DNA of 62,964 bases, the filler included, from Collodictyon triciliatum (lineage: Eukaryota): assembly GCA_043381765.1 (NCBI GenBank). It is 13 parts of 13 records of this genome, joined end to end, with 100 filler letters (N's around TTAATTAATTAA, not from the genome) between each part and the next. Parts side by side here need not be neighbours in the genome. Positions count along the whole stretch, not along the records: positions 51,678 to 56,359 come from JBHJMP010005850.1; positions 56,460 to 61,138 come from JBHJMP010005851.1; 11 more parts are not named here. One strand, given 5' to 3'. The position numbers were made by a program, and so were the translations under genes. Every line of letters starts with the position of its first letter. Positions within the stretch are counted from its first letter, which is position 1. The notes beneath the pieces are model-generated. The model worked only from the letters and a program-made list of their open reading frames with translations, had not been told where the DNA came from and did not search any database. This document shows, one piece after another, positions 1 through 62,964 of this stretch.

Positions 1-227
1 CAAACAAAAAACAAACAAAAAACAAACAAAAAACAAACAAAAAACAAACAAAAAACAAACAAAAAACAAACAAAAAACAAACAAAAAACAAAAAACAAAA
101 TACAAAATACCCAAAAACCCAAAAACCCAAAAACCCAAAAAAACCCTTATAGAGAAAAGGAAAGAAAGATAAATCGACATCAAATGTAGAAGAAAAGAGA
201 ACCGAAAGGGACTCTGATAAGTTGTAA

Positions 228-2406
228 ATGGCCTCGCCCGTACTTCGCGGACTGTTTGGGCTTGTCGGGCTTGGAGGCATCGGTGCTGTAGCATCCTCCT
301 TGTACCTGGGTATGCGACCTCTATTACATTCTATCGGTGATGTAAGACTTTCCCTTACACCTTTCCTTGATGTCGCACTACAAGATATTTCCTCTTCTTT
401 TCGTAGGACCCACTCGATGTTTTCTTTTTAAGCAGAGAGACCATAGAGTCCTTGTATTTTTGTCTTTATTTTCTCTTTTTACTCACTTAACTGGTCCAGT
501 ATCTCACGATGACAATTTTCTATACATCTCCCCAAAAATATTTTATTTGATTCATATTTCAATATGCACTTTTTTTTTTTTTTTTACTGCCACTCCGTAG
601 TAGATGCTGGTCACAGAAGCATCATTTTCAGTAGATTTGATGGTGTTCAAAACAAAGTCTACGAGGAAGGTTTCCGGTTTTTGATTCCCTGGGTGGAGAG
701 AGCGTATATCTATGATGTGAGAACCCAGCCATTTCAGATCCAAGCAAGCACGGGATGCAAAGGTGACTCTACGGACGACTTTTTATCCTTCTTGCGTTCT
801 TTTTACCCCACAACTACTTCTTCTCCCTAGTTTTGGTACCCCCTCATATATTAGAAATACGAAAAGAATGAATATTTGTTTCATTTATTTATTTCTGATT
901 TCTTTTCTTTTTGGAGGAAGGGAAGGGCGTTCTTTTTCGTTCTTCGCATGTTCTATTTCCAGTGAAGCACTTTGCACAATGAAAAAGAGCTCGTTGGACA
1001 CTAGCCACATAATATATATTTCCAGATATGCAAGTTGTAAACCTCGTGGTCAGAGTCCTCTTCCGTCCTCGTATTCAGGATATCCCCGAAATCCACAAAA
1101 AGTACGGACAAGACTACCAAGGAAACATTCTCCCTTACATCGGGAATGAGGTTATTAAGGCAGTTGTCGCCCAATATGATGCTGGCGAGTTAATCACTCA
1201 AAGAGAGCAGGTCTCTCGACAAATCCGCGAGAACCTCACGCAAAGAGCTTCAGAGTTTAATATCGAATTGGATGACGTTTCTATCGTAAATAATACCAAA
1301 TAATTTTATCCTTGCATAGAATAAATGAAAGAAAACAATTAATGCTGGGGTTATAACTGCCTTTCTCCCATCTTGCTTGCCCCAACTCCATATTTTATCA
1401 CACTGGCCCCCTTATATCATTTTATTTCGTCATTTTGATTCGCTGATTATCACTTCCCCCTCTCATTTCCCTCCAACTCTAGACCCATTTGAAGTTTGGT
1501 AACGACTTCGCCTTTGCTATTGAGAGAAAGCAAGTTGGTTAGTAGCTCTCTTTTCGCAGTCTACCACCATGTCAAAGTTCTCTCTTTCTTTCCTCGACTA
1601 GAATTCAACTTGTATACATTTTTATGTCTGTGTGCGCATGTATTTTTTTTTTTTTTAGTTGAAACGGTTTTTTTTTTTATGACTATTTTGCATCCACTAG
1701 AACAACAAAAGGCCGAACGCCAGAAATATGTTGTGCAAAAGGTTTGGTAGCCATACATATATAGGGGTCCTTTGTACAACCAAATAACGAAAATAAGCCA
1801 AAGTTTTTCTCTTACTTCGTCTAAAACTCTACTCTATTTGAAGCCGCCTTTGTGGCAATGCATGAATCTTCTTCTTTCCTTAATGATAACTTATTATCAT
1901 ATCACCTTTATCAACACAGAACGAACAAGAGCAACTGGCTGCTGTCATCCAAGCCGAGGGTCAAACAGAGGCTGCCAAACTGGTAACACCCGATGAGACC
2001 AAGGGTGAATCAACGCACACCCCGATTCTTTCATGTTTATTTCCACACTCACCCGCTTCTATGTTGCATCCCTTGCATGTCCTTTAGATCAATGACGCCA
2101 TGTCCTCCTACGGCCGCGAATACATCACTCTGCGCCGCATAGGTTTGAATCACTTCATGGTTCTTCGTTCATCCACAAAGCTCTTGTGAATATCGGGACA
2201 CGTAGGGGCACTCACTCAAAGCTTCCCCGTCACCTCGGCCCTTCTAACATCCTCGGCTGCCTCCTCATTATCTCCTTTTTTTTTTTTTTCTATTTCCGAC
2301 AGAGGCCGCTCGTGATATTGCGGAAGCCCTCGCTCGCAGTCGCAACATCACATATCTGCCCCCCTCCGGAAACATCCTTGTCGGGCTAGACTCTGCCGGA
2401 AAATAA
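228..2406 (+). CDS. PHB1: Prohibitin (PHB1-like SPFH protein), 8 exons
   Basis: GT-AG exons splice in phase: [17 protein letters not shown]...[17 protein letters not shown]...[15 protein letters not shown]...[25 protein letters not shown]...LDDVSITHLKFG...FAIERKQV...AERQKYVV...AEGQTEAA...[11 protein letters not shown] at 2404-2406. The PHB1 vs PHB2 assignment is by eye. Confidence 0.93.
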
Positions 2407-3090
2407 GGGAGCAAGCCCCGTCGCAATAGGGGCTAATGAGAGAGTCTTGCCTGGTGCTTCACCCTAGCCTCGACGCGCATCCCCCAAACTAACAAATTCG
2501 AAACATAACCAATAACATAAAATAAAATTGCACAATCCATCCCAAAACTTGNNNNNNNNNNNNNNNNNNNNNNNNNNNNNNNNNNNNNNNNNNNNNNNNN
2601 NNNNNNNNNNNNNNNNNNNNNNNNNNNNNNNNNNNNNNNNNNNNNNNNNNNNNNNNNNNNNNNNNNNNNNNNNNNNNNNNNNNNNNNNNNNNNNNNNNNN
2701 NNNNNNNNNNNNNNNNNNNNNNNNNNNNNNNNNNNNNNNNNNNNNNNNNNNNNNNNNNNNNNNNNNNNNNNNNNNNNNNNNNNNNNNNNNNNNNNNNNNN
2801 NNNNNNNNNNNNNNNNNNNNNNNNNNNNNNNNNNNNNNNNNNNNNNNNNNNNNNNNNNNNNNNNNNNNNNNNNNNNNNNNNNNNNNNNNNNNNNNNNNNN
2901 NNNNNNNNNNNNNNNNNNNNNNNNNNNNNNNNNNNNNNNNNNNNNNNNNNNNNNNNNNNNNNNNNNNNNNNNNNNNNNNNNNNNNNNNNNNNNNNNNNNN
3001 NNNNNTGTACATGCTTTTCTTTGGTCTTTGAGGCGGAGGATAAGCAGAACGCAGAAGACACCTTTTCAGTCCACTGCATGAATCCTATGT

Positions 3091-4451
3091 TTACAGGAAT
3101 GATTTTTGCATTAGTGCCCAAGAATTCGAACAAAGTGACAGCAAAAAATAACAACATCCATCTCGCACAAATTGAAAAGAATAAGAAGAATAAGAAAGTA
3201 GAAGAATAAATAAAAAATAGCAGTTTTTCTAAAAATAGAGAATCATCCCTTCCTGAGAATTTTATAGCAATAACACTGATACCAATACTCTATTTTCAGA
3301 ACATCAAAATCTTACTCAATACGATGTGATGTGTATGTATAAAAAAGACTCACTCTCTGACCAAGAGACTTGTGGGATGCAGTTCTCTCGCAGCCACTCC
3401 AAGCCCTCGTCAAGCCCTTCACCCGAGACTGCAGATGCTCCAAAGACCGCCCACTTGCGACCCTTTGTTCAGCACACTGTTATTCTTTCGCTTTTTCGCC
3501 GGTACACAACTCTGTGTTCATGACAAATAACTTGAAATATGTATTCTTTTGTCACCTTAAGTAGTCCATCAAGATTCAACATCTCTGCAATTTTTTCGGG
3601 AGAGTGTGCCCCAGGAAGATCCTTCAGAACAATATGAGCATGAAAAGGAAAGGAAAGGAAAGGAAAGGAAAGGAAAGGAAAGGAAAGGAAAGGAAAGGAA
3701 AGGAAAGGAAAGGAAAGGAAAGGAAAGGAAAGGAAAGGAAAAGAAAAAGAAAAAGAAAAAGAAAAAGAAAAAGAAAAAGAAAAAGAAAAAGAAAAAGAAA
3801 AAGAAAAAGAAAAAGAAAAAGAAAAAGATAAAAACTTATAAAGCTGACCAAAAGACTCGTTTGTGGATTAAGCATTCTTCAAAAAATTGATTGGGCCGAT
3901 AAATTTGAGTACCATATTCTTTTCAAAGCAATAGTTTGCACATAAAATGCTTTGATATTAAAATCATAACAGAGGAACATGTCACACGGGTGTGATCTAA
4001 ATACCTGCTTATTGGCAAATATGAGTACAGGATATCCGCTAGATTCGCTGTGACTAGTAATCCGATCCAAATCTTCTTTTGCCCCAGCTTCCTGCCACTC
4101 ATCCATAATGCTGTCCACCATGAAGATAAAGGCATCAGCATTGTTATAATACATGTGATGAAGCCTCCTAATCTAGAATGGTGTCCGAATGTACTTTCAT
4201 GAGCTGGCGAGCACATAGTAAAGCGAGGCACTTCACAGTAAACTTGATGGATATCTGCCACATGCACATTCACAAACTGGCTTCGCATCAGGGAAACTCA
4301 CTCCATCGCGACCGCCTAAATCCCACATGGTCAGGTTCAAATCGCGCCAAATAACTTGTTCCACGTTGAATCCGATGGTCGGTATTGTTGTGACCACCTC
4401 CCCAAGGTGCAAACGATACAGCAGCGTCGTTTTGCCCGAACTGTAGTACCC
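3091..4451 (-). CDS. Divergent Arf/Arl-family small GTPase (first exon not resolved; last exon 3091-3161 tentative)
   Basis: Exons give [33 protein letters not shown]...[29 protein letters not shown]...[13 protein letters not shown]...|[24 protein letters not shown], covering Arf G1-G5 motifs. Confidence 0.88.
3643..3828. repeat. (GGAAA)n/(GAAAAA)n microsatellite inside an Arf-like intron; representative of many SSRs (e.g. 4533-4795, 13183-13295, 17323-17420, 17984-18075, 27290-27656, 43000-43390, 49389-49495, 51400-51520, 61930-62098)
   Basis: Directly visible simple repeats, mostly intronic or at scaffold ends. Confidence 0.95.
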
Positions 4452-5658
4452 CTAGTTGTTATGCAACTTTAACTCATACACTATTAATATTAACATGCTT
4501 TTTTTTTTAAGAAAAAAAAACTTGGCTTGAGCAGAAAAAGAAAAAGAAAAAGAAAAAGAAAAAGAAAAAGAAAAAGAAAAAAGAAAATGAAAAATGAAAA
4601 AAAGAAAAAGGAAAAGAAAAAGAAAAAGAAAAAGAAAAAGAAAAAGAAAAAGAAAAAGAAAAAGAAAAAGAAAAAGAAAAAGAAAAAGAAAAAGAAAANA
4701 AAGAAAAAGAAAAAGAAAAAGAAAAAGAAAAAGAAAAAGAAAAAGAAAAAGAAAAAGAAAAAGAAAAAGAAAAAGAAAAAGAAAAAGAAAAAGAAATGAA
4801 AAATGAAAAGTATTTCCTTGAGCCAATAAAGGGCTTTTTATTACGATAACATATAGTATGTGAGGCGCGCTTGTTCCTCTTCACGACATTCATTTTTTCT
4901 TTTTCTACAAACTGAAGATGAAGGAAACGGCGCGCTGGGGAATTTTAAACACAAACCGTGATCAAGACGCGGGCGTTTCTTCTGAACGGCGCTCCCAGAA
5001 ACTCAAACATATCGATGTGCCACGGTTCTGCATATTTATGTGAGTGTTTTTTGAACTTCTGCTCCGTTCCTTTCCTTTGTTTTTTATTTTATTTTATTTT
5101 ACAATTAATTCTATGCTTGTGCGACTATAACGTGCGTGTGTTTTCTCTGCCAAGTCGGCAATAAATACGGATGACACATGCCAAGGCAATTTCTCGGAAT
5201 TCCAGGGATTTTTGAACCCATCCGCAAGCGTCAAGGAAACTCATGGAAGTAAAAAAAATTAATAAAAAAATCAATAAAAAATCAATAAAAAATCAATAAA
5301 AAATCAATAAAAAATCAATAAAAAATCAATAAAAAAATTAATAAAAAACTAATAGAAAATAAAATAAAAATTGCATCAAAATAAAACCATGTTGAAGAGA
5401 ATAAAAATGGGTAATGAAAAAAAAAGAAACAAGAAAAAAGAAAAAGAAACAAGAAAAAAGAAAAAGAAAAAATAATAAAGAAAAAAGAAGCGAGGTTGTG
5501 CCGACCGCGTTGTTTCATTCTTGAGAGCCACATCACTGTTGACGGCATTTTCCTTTTCAGAGTGGTAAAATCTGCGCCACAGGTTCTCAGCATCTCAGCC
5601 ACACTTTCAAAGCCGTCTCTCTCTCTCTCTCATTCTTTCTTTTATTTCTTTAATGTGC

Positions 5659-6638
5659 TCATGATTTGTAGAGTTTTGGAAGCTGGAGAGCAGATATAAC
5701 CTTCGCAGGCAAAGCATAAACGGGGTCGATTTCCACAAGGTTTCCATAACCCAAGAGGCTAAGCCCAGCAACACCAAAGAAAGTGTGATACACATCCACC
5801 ATATTGCCTGGCTTATCAGAAATACCTCCCGATTCCGAGTCCTTTAAAAATAGATCAGAATGATGCATATTTTGTCAGTAGAAGGATACATGGCACAACA
5901 CAGTTTCTGATTTGTTTCTCTTTTCTCGAAACTTTGATGTCGTACTTGGCACTTCAGGATAAACTGGACAAGGCGTTCTCGGTCGATCCATTTAATCCTG
6001 TCAAGGATGCTCAAAGCGGAGAGGACCCACCATGAATAGCAAACCTGCAACATTTTTATATATATATATAAAAAAAAGAAGGAATTCACGTTAGTTCCTT
6101 GGTGTATGTATACGATCAATAGGATACATGAACAAAAATAAACGAGTATTTGTTTATCGAGTTCCAAGAAGCATTTTGAATTAAATAATAATGATTTTTT
6201 GAATAACACAAGAAATAAAATATGATGCAGCCCAAGTTTTTGATATGCATCAAAAGACTCATTCGACGACTTGATATTACATAAAGTACCAATCAATTCA
6301 TCATCAAATCATTAAAACCAAAATATATGATAATAGTGCAGAAGAGAAAAAAAAAAAGGTCAGGCTCACATCGGCCTTCTTCTCAGGTCTCCCGTTTAAG
6401 CCTCCATTTTCGATTGTTTGTCGTTCACAAAGCCACCACCCAAGTAGGTCGGCATCCACATGGTGCAGGGCATTCCCAATGGCCAAGGCGCCAACACAGC
6501 AGAAAACTGGACCCCATATTAGTATACTATTAACAATATTCTTTTGAAGATACTACCATCAAATAATAAGAACAACAACAACAACAATAATAATAANNNN
6601 NNNNNNNNNNNNNNNNNNNNNNNNNNNNNNNNNNNNNN

Positions 6639-6684
<46 letters not shown>

Positions 6685-7930
6685 CCATTTAAGCGAGCAA
6701 ACGACCCTACTTTGCCCTGCATGAGATTCAGCACCGGGGACGCATCCAAAGCCACCATCAAAGTTTTTGCATGCCGCAACAAAATCTGTCGCTTTCTTGA
6801 CATCAACAGAGTCCAAACATCCAAGGAGTGACATGCACGAAAGAGCGCAATAAGAAAACCTTTAATCAATATGATAATTCAGGCATCATTCATTTTTCAA
6901 TTCAATCATTGTGAACAATATTCAAAAAAATTATCTACGTATGAGATTTCAAGTCCAACAACCTTGTGTCAATTTCTCCCCATTTGTCTCCAGCAAAAGA
7001 ACCGTCAGGTTGTTGAAGTCCAGCAACGTCTTCGCCAAGTTATCATCATCATAATTATAATAAATGAGAAGAACATCAACATGATAAAATAATTTTCGTT
7101 GATAGTGATAGGAAGAGATTTGTTGTCTTATGATTTTGGGAAAAAGTTAAGTTTCCATGCATTCCCAACTCGAACGAGAAAAAAAGTATATACATTTCTA
7201 CTTACAAGATACAATTGCTTCCTTATTGACAGAGTCCAAGCCACCTATCAATAAAAGAATTTGAACTGCACTCAATGTGTAGAGTAAATGAGGGTCATGG
7301 CCGATGCTTCCACTAAATCCGCCTAGAGCAGGAGAAATAAATCTATTATTCTTTCAGGACCGAGTAGAAAGGTGGTCTCATAGGAAAACGAAGAAATGAT
7401 ATATTTTCTTTCATATTATAGAGACCCAATTCCAACAAGAGGCATTTGCATTTAGATAACCACTCAAGAGTGCAAAAATAATAGATTTTTATGTAAAAAA
7501 AAAGGCTGAAAAAAACAGCGACTGAATTCTAAATGCAACCAAAACATAAAATAAAAACAAAATAAGTGAATGCTACTGGCCTTCAGATGTTTGGCAAGAG
7601 ATAACCCATTCACGAATCTCATCCAGTTTCATTTGAGGCAGAGCACTCAAGATATCCATGGCTGTCAACCCCCAGTACAGCCCGCTCATTCGGAGATGCT
7701 CCGTGGCAACATACTCAAATGTATCTCGAGCCTATGAAACAGTGTAGTTTTCGTCAGAAGAAGCAGGAATCATACATGGTGGGTGTTTGGTGGATATTAA
7801 AAAAGTTATTTCTTTGAAGATCAATGGAGATAATATAAAATAAAGGACGAAAAAAAAATATTCATTTGTAACTGACATTGTCGAGGCTTTTGATATATTC
7901 GATGTGCTTCTCCTTGAAAAGATCGGCCAT
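5659..7930 (-). CDS. RABGGTB: Rab geranylgeranyltransferase (type II) beta subunit
   Basis: [17 protein letters not shown]...[14 protein letters not shown]...[14 protein letters not shown]...[18 protein letters not shown]...[18 protein letters not shown]...[21 protein letters not shown]...[27 protein letters not shown]...[11 protein letters not shown] at 5659. Confidence 0.95.
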
Positions 7931-8500
7931 ATCACGAAGAAAGGCAATATAACTGCAATCATGAAAGATTCATTAAGTGCAAGAAAATAATAAATGAGCG
8001 AAACAAAAGAAGTACTGATATTCGAGTTTGACGTTTGGATTGTTGAACAGTTTGAAGTCTTGCTGTTGTTCTTTAAGAGAGTTTAGACTTCAACAAGGAG
8101 AAACTTTGTCACGTTTAGAATGATATCATCAAGGAGCTGCAAAAGAATGGCAACGAATGCGTGTTGCAATGGTATATTGAAATAATAAATACGTGTAATG
8201 AAGTAAAATTAAAGTAAAACCAAAACTAAAGAAAAAAAGAAGAAAAAGAAGAAAAAGAAGAAAAAGAAGAAAGAAAGAAGAAAGAAAGAAGAAAGAAAGA
8301 AAGAAAGAAAGAAGAAAGAAAGAAAGAAAGAAAATAAGAAAGAAAGAAAATGAGAAAATAAGAAAGAAAGAAAGAAAGAAAATAAGAAAGTAAGAAAGAA
8401 AATAAGAAAGAAAGAAAATAAGAAAGAAGGAAAATAAGAAAGAAAGAAAATAAGAAAGAAAACAAGAAAGAAAACAAGAAAGAAAAAAAGAAAGAAAGAA

Positions 8501-8600
8501 NNNNNNNNNNNNNNNNNNNNNNNNNNNNNNNNNNNNNNNNNNNNTTAATTAATTAANNNNNNNNNNNNNNNNNNNNNNNNNNNNNNNNNNNNNNNNNNNN
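8501..8600. other. Artificial scaffold linker (44N-TTAATTAATTAA-44N); identical linkers start at 13296, 18076, 22867, 27657, 32444, 37230, 42014, 46796, 51578, 56360 and 61139
   Basis: Identical 100-nt structure repeated 12 times. The core has stop codons in all six frames, and genes are truncated at these points. Confidence 0.95.
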
Positions 8601-11400
8601 GTGTCTTCTGCTGAGTATCAGTATGACCATATTGGTTGGATTCAGAATACAAGGGTGTCTTTTGCTGAGTATCAGTATGACCATATTGGTTGGATTCAGG
8701 ATTAACGTGTGTCTTTTGCTGTGTATCAGTATGACCATACTTGTCAGATTTGGAATGCACTTGTGTCTTTTGCTGAGTATCAGTATTACCATATTGGTTC
8801 GATTCGGAATGCACTAGTGTCTTTTGTTGGGTATCAGTATGACCATATTGGTTGGATTCTGAAAAAGCTGGCGTCTTCTGCTGGGTATCAGTATGTCCGT
8901 ACTTGTTGGATTCGGAATACACTGATGTTTTTTGTTGGGTATTAGTATGACCATATTTGTTGGATTCAGAATATACTGATGTATTTTGTTGAGTATCAGT
9001 ATGACCATATTTGTGTGATTCGGAATACATCGGTGTCTTTTGCTGGGTATCAGTATGACCATATTGGTTCGATTCAGAATAAACTGGTGTCTTTTGTTGA
9101 GTATCAGTTAGTCCATATTTATTGGATTTGTAATATACCGATGTATTTTGTTGAGTGTCAGTATGACCATATTGGTTGGATTCGGAATTCACTAGTGTCT
9201 TTTGCTGTGGATCAGTATGACCATATTTATCAGATTCAGAATATACCGGTGTCTTTTGCTGGGTATCAGTATGACCATATTGGTTGGATTTGGAATAAAC
9301 TGGTGTCTTTTGATGGGTATCAGTGTGTCCATATATATTGGAATCAGAATAAACTGATGTCTTTTGCTGGGTATCAGTATGACCATACTGGTTGGATTCG
9401 GAATAAACCAATGTCTTTTGCTGAGTATCAGTTTGTCCATATTTATTGGATTCAGAATTAACGTGTGTCTTTTGCTGGGTATCAGTATGACCATACTTGT
9501 TGGATTCAGAATTAACGTGTGTCTTTTGCTGGGTATCAGTATGACCATATTTGTTGGATTCGGAATAAACTTGTGTCTTTTGCCGGGTATCAGTATGACC
9601 ATACTGGTTGGATTCGGAATGCATTGGTGTCTTTTGCTGTGTATCAGTATGGCCAAATTGGTTAGATTCGGAATAAACTGGTGTCTTTTGTTGGGTGTCA
9701 GTATGACCATACTTGTTGGATTCAGAATATGCCGGTGTCTTTTGATGGGTATCAGTGTGTCCATACTTGATGGATTCGGAATAAACCAGTGTCTTTTGCT
9801 GTGTATCAGTATGACCATATTGGTTGGATTTGGAATGCACTGGTGTCTTTTGTTGAGTATCAGTATTGCCATACTGGTTGGATTCGGAATGCACCGGTGT
9901 CTTATGCTGGGTATCAGTATGACCATATTGGTTGGATTCAGAATGCGCTGATGTCTTTTGCTGGGTATCAGTATGTCCATATTTATCAGATTCGGAATAC
10001 ACCGAGGTCTTTTGCTGGGTATTAGTATGTCCATATTGGTTGGATTCGGAATACACTGGTGTCTTTTGCTGTGTATAAGTATTACCATATTGGTTGGATT
10101 CGGAATAAACTGGTGTTTTTTGTTGGGTGTCAGTATGACCATATTTGTTGGATTCTGAATGCACTTGTGTCTTTTGTTGAGTGTCAGTGTATCCATACTT
10201 GTTGGATTCTGAATAAACCGGTGTCTTTTGTTGAGTATCAGTATTGCCATACTTGTTAGATTCGGAATGCACTGATGTCCTTTGCTGGGTATCAGTATGA
10301 CCGTACTGGTTGGATTCGGAATGCATTGGTGTCTTTTGCTGTGTATCAGTATTACCATACTTGTTGGATTCGGAATACACTGATGTTTTTTGTTGGGTAT
10401 CAGTATGTCCATATTGGTTGGATTCGGAATGCACTGATGTCCTTTGTTGAGTATCAGTATGGCCAAATTGGTTGGATTCGGAATTCACTAGTGTCTTTTG
10501 TTGGGTGTCAGTATGACCATATTTGTTGGATTCTGAATGCACTTGTGTCTTTTGTTGAGTGTCAGTGTATCCATACTTGTTGGATTCTGAATGCACTTGT
10601 GTCTTTTGTTGGGTATCAGTATTACCATATTGGTTGGATTTGGAATATACTGATGTATTTTGTTGAGTATCAGTATGACCATATTTGTGTGATTCGGAAT
10701 ACATCGGTGTCTTTTGTTGGGTATCAGTATGACCATATTTGTGTGATTCGGAATACATCGGTGTCTTTTGCTGTGTATCAGTATGACCATATTGGTTGGA
10801 TTTGGAATGCACTGGTGTCTTTTGCTGTGTATCAGTGTGTCCATATTGGTTGGATTCGGAATAAACTGGTGTCTTTTGCTGGGTCTCAGTGTGTCCATAG
10901 TGGTTGGATTCGGAATGCACTGGTGTCTTCTGCTGAGTATCAGTATGGCCATATTGGTTGGATTCGGAATGCACTGGTGTCTTTTGTTGAGTATCAGTGT
11001 GTCCATATTGGTTGGATTCGGAATATACTGGTGTCTTTTGCTGGGTATCAGTATTACCATATTTGTTGGATTCAGAATACACTGGTGTCTTCTGCTGGGT
11101 ATCAGTATGACCATACTGGTTGGATTCGGAATGCACTGGTGTCTTTTGTTGGGTGTCAGTATGTCCAAATTGGTTGGATTCGGAATAAACTGGTGTCTGT
11201 TGTTGAGTATCAGTGTATCCATAATGGTTCGATTCGGAATAAACCGGTGTCTTTTGTTGGGTATCAGTTTGTCCATATTGGTTCGATTCGGAATAAACTG
11301 GTGTCTTTTGTTGGGTATCAGTATGGCCATATTGGTTGGATTCGGAATAAACGGGTGTCTTTTGCTGGGTATCAGTATGTCCGTGCTTGTTAGATTCGGA
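8601..11400 (-). repeat. 54-bp coding tandem repeat, about 52 units (consensus YGHTDTQQKTPVYSESNQ)
   Basis: On +, the unit approximates gtatcagtatgaccatattggttggattcggaatacactggtgtcttttgctgg. Only one minus-strand frame stays open across the whole array. Confidence 0.95.
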
Positions 11401-12765
11401 ATATATAGCTGTATTTTTCACGGTATCAGCCATATCATACTTGGTTGACTCTGGGAACACTGATGCCTTCTGTTTGTTTTCAGTATGTCTATGTTTAATA
11501 GATTTCGAATTTTTAATATTTTTTATGTGTGTCTGTTACCTGGTAATGATTTCCTTCCCTGGGGAGATGACCTATTTTATTCGACGACTGGTTATTGATT
11601 GTTTCGTCCGAACTGATGTGTATTCCACTTTGTTGGCTATTATGTCTGGGAATTCGATTTAAATCGGTGTTGGTTGTAATTGGAAAGGTCATTCCTTCAC
11701 CTTTTTGATTCCTCTCAACAAGAGGCATCTTGCTACGGCCTGTAATAAATACTGTATTCAGAATTCTGTTCTGCAATACCATTGGAAATGTGCAAATTCT
11801 ATTTTTATTGTTTTATTCTTAAGTTAACTTACCTTTATGAGAGAGTTTCTTTTGGTTATTGCCTTGCACGAATGTATGTTTGTGATTTTCCATCATTTTA
11901 ATTCTATCTGGCGTGTTATTGAAGCAATCGATCCCTTTGTCTACTGAGGGATCATTAATATCTCTCAATTTTGCTTCTTCATTATTATAATGAAGCTCAT
12001 TTATTTCATCCGCAATGCTATCCTCGGTTATATCTTTCTACATGAAATGTGACATATGAGTATCAACATAAATACTTATTTTGATACTGAAATTAACTTT
12101 AATGAAAAAATGGGAGTAAGCTTCAACTTTAAATTATTTCTTTGTTATTACATATTCTTTGTTAGTGGAGACACAAGGGGATATGTTGCCATCAAAGGTT
12201 TCATCTTTCACCATACTAACACCGTTCTTCTCATCTATTATTGTTAAGGAAAAAAATTGGATGATTCTTGACAACTCTATCTGCTCATTTATAAGGAATG
12301 TAGAAGATTAAAAAAAACATATTTTTCATCGTAGTTCTATTATAAGTTACCTTGAAAAAGTTCATAAGTTGCTGCATGGTTTTGATGGGATATGTGTTGG
12401 AAACATATAATTGACGTTTTATCGTGCAATTGGCTGGCATAGCAATCTAGGTGGCTGGATACATTCGAAAGGATTGCGTACCTTCCGTAAGATAACTTTG
12501 GGTGAATTCCATCTTGACACTCATACCATTCGGTCTGATTCTTCCAAATAATAATTCGATTGATGATGCCAAGGTCAGAATTATTTGCGGGTGTCAAGAT
12601 TAGGGTGATATTTTTATCCATATGGATCGTGATCAACCCAATAGTTTTAAGTGATTCATGGCAAATCCATTCAAGGTCAGTATTGGAGGGCGGATGACAG
12701 GCCACCCAACTCATGAACATAGTGAAAATTACTCCAAATCGGAATGTATGCAGTGAAGGCCTCAT
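8601..12765 (-). CDS. Putative secreted protein: signal peptide, Cys-containing N-terminal domain, then a long 18-aa tandem-repeat region (3' truncated at linker)
   Basis: Exon 1 MRPSLHTFRFGVIFTMFMSWVAC...YELFQ (12765 to about 12351). It splices in phase through exons at about 12235-12153, 12037-11833 and 11739-11540 into the uninterrupted repeat ORF (11469-8601). Confidence 0.7.
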
Positions 12766-13429
12766 CGCAATTTGGATCCTGAACACATTTTAATTAATTA
12801 GGCGATTGCGGGCCTTTTTTTTTTTTGTATATTTATTTTCTTTCTTTTAATACGTGAAGGCTGGTAGAACTGATTGTTTTGATACATGATTTCATTAATT
12901 GCATCGACCCTACAAGTATAATTCTTGAACGCATTTTGTCATCTTATTTTTTCATCAGGAACAGTCAAGATTTTGATTATTTTTTTACTCTTACTGAAAT
13001 AATTACTTTTCACATAGGTTGAGGTATGTAATTGCGTTTTAAAAATGGATGGAAATTGCGGAATTTTCCATTCAGGATGACATTTGCGATTGCCTGGCAT
13101 ATTTTCTTGATGCATAAGAGTTATCGTTATCACATTTTAACATTGTTATGTATATCCTTTTCTATTTTTGTGAATAGATCATTGTATGTATGTATGTATG
13201 TATGTATGTATGTATGTATGTATGTATGTATGTATGTATGTATGTATGTATGTATGTATGTATGTATGTATGTATGTATGTATGTATGTATGTATNNNNN
13301 NNNNNNNNNNNNNNNNNNNNNNNNNNNNNNNNNNNNNNNTTAATTAATTAANNNNNNNNNNNNNNNNNNNNNNNNNNNNNNNNNNNNNNNNNNNNCATTT
13401 TATTATCATTATCATCATCATTATTATTA

Positions 13430-13526
<97 letters not shown>

Positions 13527-13736
13527 CATTATTATTATCATTATTTATTATCATTATTTATTATCATTATTTATTATCATTACATCAAATGAAGAAAAAG
13601 GAATATAACGAAAAAAGTAATTTGAAACAACCAGGGGTCAAAACATGAACATGTGAACACATGAAAGATTGGGAGATGAAAAAAAAAAGTCATCAAAATC
13701 GAAAAATGTCTAATCGGTATAAGCAAGTTAGTCTAC

Positions 13737-16484
13737 TTTGCATTTCGCGGTCGATAGTTTTTGTGTGGACATCCACAGCCAATTGGATTCCACAGGAAAT
13801 GTGAAGTTGCAACCCGTGGCCTTTTTGCTTTTTCGATAATCCGCAAGGTCAAAGGTCAAATACAAATATTTGAGTGTTTCGCTATGAAGACACAAGCCAC
13901 AGAGAGGAAGGAAAGAAAAAAAACTTTTAGTATGGCTGTTTGCTTTTTCAACATAAGCCTATACCACTTCGTTTACTCAATAAAATCATTAAACATTAAA
14001 GATGAAAACATAAATAAGGGAGGTATTAAAAATAAATACAAAAATCAGAAACCTTAAAAAGTAGCTGTCCATTTTATCCTCCAATTTAAAAGTGGTTACA
14101 TCAGAAACCGCGGCATATCCACACCTTGTCCGAGTGAACACCTGAGCATGTTTTACATCTTTGTTACTACTTTATTAGTTACAGTATAAAAGCAAGTTTA
14201 TTGAGGTCAAGCAGATTCACAAATGATTCAAATATTACTAGGTAAGTGCTAAATTCAAGGCACCCAAAGTTTGATTAAAGAAAGGACTCATATCGAACTA
14301 TTGCTACAAAATATGTACAAGGCTACCGACTTCGATTGAGGCAACCATTTCTCGCGCGTAATTAATGTAATCAGGGTCGTCTGTAGCAAGATACAAAAAA
14401 TAGGTGCTTTCTGCAAGCTCCGGCCGTAAAGGATAGCCTGCAGTGAAAGTCACTTAGCCAAGGAAAATATTGAGTGTAAATTGAATATAGCTCGTTTGGA
14501 AACGCCGTGATCTACTCATTCCCATTTAAATTATTGCTTTATGCGATGGAATGCTGATATCATGAAACCAACCTTTTCCCCAACCAAATCCTCCGTTATT
14601 TAAATTGTAGGCTATGTAGAGAAATAAAAGCAATATCAATATCAAATTTGGATAAAGTACTAACAATATCAACATCGACTTGGGATGTAGAAATGGCCAC
14701 AAATCAAATGAAACGATATTGTTTCGCTCAATAAACAAGATGAGAAACCGGCGATTACTCTCTGGTATGAAGCCATAATCTTTCCATAGCTGAAAATACG
14801 ATTTCAAGCTAACAGCTGCATTGTAAACATCACCAGCCAGAACCTTTTTTTTTTTATTATTATTATTAATGATAAGATGATAAGAGTTGATTCTTTAAAA
14901 TCTCATGTCCGTACACGCTAAGAGAGGAAAAACATAAGATGAGTAAACATCTTTGAAAAAGAAAAAGAATTGTTTATTTTATGAGCATTCACTTGCAGTC
15001 CTGGCCAAAAGGCTGCAAGAGAGTCAATATGTCTACCACTAGGTTTTCCAGAGTCCATGTAAACATTTTGGAAAACACCTTTGATTCTTGTATGGTGCAG
15101 TATGGACTCGTACATCTGATGGAGTTATTGGTGGAAATGAGATTTCTTGAGTAGTTGGGATTACAATACATAAATTCGTGAATCATGATTGGGTATCTGT
15201 AAGCTTGTATAAAACTACTGAGTGGCTCATTTTAGAGAGACCTATATAATACGAGAGAAGGAATCAAGGTACTTAAAAAAATGTGTTCTCATTTCTTAAT
15301 AATGATTTTTTTGTAGTTATTTCTGCTCGTTTCCTTTTGTTTATGCTTTTTTTTTTTGGGTTACTTGGTAGAATTTAGAATGCATGAACTCGTCATTCAG
15401 AATTATAGAGGCCTTTAGCACATATTCCAAGAATGAATCGATACCTTAAAAAGAAAAGAAAAGCACATAAATTGATATAATCCTACAAATATGAAAACTG
15501 CATGACCACCACAAAATATACACACCGGAACCAATCCCGAACTCGCGATTTGTCCAGTCTCCTGTATCCACATCTATCATCGACCCAGGTAGAGATATCC
15601 CAGACAATCGGTTCAAAAGATAGTCCATCGCTTTCTTTGCAGCACTCTAACCAGCATGCAAATATTAATGTCTTTCTGTTTCTTTTTTATGTGTTTTGTT
15701 CAAGTAGGTACGAGAACGCGTAATCAAGAAAGAATTTTAAAAAACACCTTTTGAGAATTTATATTCATCTAAGAAATAAATACTTACGCGGTAGGTGGGA
15801 ATTCCAGTGTAGTGCGACAATAGGTGAAATTCGAGCAAAAGCGTCCCCGCACAGGCCGTGCATGTTTGTCTCACTTCACTGCGTTCAATTCCTGATTGAA
15901 GATGGACCTAAAAGTGGAACTTCGTTTGAGCTTCCATGTACATGTATTAGATAGAGTTTTGTTGAGAGTTCCATCAAGAAGGGCATGAGGGGGTATGATT
16001 CGACCATGCTCCTCTGCATTGATCCAATATATGTTATTTCTAACTTTTTATATGAGAGACATACTCTGTGTATTGGCAATCCAGTTGGGGTTTCGAAAGC
16101 TTTCATGAGCCTGTCTCCCAAATCTGTTGCCAAGCGGAGAAGTGCACCGTCCTTCAATTTAAAGAAAAAGAAAACAGAACAATTAGCCTCCAGAATTAAT
16201 TTTTCTACAGATTTTCGCAGCGTGAGGCCTGCAATCAGAGCAAAAATAATGTAAAAAAATGGATTATTAGCAAACATAATTATCCACAAGATTCAAGGAT
16301 GGGTCGCTTGCAAGCCCATGTGCTGCATGTTGATATGAAATGATTAATTTTTTTAAAAAAAAAAATGGCACCGGTATTTATACGTTGGTTCACAGCATAA
16401 AAACCCAGAGCACTGAAGATGGTCATTTCAGATTTGAAGTTTAGATTCATGGGCAACATATGAATTTTAATATATCAAAAGGTA

Positions 16485-16529
<45 letters not shown>

Positions 16530-17890
16530 AAGGAGACCACCAAGAGCACGAATTGTGAGCTCGAAAACTTGGAAAAAATTCAAGAAAAGAATAAGGTGGC
16601 ATGCAGATGTTCACTCGAAATGTGATATATATCATGTATAAGGAGATATTGTCTATGTTGCATTATTGCAAGATGGTGAGTGGTACAATCAGCTGATTAA
16701 CATGGTCTGAAGATTAGGATTTACCAGAGACGACGTAGTTCTTGTTGAAGCTAACATTTTTGCCGATGTAATGAACAGAACGGTTGAAATCGCTTCGTTT
16801 GCCCATAACTGGTTTATTTAATTTCATTTTAATGGTAAATCTATCATCACAAACAAGCGTATTTTTAAGAAAACAGCGTATTGAGTGATGAGAAGACTGC
16901 ACGGTGAAAATGATTTTGTTACCTGCCATCGTTGAAAGAGAGTCGATAACGGTGAGAGAATAACTATGAAAATATGTAATAGATCACACATATTGCATAT
17001 AAAGGAATTTCACCGAAAAGAACTGTATAAGGTTTCTGTGTTGAATAAAGACATACTCGGCTAGAACCTTTTGGCACCATAGCCGCACGAGGAAGACCCC
17101 ACATATAACAAAAGTAAGTTATATCAGGCACTCAATGAAGCGCTTTCCATATTAAATCACTGAACGAAATATTTGCTTGGGAATTACGAAGGTATGCAAT
17201 TGAAGACAAAAAAAATCGGCATCATCTCATGTCCCTCATCGATATAATGGTTTCTTTTCATTATATCATCTTCGAATACACAGAAAAATCAAAATATTCT
17301 AGATATCTCAGATTCAAAAGGAAAGAAGAAGAAGAAGAAGAAGAAGAAGAAGAAGAAGAAGAAGAAGAAGAAGAAGAAGAAGAAGAAGAAGAAGAAGAAG
17401 AAGAAGAAGAAGAAGAAGAAGGAAAAAAAAGGCTTCTATATAATATCTTTGGTTATTATGTCTTTGAACTAAATGAAAGGAGCGAAAGATACGTCGTCGA
17501 TTGAGCCGCGATGGTTGCGTCTGCGTCCGGTGCACGAGAGTGGATTCAGTTCATCCCAGGGGAACGCGTACTTCTCGTAGGACTCGAACGCATGTTCAAA
17601 CATGCGGATGGACAAAGCTCTATAGAGAGATAGAAAAGAAAGAAAGAGAAAAAATAGGTTTCTAACATCGAAAAGGCTTTGAAGTGAAAGCGACGAACAG
17701 AAAAAAACAAATAAAAAATAAGTAAATATATAAAAATATATTAAAAAAACCTGAGCTCGCTGACCCCTTTTTTTTGGAAGTCTGCTCGTGCTTTCGCCAG
17801 CTCTTCGCCGCGTCTTGAAAATGCACTCGTGTAACAGCAGCCGACGCAAACGAAAAGCAACAGAAGAGTAGCACACAAGCGAACAGTCAT
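13737..17890 (-). CDS. EDEM-like glycoside hydrolase family 47 alpha-1,2-mannosidase (probably 3' truncated)
   Basis: Signal peptide MTVRLCATLLLLFVCVG; MFEHAFESYEKYAFPWDELNPLSCTG; SLTVIDSLST; FELTIRALGGLLS; AFETPTGLP; TCTACAGTLLLEF; GIGSGIDSFLEY; DSLAAFWPGLQVLAGD; YPLRPELAESTYFLY; DKMDSYFL; ETLKYLYL. Confidence 0.92.
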
Positions 17891-18175
17891 TATTCCAATG
17901 CGGAAAGAGCTATCTGGACGTGGGTTGTTTCAGGACCTTCTGAAGTTGGTCTTGTCTTTTCTTTTTTCTTTTTTTTTGTTTTTTTGGTTTTGGTTTTGGT
18001 TTTGGTTTTGGTTTTGGTTTTGGTTTTGGTTTTGGTTTTGGTTTTGGTTTTGGTTTTGGTTTTGGTTTTGGTTTTNNNNNNNNNNNNNNNNNNNNNNNNN
18101 NNNNNNNNNNNNNNNNNNNTTAATTAATTAANNNNNNNNNNNNNNNNNNNNNNNNNNNNNNNNNNNNNNNNNNNN

Positions 18176-18254
<79 letters not shown>

Positions 18255-18358
18255 AAAAAAAAAAAAAAAAAAACCAAAAAAAAAAAAAAACAAAAACCAA
18301 AAAACAAAAAACAAAAAAATTCTTTATTTTTTTAGAAAGAACATTTCCAGGAACAAAC

Positions 18359-21300
18359 TTTTAAGATAGGCGGACTTTCGAGAGCCGAACTCCATGCAAA
18401 GTAACCGTTTTGAATATCGATTAATGCTGTTGTGAAAGGCTCATTTTCACTTATCTGATTCAAGTGTCTCGATTCGGTTGAAAGTAAGAATGATTGAAAC
18501 CTATCGATTGCAACCCTATGGAAATACAATTCTTGAGCTTTAGGTCATGTTAACACAACATAAAAATTACAATTGGTGTGTATTACCAAGCATGTATTTT
18601 AAATTGTACAGTATATATATACCCGATTTCTGAGAGGCTCTGAACCCCTCTTGAAAATAAATATCCGACTGTGAGACCAAGGATATTGTAGCATGAGAGT
18701 GTAACAAATATTTGAGGCACTAGTCGCATAGATTTTAAGGAAAAATTATTAATCAATCGATATGAAAACTGTAGAAATGCAATCAGCGAGATGGACTTTG
18801 GAAACGAACACCATAAATCACAAATAAAATAGAGTATACTATTTTACATGTCAATGAATTCCCAAGTAGGTAATGAACAAGAAATGTAAAAAGGGCTGTC
18901 AGAGGAGAAACTGAAAGGTAAAGAACAAGGTCTATGGCTTGAAGGGTCATCGTCTTGGAGATGCAAAACAGTTCTATGGATTCAAATTATATGTAAAACA
19001 TGAGAAACATGATTATATATCATTACATATAAACAAAAAAACATAAAACAAAAAACAAAAAACAAAAACAAAACCAATTTTTTTTTGATAATTTGTATGG
19101 CTGATAAAGAGAAAATTTATGGCAAGCGAATTCACCTTGTCCCCTTATCTTCAGTATCTCATTTTTGAAAGCATTTTCCCATCCATACATTTTAACGGCA
19201 CGCATCCCAGATATAATCTATTATTATTATTATTATTTTGATAGTTTGGAGCAAATATATTTCAATATATTAGCATTAAAGAAAACATCTAATAATTCAA
19301 CCGCTTTTGAGAGTATCGGTCTGCAGTTGTTATATTACCTCGCTCATAATTTTTACTCGGTGGTCAGTGAGATTTGCAGTTTGGAATCGGTATGACGTAA
19401 AAAACTTGCTGAAGAAGCCTACAATTCTCATCAGTGCCACCAGGAAAAAGAAGCCAGCTATAGCAGCCACACCAACCTAGGTGTCATTGAAATCAAAGAG
19501 GTTGCCAGTTAGATTATTACGAAATCTATATATGCTACTACAGAAAAGAATAAATCCTTACCCAGTACAATAGGATGCCCACAATTACAGAACTCTCAAA
19601 GGGAGAGAGAACCAAAAACGGAAGAAAATAAGATCCCTGATCAAACCTTTGAGTGTCACTCGATATCATGTTAATAATCTAAAGTCAACGGAGCTATTAA
19701 GAAAGGCAGGTCTTTATAAATTACTCACTATGAAATAAATTTACTATGAGCAATAAGATAAAAAAAGAGGGAAAAAAGGAAAAGAGGGAAAAAGACAAGG
19801 AAAGGAAAGCAAAATAAAAGGAAAAAAGATAAAACGAAAGGAATGGAAAGGAAAGGAATATAAAGAATGAAGAAAAATGAAAAATAGAAGACAATCTAAA
19901 ATATGGGCATATTTTAATCAAACAAAATTAACAAACATTTCCGGTGGTGAATGAGATGAGGCTTTCATTGCTGATACGCAATACTTTTCTGTGAATCAAT
20001 CCTGTGACAGCAAGTCGCACTTCCATGCCAATGCTATGTAGATATTACAAACATATTCAAGTATAAATAATATTGAAAAAATGTAACATATAAAAACATA
20101 GCAAGGAACTGAATAACAATATATAGTTCTGAGCATTGAATGAATGAGTACAAAGGGAATAAGGTTTGGGTGAATATATCGGCATGTTTGACTAAATCAT
20201 ACCAAGACACTTTATGATTATAATGGGGATATATGAGACCAATTGCAAAAGTAGAAAGGGTCATAAGGATAACGAGTATGATTCCCTTTTGGTAGCTCTG
20301 TTTGAATATTGGAGATGACTAACATAAATACAAGTCCGATATGTTTGATGACATTTTCTGCAGGTCATTTGTCCGTGTGTTCGTATGTGAGTAAAAGAAA
20401 AAGAAAAAAGAACATAATACAGCAACTTACGAACTCATTTGGATTCTCGATGCTTTGAACAAAAATTGAAATCAAAACAGGCATTGATACCTTAAACACC
20501 ATATTTAAAACATAAAGCAGGACACTGAGGCAATATCTGAAGCCATAGACTTTGATAATTGCACGATATAAACTTGGCTTTTCTGAGATAAAGCAATGAT
20601 GATTAGTCGTGGAGAAAATGGGAGTGTTAGTCTAAATACACAGATTCAACTACCTGAATTAAAAACTAAACATGCTCAAAATAATGACAAAATATTGGTG
20701 GCTGGTGAACCAAATTCAAAGCCTCAACACTTTGCACAAGTTGAAAGTAAGAATAAAAAATAAAGATATTGGTACTTTTTTTTTCTATTTCTAAGCCAAA
20801 TGTTGAGACTTTTATATAGGATGATTAAATCCTTAAACCATCAGATATTTTTGTGTACTTATTCAGAGGAATAATCAAATACCTCTCTGACATTCTCGCT
20901 CCCACTCAGCCTCAAGTTTTGCAGTATTCACAGAGCTCTCCAGATAGATATCGAGCTGAATTATTTACGCATTCATTTATGAGAATTATGCAAGGGATAA
21001 AATTCATTCATTCAGAATAACTCAAAATATACCAACAAATTTATAGAGAAGACAGATGAATAAAATACAATAAAATGAATAATAAAATAAAATAAAATAA
21101 ATCAGTGACAACACATAAACCCCTGTTGAAAACAAGATGAATGTCATAGAATGAAGGAAAATTAATACTGCTTAAGTAAATTAAGAAGAAAATAAAAGGA
21201 AGTGTGGAAACTGGTCAGTCAGACTGAGGGCTTGACTTCACTTGCAAGGGACAACCTTTGGGAGATCCTGGACAGAGAGAGGGGTGGTTCGGGTCTTGAA

Positions 21301-21393
21301 GATCGGCTCCACAAACGAGAATGTCAACCAAGACCACCAAGATGCCTCTGAAGGAGCTTGCAAATCCAGAGTTCCATATGAGTTGCTCATCAT
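18359..21393 (-). CDS. ABCC/MRP-type ABC transporter, N-terminal part (TMD1 up to the start of NBD1; truncated at linker)
   Basis: MMSNSYG...ASWWSWLTFSFVEPIFK...VQDLP; GMEVRLAVTGLIHRKV; IRAVKMYGWENAFKNEILKIR; RVAIDRFQSFLL; IDIQNGYFAW...PILK. Confidence 0.85.
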
Positions 21394-21750
21394 GAGACCT
21401 TATCCTATAAAGAATCGAGGAATGCAGTAAGGAAAAGAAGGTTGCAGTGGAATGAGACCCAAAATGTTTCGAATAGGAGAAGACGAGAGGAGAGACAGGT
21501 TGTGTGAATGTTTTGTGGATAGCGTTCGACTAGCAACAATCTATGACATGTAGGGTGGGACTCTGTTTATGCACGTTCTTTGCATGTTTTGTTCTCTCGC
21601 TTTTTATTTTTTAACATGTTACTTTCGTCATTACCAAAGCCTTTGCTTTTCTTTTTTCAAGCCATCGATGTGGCTGCTGGAAACAAAAATATAGGGATAG
21701 AATTGGAACCTTAGTTACAAGATAATAATTTTTATCCCTTGGGCAAGTCA

Positions 21751-21823
21751 GGGGGTGTAGCTCAGATGGTAGAGCGCTCGCTTAGCATGCGAGAGGTAAC
21801 GGGATCGATGCCCGTCACCTCCA
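21751..21823 (+). tRNA. tRNA-Ala (anticodon AGC)
   Basis: GGGGGTGTAGCTCAGATGGTAGAGCGCTCGCTTAGCATGCGAGAGGTAACGGGATCGATGCCCGTCACCTCCA: 73-nt cloverleaf with the G3:U70 identity pair and no intron; a T-rich tract follows. Confidence 0.97.
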
Positions 21824-22767
21824 GGTTATTTCTTTTCCCTCTTGCTGCCTCTGTCACTGTGTGAATCCTTATATCGATGGAATCGCAAAGCTGGCATATA
21901 TTGTTCTTTTATTTTGGAATAGGAATTAAAGGGCAAGCAATATCGAGGTATATCAACAACGGTTGAAGCGCGGTGCATTACAGAAGCACAATCAGACTCT
22001 GTATAGAAAAAGCGGATTTTACATACTGGGCCCTATTGACCATCTCCCTTGACTATGAACAACATGATTGACATACGTACCAAAATAAAAATGCAACCAT
22101 GAGCAAGTATGCAAATTATATAGGTCTTGTTCAATACTGGAGGAAAACAAGATAAGTGGCCCTCAGTTTGTCTTGCCAATATCTAAAAAAAAAATCTCGT
22201 TCATGTCAGTTGTTCAACGTGTGGTAGGTTCTTTTCATATACTGTAATACTCATTTCTGAGGTAATAATTAAAACTAATAGGCAACGTTGTCTTTGTAAT
22301 CGAAGGTAATTATGTTTTAGATTATAAATATATTTTCATAAAAAAAATTACAATTAGTATTACATCTGAATACGAAACCATCTTGAAAGATAGAGAATCG
22401 GTACTGTGTATCTAGGTCTTTTTCTACGATGTCTGGAAATAAGTATGATACAACCACTTAAATATTTTGCTTTGGACTGAAAGAACTCGAAATGGACATA
22501 TTGTCAAAGTTTCTATGGTTGAACTTAGATTTTATTGTTGGTAAATACAAATCTGTTTAGGTCTGGCACTGGATTATACATTATCATTTTATTTTATTTT
22601 TTGTTATTGTTTTTTTGCGTGATGACAAACTTCCTTTACCACTGAATACAAGAACGCAAAGGCAGATAAACAACCCAGTTTCTGAAACAAGGTTGCAGCA
22701 GCTTGTAACGATTTCTTTCAATTTCTTATTGCTGTCATTAATCACATCTTTCAATCTACCGTGGCAA

Positions 22768-22866
22768 GTGGGCCTTATGGAGTGTGCGTGCATTCTCTCG
22801 CTCCAATGATTTACCCGAACGAGAAATCAATGTATCCAGGCTTGAGAGCCTCGTGCAATACAGCTT
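22768..22866. repeat. Partial copy of an interspersed repeat also found at 54221-54319 (cut by linker)
   Basis: About 100 nt nearly identical to 54221-54319 (ccttatggagtgtgcgtgcattctctcgctccaatgat...tgtatccaggct...cctcgtgcaatacagctt). Confidence 0.85.
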
Positions 22867-22966
22867 NNNNNNNNNNNNNNNNNNNNNNNNNNNNNNNNNN
22901 NNNNNNNNNNTTAATTAATTAANNNNNNNNNNNNNNNNNNNNNNNNNNNNNNNNNNNNNNNNNNNN

Positions 22967-25900
22967 GCTCTTGACTTTCTCACGGTCGAGTGTCTCAAAG
23001 TTGTTGAGAATGAGCACGTTCTTGTCGAGCGAGTATGATGCTCGAATTGCTGCCATCATCTCGCGTAGTGTTGTGTTGGAGGATGCGATATCCTCACAGT
23101 CTGGACTGAACTCTGCTGGTAGTCCAAGTGCCACCTACGTGATAGGCTTGCTTTAAATGGGCCTGGGTGTCTAAGTTACCATCTTTTCTTCTTTTTTTTT
23201 TATCTCCATTTCTTTTTTTCTTTAATACGTATACTCTCTTATTACAGTATTTGGCCGCATCGCGCCTAATCCAGTGGTCAAAAGCACATTAGCGATTCCG
23301 CTGCTGAGGCTTGGAGATATTGTGTATTGGAAAAAAGCCTTGACCTTCCAGCTATCCTTGCCATATGTAGTTTCAGATAAGTACCTCAGCTTATGCTATA
23401 TGTCTCACCTTTCTCTATACTAATAAGCTCTATATTCGTGCATCGATGCATATCTGTGGTTGAGGCATCAGCCGCCTATTTCATACCTGTCTATGACCGA
23501 TAGCCATTTTTCTCTTTCTTGGTCTGTTGTGTGAATGTTATCTTTCATTTGTCCGACATTCACATGCGCCACCACAAACAGTCCGCCTTTCTTGATGTCG
23601 TTGCAAAACGTCGTCATATTTTCATGCTTCTTGTTTCTACCAGACAGGAAAAGAAGCACCTGCATTTCATGCCAGTATGTGTATGAGGAGTACCATGAGT
23701 ATATCAATAGCAATATGCCAGACATCTGACCGACTTGAGACATGAGGACGTTAGCATAATAAAGCATCAGACTTGAACAGCATGGGAGACACATATATCA
23801 ACAAGACTTGTATACTTGACATTCTCACTTTTAACATGATAATCACGCGCACCTGTGGTCTCCAGAACTTGACGTGGTCTCTCCGAAAATCTAGTCGCAG
23901 GAGATACTTGCGAACCTAAGTCATATGTGTGTTTGAGCACGAAGCACAAGCGATAGCTCAGCGTACGGGCCATTTGAACCATTCTCACTTAGGGCTGGGC
24001 ATAGGCCGTTCATCATATTGGTTTCTTTTTGTAAAAAATGGATGGCTTTGTATGTAAAATCAATCAACAAGCAAAATGTTTACCTGATGATATATTATTG
24101 CCTGACTAATGTCCCCCCAAGTGTTCTTTGGCTTTGTGTATGATATCAGAATGAATACCCCGACAGCAGACTAATATTAATGTTCCGATATTTAACACTT
24201 GGCTAAGGTGGTCGATGAAAAGGACACATGTAACTCAGTGGCGCAAAACACGTTAGCTGCTATTTATGTTTCCGTATATTCGAATGTATTACTCAGTGCA
24301 TGTATCTAGATCTCACCAGTATGGATAGCCCCGCTAGTAATGGATCTAAAACAAACATCAAAACAAGGGAGGCTATCGCTCCAATCAAAGCAACCGGCCA
24401 AGAAAAGTAGTGAAATGTTGGCCGGAAGTTGGGCATCCCAGTGATATCCAGTAGAAAGCATGCAAAGTTCAGAAGAGTAAATGTCAAAAGCATAAAATTG
24501 GATATGTAAGGCGCGAGCTGATTCGTGTTTCCAAAAAATAAAATGATCTGCGATATCAGATATGTCACGACCACAGCTCGGCTATTGACAGGGAGAATGG
24601 CAATACGTAGATGTCATAAGTAATGGGTATCTTGTTTAGGAGAATCCTAGACATAACTTTTTTTTTCGATTGTTCGGAGAGTGAAGACGAATGAAAGAAA
24701 ATTCAACGCATGAAAGAAAAAAAAAAGCAACACGAACGAACATGGGCTCTCCTTTGCTGCTCAGGATACCAAAGTAAGAAAAGAATGGAACAGGCGAGTC
24801 CTCTCCTATGGCCTGTATAACGCCTGATTAAAACAATAGAATGCTAAATGTATTCACGATATTTTTTTTTGTTATTTTCTTCAGCATTCAAAAAGACATA
24901 GAAGCAATTTTTTGAAGCATATCGATTAAGAACGTGATAAATGTATAAAAAGCCGAGACTTGGAGTCGTAACAAGTCAAGTTCGATATCTTAGTTGGTGC
25001 AAAACTGTTTGTGGGCCAACCTGCAGAATTTTTGCTGTTCCGACTATACCACCGAGAGCAGATGAGAAAGTACTGCAAATAGTCCCAAGAAAAACAATGG
25101 TTGGCAAAAAACAGGATTCCTATACGGTGTTAAAAAGAAGAGAGACAGAAGAAAAGGGGAAGAAGGAAGAAGGAAGAAGGGTAGATAGGTGTGACCACGC
25201 GACAGAAAAATAAAGATTGTTGACTCATGGATACATTCAAATAGTATTTACAATTGCGAGCCCAAAAAAAAAAAAAACCTGCAAGGATAAGTAGTTTGTG
25301 CGGAGGCATACTCGATCGATAGTAAGAGCCATGGAGAATGCTATGGACACATAAGCAATCAGCATTGTGAGTATTCCAAGAAATGTGCCCTTAGGAATTG
25401 AGTGAGCAGGACTCTTTAGATAACCAGACATATTTGAGCCCGACAGGAAGCCTGGAAATGAGTTCACAATTACATGATACAAGAAAGTTACCACTAAGAC
25501 ATACATGCTTTACAGTAAACACAATTTCAGATTTATCCAGTGAGTTTACCAGTCATTGATGCATAAAGAATAGCAAAAACTGATATCCACCCAATATCAG
25601 ATGGACAATTGACGACCCCATGGCAGTCATACTCTGATTTCCTGGTGAAATGTCAAAAATTTATCAAGTCTATGATTTCTCCTTCGAATTATTCGTATCA
25701 AAATGTCACAGTGTATATAGAGGAAGCTCTTTAAATTAACCAGCAATATGTTATTGGAAATATATAACGAAACGAGTATGAATAGAAAGCTTTTTTTTTT
25801 GGTGGCTTGATCATATTCTAAAATACGACAATTGGAATCAGTGAGCACATATCTAAACATACCAGTTATCAGAAAGAGTGTCATGGGACGGACCGAGGAA

Positions 25901-27242
25901 TCCAGGTCCATCGCAATCATCCAGAGTTTTTTGATTTTCAAAATACAGGCTTCCAATTCCAAAAACCACACCAACCATGATACCAAAGAAAATATAGACT
26001 GAGAACTTTACAAAGAATCTGGTGCCAAGCAGTCCGATGACGAGTGCGCATAGGAGTGATATACTAGCGACCAATTTTTTATCCCAACTAAGTAATCAAG
26101 AAATCAATCAAAGCATGTTCCTTTTGCTCCAGCTGCTTGAATACACTATTTTACAATATTTCAGGATTCTGGGAAATGAACTAGTAAAAAAAAAAAAGTG
26201 AGAGAAGAAACATCATGGTGGTTGATAGCGCCTACACTTTTCCACCATCGACCATATCAACCTCAAATGTGTCAATAACTGCATTGGCCAACCCAAGACA
26301 TACAAAGGACACCACAATTGACTGCGATACATAATATTGAAATCCGGCGCAGCCACCAAATTCAGGTCCTGTGATGAAACGAATGAGCTTCCAATTGTTA
26401 TTTGATATGGAATGAAATATCGGAGGATTATAGAGTAAGTGATTGCCGAATCACGTATGAGTATCTCTAATGGGTTCAAAGTACCAAGCGTTCTGCTGAT
26501 AAAGTAATAGACTCCTCCTCCTTTGGAAGAGCCGTTAGTAACAATCGCGCTCATTGAAATCGCGGCACAGACCGCCACGGTGACACCCAATAAAATCATG
26601 AGAAAGGCTCCTGATAATCCAGCCTAGTTATCAATTTCATAGGGATAAAGTTGTGTGATTGTGGATATTGATTACAAAATGGGTTTATCATTACACATTT
26701 CAATTATTAAACGTTGATTTCAGGAAAGAGACGATTGCATTATCCAAAAACAGGTCTTCAAAGTACCACTCATGATAATGGTATATTGATGCCTATTGTT
26801 GAAAGATTTACCTGGCCCACTGCAAACCCCCATCTCATAAAAACTGCCACTCCGAATATGCCGTTGCAGGTGGGCACATAAACCCCACGAAACGTCCTGT
26901 ATGTTTAAAGACAGAATGGAATTTCCAAATCAAAGTGAGTAGAATAACAAAAAGTTCATCTCTCATTACCTTACAGTTATAAAAGTATTGCCATAAAAAA
27001 AATAGCAATAAAAAAAATATGGGGTTAAGTTTTCGCCTGAAAAAGGACCGAAGTATAGTCGGAAGGAAGGCGAGTATATACCCCAGATTGCGACCTTGCT
27101 GCTCAGCAATTTCAAGCTCTGTTTCAAGGGGCTCGTACTTCCGGGGAAATGTGCCGTATGAGGCAGCCGGAGAAACAAGCGGCGTGTCGCTGCTGTCCTG
27201 TACGCGGCTCTGCCATGGGCTGAGAATGCGCTCTTTATGCAT
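22967..27242 (-). CDS. SLC12 cation-chloride cotransporter family member (SLC12A9-like), 3' truncated
   Basis: LGTFRGVYVPTCNGIFGVAVFMRWGFAVGQAG; SMSAIVTNG...GGGVYYFISRTLGPEFGG; GSNMSGYLKSPAHSIPKGT; NFACFLLDITGMPNFRPTFHYFSW; WGDISQAIIYHQ; KKGGLFVVAHV; GLGAMRPNTV. Confidence 0.92.
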
Positions 27243-28098
27243 ATCCTGTCTTTTTTTATATGTATCTTTTGAATGTTTTTCTGTGTTTTTATATGGGTGT
27301 TTTTTTATGGGTGTTTTTTTATGGGTGTTTTTTTATGGGTGTTTTTTTATGTGTGTTTTTTTATGGGTGTTTTTTTATGGGTGTTTTTTTATGTGTGTTT
27401 TTTTATGTGTGTTTTTTATGTGTTTTTTATGTGTGTGTTTTTTTAAGTGTGTTTTTTATGTGTGTTTTTTATGTGTGTTTTTTTATGTGTGTTTTTTTAT
27501 GTGTGTTTTTTTATGTGTGTTTTTTTACATGTGTTTTTTTATGTGTTTTTATGTGTGTTTTTTATGTGTGTTTTTTTATGTGTGTTTTTTTATGTGTGTT
27601 TTTTTATGTGTGTTTTTTTATGTGTGTTTTTTTATGTGTGTTTTTTTATGTGTGTTNNNNNNNNNNNNNNNNNNNNNNNNNNNNNNNNNNNNNNNNNNNN
27701 TTAATTAATTAANNNNNNNNNNNNNNNNNNNNNNNNNNNNNNNNNNNNNNNNNNNNACAAAAAACAAAAAACAAAAAACAAAAAACAAAAAACAAAAAAC
27801 AAAAAACAAAAAACAAAAAACAAAAAACAAAAAACAAAAAACAAAAAACACAAAAAACAAAAACAAAAACAAATATGAGGAAAAGGGAAAATGAGAGAAG
27901 AAAAGGCAATAAAAAAATGAACTGCTTGCTGGAAAGGTATTGGTTGTGAGTACCCTGGAAACACACTGATCGCCAAGAAAGAAATAAGGAAGGCCCTTTA
28001 GTGAGCCCAAAAGTTTCTGCGATCTGACGTCGGGTGCTTTCGAAGTACAGAAGGCACATTCTTATCTTATCCTGAATAGTAACTACTGAGCCCAAAGG

Positions 28099-29947
28099 AT
28101 GTTCTTTCGCTTCTGTGGTGGCGACGCACCTGACTGGTTGTTTCTTTTTCTTTTTCTTTGCTTTTTATTCTCCTCACTATTCAATTCGCTTTGTCATTCT
28201 TTATTCCTTACAGTATTCATAGTGTGTCATCTCATAATTTTTTAAAATTCATGTTATTCTAAGTATGAGTTTTATTATTAGTATTATTAGTAGTATTAGT
28301 ATTAGTATTATTATGTTTATGTTTATCATCATAAATATAATTAACATAATCAACATAATTCTGTCGAAGCTGGTGATATATTGTACAAACACATCATGTG
28401 TTGCATTGGTGTTTTTAATTAGCCCATATATTAATGATTTTCATTGATCTACAAAGGATTCTTGGAGACATATCCCTGCTGTCCAAAGTGGTAAGAACAA
28501 ATTCTGTATTCTTTTTGGCTGACGGTCTAATCATGAGTGCGTCTGTTTACCATCGTTTGCCTTTCTTGAGGTGTCCGGACTAATTTTCGTGTTATATTCT
28601 TAAATACTGATATAGTCATCGATCAAAATGAAGATGATTTGTGCGCAGATTGCCTCGAAGATTGCAAAGAATGAAATTGACGTATGCATTTAATTCAATC
28701 AAAAAATTTTTGATACACAATGTCATATTTGTTCAATAGAACTTCAAGTCCGAGCATGTGTAGTTTTCATTTAGTCTGTTGATTCATCCTTCATAAAAGC
28801 AAAAAACATTGTTTCGTTAAAAAGTGGTGTAATATTAGTATGCGAAGGTCACAAAGCTAACTGCTGATGCCAACTTCTGTATTACTTTCATATATCGACA
28901 AAAAAAAAAGCATTTCGCTATTCTTTTTACGTTTTGTTAATTTATGTGTGGGTTATATAAAAAAAATTAAAATATGGGCATGTGATTATCTGTGAAGCAC
29001 CTTCGGATGTAAAAGCTGCTGTTGCTGCGCTCCACTGGATATTTTCCAATGCCACGAAGCATGATGTTGAGGAGTCTGTTTTAGTTAGCGAGCTTCAACA
29101 GCTTGGGTTCCCAAAGGGTGATGCACTTATCGTGATAGATTGCACATATACATGATGAATGAAAATATCAAACTATCGTACCATTCCACTGAAACAGTTG
29201 TATGAATTGATAAATAGAACACTCTGAAGGTCTTGGTCGTGTGTATCGAGACCAAAAAGGAGAAATGCACGCACAACTAGAACGCGAAGTTCTCAATGGT
29301 ATTTCATTCACTAGAAATATTTTAATATTAGCCAACAGCACGCCCATGAAGTCAAATGATTTTTGTCCGTTAGTTGCAAAGCTGGAGTCCCTCGAATGGA
29401 GATTAAACTATNNNNNNNNNNNNNNNNNNNNNNNNNNNNNNNNNNNNNNNNNNNNNNNNNNNNNNNNNNNNNNNNNNNNNNNNNNNNNNNNNNNNNNNNN
29501 NNNNNNNNNNNNNNNNNNNNNNNNNNNNNNNNNNNNNNNNNNNNNNNNNNNNNNNNNNNNNNNNNNNNNNNNNNNNNNNNNNNNNNNNNNNNNNNNNNNN
29601 NNNNNNNNNNNNNNNNNNNNNNNNNNNNNNNNNNNNNNNNNNNNNNNNNNNNNNNNNNNNNNNNNNNNNNNNNNNNNNNNNNNNNNNNNNNNNNNNNNNN
29701 NNNNNNNNNNNNNNNNNNNNNNNNNNNNNNNNNNNNNNNNNNNNNNNNNNNNNNNNNNNNNNNNNNNNNNNNNNNNNNNNNNNNNNNNNNNNNNNNNNNN
29801 NNNNNNNNNNNNNNNNNNNNNNNNNNNNNNNNNNNNNNNNNNNNNCACCAAGGCATAGAACTCTGAAAGCAGAGTGATTAAAAAAACCCCTTTTTCAAAA
29901 TACATTCAGAACTTAAGGCCTTGCAGTCATCCATGGAGGGCCTTTAG
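28099..29947 (+). CDS. COMMD4: COMM domain-containing protein 4 (internal N gap)
   Basis: Spliced MFFRFCGGDAPDWILGDISLLSKVSSIKMKMICAQI...IDYAKVTKLTADANF...DVKAAVAALHWIFSNATKHDV...ELQQLGFPKEHS...LEWRLNY...ELKALQSSMEGL*, matching the COMMD4 pattern. Confidence 0.92.
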
Positions 29948-30557
29948 ATAACACCTGCTGTTTTACCTGACCCGCGAAACACAGAAAGCGTTGACGAACT
30001 GGGACAATATGAGACATGAGATTCTATTCACTCTGTCTTTCTCTAAATCCAATAGCGAAGAAATAAACTCCGATAACTGGAGCGCAACGATTCGCAAAGG
30101 ATAACTGTTGATGACAAATAATTATAATGATAATAATTGATTCTGTGTCAAAGCTCGTGCCACCCTTTCCCCACCAAGCATTCTGCCAGCACCCAGCAAG
30201 ACAGCAGATTGAAAGAGAAAAGGATGTTCGCCAATTCGGCCATAATATACATTTGGACAATATTTACTTTCGCCAAACCGAATCATGTCTTTGATCTGGC
30301 GAGCTGTTGTTGGTGTGGCTCTTTGGGGTTTGGCTGCTTCGGAAACCTTGGCAACTCCTTCTGATCGATGGGCCAAGCTTGAGGAATAAAAAGCTTCCGT
30401 TTCATGGGAATATTGTCGAGGAGCGCCTGTTGCAAACAATATGTTGAAGCTATGTAACGACCTGAAAAAGCTTTGTTTGTTTGTTTTTTTTTAATAAATT
30501 TTTTTATTATGATTCACGTCGGTAATCGCTTTGTCGCACCCGAATAGTGTCATAGAA

Positions 30558-31804
30558 ATGTCTTTCGATGACTACAACAGCGGGAGCGACTACGTGCGAA
30601 TGGGAAACGACAGACGCAATCCACCCAGCAGTGAGTTTTTTTTTTACTTTTTTTTCAAGTAGGGTTTTTTTTTCTTTTACTTTTTTTGTCACTTTCGAGT
30701 TTCCAGTACCTTTTCTGGTATATCTATGTCTTTTTTTTAAAAAAAAATTAAAAAGTATGCCTGGTCTTTTCAACTTGCGTATTGTTAACATATCATCGCA
30801 TAGTTACTACGCGGTTTTAGTTGAAGTAGCGACGATTTGTATCACTTTTTTTAGTCCATTTTTTTCTTTTGTGCAGAGTCGATGCCAGAACAAAGTGCAT
30901 CGACCCACTGACTTTTGGGTCTGAACAGGACCAAGCCCGCATTTTGGAGGCGCAGGAAACAGCCGAGACACATCCAGTCCCGAACAAATAAGTGCAAACA
31001 TCCAGCAAATTGCAAACAACAATGCCAGCATCTCACGACTCTCGTCCTTCATCGGATCCCCGAAAGATGATCAGGAGCTCCGGGATAAGATGTACAGTTG
31101 ATGTGATAGAATTGCTTTACCCTTTATTGATGTTGATAAGCTATTATATTGGTTTGTAACCCATGCTATATATGAACAGTGCTGTTCAGACAGAAAAGAC
31201 GAAAAAGATCATTATGGAGACAACAGATATGATAAAAAGACTCTCAAATACAAAAGGAACCGGATCGGAGGCTCAGGTACTCATCATTTTACTACTATAT
31301 ATTTCTGATGTGATGCAGATGGCTTTTCTTCTTCTTCTTTTTTCATGGCTCACTATGTTGCGCATCATGTAACTTCAATTGTCCCTAATATCTCGAAGGC
31401 CTGTGTTAAATCAGTTTTCCTTCTTTTTTTTCTTCCTGCGTCTGCAGCAACTTAAGATTCAGCAACAAAAACTAGCAAAAGATTTCCGTGTTGTCGCAGA
31501 AAGGTTCCAGGAGGTGACTAAGGAGTCTGCTCGAAAAGAACGAAGCAATAAAGTTCAATCACCAAAAGCCGAAGCCAACAGGTTTTGTATGCTTCTCTGA
31601 TTGGGCTAACTTATCTAATGTGTGGAGAACCACTTATTTTTGCCTATCTATATTTTGTTATGCCCGATACCGTGGATGTATGAATTAGCTCTGTTGTTTG
31701 TAGGTCTGCGCCATACCTCACCGAAGAACAGGAAGAGAGACAATCGCTGCTGAGACAACAAGCTGAAGAGTATGACTGGCCTATCTCTGCAATCCATTTA
31801 TATT

Positions 31805-31835
<31 letters not shown>

Positions 31836-31866
31836 GTTTTGTTTTGTTTTGTTTTGTTTTGTTTTG

Positions 31867-31898
<32 letters not shown>

Positions 31899-32287
31899 TG
31901 CATCATGCACCTGCGCATAAAATTGAAACAGAAAATAGATTGTAACAAAAAGAAATGATTCATATTTGGTGTCATTGAACATCGAGGTGTATCGCACATA
32001 TCTCATCTGCGCAATCACTCGAATAGACGCAAGCAGGCACTTGTTTTTGAGAATGACATAAGCCATAATGAAGCCATTATTCGCGAACGTGAAGAAGGAA
32101 TCCGCGAATTAGGTTTGCAGTCATCATGAGACTATGTAATTTGCTACACTCTCATATCTATTTCTTACCATAATCATCTGACCGATAACCAACGTTTCGC
32201 TGCACAATATAGAACGCGCTGTTCTTGAGGTGAATGAAATCTATAAAGACCTCGCAGTATTGGTACAAGAGCAAGGAGAAACTCTCG
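30558..32287 (+). CDS. Endosomal/vacuolar Qa-SNARE (syntaxin-7/12/Pep12-like), 3' truncated
   Basis: MSFDDY...ISANIQQIANN...IGSPKDDQELRDK...QQQKLAKDF...ERFQEV...NEAIIREREEGIRELERAVLEVNEIYKDLAVLVQEQGETL. Confidence 0.9.
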
Positions 32288-32543
32288 GTAGTGACTTTTT
32301 TTCTCTCTTTTTTGTCTTTCTTTTTCTTTTTCCTTTTCCTTTTCTTTCTCTCTTTTTTCTCTCTCTTTTTTCTCTCTCTTTTTTCTCTCTCTTTTTTCTC
32401 TCTCTTTTTTCTCTCTCTTTTTTCTCTCTCTTTTTTCTCTCTCNNNNNNNNNNNNNNNNNNNNNNNNNNNNNNNNNNNNNNNNNNNNTTAATTAATTAAN
32501 NNNNNNNNNNNNNNNNNNNNNNNNNNNNNNNNNNNNNNNNNNN

Positions 32544-32633
<90 letters not shown>

Positions 32634-32652
32634 GAAGAAGAATAAAACTCAC

Positions 32653-34301
32653 CTTAAAATAGCGCTCAAGTCTTCAGGCTCAGGTTCCAGAATGCCCGAG
32701 AGAGCTTTGCTCAAAATGGAGGCACTTTCATTCTCGTTGATGGGTTTATCACTGCGACGAGCGATGGACAGGTCTGAATGAACCTGTTTCGGCTATTCAA
32801 GGGATATTCATTTTAAAAAAAAATGTAATTTGCTGACAAGAGAAGGTGAAAGCTTTCGAAATGTTTTTTTTTAAAAAAATTATCAACTAAATGGTTCAAG
32901 TATTCGGTGGATTGGTTAAAATGGACAGGCTTGACTGTTAATCAAACGATACTAAGAAATGAATGAAGGAATTTGATTAATAGGTTCGTTGCACTTACTT
33001 TTGAATGCGCCGCTGATGCACGAACCACATGATAATGATGTTGATTTGTATAAAAAAATATGTCCATTGGTGAGATAATAAGTAACGATTTACAAATAAA
33101 TCAAGCGAGTGTAGGATTTTGAAGATGTGTTGACATATTCTATAATGTTCGTCTTTAGCGTAAAGTTACATGAAAACAAGTTCAGTAATGTCCCGCTCTC
33201 CTTTCTGACATCCTTGGCTTTCTTGGGAGACTCTTTATCATCAAACGGAAATTAGTTGCCTTGAATAAACCTCTAGGATAACACATTCCTTTTGATATTA
33301 TTGAAATCGAAGATGAAAAGAGAGAAAGAGAGAGAAAGAGAACACTGGGATGATTCGACGAACCGTGGACAGTGTTCCGAACGGGCTTTTGGGCGCTCTT
33401 TGAGACCGGCTTTGAAGCTACCGGTTTTTTCTTGCCCAGATTTGAAGGAAGAATGATCTCGAGGTTCTCTTCCTCGTTTTCATCTAGAACAAGACAGTAA
33501 ACTTCCATAAACATAATGAACGACTCAAAGAATAATGCTGCATTACATATCAGGTTGGTCTGAAAAAAAGATAGTGGCAGCAGAAAGAGAAGTGCTGCTT
33601 TTTTTTTTTTGCTTGGCTCTTGTATGAGATCAGATTCTTCCAGGACGACAGTGAGAAAAATAACCAAGCACGTTCCTTTACCTCCGTCCACGATAAATCC
33701 ATTCAAGTCATCCTCCTCTTCTTCATTCACTACGACGTCTTCCGCCTCTGGTGCAGCGTCCGTGTCTTCTTCCTCACGGTTCTGATAAATGAAGGAGTAT
33801 CAACCAAGTGAATAAAAAAAGGACAAAAAAAAAAGAACAAAAAAGAACAAAAAAGAACAAAAAAGAACAAAAAAGAACAAAAAAGAACAAAAAAGAACAA
33901 AAAAGAACAAAAAAGAACAAAAAAGAACAAAAAAAGCACAAAAAAAGCACAAAAAAAGAACATTAAAACAATCTGTCATGAAACAGAGAAAACTATAAAC
34001 CCATTATAAAATAAATATTTGACTAATTTTGGCCTAGAGATTCAAAAACATCCATGAACTGACACCTAATGCAACTTAAAGGTGCGGCAGTACTTTGTTT
34101 AGGTAAAATAAGAAAGAGAGGGACGAGGAGAGGAAAATAAATTCAGAAAAGAGCTAACACAAAAGAAACACACACACAAAAAAAAAGGCTTACGAATGAA
34201 GGGAGAGTGCGTTCCCCTGTTTCTCTGAAGCGCCGAAGCATTTCGACTTCCTGCAGCTTCTTTCTTTGCTTTTCGCTGATGTTTCGGCGGGTTCGTTCCA
34301 T
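32653..34301 (-). CDS. Probable DNA polymerase alpha catalytic subunit, N-terminal disordered region only (truncated)
   Basis: MERTRRNISEKQRKKLQEVEMLRRFRETGER...EEEDDLNGFIVDGDE...SGTLLNLF resembles the Pol alpha N-terminal pattern (basic start, acidic FIVD motif). No catalytic domain is visible. Confidence 0.45.
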
Positions 34302-34875
34302 GCGATTTTCTGTGGCCTTCTTGTTTATACTCTTTTTTTCCCTTTTGTTTGCGCTTCTTAGTAGAATAATGAATTGGTTCGTACTTCGGCAGATATGCTG
34401 GAGCGAGACTTTATCGCAATATTCCTATTGTCCTCCTACTGGATATCTACTATGAGGTTTATGATGAATATCACTCGGTTTTTCCTCGGGTTTTTTTTTT
34501 GTTTGCTGCCGTTCAATTTTCTGTTGAAGCAGTCATTTTCTTTTATTTTGAATTTTTGAACTTTTAAATTCAAATGGACTAATTACGCTATCACAAGCTA
34601 TGATATACGGTACTATATTTACGGCCATAAATGTTCCGTGTGGCGAATCGCACACCAAAGGCCGGAAGTAAGGCGCTTTTTCTTTGCTTTTTCTTTTTTT
34701 TATCTTTCCTGTTATTCTTGGATAGCCTGTTTTTTTAACAGCTCGTGGCAGAAAAATGGAAAGAAAGTAGAAGTATAAAGCAAAATGAGATTACTTTAAG
34801 GAAAAGAGTGGATGTTCATCGTGGGCCGAATAACTAAAGCATCTCATGGTAAAATCTACCGGAATCTCGGAGTAA

Positions 34876-37050
34876 TCAGGCCTTGTGGAAAGCAACTTCC
34901 AAATGCAAATATAGTGGCTTCACGCTTAGTAGACGCAGAGATTTCCTCTTCGGATCAGTTGGTTTTTGATATCTGAAGAGCAAGTTCAAAAAGCATAAAA
35001 AAAGAGGTGAGCACGGAGAAATTTGTATGTATTTTGGAGTCATCATTTCGGATGGTAAGCCATATTATGTATATTTGTTTTTTGTTTTGTTTCATATCTG
35101 CTATATTTGCTCAAGTGCTTCCTCTCTATTTGGATTGAGTGTTTTGATGACATTCGTTATCTTCGATTCTTCCTCTTTTTTTTTTTTTGCTGATACAAGA
35201 AACTCACATTTCAAGAACAATCGGTCCAGGTTTGACTTCATCCATCTCCATAAAGGCCCAGGCCTTTGTGCTGATTTTCTGCTTCTTGGGCTTAAAATGC
35301 TTGAACTCAAAGAAAATGGCGCTGGCTGTGAAAAAAATGAAGGTCAAAAACAAAAAACAAAAAACAAAAAACAAAAAACAAAAAACAAAAAACAAAAAAC
35401 AAAAAACAAAAAACAAAAAACAATAAAGTAATTAAATACAAATAACCACTGAACACCTTAGCAAACCAAATTTTATTTAATTTCGACCTTGTAACAAACA
35501 TAGTCGAATGCACCATCTGAACAAGGGACGATAAAAAAATTAAAACAAAAATTAGAAGATATACCTGATGGAATCATAGACAGTGCTGTTTGGATGTTGA
35601 CATTGACCCCGTAATTGACACAAAGCTCATTCTTTCGATTGGACACCGGCGTGTCTTGCGAAGTCTCAACAAGCGAGCTGTTGGAATCTGAAAAAAGCAG
35701 AATGTACATAATAATTTGATCAAGAAACTGCTTTTTTTTTTCAAAAAAAAAAAGTAATGTACTTGTAATTGCCCTTTCAATGTTGGTACCAAAAAAATCA
35801 ATCCAGACAAGAAAACGTCATCTCCAAAGAAAAAACAAACGCAGTTATATTNNNNNNNNNNNNNNNNNNNNNNNNNNNNNNNNNNNNNNNNNNNNNNNNN
35901 NNNNNNNNNNNNNNNNNNNNNNNNNNNNNNNNNNNNNNNNNNNNNNNNNNNNNNNNNNNNNNNNNNNNNNNNNNNNNNNNNNNNNNNNNNNNNNNNNNNN
36001 NNNNNNNNNNNNNNNNNNNNNNNNNNNNNNNNNNNNNNNNNNNNNNNNNNNNNNNNNNNNNNNNNNNNNNNNNNNNNNNNNNNNNNNNNNNNNNNNNNNN
36101 NNNNNNNNNNNNNNNNNNNNNNNNNNNNNNNNNNNNNNNNNNNNNNNNNNNNNNNNNNNNNNNNNNNNNNNNNNNNNNNNNNNNNNNNNNNNNNNNNNNN
36201 NNNNNNNNNNNNNNNNNNNNNNNNNNNNNNNNNNNNNNNNNNNNNNNNNNNNNNNNNNNNNNNNNNNNNNNNNNNNNNNNNNNNNNNNNNNNNNNNNNNN
36301 NNNNNNNNNNNNNNNNNNNNNNNNNNNNNNNNNNNNNNNNNNNNNNNNNNNNNNNNNNNNNNNNNNNNNNNNNNNNNNNNNNNNNNNNNNNNNNNNNNNN
36401 NNNNNTTTTACTTACGTGGCGGAATCTGCTTCATTTGTTCAATTGAAATACCCTTAAATCCAGGGTCTTGGATAGTCTTTGCCCGAATATTAAGTGCGAG
36501 AATAAGCTTCGACAAAACATCCTGGATAATAAGTAAGATGAATCGTGACATTTTATGTTCCTCTGTCATCTGTTTCTGCGTGTGTCTGGAAAGAATGAAT
36601 TATATGGAGAGAGAGAGAGAGAAAGAGAATTATAGAAACCCGCTCTTGTGGTGATAATGTTGTCTTTTCGACCCCTTTGCTTATTTGTGACGCGAGGCTA
36701 AATAAAAAAAAAAGGAACGAAATAAGACACAATAAATAAATAAAATTATCAAGAATAACCTTAACATGATGGTTGAACAGCATCACCTCTTGTAGCCATC
36801 CGCAGCTTCGACCGTTTGACCCCACGTGTCACTTTCAAGCGCTGTTCCATACATTTTCTCCCATCTGATTAAGTGAAACCATAAATAAATAAAAACAATA
36901 ATAAAAAAACAATAATAAAAAAACAATAATATAAAACAAAAAAAAAACACCAGATAAAAGAGTCAAACATAAGCTACGCCTGTGAAGTAAAAAAGAGATT
37001 CGCTTGATGAGAATAAACCTTGCTCGAAGCTTTTCTTTTTCTCCAGACAT
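34876..37050 (-). CDS. AIDA: Axin interactor, dorsalization-associated protein (AIDA; C2-domain), with internal N gap
   Basis: RWEKMYGTALESDTWGQTVEAADGY...QDTPVSNRK...AIFFEFKHFKPKKQKISTKAWAFMEMDEVKPGPIVLE...YQKPTDPKRKSLRLLSVKPLYLHL; closely follows the AIDA signature. Confidence 0.92.
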
Positions 37051-38174
37051 CTGCGCAATGTCCTCTTTACTATTCCTTCATAAGATATAGACGATGTAAG
37101 GCATTTATTGAAAAAGAGAAAGAGAAAGAGAAAAAAGAAACAGAAAAAGTGAAAAAGTGAAAAGAGAAAAGTGAAAAGAGAAAAAAGAGAAAAAAGAGAA
37201 AAAAAAGAGGAAAAAAGAGAAAAAAAGAANNNNNNNNNNNNNNNNNNNNNNNNNNNNNNNNNNNNNNNNNNNNTTAATTAATTAANNNNNNNNNNNNNNN
37301 NNNNNNNNNNNNNNNNNNNNNNNNNNNNNCCATTGCGGAAGGATAAGTTGTGCTGAGCGTGCAAGCATCGTCGCCTTCATGAAAGAAAAGAATCGCGACA
37401 AAAGGCGCTGGCTTGCAAGGAAAACAGACGCGGTAATTGCCACAGATCCACAACGCGTATTTTGGTGTGGCTTATCCTAATAAGGGATTAACTTTGTTGG
37501 GTTTTTTCCCAACCCCAATTGTGTGCTTTGGGAACACACGCGGCAACACTTTGGAGTATCACCAGACGCGACGATTAACCTGTTCTATTGGGCTGTGTGG
37601 CTGGGAACAACGCGGCATTGGCCGTGTCAATTCTTTCCATACTTGAAAACAATGTTCCCGTGCTTTGATTTCTATAGTCCATTTAGATTCAATACTAGCA
37701 CTTTTGGTGCAGGGAATCATTCCCACCACATTATTCCCAAGCACTGGACCAAGAAACAAAATATATGTCCCTGATAATAGGGCAAGCTAATGTGTTTGGT
37801 CTCTTTTCCTAGGTTGTATATAAGAGTTAGCATCCCGTGGAAAATTGAAGAGGGATTCTTAGCTCTTCGGGTGTTGCAGTAATTTGAACCCAAACACCCT
37901 CATCATGTTGAATTCTCATCATGTGATGTAAAGGCGTCGCGGTATCATGACACAAGTAGTTTTTCTTGCAATCAGATGGCGAGATGATCCTATTCGTTTA
38001 TGTTCAAAACTGGACCAACCCAATTTTTTCTATACTTTCTTGGTTGATATAATCGATATGACATACTACTTCGTAAGGTGCATGCCTCTTGAGCTATTGG
38101 TATTTACCTTTGCCTCTGCATGAAACTTGCACCCTAGTAGACCGTTTTTTCTAACACAAAACGACAATAGTTTG

Positions 38175-40490
38175 ATGAATCAATTGAAACCTGGTCATGG
38201 GAATAAATATGTAGAGGATTTATACCCTCAAGATACACGAACAAGTTCTTCGTCTTTCCTTTATCCTCACACATGGATAAAGGAAGGGGAGCACGAGAAG
38301 GACCAATACGGCCGTGCCTTTGTCCCTCCGACTCGTCAGGAACGTCATCTCAACGATGAAATTCCCGATTTGTTGGACATTAAAGGCCCTGTTCAAAAGC
38401 ATCACCAATATGACCGCCCTTACAGCAAGCTGCACCACGATGCTCGTCATACTAAATGTGAGCAAGCCAGTTTCATCAAATCCAACACCGCGTGTACTGG
38501 TGTTCAAATGCAAGAGTTTGAGAAGGCGGCTGTTGAATTAAACGACGGTAAAGTGGACCAACCGTCGCATGAAGAGGAAGAAGAGGAAGAAGAAACACTT
38601 CTTCAAGAAGCCTTGAATCTCCTATGGAACGAAAAGGTGTCCATCTTTTTCACAGTTATTGTCCTTATACTAATTCTGCTCCTTCGATATCAAACTTCCT
38701 GGGGTGACCTAGACGACGATGCCTGGTTCACTATATGGACTATCTTTGTCGCCATGGTTGTTCTCGTGAGAGGAATCACCGACCCAGATATCGCCCTCTT
38801 TGGATGCTGTACACTTCTTATGTACCGCGGAATCATCGAACCCTCTCAGGCCTTCAAAGGGCTGGGAAATGATACTGTCATTACGATTGCGCTGATGATT
38901 GTGGTTGCTGGAGGGATTGAAGAGTCTGGTGCTATCGAGTACATGGCCAAGTACTGCATGGGGCGCCCTTGGAACATTTACACATCGCAGTTTCGCTTCA
39001 TGATTGTAAATGGCTTCATTTCTGCCTGGACGAATAACACTCCACAAGTTGCTGTCTTTATTCCTGTGGTAGAAGCCTGGTGCCTAAGATATGGACTTCC
39101 GACATCAAAGTATATGATTCCCTTGAGCTATGCCACCATCCTAGGGGGCCTTATAACCATTATCGGTACGTCGTCCAATCTAGTCGTAAAAGCCCTTGCC
39201 CAATCATATTACCCAAACATGACTATGCCTTTCTTCGAAATTGGAGCGGTTGGTGCCCCACTGACAATTGCTGGGATTATATACGTCTCTATTGCCTCCC
39301 CGTTCCTGCTTCCTAATCGACAGGGAGTCCGGGCAACACTCAACGAGTTTACTCGCGAGTACACCGTTCATGTAATTGTTCGTAGTGGCAGTGACATGGT
39401 AGGCCATTCTATCGAAAAGAACAACTTGAAGCACCTGCCCGCATTATACCTGGTGGACATCGAGAGAAAAAGTGGTGAAATAATCCCTGCTCCCTCTGGT
39501 GATGTAATTATCGAGGCTGGAGACAAGATTTGCTTCGTCGGTGCTGTGGATGGAGCGCGATACCTATGGAAGAGCAACGACTTTGTTCCATCTTTTGATG
39601 GGACGATTGGAATCAGCGGCAATAGAGTCTTGGTTGAAGCCGTGGTAAATGTTCGCTCTCGGCTTGTGGGTAAAACGGTGCGGACTTCGCGATTTCGAAC
39701 CGAGTATGGCGCTGCCATTCTCTCTGTGCATCGAGGGGGAGAAAGATTGAAAGGAAGGGTTGGTGACATTACCTTAAAGCATGGGGATACTCTGCTACTG
39801 GAAGCCCCAACAACGTTTGCAGAAGAGTATCGCCACGACCCAACTTTCGCCCTTGTGGCCGAAGTTGTTCACAGCTACACTACTTCTGGGGCGAGATGGA
39901 AGATGCAGGCTTCCTTCGTGCTGTTACTTACCCTGGTAACTCTGAATGCTCAAAGTTCTGTCACCATTCCTCTATCCAACACTGCTCTCGCGTGTGTCTA
40001 TGCATATTTCATTCTAGGTATCTCGAATCCAACGAGCGCGAAGAAGACTGTGCCAGACTCGACCTTGCTCACTATCGCTGGAGGTGATGGCATAGCTACT
40101 GCAATGACGCAGACAGGGATTGCAAACAAACTGGCTGTCAACCTGGTGAATGGATTCGGGGGTCTTGGAGTTGTAGGGCCTCTCTACGGCATCTACATCG
40201 GCACTGTGATTCTGACAGCTCTTCTATCCAATAATGCCTCTGCGACATTGATGTTTGCTGTTGCGGCAGAAGCATCTTCGTTTACAGGTATACACGCAAA
40301 AGCTTTCATGTATATCCTCGCCCTCGCTGCCTCAGCAGACTTCTCCACTCCTATCGGGTACCAAACCAATCTGATGGTTGCTGGGCCTGGCGGCTACAAG
40401 TTCCTCGACTACACAAAGATTGGACTCCCTCTGCAAGTTGTTTGCTGCCTTGTGTCGGTCCCTCTTTCCTACCATTTCTTTGGGCAGTAG
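38175..40490 (+). CDS. SLC13/DASS-family transporter with TrkA-C domains (SLT/SAC1-like Na+/sulfate symporter), intronless
   Basis: Single ORF: SAWTNNTPQVAVFIP, PLSYATILGGLITIIGTSSNLVV, two TrkA-C-like segments (LVGKTVRTSRFRTEYGAAILSVHRGGE), LSNNA, ADFSTPIGYQTNLMVAGPGGYKFLDY. Confidence 0.93.
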   Translation: MNQLKPGHGNKYVEDLYPQDTRTSSSSFLYPHTWIKEGEHEKDQYGRAFVPPTRQERHLNDEIPDLLDIKGPVQKHHQYDRPYSKLHHDARHTKCEQASFIKSNTACTGVQMQEFEKAAVELNDGKVDQPSHEEEEEEEETLLQEALNLLWNEKVSIFFTVIVLILILLLRYQTSWGDLDDDAWFTIWTIFVAMVVLVRGITDPDIALFGCCTLLMYRGIIEPSQAFKGLGNDTVITIALMIVVAGGIEESGAIEYMAKYCMGRPWNIYTSQFRFMIVNGFISAWTNNTPQVAVFIPVVEAWCLRYGLPTSKYMIPLSYATILGGLITIIGTSSNLVVKALAQSYYPNMTMPFFEIGAVGAPLTIAGIIYVSIASPFLLPNRQGVRATLNEFTREYTVHVIVRSGSDMVGHSIEKNNLKHLPALYLVDIERKSGEIIPAPSGDVIIEAGDKICFVGAVDGARYLWKSNDFVPSFDGTIGISGNRVLVEAVVNVRSRLVGKTVRTSRFRTEYGAAILSVHRGGERLKGRVGDITLKHGDTLLLEAPTTFAEEYRHDPTFALVAEVVHSYTTSGARWKMQASFVLLLTLVTLNAQSSVTIPLSNTALACVYAYFILGISNPTSAKKTVPDSTLLTIAGGDGIATAMTQTGIANKLAVNLVNGFGGLGVVGPLYGIYIGTVILTALLSNNASATLMFAVAAEASSFTGIHAKAFMYILALAASADFSTPIGYQTNLMVAGPGGYKFLDYTKIGLPLQVVCCLVSVPLSYHFFGQ

Positions 40491-42251
40491 CCCACTGATT
40501 TATCAATAGCCCACAATGAAGTGGGAGTTATTTCTCTTCTTGCCACCTTATTAGAGGAGGAACGAAATAAATCACCACTATGGAATAAATACAGATTTAA
40601 AACCAGGCATTGCTTTTCGGTAAAAATGATAATAATTTCGACTTCACTCGCTAGTTATGTCATTCTGTGATACGGAATGAGCCAGCAACAGCCCGTATCA
40701 ATTGGGCAATATTTTCACAGTCCTTTACAGTTTGACTGGCACCATCATGCTTCGCATGTAAGATTGATTTTTTTTTCAGTTTACAAGGTTAGTTAAAAAA
40801 AAAAAAAGACTTTGTAGTTTGCTTAGTACCATGGGAACTGACGCTCGACCGTCCTCTGGATTCAGGGCCATACTTAGCTAGCGGTGAGCTATGCCTGACC
40901 GGAATATGACTTCGCTCTTTCTATTTTAGGAACATAAGCGCCCGCCTGCTCAGAATGTCTTTAGTGAGTGAAGTTCCAGCTTGGACTCTGGGGTGGCTAC
41001 TCTTGCTCCTTGTTTTCCGGTGCGATGGGATGGAAAACGATGAATGGACTATCTTTAGTGGGCGCTTACTATTGAGTTCGGCACCTATCCGAGAGTCCTT
41101 TAAGGCGAGCGGTGTTGATTACTCTACTCAGTTTCAAGGTATCGTAAGCATATGAAAATCAAGAGAGAAAAAACCCCGGTCAACCTTAGAAATAAAATTG
41201 AGGTGAAAAGGATGTCAGCTAAATGCGTCTGATTAGAGCCAGTGCCCCCAACCAATCGCTTGTGGGCCAGAACAAAAATGAACAAAAAAAAAAAATACGT
41301 CAACTTTGGCCCGATGACTTCCGAACAGGGTTGCAAGGGCACAACGAGGATAGGCGCATAAGAATACCTTAGGGAGTATCAGAGAAGGACGGGGGAGCAA
41401 GGAAGGCTGAAGGGCGATGGAAGCCTATGGCTTCACATCATATCATACCACTGCACGTAAGCCATTTGTTAAATTTGTTATTTTACACCCAAGTAGGCGT
41501 TCATTATCCTTTGGTTATGATATTGCTAAATATTCCAGTTATAGAAAAACAAAATATTTGGAAAACAAAATTTCTCACTGTCATCCTCTTAAGTATTTTA
41601 TAAGTGGATACTATAGACTACAGATATTTAAAAGCTACATTTGCCCAATGTAAGCTGCAATATGTAAGATTCATATTATATATAACATAAATAATATATA
41701 TATATGTATAAAATCATTGCTTTTTTTCCAGTTAGGGCGCGTTTAATTTTCAATCAATTTCAATTTTTTAGAATATTTTCTATGTATCTTCCAGCCCTAT
41801 TTTTTTTAACCCAGTTCGGAGATCAATAAGAGTCCACAAGAAACCCACCAGCGCACAACAAACCTGCTGTCAATCAACTCGCTCGGCTCTGCCAACCACG
41901 GCAAAGGACTCGCAGAAAACAAAACAAAACAAAACAAAACAAAACAAAACAAAACAAAACAAAACAAAACAAAACAAAACAAAACAAAACAAAACAAAAC
42001 AAAACAAAACAAANNNNNNNNNNNNNNNNNNNNNNNNNNNNNNNNNNNNNNNNNNNNTTAATTAATTAANNNNNNNNNNNNNNNNNNNNNNNNNNNNNNN
42101 NNNNNNNNNNNNNTTGTTTGTTTGTTTGTTTGTTTGTTTGTTTGTTTGTTTGTTTGTTTGTTTGTTTGTTTGTTTGTTTGTTTGTTTGTTTGTTTGTTTG
42201 TTTATTTATTTATTTATTTATTCGAGAAAAGCGATCGATCTAGCAATAAAC

Positions 42252-42988
42252 TTTCCTTATGGAGGCCTCTTTATGAACCTCATAATTTCGCTTTAGAGGC
42301 CGCTGGGGATGTGGAATGATCCAAAGGAACCTCCATAAACATTCTACCGCGTCAACACAACAAACGCAGTGGTATGTTGGGAATGTGGAGACCCTGTAAG
42401 AGAAGGAGGGAACGAAGGAAGGAAGGAATGATGGAAAGGATTATCTTCCCTGCCACATGACTTTCTCTTGCCCCGCCGTAACGCGACCTGTGGAAATGGC
42501 CATCAGAGGCGGCTTTTGTCGCCGTGTGTCTCGAAACCTTTTTCCGCAGTCGGTTTGCGGGACTCGAAGTAATGATCTTCACTCGCCCGCCTTCTGTCAG
42601 GTTGTGGGTGTCTGGCGAAAGGGAAGAATAAAATTTTGTCGCGCAACCAAGAAAAAAGCGTGACCACTATTTGCACCACCGCGTCTCTGTGCCGAGTTTA
42701 TTCCTTTCGAGGATTCTATTCTCTTAAATTTGCAACGGGTGACAAAAGATTCTGTGACTTGTGGCTGCATGATTAATAAATATATATCATAATTAATATT
42801 TATATAATATAATATAATTATGTATATTCGGGTAAATTTAATCATTATATATTATAGATATTATATTATAATAAAATCCGCATTTAAGACATTTCTACAA
42901 AAGTTCTACTTTTGATATTTCGGGGTGGGTCTGTCGATTTTGGAAGGCATCGCGGTAACCGCGCGTTCATAACATACTTGCTGGCCAT
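42252..42988 (-). CDS. Hypothetical basic spliced protein (orphan), truncated at linker
   Basis: Four GT-AG exons can be joined in consistent phase: MASKYVMNARLPRCLPKSTDPPRNIK|KSSKG...ANS|DTHNLTEGGRVK...HFHR|VSTFPTYHCVCC...SIRK. No recognisable homology. Confidence 0.3.
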
Positions 42989-43485
42989 CCCACGAAAGAA
43001 GCAAAAAAGAAGCAAAAAAGAAACGAAAAAGAAACGAAAAAGAAACAAAAAAAAAGAAACGAAAAAGAAACGAAAAAGAAACGAAAAAGAAACGAAAAAG
43101 AAACAAAAAAAGAAACAAAAAAAGAAACAAAAAAGAAACAAAAAAGAAAAAAAAAAGAAACAAAAAAGAAACAAAAAAGAAACAAAAAAGAAACAAAAAA
43201 GAAACAAAAAAGAAACAAAAAAGAAACAGAAAAGAAACAGAAAAGAAACAAAAAAGACACGGAAAAGACACGGAAAAGAAACAGAAAAGAAACAGAAAAG
43301 AAACAAAAAAGAAACAAAAAAAAAGAAACAAAAAAGAAACAAAAAAGAAACAAAAAGAGGAACAAAAAAGAAACAGAAAAGAAACAAAAGAACGGGATTC
43401 TTTCAAACAGCGTGTGCTATGTACATAAAAGGAAAAAAACATAAAAAGAACTGCTGTTCACACAAACTCGAATCCAGCCCTAAGG

Positions 43486-46400
43486 ATGCGCGCTGTACTC
43501 GTGAGAGAGCTGACAACCCCGGACAAACTTGTTGTTGAGCAGGTTTCTATCCCAACACAAAGGCATATAGTAAAGAAGTAACCCGTTATGTTCCCTTATA
43601 GTTTATTATTTAACGAACATGTGAGTTGCATACATGACTATAGTTATTTTTGAAAAAAAAGCGTCATTTAGTAGAAACATAAAAAGTTAATAAAGAATAC
43701 ATTAATATGTTCGGCTTTATTCTCTTCCGTCCCTTTTGATTTTTGTGACTATTTATGTATTAATTTACCTTCTTATCTATCTATATTATTGTCGCTTGGG
43801 AAGGTTGAGAACCCTAAAGTCGAAGGTGTCATCGTCGGTGTGGAGATTCGAGCATCCGCTTGCAATTTCTTTGATATTCTGCAAGTTCAGGCATAATTTT
43901 ATTTCTATTAAATAAGGATTAAATATAGAAGAAGAAGAAAAAAAGAATTTTTTGTAAGGATGTTAAGTCTGCTGTGGATAAAAGGAACTCCTGAAACATG
44001 CACAAATTTGCTCGTATATCAGATTTCTCGGTTTTTTTTTAATGTAGACTAGCATTCTTGGTTTCTTTTAAAGATAGAAAAATTCATCGTATTTTTGAAT
44101 ATATGTAGAGTCATGTCGCAAGTATTTTTTTGCTTAATTTACATGTAAAAACATAAGCTAGAGTGTATGTTACATTTCCTCTTGTATTCTTTCTCTTTCT
44201 CTCTCTCTCTTTCTCTCTCTCTCTTTCTTTCTCTCTCTTTCTTTCTCTCTCTTTCTCTTTCTTTCTCTTTCTTTCTCTTTCTTTCTCTTTCTTTCTCTTT
44301 CTTTCTCTTTCTTTCTCTTTCTTTCTCTTTCTTTCTCTTTCTTTCTCTTTCTTCTCTTTCTTCTCTTTCTTCTCTTCTCTTTCTCATACTCGATATACCT
44401 CCTCATGTTAATATAGAAAACCTTAGAGGTTCTGCTCTTATCTAATCAAGAGGATATGTCCTCAATTTTTCCTCTCATCATTAACTTCAACTCTGACTTT
44501 GGCCTTGTGCAGTCCATAAAAATATTCCTGTTCATGTACAATTATTTTAATACGCGATAACATCACCAGGGAAAGTATCAACACCAGCCCCCGCTTCCTT
44601 TCACACCAGGAGCTGAAATCGCTGGCGTTGTTTATGAGGTATAATATGATATAATGATCCCATGTTTGCTTGCATATTCATTGATATGTTTATTTTCTTT
44701 CTTATGACAATTAGACGACTCACACTTACCTTATTCATTCTCATCGCCTCAAGATTGGAGAAGATGTAAGTGAATTCAAAGTTGGTGATAGAGTCTTTGG
44801 AGCGATTCCATATGGCGGATATGCTGGTTCGTGTGAACAAGCATGATCACTATTTCCTTATTATCTCCTTTTTTTTTTTTTTTTTTGTATTTATGTTTAA
44901 ATAAAATCCATGGCATATATGTAACCAAGTCCTTTATTGTCATTCCCATCTCAATTTTTTTTAAAAGATAATAATAATCAATCGGTCTACAGAGAAAGCT
45001 GCTATCCCCGCTTCTCTGCTACAGAAGATACCTGATGGGATGAGTTTTGAAGAGGCTGCATGTCTTCCTGTCACTTATCCAACTTCATACGCCGCTTTGG
45101 TTTTGCGAGCTAATTTGAAAGTAATCAACAGCCATACCTTTGATACCGTGTGAATTTCAAGATACTCTGTCAATAGTTTATTGACCAATCTCAAAGGCAG
45201 GTGAAACCCTCCTTGTTCATGCAGCAGCTGGTGGTGTGGGTATAGCTGCTGTTCAAATAGGAAAAGTAAAACTTATATTTTATATTGCCGAAATAAAAGG
45301 AGCCCAGTACATTCTGATTCTTATGAGTCTGAAGTGCATGGGTTGGAGACCCATGAACAATATTTGTAAATTAATTCGCTATTTGATATAATGTTTGGAA
45401 CATATTAATATTGTCATCATGTACAGGCTCTTGGTGCCCGTGTGATCGCGTGTGCTGGTTCGGATGACAAGCTGGACATCGCAAAAAAGAACGGGGCACA
45501 TCACCTTGTCAATACATCAAAGGTTGGGTCTATAGCCATAATATTCTATTACTATTTTTTCATTTTTCTTAACATCATTCGGTTCCATCTTTCAATTTAC
45601 TTTTGTTAGGATTTATGTTTCGCTTTCTTTTTCTTTTTTTGATAATGTTAATTGTTCTGGGAACTTTCCAGGGTAATTGGGTTGATGAAGTCAATGAGTT
45701 GACCGATGGGCAGGGTGCTGATGTTATTTACGACCCAGTTGGTGGAGATTACTTTGATAAATCACTGCGCTGTATCGCCTGGAATGGACGGTATTGATTA
45801 TCTATTGTGACACAACATGAGTTTATAGCTCAAATCCGCACAATGAATTATATTTTTCTGTATCTATTTTTATTGTTATCGTATTTCTGTTAAATTTTTA
45901 TTAGTATTTCTGTTTTTATTTCTTTTCTATTACTATTACCATTACCATTACCATCATATTTTCCTTTCTTTTTCTAATTTTTTCGTTACATTATTTTCTT
46001 TCATATAAAACGAGAACAAAAAGAGGCATAATTGGATATCTTCGTTTTAATTTAGTATTTAATAAACTTCGTCGCGTCTCAAAACCCGTAGTATTCTTGT
46101 AATTGGGTTTGCAAGTGGATCAATCCCTAATCTAAAAATCAATCGTGTCTTGCTCAAGAATATCAGTGTTGTCGGACTGCATTGGTTTGTACCGCATAGA
46201 CACCCATCTAATCAGAAAAGAAGAGGAAAACTTATACCAACTACGCCACAGAAATCAATCCCTCTTTTCTTCTTTTTCTCTTTTTTTCTTACTAGAACGG
46301 CATAGGTCATATTGCATTTCTGTGTTTCTGTGTTGGACGGCCTTTAAAATAACCGCACTATCTCATATCATCCCACTGTTTAGTTTGGATATAACTGATC

Positions 46401-46614
46401 TTTACACTAAAGGGGCGCATACATGACCAAGGAGCCCGAGCGAATCCCCGAAGTGTGGAGTGGGATATTCAATCTCTACAAGGAAGGAAAGCTTCGTCCG
46501 GTTATTTACAAACAATACACCCTCGAGCAACTTTCTGCGGCATTGGGCGAACTTGGAACCCGCAAAACATACGGCAAAGCCATCGTGCTTCCCCAACTCA
46601 AGAGCAAATTATAA
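43486..46614 (+). CDS. NADPH:quinone oxidoreductase (zeta-crystallin/MDR family)
   Basis: MRAVLV...ACNFFDILQVQGKYQHQPPLPFTPGAEIAG...GGYAE...FEEAACLPVTYPTSY...LLVHAAAGGVGIAAVQIGK...GADVIYDPVGG...IAWNGRILVIGFASG...NRVLLKN...TYGKAIV; TAA at 46614. Confidence 0.95.
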
Positions 46615-46895
46615 ACGACCCAGACGCTTTAGATGAAAACGTTTTCTGTGGAGAATAATATGGAAGTGTTTGCTCCTTTTTTTTTCTTTTTACAATAAAA
46701 AGCAAACAAACAAACAAACAAACAAACAAACAAACAAACAAACAAACAAACAAACAAACAAACAAACAAACAAACAAACAAACAAACAAACAAACNNNNN
46801 NNNNNNNNNNNNNNNNNNNNNNNNNNNNNNNNNNNNNNNTTAATTAATTAANNNNNNNNNNNNNNNNNNNNNNNNNNNNNNNNNNNNNNNNNNNN

Positions 46896-46939
<44 letters not shown>

Positions 46940-47025
46940 ATAAAAAAAAAAAAAAAAAAAAAAAAAAGAAAAGATCTGGCCAAAAAAAAGGAAAAGGAAA
47001 AGCGTCAGTGTTTCTTCTGTGGCGA

Positions 47026-50000
47026 ATGTCCCAACGACGCCGGACTTCGCCATTCTCCTCGAGCGGACCGCAACGCACGATGCCGACCGCAGTGATGCCA
47101 CTGCCACGCGTGGTTCTGGTGAAAGTGAAGGACGGACTCTTTCTCGGGAATCGCGAATCTTCGCTTCAGGCGCCGTTTGTCTTTGCAAACAAAGTCGCCG
47201 TGATCATCAACTGTGCCGGAAACCAAGTGCTCAATCGCTTCGAGTTGAACGGGATCCGCTACTTGACTTTCTACTGGAAGGACACAGACACAGCCATCGT
47301 GCTTGACAGCAAAGTGAGTCCATGATTCATCCTTATCTCTACAGTCATGTTCAAAGCGGGCGCATAATCATCGCATTTTATTTTAATACATGACGGTGTG
47401 ATTGGAGTTCTTTGTGAGATATCAGTTGTGGAGCTCAGAAAAAATGTCTTAAAGGCGGGGGAAAAAAAAAGCAAAATAATTGAAGCATACACGAATCAAA
47501 ACCGCCAAATGTCTCATATTTTCTTCTTCTCCTTTCTACTCGAATACGGAGGCTACCATAAATGCAACACGGGATTCACTCGTTTTCCCCTTTTTTCTTC
47601 CTCCTCCGATAGGATAAAGCTATTGAGGAGATCGTTCAGGCTATCGATGAAGCGCACGCCATGGGTCAATCAGCACTCATAGCCTCATTCCGAGGCCAGT
47701 GTAAGTTTTAATGTGTGATAGTTACTGTTCTTGATGTCTTCACTCACTTTTGAGATGATAAGAGTACATCATGAGAGGCGTAATTCAGCAAAAGGGTTTC
47801 ATTATAAATAGAGGTATCTACACATCTTAAAATTGAATTTCTGGATCTATTCAAAGCTCGTGGGTGCTGCATCGGAATCGCATATTTGATGAAGAAATAC
47901 TCATGGACAACAGAAACAGCATATGAATTTATGCTCTCTCGACAGCCAGACATGATTATCAAACAACCATTGTTGCGACAACTGAAGGCGATGGAAGATA
48001 GGTCAGAATCACCTTCATAAATAGGAATTTTTGCTTACTTTCATCACTTTAATTGTATGAGCACTTTGTTCAAATCATAGATTAAACTTATGTGCTGACA
48101 GATTGCGAAAAGGAGGCGCACAACTTCTAACCTTTGATCATCCCTTTGACCGCAACACTGAGGACCCAGACGGGTTTATTGTGCGGATGACGGTATTTAG
48201 TGAATTGAAATACATCTCAAAAAGCATGAGCGATACTAATTCTACCACAAAACTTACACAATACCAAATTCTTGAGCGATTATTTTTTTTTCCTTAAAAA
48301 AAACAGTCGATTTGAGAGTTGCATAAAAAATCATCATACTTCCTATGCTGCAGTATGTAAATTGCCGATTACTGGAGGAGCCTGTGGCAGCCAACCACAG
48401 AATCCCTCGCGAGAGATCGAACCGAAGACACATCGCCTGGGCAGACACAGCAGGAAAGTCTCTTCTCTTGACGTGTGAGTCGTCGTTTGACAGTTCAGAC
48501 TCTGAAGACAGCTTTCATTCTCGCTCTGAAAAGGACTCAACCAACAAGAAGAAACCCGAGTCATCGCCTTGCATCAAACCAATCCTGCGGAAAACAACAA
48601 ATCTGCCAAACCCAATCACACTGCTGACTTTCAATCCAAAGAAAGTCACTCTCCCAATAGATAAGCCCGACTCACCGCTGCCAAAACCCGAGCAGAAGCG
48701 GAGTTCAACACCAACGCAATCATTGACCAGTAACGAAGCACCTTTGGACAATCTATTTATTCGGCCAAAGGCGTCCGTGACTCGACCAGCTTTAAAAGGT
48801 GCAGGAATTCTGGAAGATGACCGCTCTGGAAAGATCCAAGAGGAGCCATTTGATGAGGACGGAGCGGATGCAAACACAGCATTAGAACGCGAATCTGCAC
48901 GGAGGAACACAAATCTGGGGTCCACAGGCAGCGGAGCTTTATTTGGGAATGCGCGACGACTTTTTGAAGACAAGAAGACGAGCTCAGGCGCCGATTCATC
49001 TGCGCAACCTACGGCTTTTCATGGCCAAACGCAAGGACATTCTGCAAATCCCATGGCGTCTACAAATACACAATCATCCTCCTTAAGTTCCATACTATCC
49101 AATTCGATATCGTCGTATTCAAACCCGATACGCTCAGATACTAGCCGGAATGCATCTGCGATGAGTAGTGGGCATTCACCCAGCACGAACACAAACACAA
49201 ACACAACTGCTATTAGCTTGAGTTCATCTTCAAACTCTGGTCAACTGAATTCTCCATACCCTGGTGGATATGTTCTTAATATAAGCTCCAGCGACGCAAG
49301 CAGCCGACCGCGAGTCTCATCTGGTAATTTGCTGAAATAGAAGAAAAAAAAAGAAAAAGATAATATCCCTCATCTGACATTTAATTGCAAAGATAGAAAG
49401 ATAGAAAGATAGAAAGATAGAAAGATAGAAAGATAGAAAGATAGAAAGATAGAAAGATAGAAAGATAGAAAGATAGAAAGATAGAAAGATAGAAAGGTGA
49501 AGTAACTGATGAATAACATTGCAGCACCACCAGTCTACACACAACCCACAAACGGCAACGCCACGGCCGCATCATCATCCCTAACAAATGGGCCACACTC
49601 TGTTCCTTCGTCCCCGCCACCATCGCAGCCTCTCCCCTCATCATCATCACCATCATCCACATCCACACCGACATCGTTCTTGTCTGCGCCATCATACCCA
49701 AACGCCAGCGGAGGACAAACAAGCACCACAAACACTCTCCAACAAGGCCCCAACATGCCATCGCTCTCTGCAAACCGTCGTTCCTTCTTCTCGTCCCAAT
49801 CCAACGCATTTTCCATCCGCGCTGTCGGACTCTCGACGGCAAATCCCTCACCGATGTCCGGCCCGGCCAGCGCATCGTCCACAGGCACAAGCCAAGGGGC
49901 AACGCAGGGCCCAATGCCCTCTGCAACAAACGCACTTTCCCCAGCAGCCCCAAAGAGGCCGCAGTCTGCTGACAAGAAGGGAATCCGCCGGGCAACGCCA

Positions 50001-50195
50001 AACGGGTCTGTTCATCCACAGACTCAGGGTGGGAACACGCGCCCTTGGACGACCGGGTCGATGGCTGTGCCTCGGTCGGCAGGTTATTCGCACTCGACCT
50101 TGTCCATCCCGAACCCGACCTTCAACCAAGGCGGAGGTGCAGCCGGCAGCAGAGGAGTTGGTGCGGTTGGGAGTGCGTATGGAGGACTCAAGTAG
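47026..50195 (+). CDS. Dual-specificity phosphatase-fold protein lacking the catalytic Cys, with a long Ser/Pro/Thr-rich tail
   Basis: KVKDGLFLGN...VAVIINCAG...IRYLTFYW...IDEAHAMGQSALIASFRGQ|SRGCCIGIAYLMKKYSW...QLKAME, followed by low-complexity exons at about 48355-49324 and 49525-50195. Confidence 0.85.
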
Positions 50196-50682
50196 ACAAG
50201 CCCATGCATTTCCGGCGCACAGTCGGGTACTTGTGATGGCAGTGATGTGTTGAGATTTGCGCGGCTCTGGCTGAAGCATCGCGTAAGTAACAAAAGGAAG
50301 AGTGATAGATGCGGCGATGACAAGACATCCTGTTTGTTTGTTTGTTTGTTTGTTTGTTTGTTTGTTTGTTTGCGTGCGGGCTTACTGCTTCATGAGTGCT
50401 GGCTTTTAATCTGTAATTCATACTCGTAATAAATAAATTATGCCTCTTTTCTTCTTTGGATTCTGATGCGATGAAAATCGCAGTTTCTTGTTTGAGTGCT
50501 TCTCTGGTCTTGCTTCTTTCGAGTGAATCGGTAGACATAAAGACGGGCTCTTTTTCTCAACGTTGTCCCTCTCTCTTTCGTCAAATCGTTTATTCTGGGC
50601 TGGCTATGGATGAAAAAGAAAACAAAAACAAAACAAAAACAAAAAACATGAAAGGGGCTCGTACACGAAAAATACAATCGCG

Positions 50683-51358
50683 TCAGTCTTGGCTCTTTGG
50701 ATTGGTGTTGCCCGTTCTTGTATTCTCTTCATTCAGGTTATCTGTATCCTTGTCTACTCCTTCATCATCACTGTAGCCAACAAGCGAGGAAATGGCACTG
50801 CTTGTTTTTGGCGCCAAAGCAGGCTTTTTCAACTCTTTGGCCTTCTCTGTCTGCCTCAGTTTCTCCTTTTCTGCCTTCCTCTTCAACTTTTCTGCCTCCT
50901 TTCTCTTTTCTTTCTCCTTTGCAGCCTGAGCCGCATCCTTTGGAATCACCTCAACATACACCTTTGGTCGCTTGCCCTCCGGAGCGGCTGAGACGCGTGA
51001 GTCAACAAGTGCCCCTGCATTCCCAGCAGCGTTGCTGCCCGAATCCCAGATAGCATCTGTTGGAGCCACAGACTTCTTTGCAGCCTCGGCTGCCGCTTTC
51101 TGCTCCATGATGAGCTGGTACCAAAAAAGAAAGAGATGGTATCAGGCGAGGGCAAGAGGAAAAACTCAAGAGGTTGGTCCCATTCATGGGTGCGGTGCAC
51201 TCTAGGCACAGATGTTCATCATTCAAATACCAATCAGATAGGTTCGGATACCTTACACCGCTCGTATTCTGCTTGTTCGCTCTTCATTTGTTGAATCTCC
51301 TTCTTTCGGCGAGCCTGAATTGAAAGGCTTTGGTACCATCCATCATCGTTTTGCCCGC
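50683..51358 (-). CDS. 3' part of a charged coiled-coil protein, possibly FAM192A/NIP30-like
   Basis: Exons GQNDDGWYQSLSIQARRKKEIQQMKSEQAEYERCK|LIMEQKAAAEAAKK...SSLVGYSDDE. The family assignment is tentative. Confidence 0.45.
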
Positions 51359-54219
51359 CTGTGGAGTGTAACACAAGCGATAAATATAATAAAAATGGTA
51401 TATAAAAACAAGTATAAAAACAAGTATAAAAACAAGTATAAAAACAAGTATAAAAACAAGTATAAAAACAAGTATAAAAACAAGTATAAAAACAAGTATA
51501 AAAACAAGTATAAAAACAAGTGTAAAAAGAGAGAGAAAAAGAGAAGAAAAGAGAAGAAAAGAGAAGAAAAGAGAAGANNNNNNNNNNNNNNNNNNNNNNN
51601 NNNNNNNNNNNNNNNNNNNNNTTAATTAATTAANNNNNNNNNNNNNNNNNNNNNNNNNNNNNNNNNNNNNNNNNNNNTGGATGTATGTATGTATGTAGGA
51701 ATGTATGTATGTATGTATGTATGTATGTATGTATGTATGTATGTATGTATGTATGTATGTATGTATGTATGTATGTATGTATGTATGTATGTATGTATGT
51801 ATGTGTGCGTGGTGAATAAAAATAAATGAATCATTCTATAATCAACCGAGTTATACGAACATATTTTAAAATTTAAAATATTTGATTCATATATTTGAAT
51901 GATGGTAATCGTAAAAATTAAAAAAAATTGCGTGAATGGTCTATCAAATTCTTGGTTAGCCGATGCTGCACAGAAAAACATATCAAATATCGTCTTTTCA
52001 CCTGCGATTAATTTGGTGTTGGAAGGGGAGGTTTGGGTTCGTTGGATTTGATTAATCGACATCTAAATAATCAAGGAAGTAAATTGAACTAATTTAAGCA
52101 AAATTTATAATGATTAATCATCAAATGAATTTATTTATTGAGCGGTAAACTTACAAATCATTTTCACTTGGAGAAACGAACAAGGTCTAGATAGATGAGG
52201 GGTGTGGGCGTGAAGCAGTGGTACGAAGACTATAGGCCTGACAAGGGGAAGGGGGTTGATGTATTATTTAGCGACAAACTAGTTTTAGCGAGGATATGAC
52301 ATATGTTTTCCGGTTTGCATAAATTAATGGTACGTATGTTAATGGCTTCGTTTTTTATAAAAAAAAAATAATCATAATTGATACAAGAATATGTATTCAA
52401 TTAATTAAAACATAGTATAAAATACGGACATCAATATTCTGCAGATAACAAAGCCTTTTTTAGTAGATACATCATGTAATGAGTTTTCATAAATTCGTTA
52501 ATAGAGCGATACGTAATAATATTATTGATAAACAAACGACGTAGTTATGTAGATGGTGCAGACAGACATTTCATCTTGATTAACTTAATTAGCAAATATA
52601 AGCAGGGACGATTATATTCATCGTTAATATAAAATGTTGATGACATACATACAATACAAAGTTAAATATATAGAGTTAATAATAAAGTAACTAACATGGA
52701 CAAAATCTGATGGTACTTAACTTTATAAATTTTCCGCTATTATCGTTAGTAATAGTTTTGCCTGTGAAATTTGATTAATTAGAAGTTAATTCGAATCTGT
52801 TTATGTTTTGTCTTTTGTTGTAAATAGGTCATGTTTTCAAATTAGACAAAGTCTCCTTATCTCAAAAGGATATATGTTGACCTTCAATAACAGAAATTTA
52901 CAAATAATATTATGATTTATATGATGAATGACTGGACAAAGATATACTCACCCCCATACATAAAACAACCCAAAACCCTCACCGTACGCTGTTAGACCTT
53001 TACTTCATAACATCGGGAAAACTAAGAGCCATCAATCCACCACCTCTCCCTCTTATCCAAGTAATAGATCAAAACAGTTCCCTTAGCCGCGGATTTTGTC
53101 TTTCCCCTCTCCTCCCCTTCAATGTTCAATCCTATCTGAGTTTCATCGATGACTTGAGTTCGAATAGCTTTCGATTAAGAATGAATAAAATATTATGTAT
53201 GGTATATTGAATAAAATAATGTGATTTTCGTATTGGTCCTTGAAGTCGACTAGCCAGGTTGAACCATTTATCGAAAAAAAACCTTTGCCATAGAATGAAT
53301 TAATTAATATTTTTCATATTTAATTTTTATGCATTTATACTTCAAATGTGTGCGTATTTGATTTTCTGTCGTTCCACATCAATCATATGATCAATTTTCA
53401 GTCATATAAAATTGAAACTTTATCTCAATTTTAAATTATGATGATAACTAAAAAAAGAAACTTACAGTTGAAAAACAATACCCGATGAAATTGACCGAAA
53501 ACATATTGTTCCATCAGAATGCTGGAAGAAATCTGGCTTAAAGATTTCACTCTCTTTTGAAATGTTCTGAAATTCATAATTATGTGATCTTTTCATGTAA
53601 TTTTTTTTAACTTATTAGAATACAAGCTTTAAAATGTAGAAGTGTTATTATTATTATTATTATTATTTTTTTTAAAAAAAGGATTAATAGGTTCAACTTA
53701 CAATAAGGCTTGTTTATGATAAAAAAAAAATACGAGTGTGAAGTCCCTTGTGCGATGAGATAATTAAAAATGAGCCCTTCTTGCAAGTTTGTGAGATGCA
53801 TTATAAAAAGCACTCGCTAGAGTCCACCCTGAGATATCATTACATTATTCCAGAAGCCAGAATTTCGTATGATTAAAAATATCTCTGTTTTATTTCTATG
53901 AAAAATCATTTAATATCGTTACATTCAATTACACTTATTTTTCTGACTTGATTTCTTTAAATTCCTGCATCATATAATAGTATGTATGCTCTGTGGAGAG
54001 TAATTGTAAGAAATTGTTAAGATAAAAAGAATCGGACTCTATCACTTATTTAGAATCATAAAATCAACATTCATGTAAAGTTATGCAAATTGTTTCATAC
54101 TTGAATCTGGGTAATTGAAGTATGATTTTGTGATTTTAACTGACGTGTTGAACGAACGACTATCTCCGTACAATTATAATTGATAATTGTTCTCTGGACA
54201 GTTACAAGGGGATCTATGC

Positions 54220-54593
54220 TGTGGTCCTTATGGAGTGTGCGTGCATTCTCTCGCTCCAATGATTCACTCGAACAAGAAATCAGTGTATCCAGGCTCGAAA
54301 ACCTCGTGCAATACAGCTTCCTGAACAGCCTGTTGAAGCACGCCCGCATTCTTCGCTACTCTGACCGCAAGCGATGAGATGTGTGGGAATGTGTCGTGAG
54401 ATATCTCCCACAACATATCCAACCCCTGCTACCCACACAACCAATCAGCCAGTTGGGACGCCCACCTGACCAACTCGTTATCACTGATTTCTTTCCAGTG
54501 CTACCCTCTCTACAGTAGTGTCTTCTCTTACTCGCGTTTGTTCTCTCCCATGCGCTCCCATCCCGCCCCTTTGTATGGCATAACCTAGCTACA
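54220..54593. mobile_element. Candidate solo LTR / interspersed repeat (374 bp)
   Basis: GC-richer island bounded by TGTGG...CTACA (near-inverted TG..CA termini), containing CCAAT and CCCGCCCC boxes. A second copy lies at 22768-22866. No clean TSD is seen. Confidence 0.45.
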
Positions 54594-56849
54594 CTTTGAA
54601 TCGAGTAAAGGGAAAAAATAATTGATTATTATTTGTTGGTGTTTCCAAATTTGATATATATTAAAGTTACTCATTCAACAGTAAAATTTATTTTATTCTC
54701 CCAACAAATCAAAAGCAATATTCTTACCGATTCCACTGATGCTTTTGTTGCAGATGCTATGCAATCCGATCAGCTGTTCACTGTAATATTTTTAATCTTA
54801 GATATAATTAGTCAAAGAAATCAAATTTGGAGTTGAAAAGAGTAAAATCATAAAAAAAAAAAATATTGCGATAGTAAATATCAACAACAGTAAATAGATT
54901 ACCCGCTTTTTGACCATGCAGAATGAATCCTCCTCTTACTACAGCGATACATTACTCGAGTGAACAATTAATGTTTCTGGTGAGATCAATATGATTTATT
55001 TTAAAAGAATAGCCTTTCATGTTATGAAGCTGATATAAAAAAACTCTGATTCATGCGATAGGGACAAGTTGAGGTTAAAAATTTTTTTATTACTGACCAT
55101 ACGCCAAATGAACAGTATCAGTCTCAGGGGTGCGGTCATTAAAGATGAACTTTTCCTCTCTTTTTGGCCACAGCTCAATCATTTTCTCTACCCTATAGGC
55201 AATATGGATCATTTGGGTATGGTTTACACATACATAGATAAAAATAAAAGCAAATATCGAGATATATTTTGATACGGCCCGTGATCGATTAAAGTCAACA
55301 ATTATAGTAAATAGAATTTCAACAATAATTGATCATTAGCCCTTATTCGTCAGCAATCCCCCAGGCGCAATAAATTATGAGGAGCTTAGTGTGTCATCCT
55401 GATAGTAAGCTTCCAGGCATGTTATATTAACGGCAGTATCACTTAATGGAAAAATAAAAATTAAGAGGGAAAATAATTAAAATATATAGATGAGAAATTA
55501 AAAAAAAAACTGCCAATATAAGAAACCCGTGAAAAGGCTGAAGTTAGAACCAAATAACCAACAGAGCAAAACAACCAAACTGAAAGCAACGATCTAACTA
55601 GAAGAGATATACTTAAAGCCTGCATCTGTGGAAAAGACCAGCGAAGTGAGCATGATGTGGGCAGCAGAGCAACAAAAGACCCAGTCATTGTCACACCCTT
55701 GGAAAGTGTCTTAAACTGCACGAGATGGGATCAGAGTCTATTATATACTATGAATGATAGGATAACACATAGGCTATAGCATTGTTGATAAGAAATATAA
55801 AAAAAATAGAACGATTGGTGGTTCAGACAACGTAGATGCGTGACCAACAATCCTCTGCAACAGGATGCTCCGTGGCTATAATAGTCCTACCCCCACTTTT
55901 TTTTCCTTTATTCGGTTCAAAGTAGTCCTAGCCTCACTTGACTTGCGAATACGTATAATAATAAGGGGCCCTAACAAACTAGTACATGACATTAGAAAAG
56001 TTGAGTTTAGAGTTATTTAGATATGTAAATGAATTTTCTGTATAGTCTCGAGCTTGGGTTGGTAAGTAACAACATAACCCAGGGATTATACAAGGCAATA
56101 ACAAAGCCCATCATATCCACTTTTGCTGAAAGCAATCATTCGCTGCCCTTGTTTGTATCTTTAATAATTGCTATCATGTACTAGCGTTGGATAGACTACT
56201 CCACTCTCGATCAAGTCTTTCGGTTTTCTGACAAAGGTAAAAGACCAGCTTAGGTTACACATTTTTGTTTGTTTGTTTGTTTGTTTGTTTGTTTGTTTGT
56301 TTGTTTGTTTGTTTGTTTGTTTGTTTGTTTGTTTGTTTGTTTGTTTGTTTGTTTGTTTGNNNNNNNNNNNNNNNNNNNNNNNNNNNNNNNNNNNNNNNNN
56401 NNNTTAATTAATTAANNNNNNNNNNNNNNNNNNNNNNNNNNNNNNNNNNNNNNNNNNNNTATGTTTTTATGTTTTTATGTTTTTATGTTTTTATGTTTTT
56501 ATGTTTTTATGTTTTTATGTTTTTATGTTTTTATGTTTTTATGTTTTTATGTTTTTTAATTGAGATACGATCGAAAAGCACGCAATGTGACACGCTGATC
56601 TTGCGATGATCCTTGCACGAAGCGACGCTGACCACAACAAAACCCTCACGCGAGCACTAAAACCCTGGTGCTATGAAATCCACATAAGAAAATTTTGGCC
56701 TAACATCGCACGCGCCGAGCGACAGAATGGCATTCCATCTGTATCCATTTGGATGAAGTCGAGGGAAGAAGGAGCCTCATTCTGAATCTGGAGCAGCCAT
56801 ATATATTCGCGGTTTTTGGCTGGGTGCAAGCACGCAACACGAAACATTG

Positions 56850-56985
56850 TTATGAGTAAAAATTCCTTCGAGGGGGAATATACTATCGAAAGATTGGTAA
56901 ACCTGGTGCGCTAGAATCCAAGGTCTCACCACTTTTTTCACAAAGGTTGTGTAGTGGTGAAGACTGCCAGGAAAGACCCAACAGC
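56850..56985 (-). ncRNA. Candidate Fanzor omegaRNA scaffold
   Basis: Directly 3' of the Fanzor ORF. Nested stems on +: gtctcaccact(56923-33)/agtggtgaagac(56953-64), inner cacaa/ttgtg, outer cctgg(56902-06)/ccagg(56967-71). A second stem ctttcga/tcgaagg reads on the minus strand. Confidence 0.55.
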
Positions 56986-58892
56986 CTATTTTTTTTTAGA
57001 GAAAGGTGTATGCATTTTTTGAAGGATTGAAAGAACTTTCTTGGGTATTTTTTTAGCGCTGTTAAAGTCCCTTGTCAAGAATACACTTTGTTTGCTTTCT
57101 GAGCGATTACATTCTTTACATGTGTGACATATATACACCTTTTTTGTATTTCCTTTCAATTCCATATTTTCCAGTTCTTTTTCGCAGTTACAACACACCT
57201 TGGAGGTTCTAAATTCATCTACGCTAACTGTTTCAAAACATTTGGATAGTATTTTTCGTAATCCTTTTCTGATTGTTGGCATAAAATATTTCATCTGAGA
57301 GTTTCTGCTCAAGTTTCCATTCGCCAATACAACATCCTTGCCAAATGTCTTTTCGGTTCAGTCCATAAACAACTGTTCACTTCTTTTTGTATTAACATAC
57401 TTTCTCCATCTCATCTTTCGAAAAGTTACTTGTTCATAAAATCTGGAAAACCCTATCTGGTATCTTGATTTCATAGATACATATTTTCTAAACTTTTCAT
57501 AATCGACCATGCATGAATTATGTTTGCTCAGTCCTGTCTCTAAATCGATTAAAGATAGTCTTGATGTCTCAAACTGCTGATTCTCTTCAAAATTCATGTG
57601 ACAAAAAGAAATAGCACTTTGTAAACCTGTTTCCATGCATATCCCTGAACAATTGTAATTTTTTTCTCGCGCAAGAGTATTTTGTGATTTTTAAGAGGTT
57701 TGCTATCATATCTTCTTTGGTGTGCTGTGTAACGTAATTTCTTGCCTGTCTCATCCACCATGTAAACAAAATAAAACTTACCTGCGTCCACTCCATCTAT
57801 TTTCTTTTGCCGCTAATAAATATAACAGGTCTTCGGAAAGTTCATCAATATAGACATATTGGGTTTTTTTTTTCATTATATCTGAATTTTGAATTTGAAA
57901 TACCTTTCTTTTCAAACAATAATGACACCACCAAGCCGTCTGTTTGTATCATGTATTTAAAATTGTAGTATCTTTGATGAAATACCCTCTTCTTCATTTC
58001 AAAAAAAAAATCATCCCATAGGTTCTCTTCGCATTCTGATATATTCTCGAGTAATAATCTTTTTCCAGTTGTTACTAATAGATCTATCAAAGATGCGGTA
58101 TCTAGAGTAATATGACATGGTATATTGGTAGTTCTTATAGAGATTCGTTGATACTTTTTTGGCTCCAATGTCCTCAAAAATGCGATTCGTGTAAATCAGA
58201 TGTGGAATGTACTTCGGATTGACTTTGGCGTCATATTCGATACCTTTTACAATATCGCTTGGAATGATATGATGCAAATGCAACATAGCCCATTCTTTAT
58301 ATTTTTCCGGTATTTCGAGTTTCTTGGAGATGGCTTTTTTTTAATTTTCGTAACTCTGCCTTTTTAATAGCTTACGTAATATTCTCATCTTTAGGAACTG
58401 TTTGATTTATGTAGCGCAATAACCCCTTTAAAAAATGCTCCTTAATGTTATTATGATAAGCTGTTAACATTTGCTTCGCCAAGTACGGTAATACATGAGA
58501 CAGTCCAACCAACGGAAAGTGTTCTTATCGGGACAAAAGGAATCGAAAGTCATTGAGATAAAAAGTCATCATGTCGATACTTATATCTGGTTTTTTTTAA
58601 ATCTTCCTGGTCTATCTTATGAAACGATTCCCACTGTCTTTAAAGCGTACAAAAAACAAAAAACAAAAAAAAAACATTTGATTGGTTGTTGGGAGTTGTG
58701 ATTTCAATATGTAACATCTTACAAACAGATAAGTGTCGGTAATGTAAAGTTATGACACAATAAAACCGTATCGTTGATTTCGTCATAGTCATCCGGATTC
58801 TTTGCAATCAACTTTAGAGATGTTTACACATTTCGATAGTCTGGTTTTACAGACTTTATATTCTCAGACCCAAGATGTTTTCTTTTCTTCAT
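56986..58892 (-). pseudogene. Degenerate Fanzor1 (eukaryotic TnpB-derived RNA-guided endonuclease), intronless, with multiple frameshifts and stops
   Basis: Fragments in order: MKKRK..TSLKLI..EINDTV..TYLFVRCYIL..YLAKQMLTAYHNNIKEHFLKGLLRYIN..IPCHITLDTASLIDL..MIQTDGLVVSLLF..GVDAGKFYFVYMVD (RuvC-I)..RKMRWRKY..MKYFMPTIRKGLRK..VDEFRTSKVCCNC (RuvC-II, Zn)..CKEC..TRDFNSA (RuvC-III). Confidence 0.88.
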
Positions 58893-58938
58893 CTGAACGT
58901 CTTTGTTTTACGTTTTCCTTTAGAAAACTACCAAGTTT

Positions 58939-58946
58939 TCAATTTT
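58939..58946 (-). promoter_or_regulatory. AAAATTGA motif (Mimiviridae early-promoter consensus) about 46 nt upstream of the Fanzor ATG
   Basis: + strand tcaatttt at 58939-58946. The motif also occurs by chance elsewhere in this AT-rich window. Confidence 0.35.
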
Positions 58947-61329
58947 AATAAAGCTTTAGTCAATTATCCAATTTAAAAAAACTGCGTAAAATCAATTCAG
59001 GTAAAATTAAGCATCTACCGAGACCCTCAAAATATGCACGTTGCGACAAACAAGCACATTAACTTTTTTTTTAGAAGTAATTTGAGACAAAACGCTGAGA
59101 GCCAATTCGGCGAGTTCGAAAGGATGGCCGTATAGAAACTGCGATTGAAAGTCAACATATCGGTCCCAAACAACATGATTACCGCCGCAAGTGTGGATAG
59201 AATGCTTTTTTGAAATGCATGTTTGGTGGCAGGTTTATAGGGGGGATTCTGTCTGGGCCAAGGCAAGGGCTTGTTTGTCATTTTTGAATTTTAATGGGAT
59301 AGTAATATTACATAATAGAAAATAAAATATAAATCAATTACAGGAATAGAATGAAATTATGAAGTATTTTAACCTTATTATATATACTAATTATATTATT
59401 CAGGTTGCTTCTTGGATTTATCAAAGCTCTTGCTTCCGTCAATCCAGATTAAATTCGATGATTGCCTGTGCAATAAATTGCTCTATATATGGGTACACTT
59501 TCGTTGTATTAAAAGTGGTGTGCTTGGAAGGGATAAAACCAAATTCGTCACAACCTTTGCGATGAAATTTAACCATTTACAGGCTGAATGTGACTGAAGA
59601 AAAAAAAGAAAAATAGAAAAAGAAAAAATAAATGAATCAGAGTAACTAATGCTGAGCGCTATAACCATAATTATCTTACTGCCCGTGAGTTGATGGCTTG
59701 AGCTTGAATCATATAAGCCCTTTCTTCAGTAGCCTCTTGGTCTCTTGCTCCCCATGGGTCGGTGGCTTGGGCTCGATTGGTTTTTTATTCCCCATTAATT
59801 TTAGTTTTAGTATAAGTTTTAGTGTTAGTATTAGTATTATTGTTATTATTATTATTGTTATTATTGTTATTATTGTTATTATTGTTATTATTGTTATTAT
59901 TATTATTATTATTCGTTATTATTATTCGTTATTATTATTCGTTATTATTATATGTTATTATTATTGTTATCATTATTCGTTTCAAAGAGCTCGCTCCGTC
60001 TTTTTATTAGCTTGTTGGCTCACGGGTCGGTGGCAGCTGGCGTCATGATCGTTGGTGTGTCTCTGTGCGTAACCTGTGTTGTAAGGGATGTGCTAAAGTG
60101 ACCTTTTCGATCTCTGCGTTGGCTGCGTCGGCCTTCTCGTTTTGCGTACGATTAGTAGGCATCCCACGGGGCAGGGCTGTGGCGTCGGTCTCCTGGTAGG
60201 CGGTCTCGTCCTTCTTGGGATCCCTCTCACCGATCGCTTGCTTGTTTTTTTTTTTTTTCGGCTTCAGAATGTGACGGGTTGAGAGAAGAAAAGAAAGCTA
60301 GTGTGATAATATTATTTTATGAAATATGTGCTCTCTTCTCCCTTGGTGTTTATTATTTCTCAGCAAATGAGACTTTTTCTTAGTTATAGTGTTCTTTCGT
60401 TGTTCCTCTCAACACCATCTCTCTCAGTGCGATCATCACATTTAGTCACATTGCGAGGTATAGAATAGAATAACCTTCGGGAAGGTTGTCTCACAGCCAC
60501 AAACAAACAAACAAACAAACAAACAAATAAATTTATCATACCATATATGAAAATCTATTCTGGATGGTATCATTATCTTACAAAATTTTAACAATTTAAT
60601 CATTCGTAACCGTATATTGCTCTCATTTAATATCTATGAATCCCTTTTTATACACTCAATGTTCATAGACAACGATGTTGCCAGCAACACAGTCGTGGTA
60701 TGGCGTCGGTCTGACACCCCGTGAGATAACTGGCAGGCACCACATCCGCTGAGAACCTTCCTTTTACGTCCACACCGAGGCCGAGGGTGATTAGAATTGC
60801 GCTGGGAGCCAGACAAAAGCTTGGACAAAAACCTACACACGAACCCGCACGGAAAGCGCGTGACCGTCCCAAAACATTACAGCACCATACGAAAGTCCAA
60901 TGCGCTTCTTGCCCGCGATGTGAGGAGGCTGTCCTAGAAATGCACAAACCACGTAGCTGCTTCCTCGTTTGAAACGAAGGGAACGTGCGCAGATGAAAAT
61001 GATAATGACAACATAGTGAAAGAGGATGCATTGTCTTAATAAAAAAAAGAATAAAAGAATAAAAGAATAAAAGAATAAAAGAATAAAAGAATAAAAGAAT
61101 AAAAGAATAAAAGAATAAAAGAATAAAAGAATAAAAGANNNNNNNNNNNNNNNNNNNNNNNNNNNNNNNNNNNNNNNNNNNNTTAATTAATTAANNNNNN
61201 NNNNNNNNNNNNNNNNNNNNNNNNNNNNNNNNNNNNNNAAAAAATTTTTTAAAGAAAAATTTTTTAAAAAAAACCTTTAAAAAAACCGGATTAAAAAAAA
61301 AAAAAAAAAAAAAAAAGTGGAAAGCTCAC

Positions 61330-61811
61330 TTGAAAAACAAACTTGTCCAAGACTGCATACCGGGCAACCGTAATGATGGATACAAAGACGAACACATATG
61401 CAATGTCGGATGAGCGAGCATAATGATATCCTTCTGGTGCGATCTCCCGCTCAGGCCCCGTGTATTCTAGTGAGTACTCCCAAACCCCAACAGAGAGAAC
61501 GGACGAGACGGCCAGAAAAATCAGCCCTTTCTCTATCAGGCTGAGCTTATACCTGGTGATCACGGCAAGGTTTGAGAGACGGTTGGTTATTTGGCAAATG
61601 TAGTCAGAAGAGTGAGGCTTACGGCTTTTTTTCGGGCTGTCTGTGTCGTGCAGAGTGAAGAGGATAAAGTGGTTAGTTTACTTCTGATCGTCATAGCCGC
61701 ACAACGAAAGTGAATTCAAGAAAACGTCGTAGTCACGGTAATAAAGTGCTTGTATTACTTGGCGGCCATCTTTCCTTTGGCCTTGCCTTTTCCTTCGCTG
61801 GGCTGCTTCAT
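61330..61811 (-). CDS. Membrane protein 5' part, possibly ceramide synthase (LAG1/TLC family), truncated at linker
   Basis: MKQPSEGKGKAKGKMAAK|YKLSLIEKGLIFLAVSSVLSVGVW...YHYARSSDIAYVFVFVSIITVARYAVLDKFVFQ; the splice is in phase and resembles the LAG1 pre-TLC segment. Confidence 0.5.
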
Positions 61812-62479
61812 CCTTTGTTTGGCCACTCGGGCACAAAGCTGACCTATATAAGTGTCTGTGAGTCACCAAAAGGCTGGCATGGCATGACTAGGGAGTTGGT
61901 TGACCTTTCTGGCATTCCTTTCGTTCGCTTTCTTTTTCTTTTTCTTTTTCTTTTTCTTTTTCTTTTTCTTTTTCTTTTTCTTTTTCTTTTTCTTTTTCTT
62001 TTTCTTTTTCTTTTTCTTTTTCTTTTTCTTTTTCTTTTTCTTTTTCTTTTTCTTTTTCTTTTTCTTTTTCTTTTTCTTTTTCTTTTTCTTTTTCTTTTTG
62101 CTCTTCAGATCCGTGCAGATTACAACAGGCGCAAATAACATCGTACGACATCGCTGCGAGTGCCAGGATCGAGAAAGACTACTGTTTCTTTTCGTCACAC
62201 GTGCTGGTTCTTCTAAAGGTTACAAATGTGGATGGTGTGGCGACTTTCTTCAATAGTACATGTGCATAGCACTCTAGTATAGTTTTATATAATAGTGGTT
62301 AAAACATCCGTGTAGGAGCAAAATTGAAAACATGAATTATAAAATCCGCATTTGATTCTGAATAACATTTAAATATTATTTTTAATAACACTGGCGCGGA
62401 AAATCCCGAGTTGCACACAAGTCTAGGAAGACCCGCGCAAGGAAGCCGCCTACAAGTCTGTCTGACCGAACTTTTTTTT

Positions 62480-62964
62480 TGCACGAGGTCGAGCAAGTCG
62501 CCTACAACAAGAACAAGAACTGCAGGCTAACTGATACGCCCGCCTCCTTCTTGAAAGCGAACAAGATTTGGGAATAGTCCATCCAATTGCGCTTACCGGA
62601 CAGCGAAGGCCTTTGCCTGATCGCCTTCTGCACTGCAGAGAACGCCCGAAAGCTTCTGGAACTGAAGCAGGTAAGTTCGATTGATATTACGATCAGCTCC
62701 AGCAGAAGTAAACCAACAAAAACCTCGGTGATAATCTACCAACTACCGCTGGACATGTGGCCGCAACTCCTTCGTGAGGAGCTGAAGCCGTTCAGACCGA
62801 CCCACGTGGACATCAAAAAGGACAAAGGCTTCTTCACAGACACGTCCGTGGTGAAGCTTCTTTGTCACAAAAATCAGCTCCCTGCAAAGTTTACGGTCAT
62901 GGGCAAAAAGTGTCCAAAGCGCATCCTCAAAGAGCGTCCGCCAGCCGCATACAACGAACGACAA
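62480..62964 (+). mobile_element. Probable non-LTR retrotransposon ORF1 (gag-like) remnant, running off the window end
   Basis: Reading frame with one TAG (62575): ..NARKLLELKQV..SVIIYQLPLDMWPQLLREEL..TDTSVVKLL..QLPAKFTVMGKKCPKRILKERP. This resembles the pre-zinc-knuckle region of I/Jockey-group ORF1. Confidence 0.5.

Follow-up and report, generated by a model that had tools for sequence, protein, structure and literature searches.

The minus strand of contig JBHJMP010005851.1 from Collodictyon triciliatum carries a decayed Fanzor1 gene and, directly 3' of it, a block of hairpins. The contig (56460-61138) has microsatellites at both ends and is part of the window, the whole stretch of 62,964 nucleotides of assembly GCA_043381765.1 that was analysed. 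The window is a chain of separate contigs of about 4.68 kb whose size slowly falls, with microsatellite ends on most of them. They are joined by a linker with stops in six frames, N44-TTAATTAATTAA-N44, found at 12 sites about 4.78 kb apart (8501-8600, 13296-13395 and so on to 56360-56459 and 61139-61238), and sequences on either side of a linker are therefore not genomic neighbours. The features of the locus, with depth referring to contigs from four sequencing runs, are as follows.

58744-59400, minus strand: upstream continuation of the repeat family, comprising 5' non-coding sequence and the missing N-terminus, with cover in all four runs
56986-58743, minus strand: decayed Fanzor1 gene, from tblastn with the relative P0002, phmmer and PDB matches
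56964-56923, minus strand: stem-loop 1, GTCTTCACCACT (56964-56953) pairing with AGTGGTGAGAC (56933-56923), one bulged T
56923-56897, minus strand: stem-loop 2 and then TTTAC, with CCTTGG (56923-56918) pairing with CCAGG, from folds
56892-56865, minus strand: stem-loop 3, CTTTCGA (56892-56886) pairing with TCGAAGG (56871-56865) in 7 pairs, one of them G-U, from sequence and folds
56864-56850, minus strand: tail, AATTTTTACTCATAA, with a candidate element end at ...CTCA followed by TA (56852-56851)
56849-56833, minus strand: flank proposed as guide, CAATGTTTCGTGTTGCG, with zero depth in all four runs

The adjoining open reading frame had been described in the initial annotation as a decayed Fanzor, an identification now backed by phmmer, by Fanzor1 matches in the PDB and by tblastn with an intact relative. 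Residues 52-602 of this relative, P0002 (634 aa, a full-length match to SpuFz1 at E 9e-37), align to 58743-57004 on the minus strand in five pieces, in frames 0, 2, 1, 2 and 0, giving four frame changes in the window gene. A TGA stands in frame at 57360-57358, the last frame closes at a TAG at 56988-56986, and the first ~51 residues of P0002 are without an aligned counterpart. The four frame changes and the in-frame TGA mean that the reading frame is no longer intact. Motifs are still legible in its translations, namely IDGVDAGK (RuvC-I, ~57800), VDEFRTSKVCCNCE, a second CxxC and TRDFNSA, and the gene combines homology to characterised Fanzor1 with the RuvC D/E/D and zinc-finger motifs of a Fanzor1 nuclease. 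A stretch of ~92 nt just past the RuvC-I region (57571-57662, minus strand) is without counterpart in P0002; P0001, a fragment of the same family, has an insertion of ~33 residues in the same place.

A 216-residue C-terminal read-through of the window gene, with X at the TGA, retrieved 1553 related proteins at E≤1e-3 in a phmmer search. The closest matches are fragments of the same family as the window gene (57-76% identity), while the closest intact protein is 48% identical. Among the proteins examined, no intact family member above 55% identity was found: each was a fragment, and in several of them defects of frame or motif can be seen. The only solved structures matched by the window fragment are those of Fanzor1, from Parasitella (6e-11), Spizellomyces (1e-4) and Guillardia (8e-4), and Pfam gave just a sub-threshold Cas12f1-like TNB match. 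Judged from its sequence, the window reading frame is a dead Fanzor1.

Reading the minus strand past this gene recovers, each in its place, all of the stems that had been named there earlier. The arms of stem-loop 1, GTCT(T)CACCACT and AGTGGTGAGAC, enclose an A6 run and an inner stem of CACAA (56951-56947) and TTGTG (56943-56939) around CCT. Folded as 46 nt, stem-loop 1 reaches -16.6 kcal/mol, a stability found in 43 of 11,898 46-nt windows over the whole stretch (0.36%); within its own contig no other 46-nt segment folds more stably. The stability of the block as a whole is modest and unexceptional: the 134-nt fold, at -36.0 kcal/mol, is matched by 7.0% of 1,730 windows of the same size, and a 171-nt fold (z = -2.0) is equalled in 9 of 200 shuffles. 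An outer stem had also been proposed, nesting the first hairpin between CCTGG (56971-56967) and CCAGG (56906-56902). These segments are able to pair, but they do so in one near-optimal fold only, and the minimum-energy fold of the 134 nt pairs CCAGG with CCTTGG instead. A search of 56460-59400 against Rfam at E≤10 gave six weak matches, none within the block.

The repeat family, its right edge and the flank

Contigs assembled from four runs were placed on 56460-59400 at ≥80% likeness (n=478; 52, 14, 22 and 390 per run). All four runs are represented by assembled contigs and the RNA label of one, X4, is a guess, so run depths carry no information on expression. No sequencing run is on record as RNA, and word shares with the runs are at most 0.14. 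Contig cover over the four runs spans the sequence from the 56856-56954 bin through 59400, and the Fanzor1 copy belongs to a many-copy family. Depth in the 56856-56954 bin is 2.97, 2.45, 0 and 65.5 across the four runs, and 4.23, 3.3, 0.68 and 158.8 in the neighbouring bin (56955-57053). In every run it is zero in both 56658-56756 and 56757-56855, and it is at most 0.4 in 56559-56657. Since cover ends within 56856-56954 or at the lower border of this bin and is nil in 56658-56855, the right edge of the family lies ~100 nt or less from 56852. This is compatible with the element end that the initial annotation had put near 56852; the edge is resolved to a 99-nt bin. Among the 24 loose contig ends listed, of 142, none falls at ~56856 with a common consensus. 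One X1 contig goes on below 56929 as a diverged homologue, with 25 of 30 positions identical over 56899-56928.

In the upstream direction, family cover reaches at least 650 nt beyond the recognisable reading frame, and the element is therefore at least 2.5 kb long. Loose contig ends at 59370 prove to be homologous sequence, with no boundary there. Neither a left end nor an inverted repeat partner was found in the contig, and the terminal 17 nt (GGAATTTTTACTCATAA, 56866-56850, minus strand) have no inverted match at ≤3 mismatches. A weak inverted likeness links 59494-59563 (plus strand) to 56953-56885 (minus strand), TACAC..AAAAGTGGTG.G.CTTGGA. It is within background, being reached by 16 of 300 shuffles and ranking 10th-13th (tied) among 750 tiles, two self tiles included, and could be a degenerate left subterminal repeat.

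The dinucleotide TA is present at 56852-56851. By analogy with the intact relatives and with TA-flanked Fanzor1 of the SPu-1/mariner type, as described in excerpts of PMC3627910, it may represent a target-site duplication. The flank CAATGTTTCGTGTTGCG beyond it (56849-56833, minus strand) is unique DNA outside the repeat family, with zero depth in the four runs, and would be the part taken up as guide. The search for other matches to this proposed guide that had been envisaged earlier produced a single one, at 34629 in a contig unrelated to this one; it has 3 mismatches and is at chance level.

No second copy of the element was found inside the window by blastn; the window being a chain of unrelated contigs, this absence says little. 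Searches elsewhere for further copies were equally empty. The block's reading frames used as protein queries gave no matches, nor did the C-terminal piece when searched by words among longer proteins, and a DNA pattern from the hairpin-2 region had 0 matches in the genome-contig and viral-contig collections. The window protein piece had 65 pattern matches in genome contigs, none of them a relative.

The 3' block of intact relatives

A metagenome scan with a six-row alignment yielded 80 loci (L001-L080) and a scan of viral contigs 13 more (L081-L093), from freshwater and marine metagenomes and giant-virus contigs; several of the 13 viral loci lie on the latter. The 80 metagenome loci have 40-48% amino acid identity over the C-terminal 190 residues, with reading frames that are uninterrupted and ~590-710 aa long in most of them, and the best short segment of L093 reaches 52%. 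The motif GGCGTTTTAAAT-N5-AAAGGTGTAAA is present in 71 of the 80, 16-168 nt downstream of the stop, and on its far side the loci share no similarity. Read by eye, the upstream part of the 3' block is present in 13/13 giant-virus loci and a recognisable end motif in 12/13, L092 ending differently. An inverted copy of the last 16 nt of the end motif (≤4 mismatches) was found within 1.5 kb upstream of the reading frame in 32 of the 71 loci, and by count of rows 22 of these 32 have one at ≤2 mismatches. These inverted end copies indicate compact inverted-repeat elements. The inverted repeats are ~30 nt long, TTTACACC...GGTGTAAA. Element ends in the relatives read TA-CACC...GGTG-TA, in which the TAs are probably duplications, resembling those of TA-flanked SPu-1/mariner-type Fanzor1 in the excerpted account of PMC3627910.

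Up to the right inverted repeat, the relatives have a conserved 3' block of about 113-163 nt. It begins with (C)GTCTT-TCAC, a variable stem-loop, GAAAAAGT and AAGAC-CATC, and continues with a hairpin, TTGATTTTAC, a U-rich linker, a GC hairpin and a tail. Over 47 distinct sequences of the first stem-loop, pairing holds in 97.8% of cells, compared with 81.0% after shuffling, and 9 of its 11 pairs have changes on both sides. Its covariation score is 0.447, against 0.157 when shuffled (0 of 500 shuffles reach the observed value) and at most 0.138 when slid. Adding hairpin 2 brings six extra pairs (helices 3 and 4) that are never broken, five of them invariant and one changed on both sides. The position homologous to that of the window hairpins in intact relatives is occupied by a conserved, covarying block that ends at the element end, which supports the reading of the initial annotation. 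By analogy with the layouts described in excerpts of PMC10432273 and PMC11423790, the relatives' 3' block has the published arrangement of an omegaRNA.

Compared by eye, the window reads GTCTT-CAC ... AAAAAAGT-GGTG-AGAC-C, then a hairpin with TTTAC, a hairpin and a 15-nt tail. It shares with the relatives the motif GTCTT-CAC...AAAAAGT...AGAC-C and the order of modules (stem-loop, hairpin and TTTAC, hairpin, tail). The first stem-loop of the relatives (GTCTT-TCAC-(stem-loop)-GAAAAAGT-AAGAC) has its candidate homologue in stem-loop 1, and where the window has stem-loop 2 a hairpin and then TTGATTTTAC are seen in the relatives. The window block, 56964-56853, is 112 nt long against ~113-163 nt in the relatives, slightly under the shortest of them, and the relatives' 3' half and terminal repeat motif are absent from the window.

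Three covariance models were built from the relatives only, with rough calibration, and searched with filters off against both strands of the whole window; R2 and R3 were also searched locally against 401 nt (56700-57100).

R1, full block, 140 positions: 14 matches in the whole window at E≤10, none at the site
R2, first stem-loop, 49 positions: match at 56929-56962, 10.5 bits, window E 1.6, 7th of 25
R3, stem-loop 1, hairpin 2 and TTGATTTTAC, 81 positions: 20 matches in the whole window at E≤10, none at the site

The R2 match at 56929-56962 is the only one in its own contig and comes top in the local 401 nt (E 0.01), where the top match of R3 runs end to end over 56896-56963 (9.2 bits, E 0.066). 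Locally, then, nothing matches the RNA of the relatives better than this site, yet it scores no better than the window background. The models mis-register the inner stem because the extra GGTG of the window lengthens the helix. The best R1 match lies in another contig, at 36665-36779 (minus strand; 19.3 bits, E 0.025). It is AT-rich, has no Fanzor reading frame or remnant beside it and is probably due to chance.

In the commonest group of relatives, the final ~18 codons of the gene (...SFTSS..EEKVRPS*) contain the first stem-loop. The earlier placement of the block just after the reading frame holds in that it is directly 3' and on the same strand; the relatives' homologous hairpin, in contrast, sits inside the gene, and for this reason the TAG at 56988-56986 may end the frame prematurely. 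Past this TAG the window encodes VFTTT in the frame of the gene and KKVVRP one frame over. Since the shared motif is coding in the relatives, the likeness may be partly at the level of protein. Taken together, the comparison suggests homology between the window block and that of the relatives, short of establishing it.

Readings of the block

We consider that 56964-56853 on the minus strand probably represents the right end of a decayed copy of a Fanzor1 transposon, the part that encodes its omegaRNA. Its location is that of an omegaRNA, starting 22 nt past the TAG on the strand of the gene and running to the right edge of the family. As first proposed, the omegaRNA and right-end reading is right about the kind of element and its place, and the boundary is compatible with it; its conjectural part comprises the RNA, the guide start and activity. 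We infer that the hairpins form the omegaRNA scaffold, with an end at 56853/56851 and a guide start at ~56850. In an active element, the transcript would start within the final codons of the gene, span two or three stem-loops up to the element end, and take in a further 15-20 nt or so of flanking DNA. The scaffold would be bound by Fanzor1, chiefly at its first stem-loop, and the flank-derived 3' part would direct cleavage of matching DNA beside a TAM, for example at the empty site. For the window copy, we infer every functional step of this mechanism.

Alternatively, the block may be decayed C-terminal coding sequence together with subterminal transposon DNA, its likeness to the relatives stemming from the protein tail and its hairpins being incidental or serving as DNA sites for a transposase. 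The position of the relatives' first stem-loop inside the last ~18 codons, the resemblance of VFTTT and KKVVRP in the window to SFTSS...EKVRPS in the relatives, and the weak scores of the RNA models would all be accommodated by such an origin. Coding constraint alone, however, does not predict the compensatory pairs of the relatives (9/11), and stem-loop 1 has the most stable fold of its contig. Moreover, overlap between omegaRNA and coding sequence is normal in Fanzor1 systems according to excerpts of PMC10432273, and the two readings are mutually compatible. We regard a coding and subterminal origin in place of an omegaRNA as unlikely.

The omegaRNA reading would also have to be modified if the 3' end of this copy were truncated or rearranged, such that the real scaffold of the family continued outside the window sequence and CAATG... 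were not the guide position. This we think rather improbable. None of the 24 listed loose ends (of 142) falls at ~56856 with a common consensus, and published Fanzor1 scaffolds vary widely past the first stem-loop in the excerpted text of PMC11423790, against which must be set a boundary resolved to 56856-56954 only, a block slightly shorter than that of the shortest relative, the ~50-60 nt more that relatives have after TTGATTTTAC, and the presence of a similar GAATTTTTAC in the window tail.

That the hairpins are chance structures in ordinary AT-rich DNA, unconnected with the element, is very unlikely: 7% of 134-nt windows fold equally well and equal-scoring R2 and R3 background matches occur elsewhere in the window, but family contigs cover all of 56955-57053 and part of 56856-56954, the first hairpin is in the top 0.36%, and its position, strand and motif agree with those of the relatives.

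Returning to the omegaRNA-coding right end, its gene is dead and no intact partner came to light, which makes a relic the likeliest status of the RNA. We give little credence to the idea that this dead copy still yields a working omegaRNA, loaded in trans by an intact Fanzor1 paralogue. If it were true, decayed copies, like the ORF-less 'ghost' copies of SPu-1, would each retain a guide specific to their flank and go on taking part in homing without having a gene themselves. The copy in the window is best read as an ordinary relic belonging to a known system. If confirmed, it would be a further Fanzor1 family whose scaffold has several stems, and a test case for whether guides still come from decayed copies. 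Of more use is the large intact clade that emerged alongside. With a covarying first stem-loop that lies in coding sequence, inverted repeats of ~30 nt and sharp ends, this clade provides many natural scaffold variants to compare with SpuFz1.

Comparison with known Fanzor1 systems

One of the closest known systems is SpuFz1, from the SPu-1 element of Spizellomyces punctatus. Its scaffold of 75 nt extends from the stop to the right inverted repeat and is followed by a 14-15-nt guide, according to excerpts of PMC10432273. SPu-1 has TA flanks and occurs as many full, partial and ORF-less copies (excerpts of PMC10432273 and PMC3627910). The window element is like SpuFz1/SPu-1 in its single Fanzor1 reading frame, its many copies and, putatively, a guide taken from the flank. 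It differs from SpuFz1 in that its reading frame is broken and its candidate scaffold measures ~112-134 nt against 75 nt, and from SPu-1 in that it is known from sequence alone, with neither an inverted-repeat partner nor a left end found. Identity between the SpuFz1 protein and the window fragment is low (E 1e-4).

The arrangement of the block also resembles that of the GtFz1 omegaRNA of Guillardia theta. As described in excerpts of PMC10432273 and PMC11423790, this RNA has a multi-stem scaffold, with a first stem-loop and three more, and a 5' end that overlaps the C-terminal codons, by 17 codons of the gene in PMC10432273. This likeness is one of layout, and at the protein level GtFz1 matches the window fragment at E 8e-4 only. 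Across Fanzor1 scaffolds in general, the excerpts of PMC11423790 describe a conserved first stem-loop and a widely variable remainder.

The closest intact relatives are those of the metagenome and giant-virus clade. Unlike the window copy, their genes are mostly intact and intron-less, their last ~30 nt (GGCGTTTTAAAT..AAAGGTGTAAA, the right inverted repeat) are without a window counterpart, and models built from the clade score the window weakly. What the clade shares with the window copy is a structured block at the 3' end of the reading frame that runs to the end of the element.

Follow-up and report, generated by a model that had tools for sequence, protein, structure and literature searches.

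A decayed nuclease gene on a short scaffold

The minus strand of one 4.68-kb scaffold carries what appears to be a dead copy of Fanzor1, the gene for a eukaryotic and viral TnpB-type RNA-guided DNA endonuclease. The scaffold is one of a chain of roughly 4.7-kb unplaced pieces, which 12 linkers join into the 62,964-nucleotide stretch of DNA analyzed here (the window). Since the pieces are merely linker-joined, the content of the neighboring pieces is uninformative on the Fanzor1 locus. About 2.1 kb of scaffold flank is rich in microsatellites and without long open reading frames (ORFs), and no giant-virus genes lie beside the relic on the scaffold, whose 4.68 kb is a short span. The features are collected in Table 1.

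Table 1. Features of the relic-bearing scaffold (window coordinates)
Feature	Position	Strand	Remarks
Relic-bearing scaffold	56460-61138	.	edges are N44-TTAATTAATTAA-N44 linkers; terminal 8-nt microsatellites
(TATGTTTT)12 array	56460-56556		scaffold end
Decayed near full-length Fanzor1 gene	56886-58892 (56886 approximate)	minus	Met1 to C-terminal tail; 7-9 frameshifts, 5 in-frame stops
Frame-shifted C-terminal tail EKSGETLDS	56913-56939	minus	matches EKVGQSVDF of P0004
RDFNSA (TRDFNSA)	57055-57072	minus	RuvC-III Asp at 57067-57069, SpuFz1 D606 equivalent
CCCC zinc finger	57118-57195	minus	CCNC at 57184-57195, CHTC at 57118-57129
DEFRTSK	57199-57219	minus	alternative RuvC-II Glu at 57214-57216, SpuFz1 E541 equivalent
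NGNLS	57307-57321	minus	aligned with GDWS of SpuFz1 and GNWS of viral relatives
In-frame TGA	57358-57360	minus	inside FMD*TEKTFGKD; R in paralogous fragment P0086
YMVDETGKKLRYT	57726-57764	minus	motif named in the initial annotation
GVDAGK	57777-57794	minus	RuvC-I Asp at 57786-57788, SpuFz1 D383 equivalent
QTDG	57935-57946	minus	read in translation and tblastn alignment
IPCHITLDTAS	58091-58123	minus	aligned with IPKHIIIDTAS of P0002 and with SpuFz1
NNIKEHF..LRYIN	58405-58452	minus	Fanzor1-wide N-terminal motif; also in SpuFz1 and GtFz1 alignments
In-frame TAA	58824-58826	minus	K in P0004
Start codon and basic N-terminus MKKRKH	58875-58892	minus	K/R-rich start also in relatives (MKKKKK or MKRKKADK)
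Upstream non-coding stretch of same repeated family	58893-59300 (at least)	minus	X1/X8 depth continues to 59300
(TTA)n array	59825-59977
(ACAA)8 array	60499-60531
(AAAAGAAT)12 array	61045-61138		scaffold end

Two intact relatives from giant-virus contigs (P0002 and P0004, 625-634 aa) align with the relic over its length, Met1 through C-terminal tail. The tblastn alignment falls into five colinear segments, with summed E values of 3e-76 against P0002 and 6e-80 against P0004, and a frameshift-aware alignment with P0004 contains 267 identities in 620 aligned positions, a similarity well above what chance would produce. The initial annotation had placed the gene at 56986-58892. Its upstream limit holds, and the ATG at 58892 is the true start: MKKRKHLGSENIKSVKPDYRNV*TSLKLI of the relic (asterisk, stop codon) is aligned with MKRKKADKEPPDLKRKPSSYRTVKTSLKSI of intact P0004, which supports this assignment. 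At the other end the homology continues, because the match between the two C-terminal tails lies beyond 56986, so that the old ORF reached about 56886; an extra frameshift precedes this tail, within the A/T run at 56989-56997. The basic residues that follow the start codon may have served in nuclear localization.

The frameshifts and stops reported initially were confirmed and could be counted by the frameshift-aware alignment, the best path of which passes through nine frameshifts and five in-frame stops; the tblastn segments alone require at least seven frame changes. Besides the two stops in Table 1, TAA codons occur in frame at 58619, 58527 and 58374 on the minus strand. The T-rich tract that had been pointed out near 58650-58675 is real and corresponds to an A10 run on the plus strand (58665-58674), and 58648-58678 was skipped as a repeat when contigs were aligned to the locus. 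The intact ORF that a working nuclease would need is absent, and the relic is evidently a pseudogene from which the protein could not be made.

The motifs of the family have outlasted the reading frame. All three RuvC acidic residues, the CxxC pairs and the TDG motif listed in the initial annotation are readable on the minus strand, as are the N-terminal motifs named there (NNIKEHF..LRYIN, IPCHITLDTAS and YMVDETGKKLRYT). These N-terminal motifs had been likened to viral proteins, but they are Fanzor1-wide rather than viral, NNI.EHF..LRYIN being found in fungal SpuFz1 and algal GtFz1 as well. Catalytic residues were mapped to SpuFz1 through P0002 to chain 8gkh, with numbering as given in PMC10432273. 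A rule for the rearranged RuvC site holds that Gly or Pro replaces the canonical RuvC-II Glu and an alternative Glu lies further on (PMC10530073). The relic has this arrangement, the Gly of NGNLS probably occupying the position of the canonical TnpB RuvC-II Glu and the alternative Glu being that of DEFRTSK downstream. The more general TnpB/Fanzor motif, D-X(125,275)-[TS][TS]-X-X-[C4 zinc finger]-X(5,50)-RD (Bao and Jurka 2013, PMC3627910), is also present, with about 193 codons from the Asp to TS and about 15 from the last Cys to RD.

Fanzor1 relatives and their viral elements

Comparison with solved structures agrees with the initial assignment to Fanzor1. The 234-aa C-terminal piece of the relic itself (P0001) matches PpFz1 (7.2e-11), SpuFz1 (1.1e-4) and GtFz1 (1e-3) among the PDB chains; everything else in that search was an unrelated protein with E of at least 0.12, and no Fanzor2, TnpB or Cas12 chain appeared at E <= 1. 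Intact P0002 finds the same three proteins, and no further chain at E <= 1, with E values of 6.9e-28 to 1.2e-22. Established Fanzor1 proteins are matched and Fanzor2 and TnpB are not. Profile searches returned less: Pfam gave only a sub-threshold match on the relic (PF07282, E 0.0015, 19.1 bits versus a cut-off of 26.3), PF07282 was likewise sub-threshold on the intact relative, and the NCBIfam search gave no match, TnpB included. In a tree of 139 rows, composed of unnamed relatives and 9 viral rows, the relic stands at the base of a set of 16 rows (SH-aLRT 99), two of them viral.

A protein search among 1.84 billion representatives found 1543 relatives at E <= 1e-3, and the nearest protein-atlas cluster is 92% viruses, Nucleocytoviricota. 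All 13 confirmed matches in IMG/VR are contigs of giant-virus MAGs or UViGs, at 38-52% identity. The closest full-length relative is P0004 (48%), copies of which with 80-88% identity to it lie on viral contigs of 57-254 kb. These matches and the tree support the label of "giant-virus type" under which the gene was first described. Freshwater metagenomes are the source of the viral relatives retrieved here. The initial suggestion that an intact family may exist elsewhere, in the genome or in its viruses, was borne out for the viruses, although at 40-52% identity to the relic; close proteins in public data are limited to short pieces, most of them with broken frames. A word-index search for near relatives found only P0009 (77% identity, 136 aa), a corresponding search for longer relatives found none, and no intact close copy emerged from these searches. 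P0009, P0047 and P0086 are related fragments from short NCBI contigs, and the reading frames of P0009 and P0086 are broken too. Relatives are encoded by 31 of the 117 pattern matches in a metagenome scan, all at 51% or less.

In the viral relatives, Fanzor1 lies inside Tc1/mariner-IS630-type elements with inverted ends. These ends are perfect over 29-32 nt at three loci (L001, L007 and L045) and match at 93-97% over 30-33 nt at three others (L003, L046 and L047). A divergent transposase with DDE_3 and HTH_28 domains (Pfam 5.8e-16) is situated within the same inverted ends, and 22 of the 49 loci retrieved have a recognizable DDE transposase. TA comes after the right end GGTG at 24 of the 27 loci listed. 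Fanzor-only derivatives also occur among the viral relatives. Nucleotide conservation extends about 105 nt beyond the stop codon and ends abruptly at the element end, and a stem predicted over the 3′ end of the viral-relative ORF has compensatory changes at 4 of its 34 pairs. Nothing in the tail of the relic could be aligned to this conserved 3′ region.

The counterparts of these features were sought around the relic. No inverted ends better than chance are present on its scaffold, and no TA duplication is visible. The best pair, 56927-56953 and 59494-59520, would delimit a 2.6-kb element with 20 of 27 positions matching; it was rejected, along with a second pair at 56933-56951 and 59549-59567, because 29 of 30 first-order Markov simulations reach 20 of 27. 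Both arms of the candidate pairs begin with CACCACTTTT, which resembles the CACC.TTTT of the viral ends. The arm at 56927-56953 lies within the old coding tail, the flanks are not TA, and a search of the whole window for further copies of the candidate end motif returned one match, itself. The initial report of no transposase on the scaffold stands, since tblastn with the transposases of L007 and L045 yielded best E values of 3.2 and 0.73. Remnants of the small upstream ORFs of the viral elements are likewise lacking in the window. The inverted repeats, TA flanks and DDE transposase of the Tc1/mariner-IS630 type are seen in the viral relatives and not at the relic. With no ends and no transposase here, we read mariner-type membership from relatives that are only 40-52% identical, and the relic would accordingly be classed as the nuclease gene of a mariner-type Fanzor1 lineage.

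Evidence for other copies came from sequencing data. Two runs, X1 and X8, contain 364 and 438 contigs that resemble the relic-bearing region at 80-99+%, each listed site being covered by 7-21 different ones, across a span from about 56900 to at least 59300; the runs may be RNA or DNA, and at 5-11% of the words of that region they represent relatives or other copies and not the relic itself. Toward the 3′ end of the gene their limit is blurred, loose ends at 56897, 56929 and 56949 placing it at about 56900-56950. No sequencing run contains half or more of the words of the region, and no listed holder is recorded as RNA. Two 151-nt contigs from a freshwater metagenome match it with 0 and 1 differences. 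The relic probably belongs to a multi-copy repeat family in a eukaryote, probably a freshwater one, and the X1/X8 pattern fits amplification by transposition. The host looks eukaryotic, and its 771-aa transporter falls in a eukaryotic cluster of the protein atlas in which Streptophyta are the most frequent group.

Origin of the window copy

We consider it very probable that the relic is a dead Fanzor1 copy from a multi-copy family whose nearest intact kin reside in Tc1/mariner-IS630-type transposons of freshwater giant viruses. Those viral elements run from one inverted end through a DDE_3 transposase encoded on the other strand, then Fanzor1 and a conserved non-coding 3′ tail, to a second inverted end, with TA flanks. 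The tail is presumed to be the scaffold of the omega-RNA. A live protein would bind an omega-RNA produced from the 3′ end of the element that encodes it, and cleavage of matching DNA would fall to one RuvC site (Asp, relocated Glu and Asp) with the support of a CCCC zinc finger. Cutting presumably aids persistence or homing of the element, by analogy with TnpB. The copy in the window retains the nuclease gene only, its reading frame lost many times over.

The same viral kinship could be read in another way, namely that the relic is an endogenous viral element, part of a giant-virus genome that became integrated, instead of a transposon copy spread in the host. All of the closest intact relatives come from giant-virus contigs, the nearest atlas cluster is predominantly viral, and viral neighbor genes could sit just outside a scaffold of only 4.68 kb; virus-integrated Fanzor1 elements in Ectocarpus and Hydra contigs are among those described by Bao and Jurka (PMC3627910). 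The immediate flank argues otherwise, as its 2.1 kb is filled with microsatellites, whereas the giant-virus loci examined here are gene-dense. Also difficult to reconcile with an integrated virus are the diverged contigs at each listed site in X1 and X8, which point to many copies, and the modest identity to the viral copies. We regard this origin as improbable.

A gene that is really intact, its breaks being homopolymer errors in the assembly, unrecognized introns or a variant genetic code, is a far weaker proposition. At least four of the frame changes do fall in A/T runs of 7-10 nt (58335-58342, 57864-57873, 57659-57665 and 56989-56997), some of these could be assembly errors, and introns are possible in Fanzor genes (PMC10530073). 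Four other frameshifts (58751, 58701, 57813 and 57614) lie outside long homopolymers, and the metagenome contig with 0 differences covers 57641-57791, including the run at 57659-57665. Homologous segments abut or overlap at the frame changes, which leaves no spare sequence for an intron. The five stops, TAA as well as TGA, lie within well-aligned codons, as in FMD*TEKTFGKD, and tblastn frame B adds TAG; the sister fragments P0009 and P0086 are likewise frame-broken. Taken together, these observations make an intact gene highly improbable. That the relic is Fanzor2 or a contaminating bacterial TnpB is barely credible, even though the D...[TS][TS]xxC4...RD motif is common to all TnpB/Fanzor proteins (PMC3627910) and giant viruses carry Fanzor2 as well, given PDB matches to Fanzor1 exclusively, no TnpB match in NCBIfam, a long N-terminal half in which NNI.EHF..LRYIN matches SpuFz1 and GtFz1, and relatives whose partner transposase is of the DDE_3 type and not an IS607 serine recombinase.

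The dead-copy reading can be extended to a doubtful one, in which a Fanzor1 transposon lineage has passed between freshwater giant viruses and their eukaryotic host and left many copies, the relic among them; intact, active copies may persist in the host or its viruses. If true, this would offer a natural pairing of virus and host for studying what an RNA-guided nuclease contributes to a cut-and-paste (DDE) transposon. Fanzor1 nucleases are compact eukaryotic candidates for genome editing, and to our knowledge their natural role is still unknown. Being dead, the relic offers no enzyme; what it documents in a eukaryotic assembly is a Fanzor1 family of multiple copies, with its nearest intact kin in mariner-type elements of freshwater giant viruses. 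The intact viral elements, with their perfect inverted ends, transposase, Fanzor1 and conserved 3′ tail, are the more useful material. The finding is in line with a long-standing proposal, that Fanzor elements travel between eukaryotes by way of large viruses (PMC3627910; PMC10432273).

Comparison with known Fanzor and TnpB systems

SpuFz1 (PDB 8GKH) belongs to the same family, as judged by the matches of P0002 (E 6.9e-28 over two stretches) and of the relic piece (1.1e-4), and its D383, E541 and D606 and CCCC finger are conserved in the relic. Its element in Spizellomyces punctatus, Spu-1, is Fanzor-only and multi-copy, about 2 kb long with 30-nt inverted repeats (Saito et al. 2023, PMC10432273). 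According to that report, SpuFz1 copies are intact and share about 82% identity, whereas the relic is dead and without detectable inverted repeats. The best solved match of the relic piece is Parasitella parasitica Fanzor1, which together with Guillardia theta Fanzor1 is represented by PDB 9CF0 and 9CER (PMC11423790); the 7.2e-11 alignment to PpFz1 spans FRKM...DEFRTS...C..CE. Only the RuvC-II and zinc-finger region aligns at such a level, and the PpFz1 and GtFz1 proteins are much longer. With Fanzor2 (for example, mimivirus ApmFz2) and the TnpB proteins of IS607 and IS200-605 the relic shares the RuvC and zinc-finger core and, for a live protein, presumably the omega-RNA-guided mechanism; a relocated RuvC-II glutamate is itself common to Fanzor2 and TnpB2 (PMC10530073). 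It differs from these in that none of their solved chains is matched and that the partner enzyme in its relatives is of the DDE type, not a serine recombinase or an HUH enzyme.

The closest parallels are the mariner-type Fanzor1 elements PGv-1 of Phaeocystis globosa virus 12T, the PUl elements and HMa-1, described by Bao and Jurka in 2013 (PMC3627910). As in those elements, Fanzor1 in the viral relatives stands beside a Tc1/mariner-IS630 DDE transposase between inverted ends with TA flanks. The relic departs from them in having no ends, TA duplication or transposase, a comparison that for PGv-1 is with its published description only. Measured against these systems, the relic is genuine but rather unremarkable, a fossil whose type has been known since 2013.

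Identity of the decayed Fanzor1 copy

The window holds a single Fanzor1 copy, and every motif named for it in the initial annotation (GVDAG, DEFRTSK, RDFNSA, CCNC...CHTC, QTDG, NNIKEHF..LRYIN, IPCHITLDTAS and YMVDETGKKLRYT) was recovered in minus-strand stop-to-stop frames. By tblastn, the scaffold aligned with two intact proteins from giant-virus contigs: P0002 (625 aa, L001:3543-5417) in five colinear segments over residues 54-602 (summed E 3e-76), and the closer relative P0004 (634 aa) at E 6e-80. A frameshift-aware alignment with P0004, the best full-length relative (48% identity), ran from the ATG at 58892 to 56889 and contained 620 aligned positions, 267 of them identical. Of the limits first proposed, 56986-58892, the ATG is where this alignment begins, but the remnant is slightly longer at the other end, where the tail EKSGETLDS (56939-56913) pairs with EKVGQSVDF of P0004 once the frame shifts within the run 56989-56997.

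Against Pfam, the relic gave only a sub-threshold match to PF07282 (Cas12f1-like TNB; E 0.0015, 19.1 bits, cut-off 26.3), the intact relative also fell below threshold for this family (E 0.015), and an NCBIfam search returned no relevant match. Comparison of sequences with solved structures was decisive for the assignment to Fanzor1. P0002 matched SpuFz1 (6.9e-28), GtFz1 (4.7e-26) and PpFz1 (1.2e-22), the sole three chains at E <= 1. The relic's 234-aa C-terminal piece, queried with one TGA read as X, matched PpFz1 (7.2e-11), SpuFz1 (1.1e-4) and GtFz1 (1e-3), its other rows being unrelated proteins at E >= 0.12. No Fanzor2, TnpB or Cas12 chain was among the solved-structure matches of either query, which bears out the original identification.

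The metal-binding site of SpuFz1 is reported to comprise E541, D383, N385 and D606 (PMC10432273). Counting positions in the P0002-SpuFz1 alignment against these published residue numbers places the catalytic triad of the relic at the three codons listed in the table. Fanzors are described as having the canonical RuvC-II glutamate replaced (PMC10530073), and the glycine of the relic's NGNLS would occupy that column. The Bao-Jurka motif, D-X(125,275)-[TS][TS]-X-X-C4-X(5,50)-RD (PMC3627910), is present in the relic, its two spacings being about 193 and about 15 codons. Compared with the viral proteins, the relic has about 30 additional codons between RuvC-I and the SLIDLET segment. This insert is common to the fragments P0003, P0047 and P0141 and marks a sub-lineage apart from the viral ones.

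Decay, copy number and scaffold setting

The gene had been described as broken by frameshifts and stops, and nine frameshifts and five in-frame stops were counted against P0004. Introns or a variant genetic code were rejected as a rescue because the stops sit within aligned codons, the frame changes leave no intron-sized space, and TAA, TAG and TGA are all encountered in frame when tblastn frame B is followed. Assembly errors could in principle account for the frameshifts within A/T runs of 7-10 nt (at least four), but cannot explain the stops and the remaining frameshifts. A metagenome contig is identical to the window across 57641-57791 (0 differences). At 58743 and 58749, a base in the window is missing from most contigs of X1 and X8, two public sequencing runs; therefore at least that frameshift belongs to the window copy alone or is shared by only a minority of the family.

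X1 and X8 come from one study (coded organisms A and B, run type uncertain) and placed 364 and 438 contigs, respectively, on 56700-59300. Contigs at least 99% alike numbered 24 and 35, those under 90% alike numbered 121 and 127, and each listed site had 7-21 different contigs, which shows that the relic stretch is a member of a repeated family. Cover begins between about 56897 and 56950 and runs to the end of the examined stretch at 59300, so the repeat also takes in about 400 nt ahead of the ATG. Pieces are present in two freshwater metagenomes, X2 and X3, as well; among them are two 151-nt contigs that show 0 and 1 differences, which hints weakly at a freshwater source organism.

Nothing points to an intact close copy: the close public proteins are all short (P0009, 77%, 136 aa; P0047, 74 aa; P0086), and searching longer proteins yielded none, although the latter is weak evidence. 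The three short proteins derive from NCBI contigs of 513-629 bp, and P0009 and P0086 have frame breaks in their own sequences. Live Fanzor1 copies in the host or its viruses seem improbable; if they do exist, they would allow the in vivo role of Fanzor1 to be studied in a natural setting. As had been noted from the sequence, no transposase was detected on the 4.68-kb scaffold (best E 3.2 and 0.73); this negative, like the description of the genome as intron-dense in the initial annotation, covers 4.68 kb. The longest inverted pair, 56927-56953 / 59494-59520 (20/27), begins like the viral ends and was rejected as element ends because 29 of 30 simulated sequences did at least as well and the old coding tail contains the pair's right arm.

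The window is a chain of separate short scaffolds, each about 4.7 kb and nearly equal in length, joined by 12 six-frame stop linkers (N44-TTAATTAATTAA-N44), so synteny between pieces carries no meaning. Microsatellites occur at the ends of many pieces; the relic's piece (56460-61138) has 8-nt microsatellites at both ends plus internal (TTA)n and (ACAA)n arrays. Elsewhere in the window, a transporter frame has a eukaryotic nearest atlas cluster, with Streptophyta commonest, and gives the sole clue to the host. A long repeat frame probably represents satellite sequence and not a gene, because it takes up most of its piece and the remaining frames are open as well.

Coordinates of features in the window and in fetched viral loci
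Feature	Position	Strand	Description
Catalytic Asp	57788-57786	-	relic, by alignment
Catalytic Glu	57216-57214	-	relic, by alignment
Catalytic Asp	57069-57067	-	relic, by alignment
Insert	57570-57669	-	about 30 codons
CitMHS/TrkA_C (SAC1-like) transporter	38124-40490	+	unbroken 788-codon frame; piece GC 42-47%
Probable satellite	8545-11535	-	996-codon open frame of ~18-residue tandem repeats (…YSESNQYGHTDTQQKTPV…), filling most of one piece
tRNA gene	21751-21823	+	sole Rfam match above gathering score within window
Linkers	8545, 13340, 18120, 22911, 27701, 32488, 37274, 42058, 46840, 51622, 56404, 61183		
Mariner/IS630-type Fanzor1 element	L007:213-5495		intact, giant-virus contig; 5.3 kb, extra cargo
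Mariner/IS630-type element	L045:2637-5952		intact, giant-virus contig; compact, transposase + Fanzor1, 3.3 kb
Mariner/IS630-type element	L001:3107-5497		intact, giant-virus contig; Fanzor-only, 2.4 kb
Small ORF	L001:3160-3540		98 aa
Small ORF	L045:3740-3949		69 aa

Viral relatives and their transposon architecture

When 1.84 billion representatives were searched exhaustively with HMMER, 1543 relatives scored E <= 1e-3, of which 530 reached <= 1e-10 and 12 reached <= 1e-30. Scanning IMG/VR with the relic's 123-aa C-terminal frame gave 13 stretches, all 13 encoding relatives (38-52% identity) on giant-virus contigs; copies of P0004 there reach 88%, 80%, 80% and 80% identity on contigs of 254, 57, 173 and 82 kb. 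Among atlas clusters, the one nearest to the 123-aa piece consists of 92% viruses (Nucleocytoviricota) and the second nearest of 94% eukaryotes (Mucoromycota). A C-terminal-region tree kept 138 of 163 phmmer rows (>=170 profile positions) and, with the relic, had 139 rows; the 25 short rows left out include the closest fragments P0003, P0009, P0016 and P0047. The relic fell at the base of a 16-row set that includes viral rows L045 and L046 (SH-aLRT 99). Because unnamed metagenomic proteins make up most of the 139 rows, the tree places the relic near viral sequences without indicating a direction of transfer. The giant-virus type proposed initially is upheld by the IMG/VR relatives but not by the N-terminal motifs, which are family-wide because they align equally well with fungal SpuFz1 and algal GtFz1.

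The viral Fanzor1 loci are transposons. Their ends read CACC...GGTG with TA on the flanks, and are perfectly inverted in L001 (30 nt), L007 (29 nt) and L045 (32 nt) and 93-97% matching in L003, L046 and L047. TA directly follows the right end in 24 of the 27 loci listed, the exceptions being L003 (TC) and L014 and L049 (no recognisable end). A transposase of 337-346 aa with DDE_3 (5.8e-16) and HTH_28 lies inside the ends on the opposite strand and is detectable in 22 of 49 fetched loci; L001 is a Fanzor-only derivative, and L003 keeps a transposase stub. The cargo of L007 consists of a 465-aa Cys-rich repeat protein and a 111-aa C2H2 zinc-finger protein. Small lysine/glutamate-rich ORFs lie between the left element part and the Fanzor1 start in L001 and L045; tblastn across the fetched loci gave 7 and 4 rows for them, respectively.

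In the L001 group, nucleotide conservation extends about 105 nt past the stop codon, and in the L045 group about 43 nt, before it stops abruptly at the element end. For 14 distinct viral 3' ends, RNAalifold predicted 34 pairs with compensatory changes in four, among them pairs in a stem across the final codons. Experiments on SpuFz1 and GtFz1 demonstrated an omega-RNA scaffold at the right end (PMC10432273), and the predicted viral pairing and conservation fit such a scaffold without amounting to proof. In the 14-locus alignment, the paired regions occupy columns 100-172 and about 203-221, where the stem overlapping the last Fanzor1 codons shows compensatory changes (column pair 111/138: CG 6, AU 5, GU 1, UA 1) and the stop codon lies within an invariant hairpin. 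Immediately inside the right end there is a short hairpin whose pairing, judged by eye, is conserved despite quite different sequences in L004, L002, L005 and L012.

Proposed ancestral function and known systems

From relatives at 40-52% identity, the window lineage may once have been carried on a mariner-type element. By extension from what has been published on SpuFz1, GtFz1 and ApmFz2, the protein in its ancestral form would have bound omega-RNA from the right end of its element and made TAM-dependent double-strand cuts with a single RuvC site. By analogy with TnpB, this cutting may have aided transposon persistence or homing. Reports of Fanzor1 in giant viruses, mariner-type elements and eukaryotic genomes date back to 2013, and those of its biochemistry to 2023; slightly new is a multi-copy decayed lineage with the extra codons in a eukaryote-like assembly. 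The viral loci have the same architecture as PGv-1 and related Mariner/Fanzor1 elements, whose published description also covers Fanzor-only copies with TA duplications (PMC3627910).
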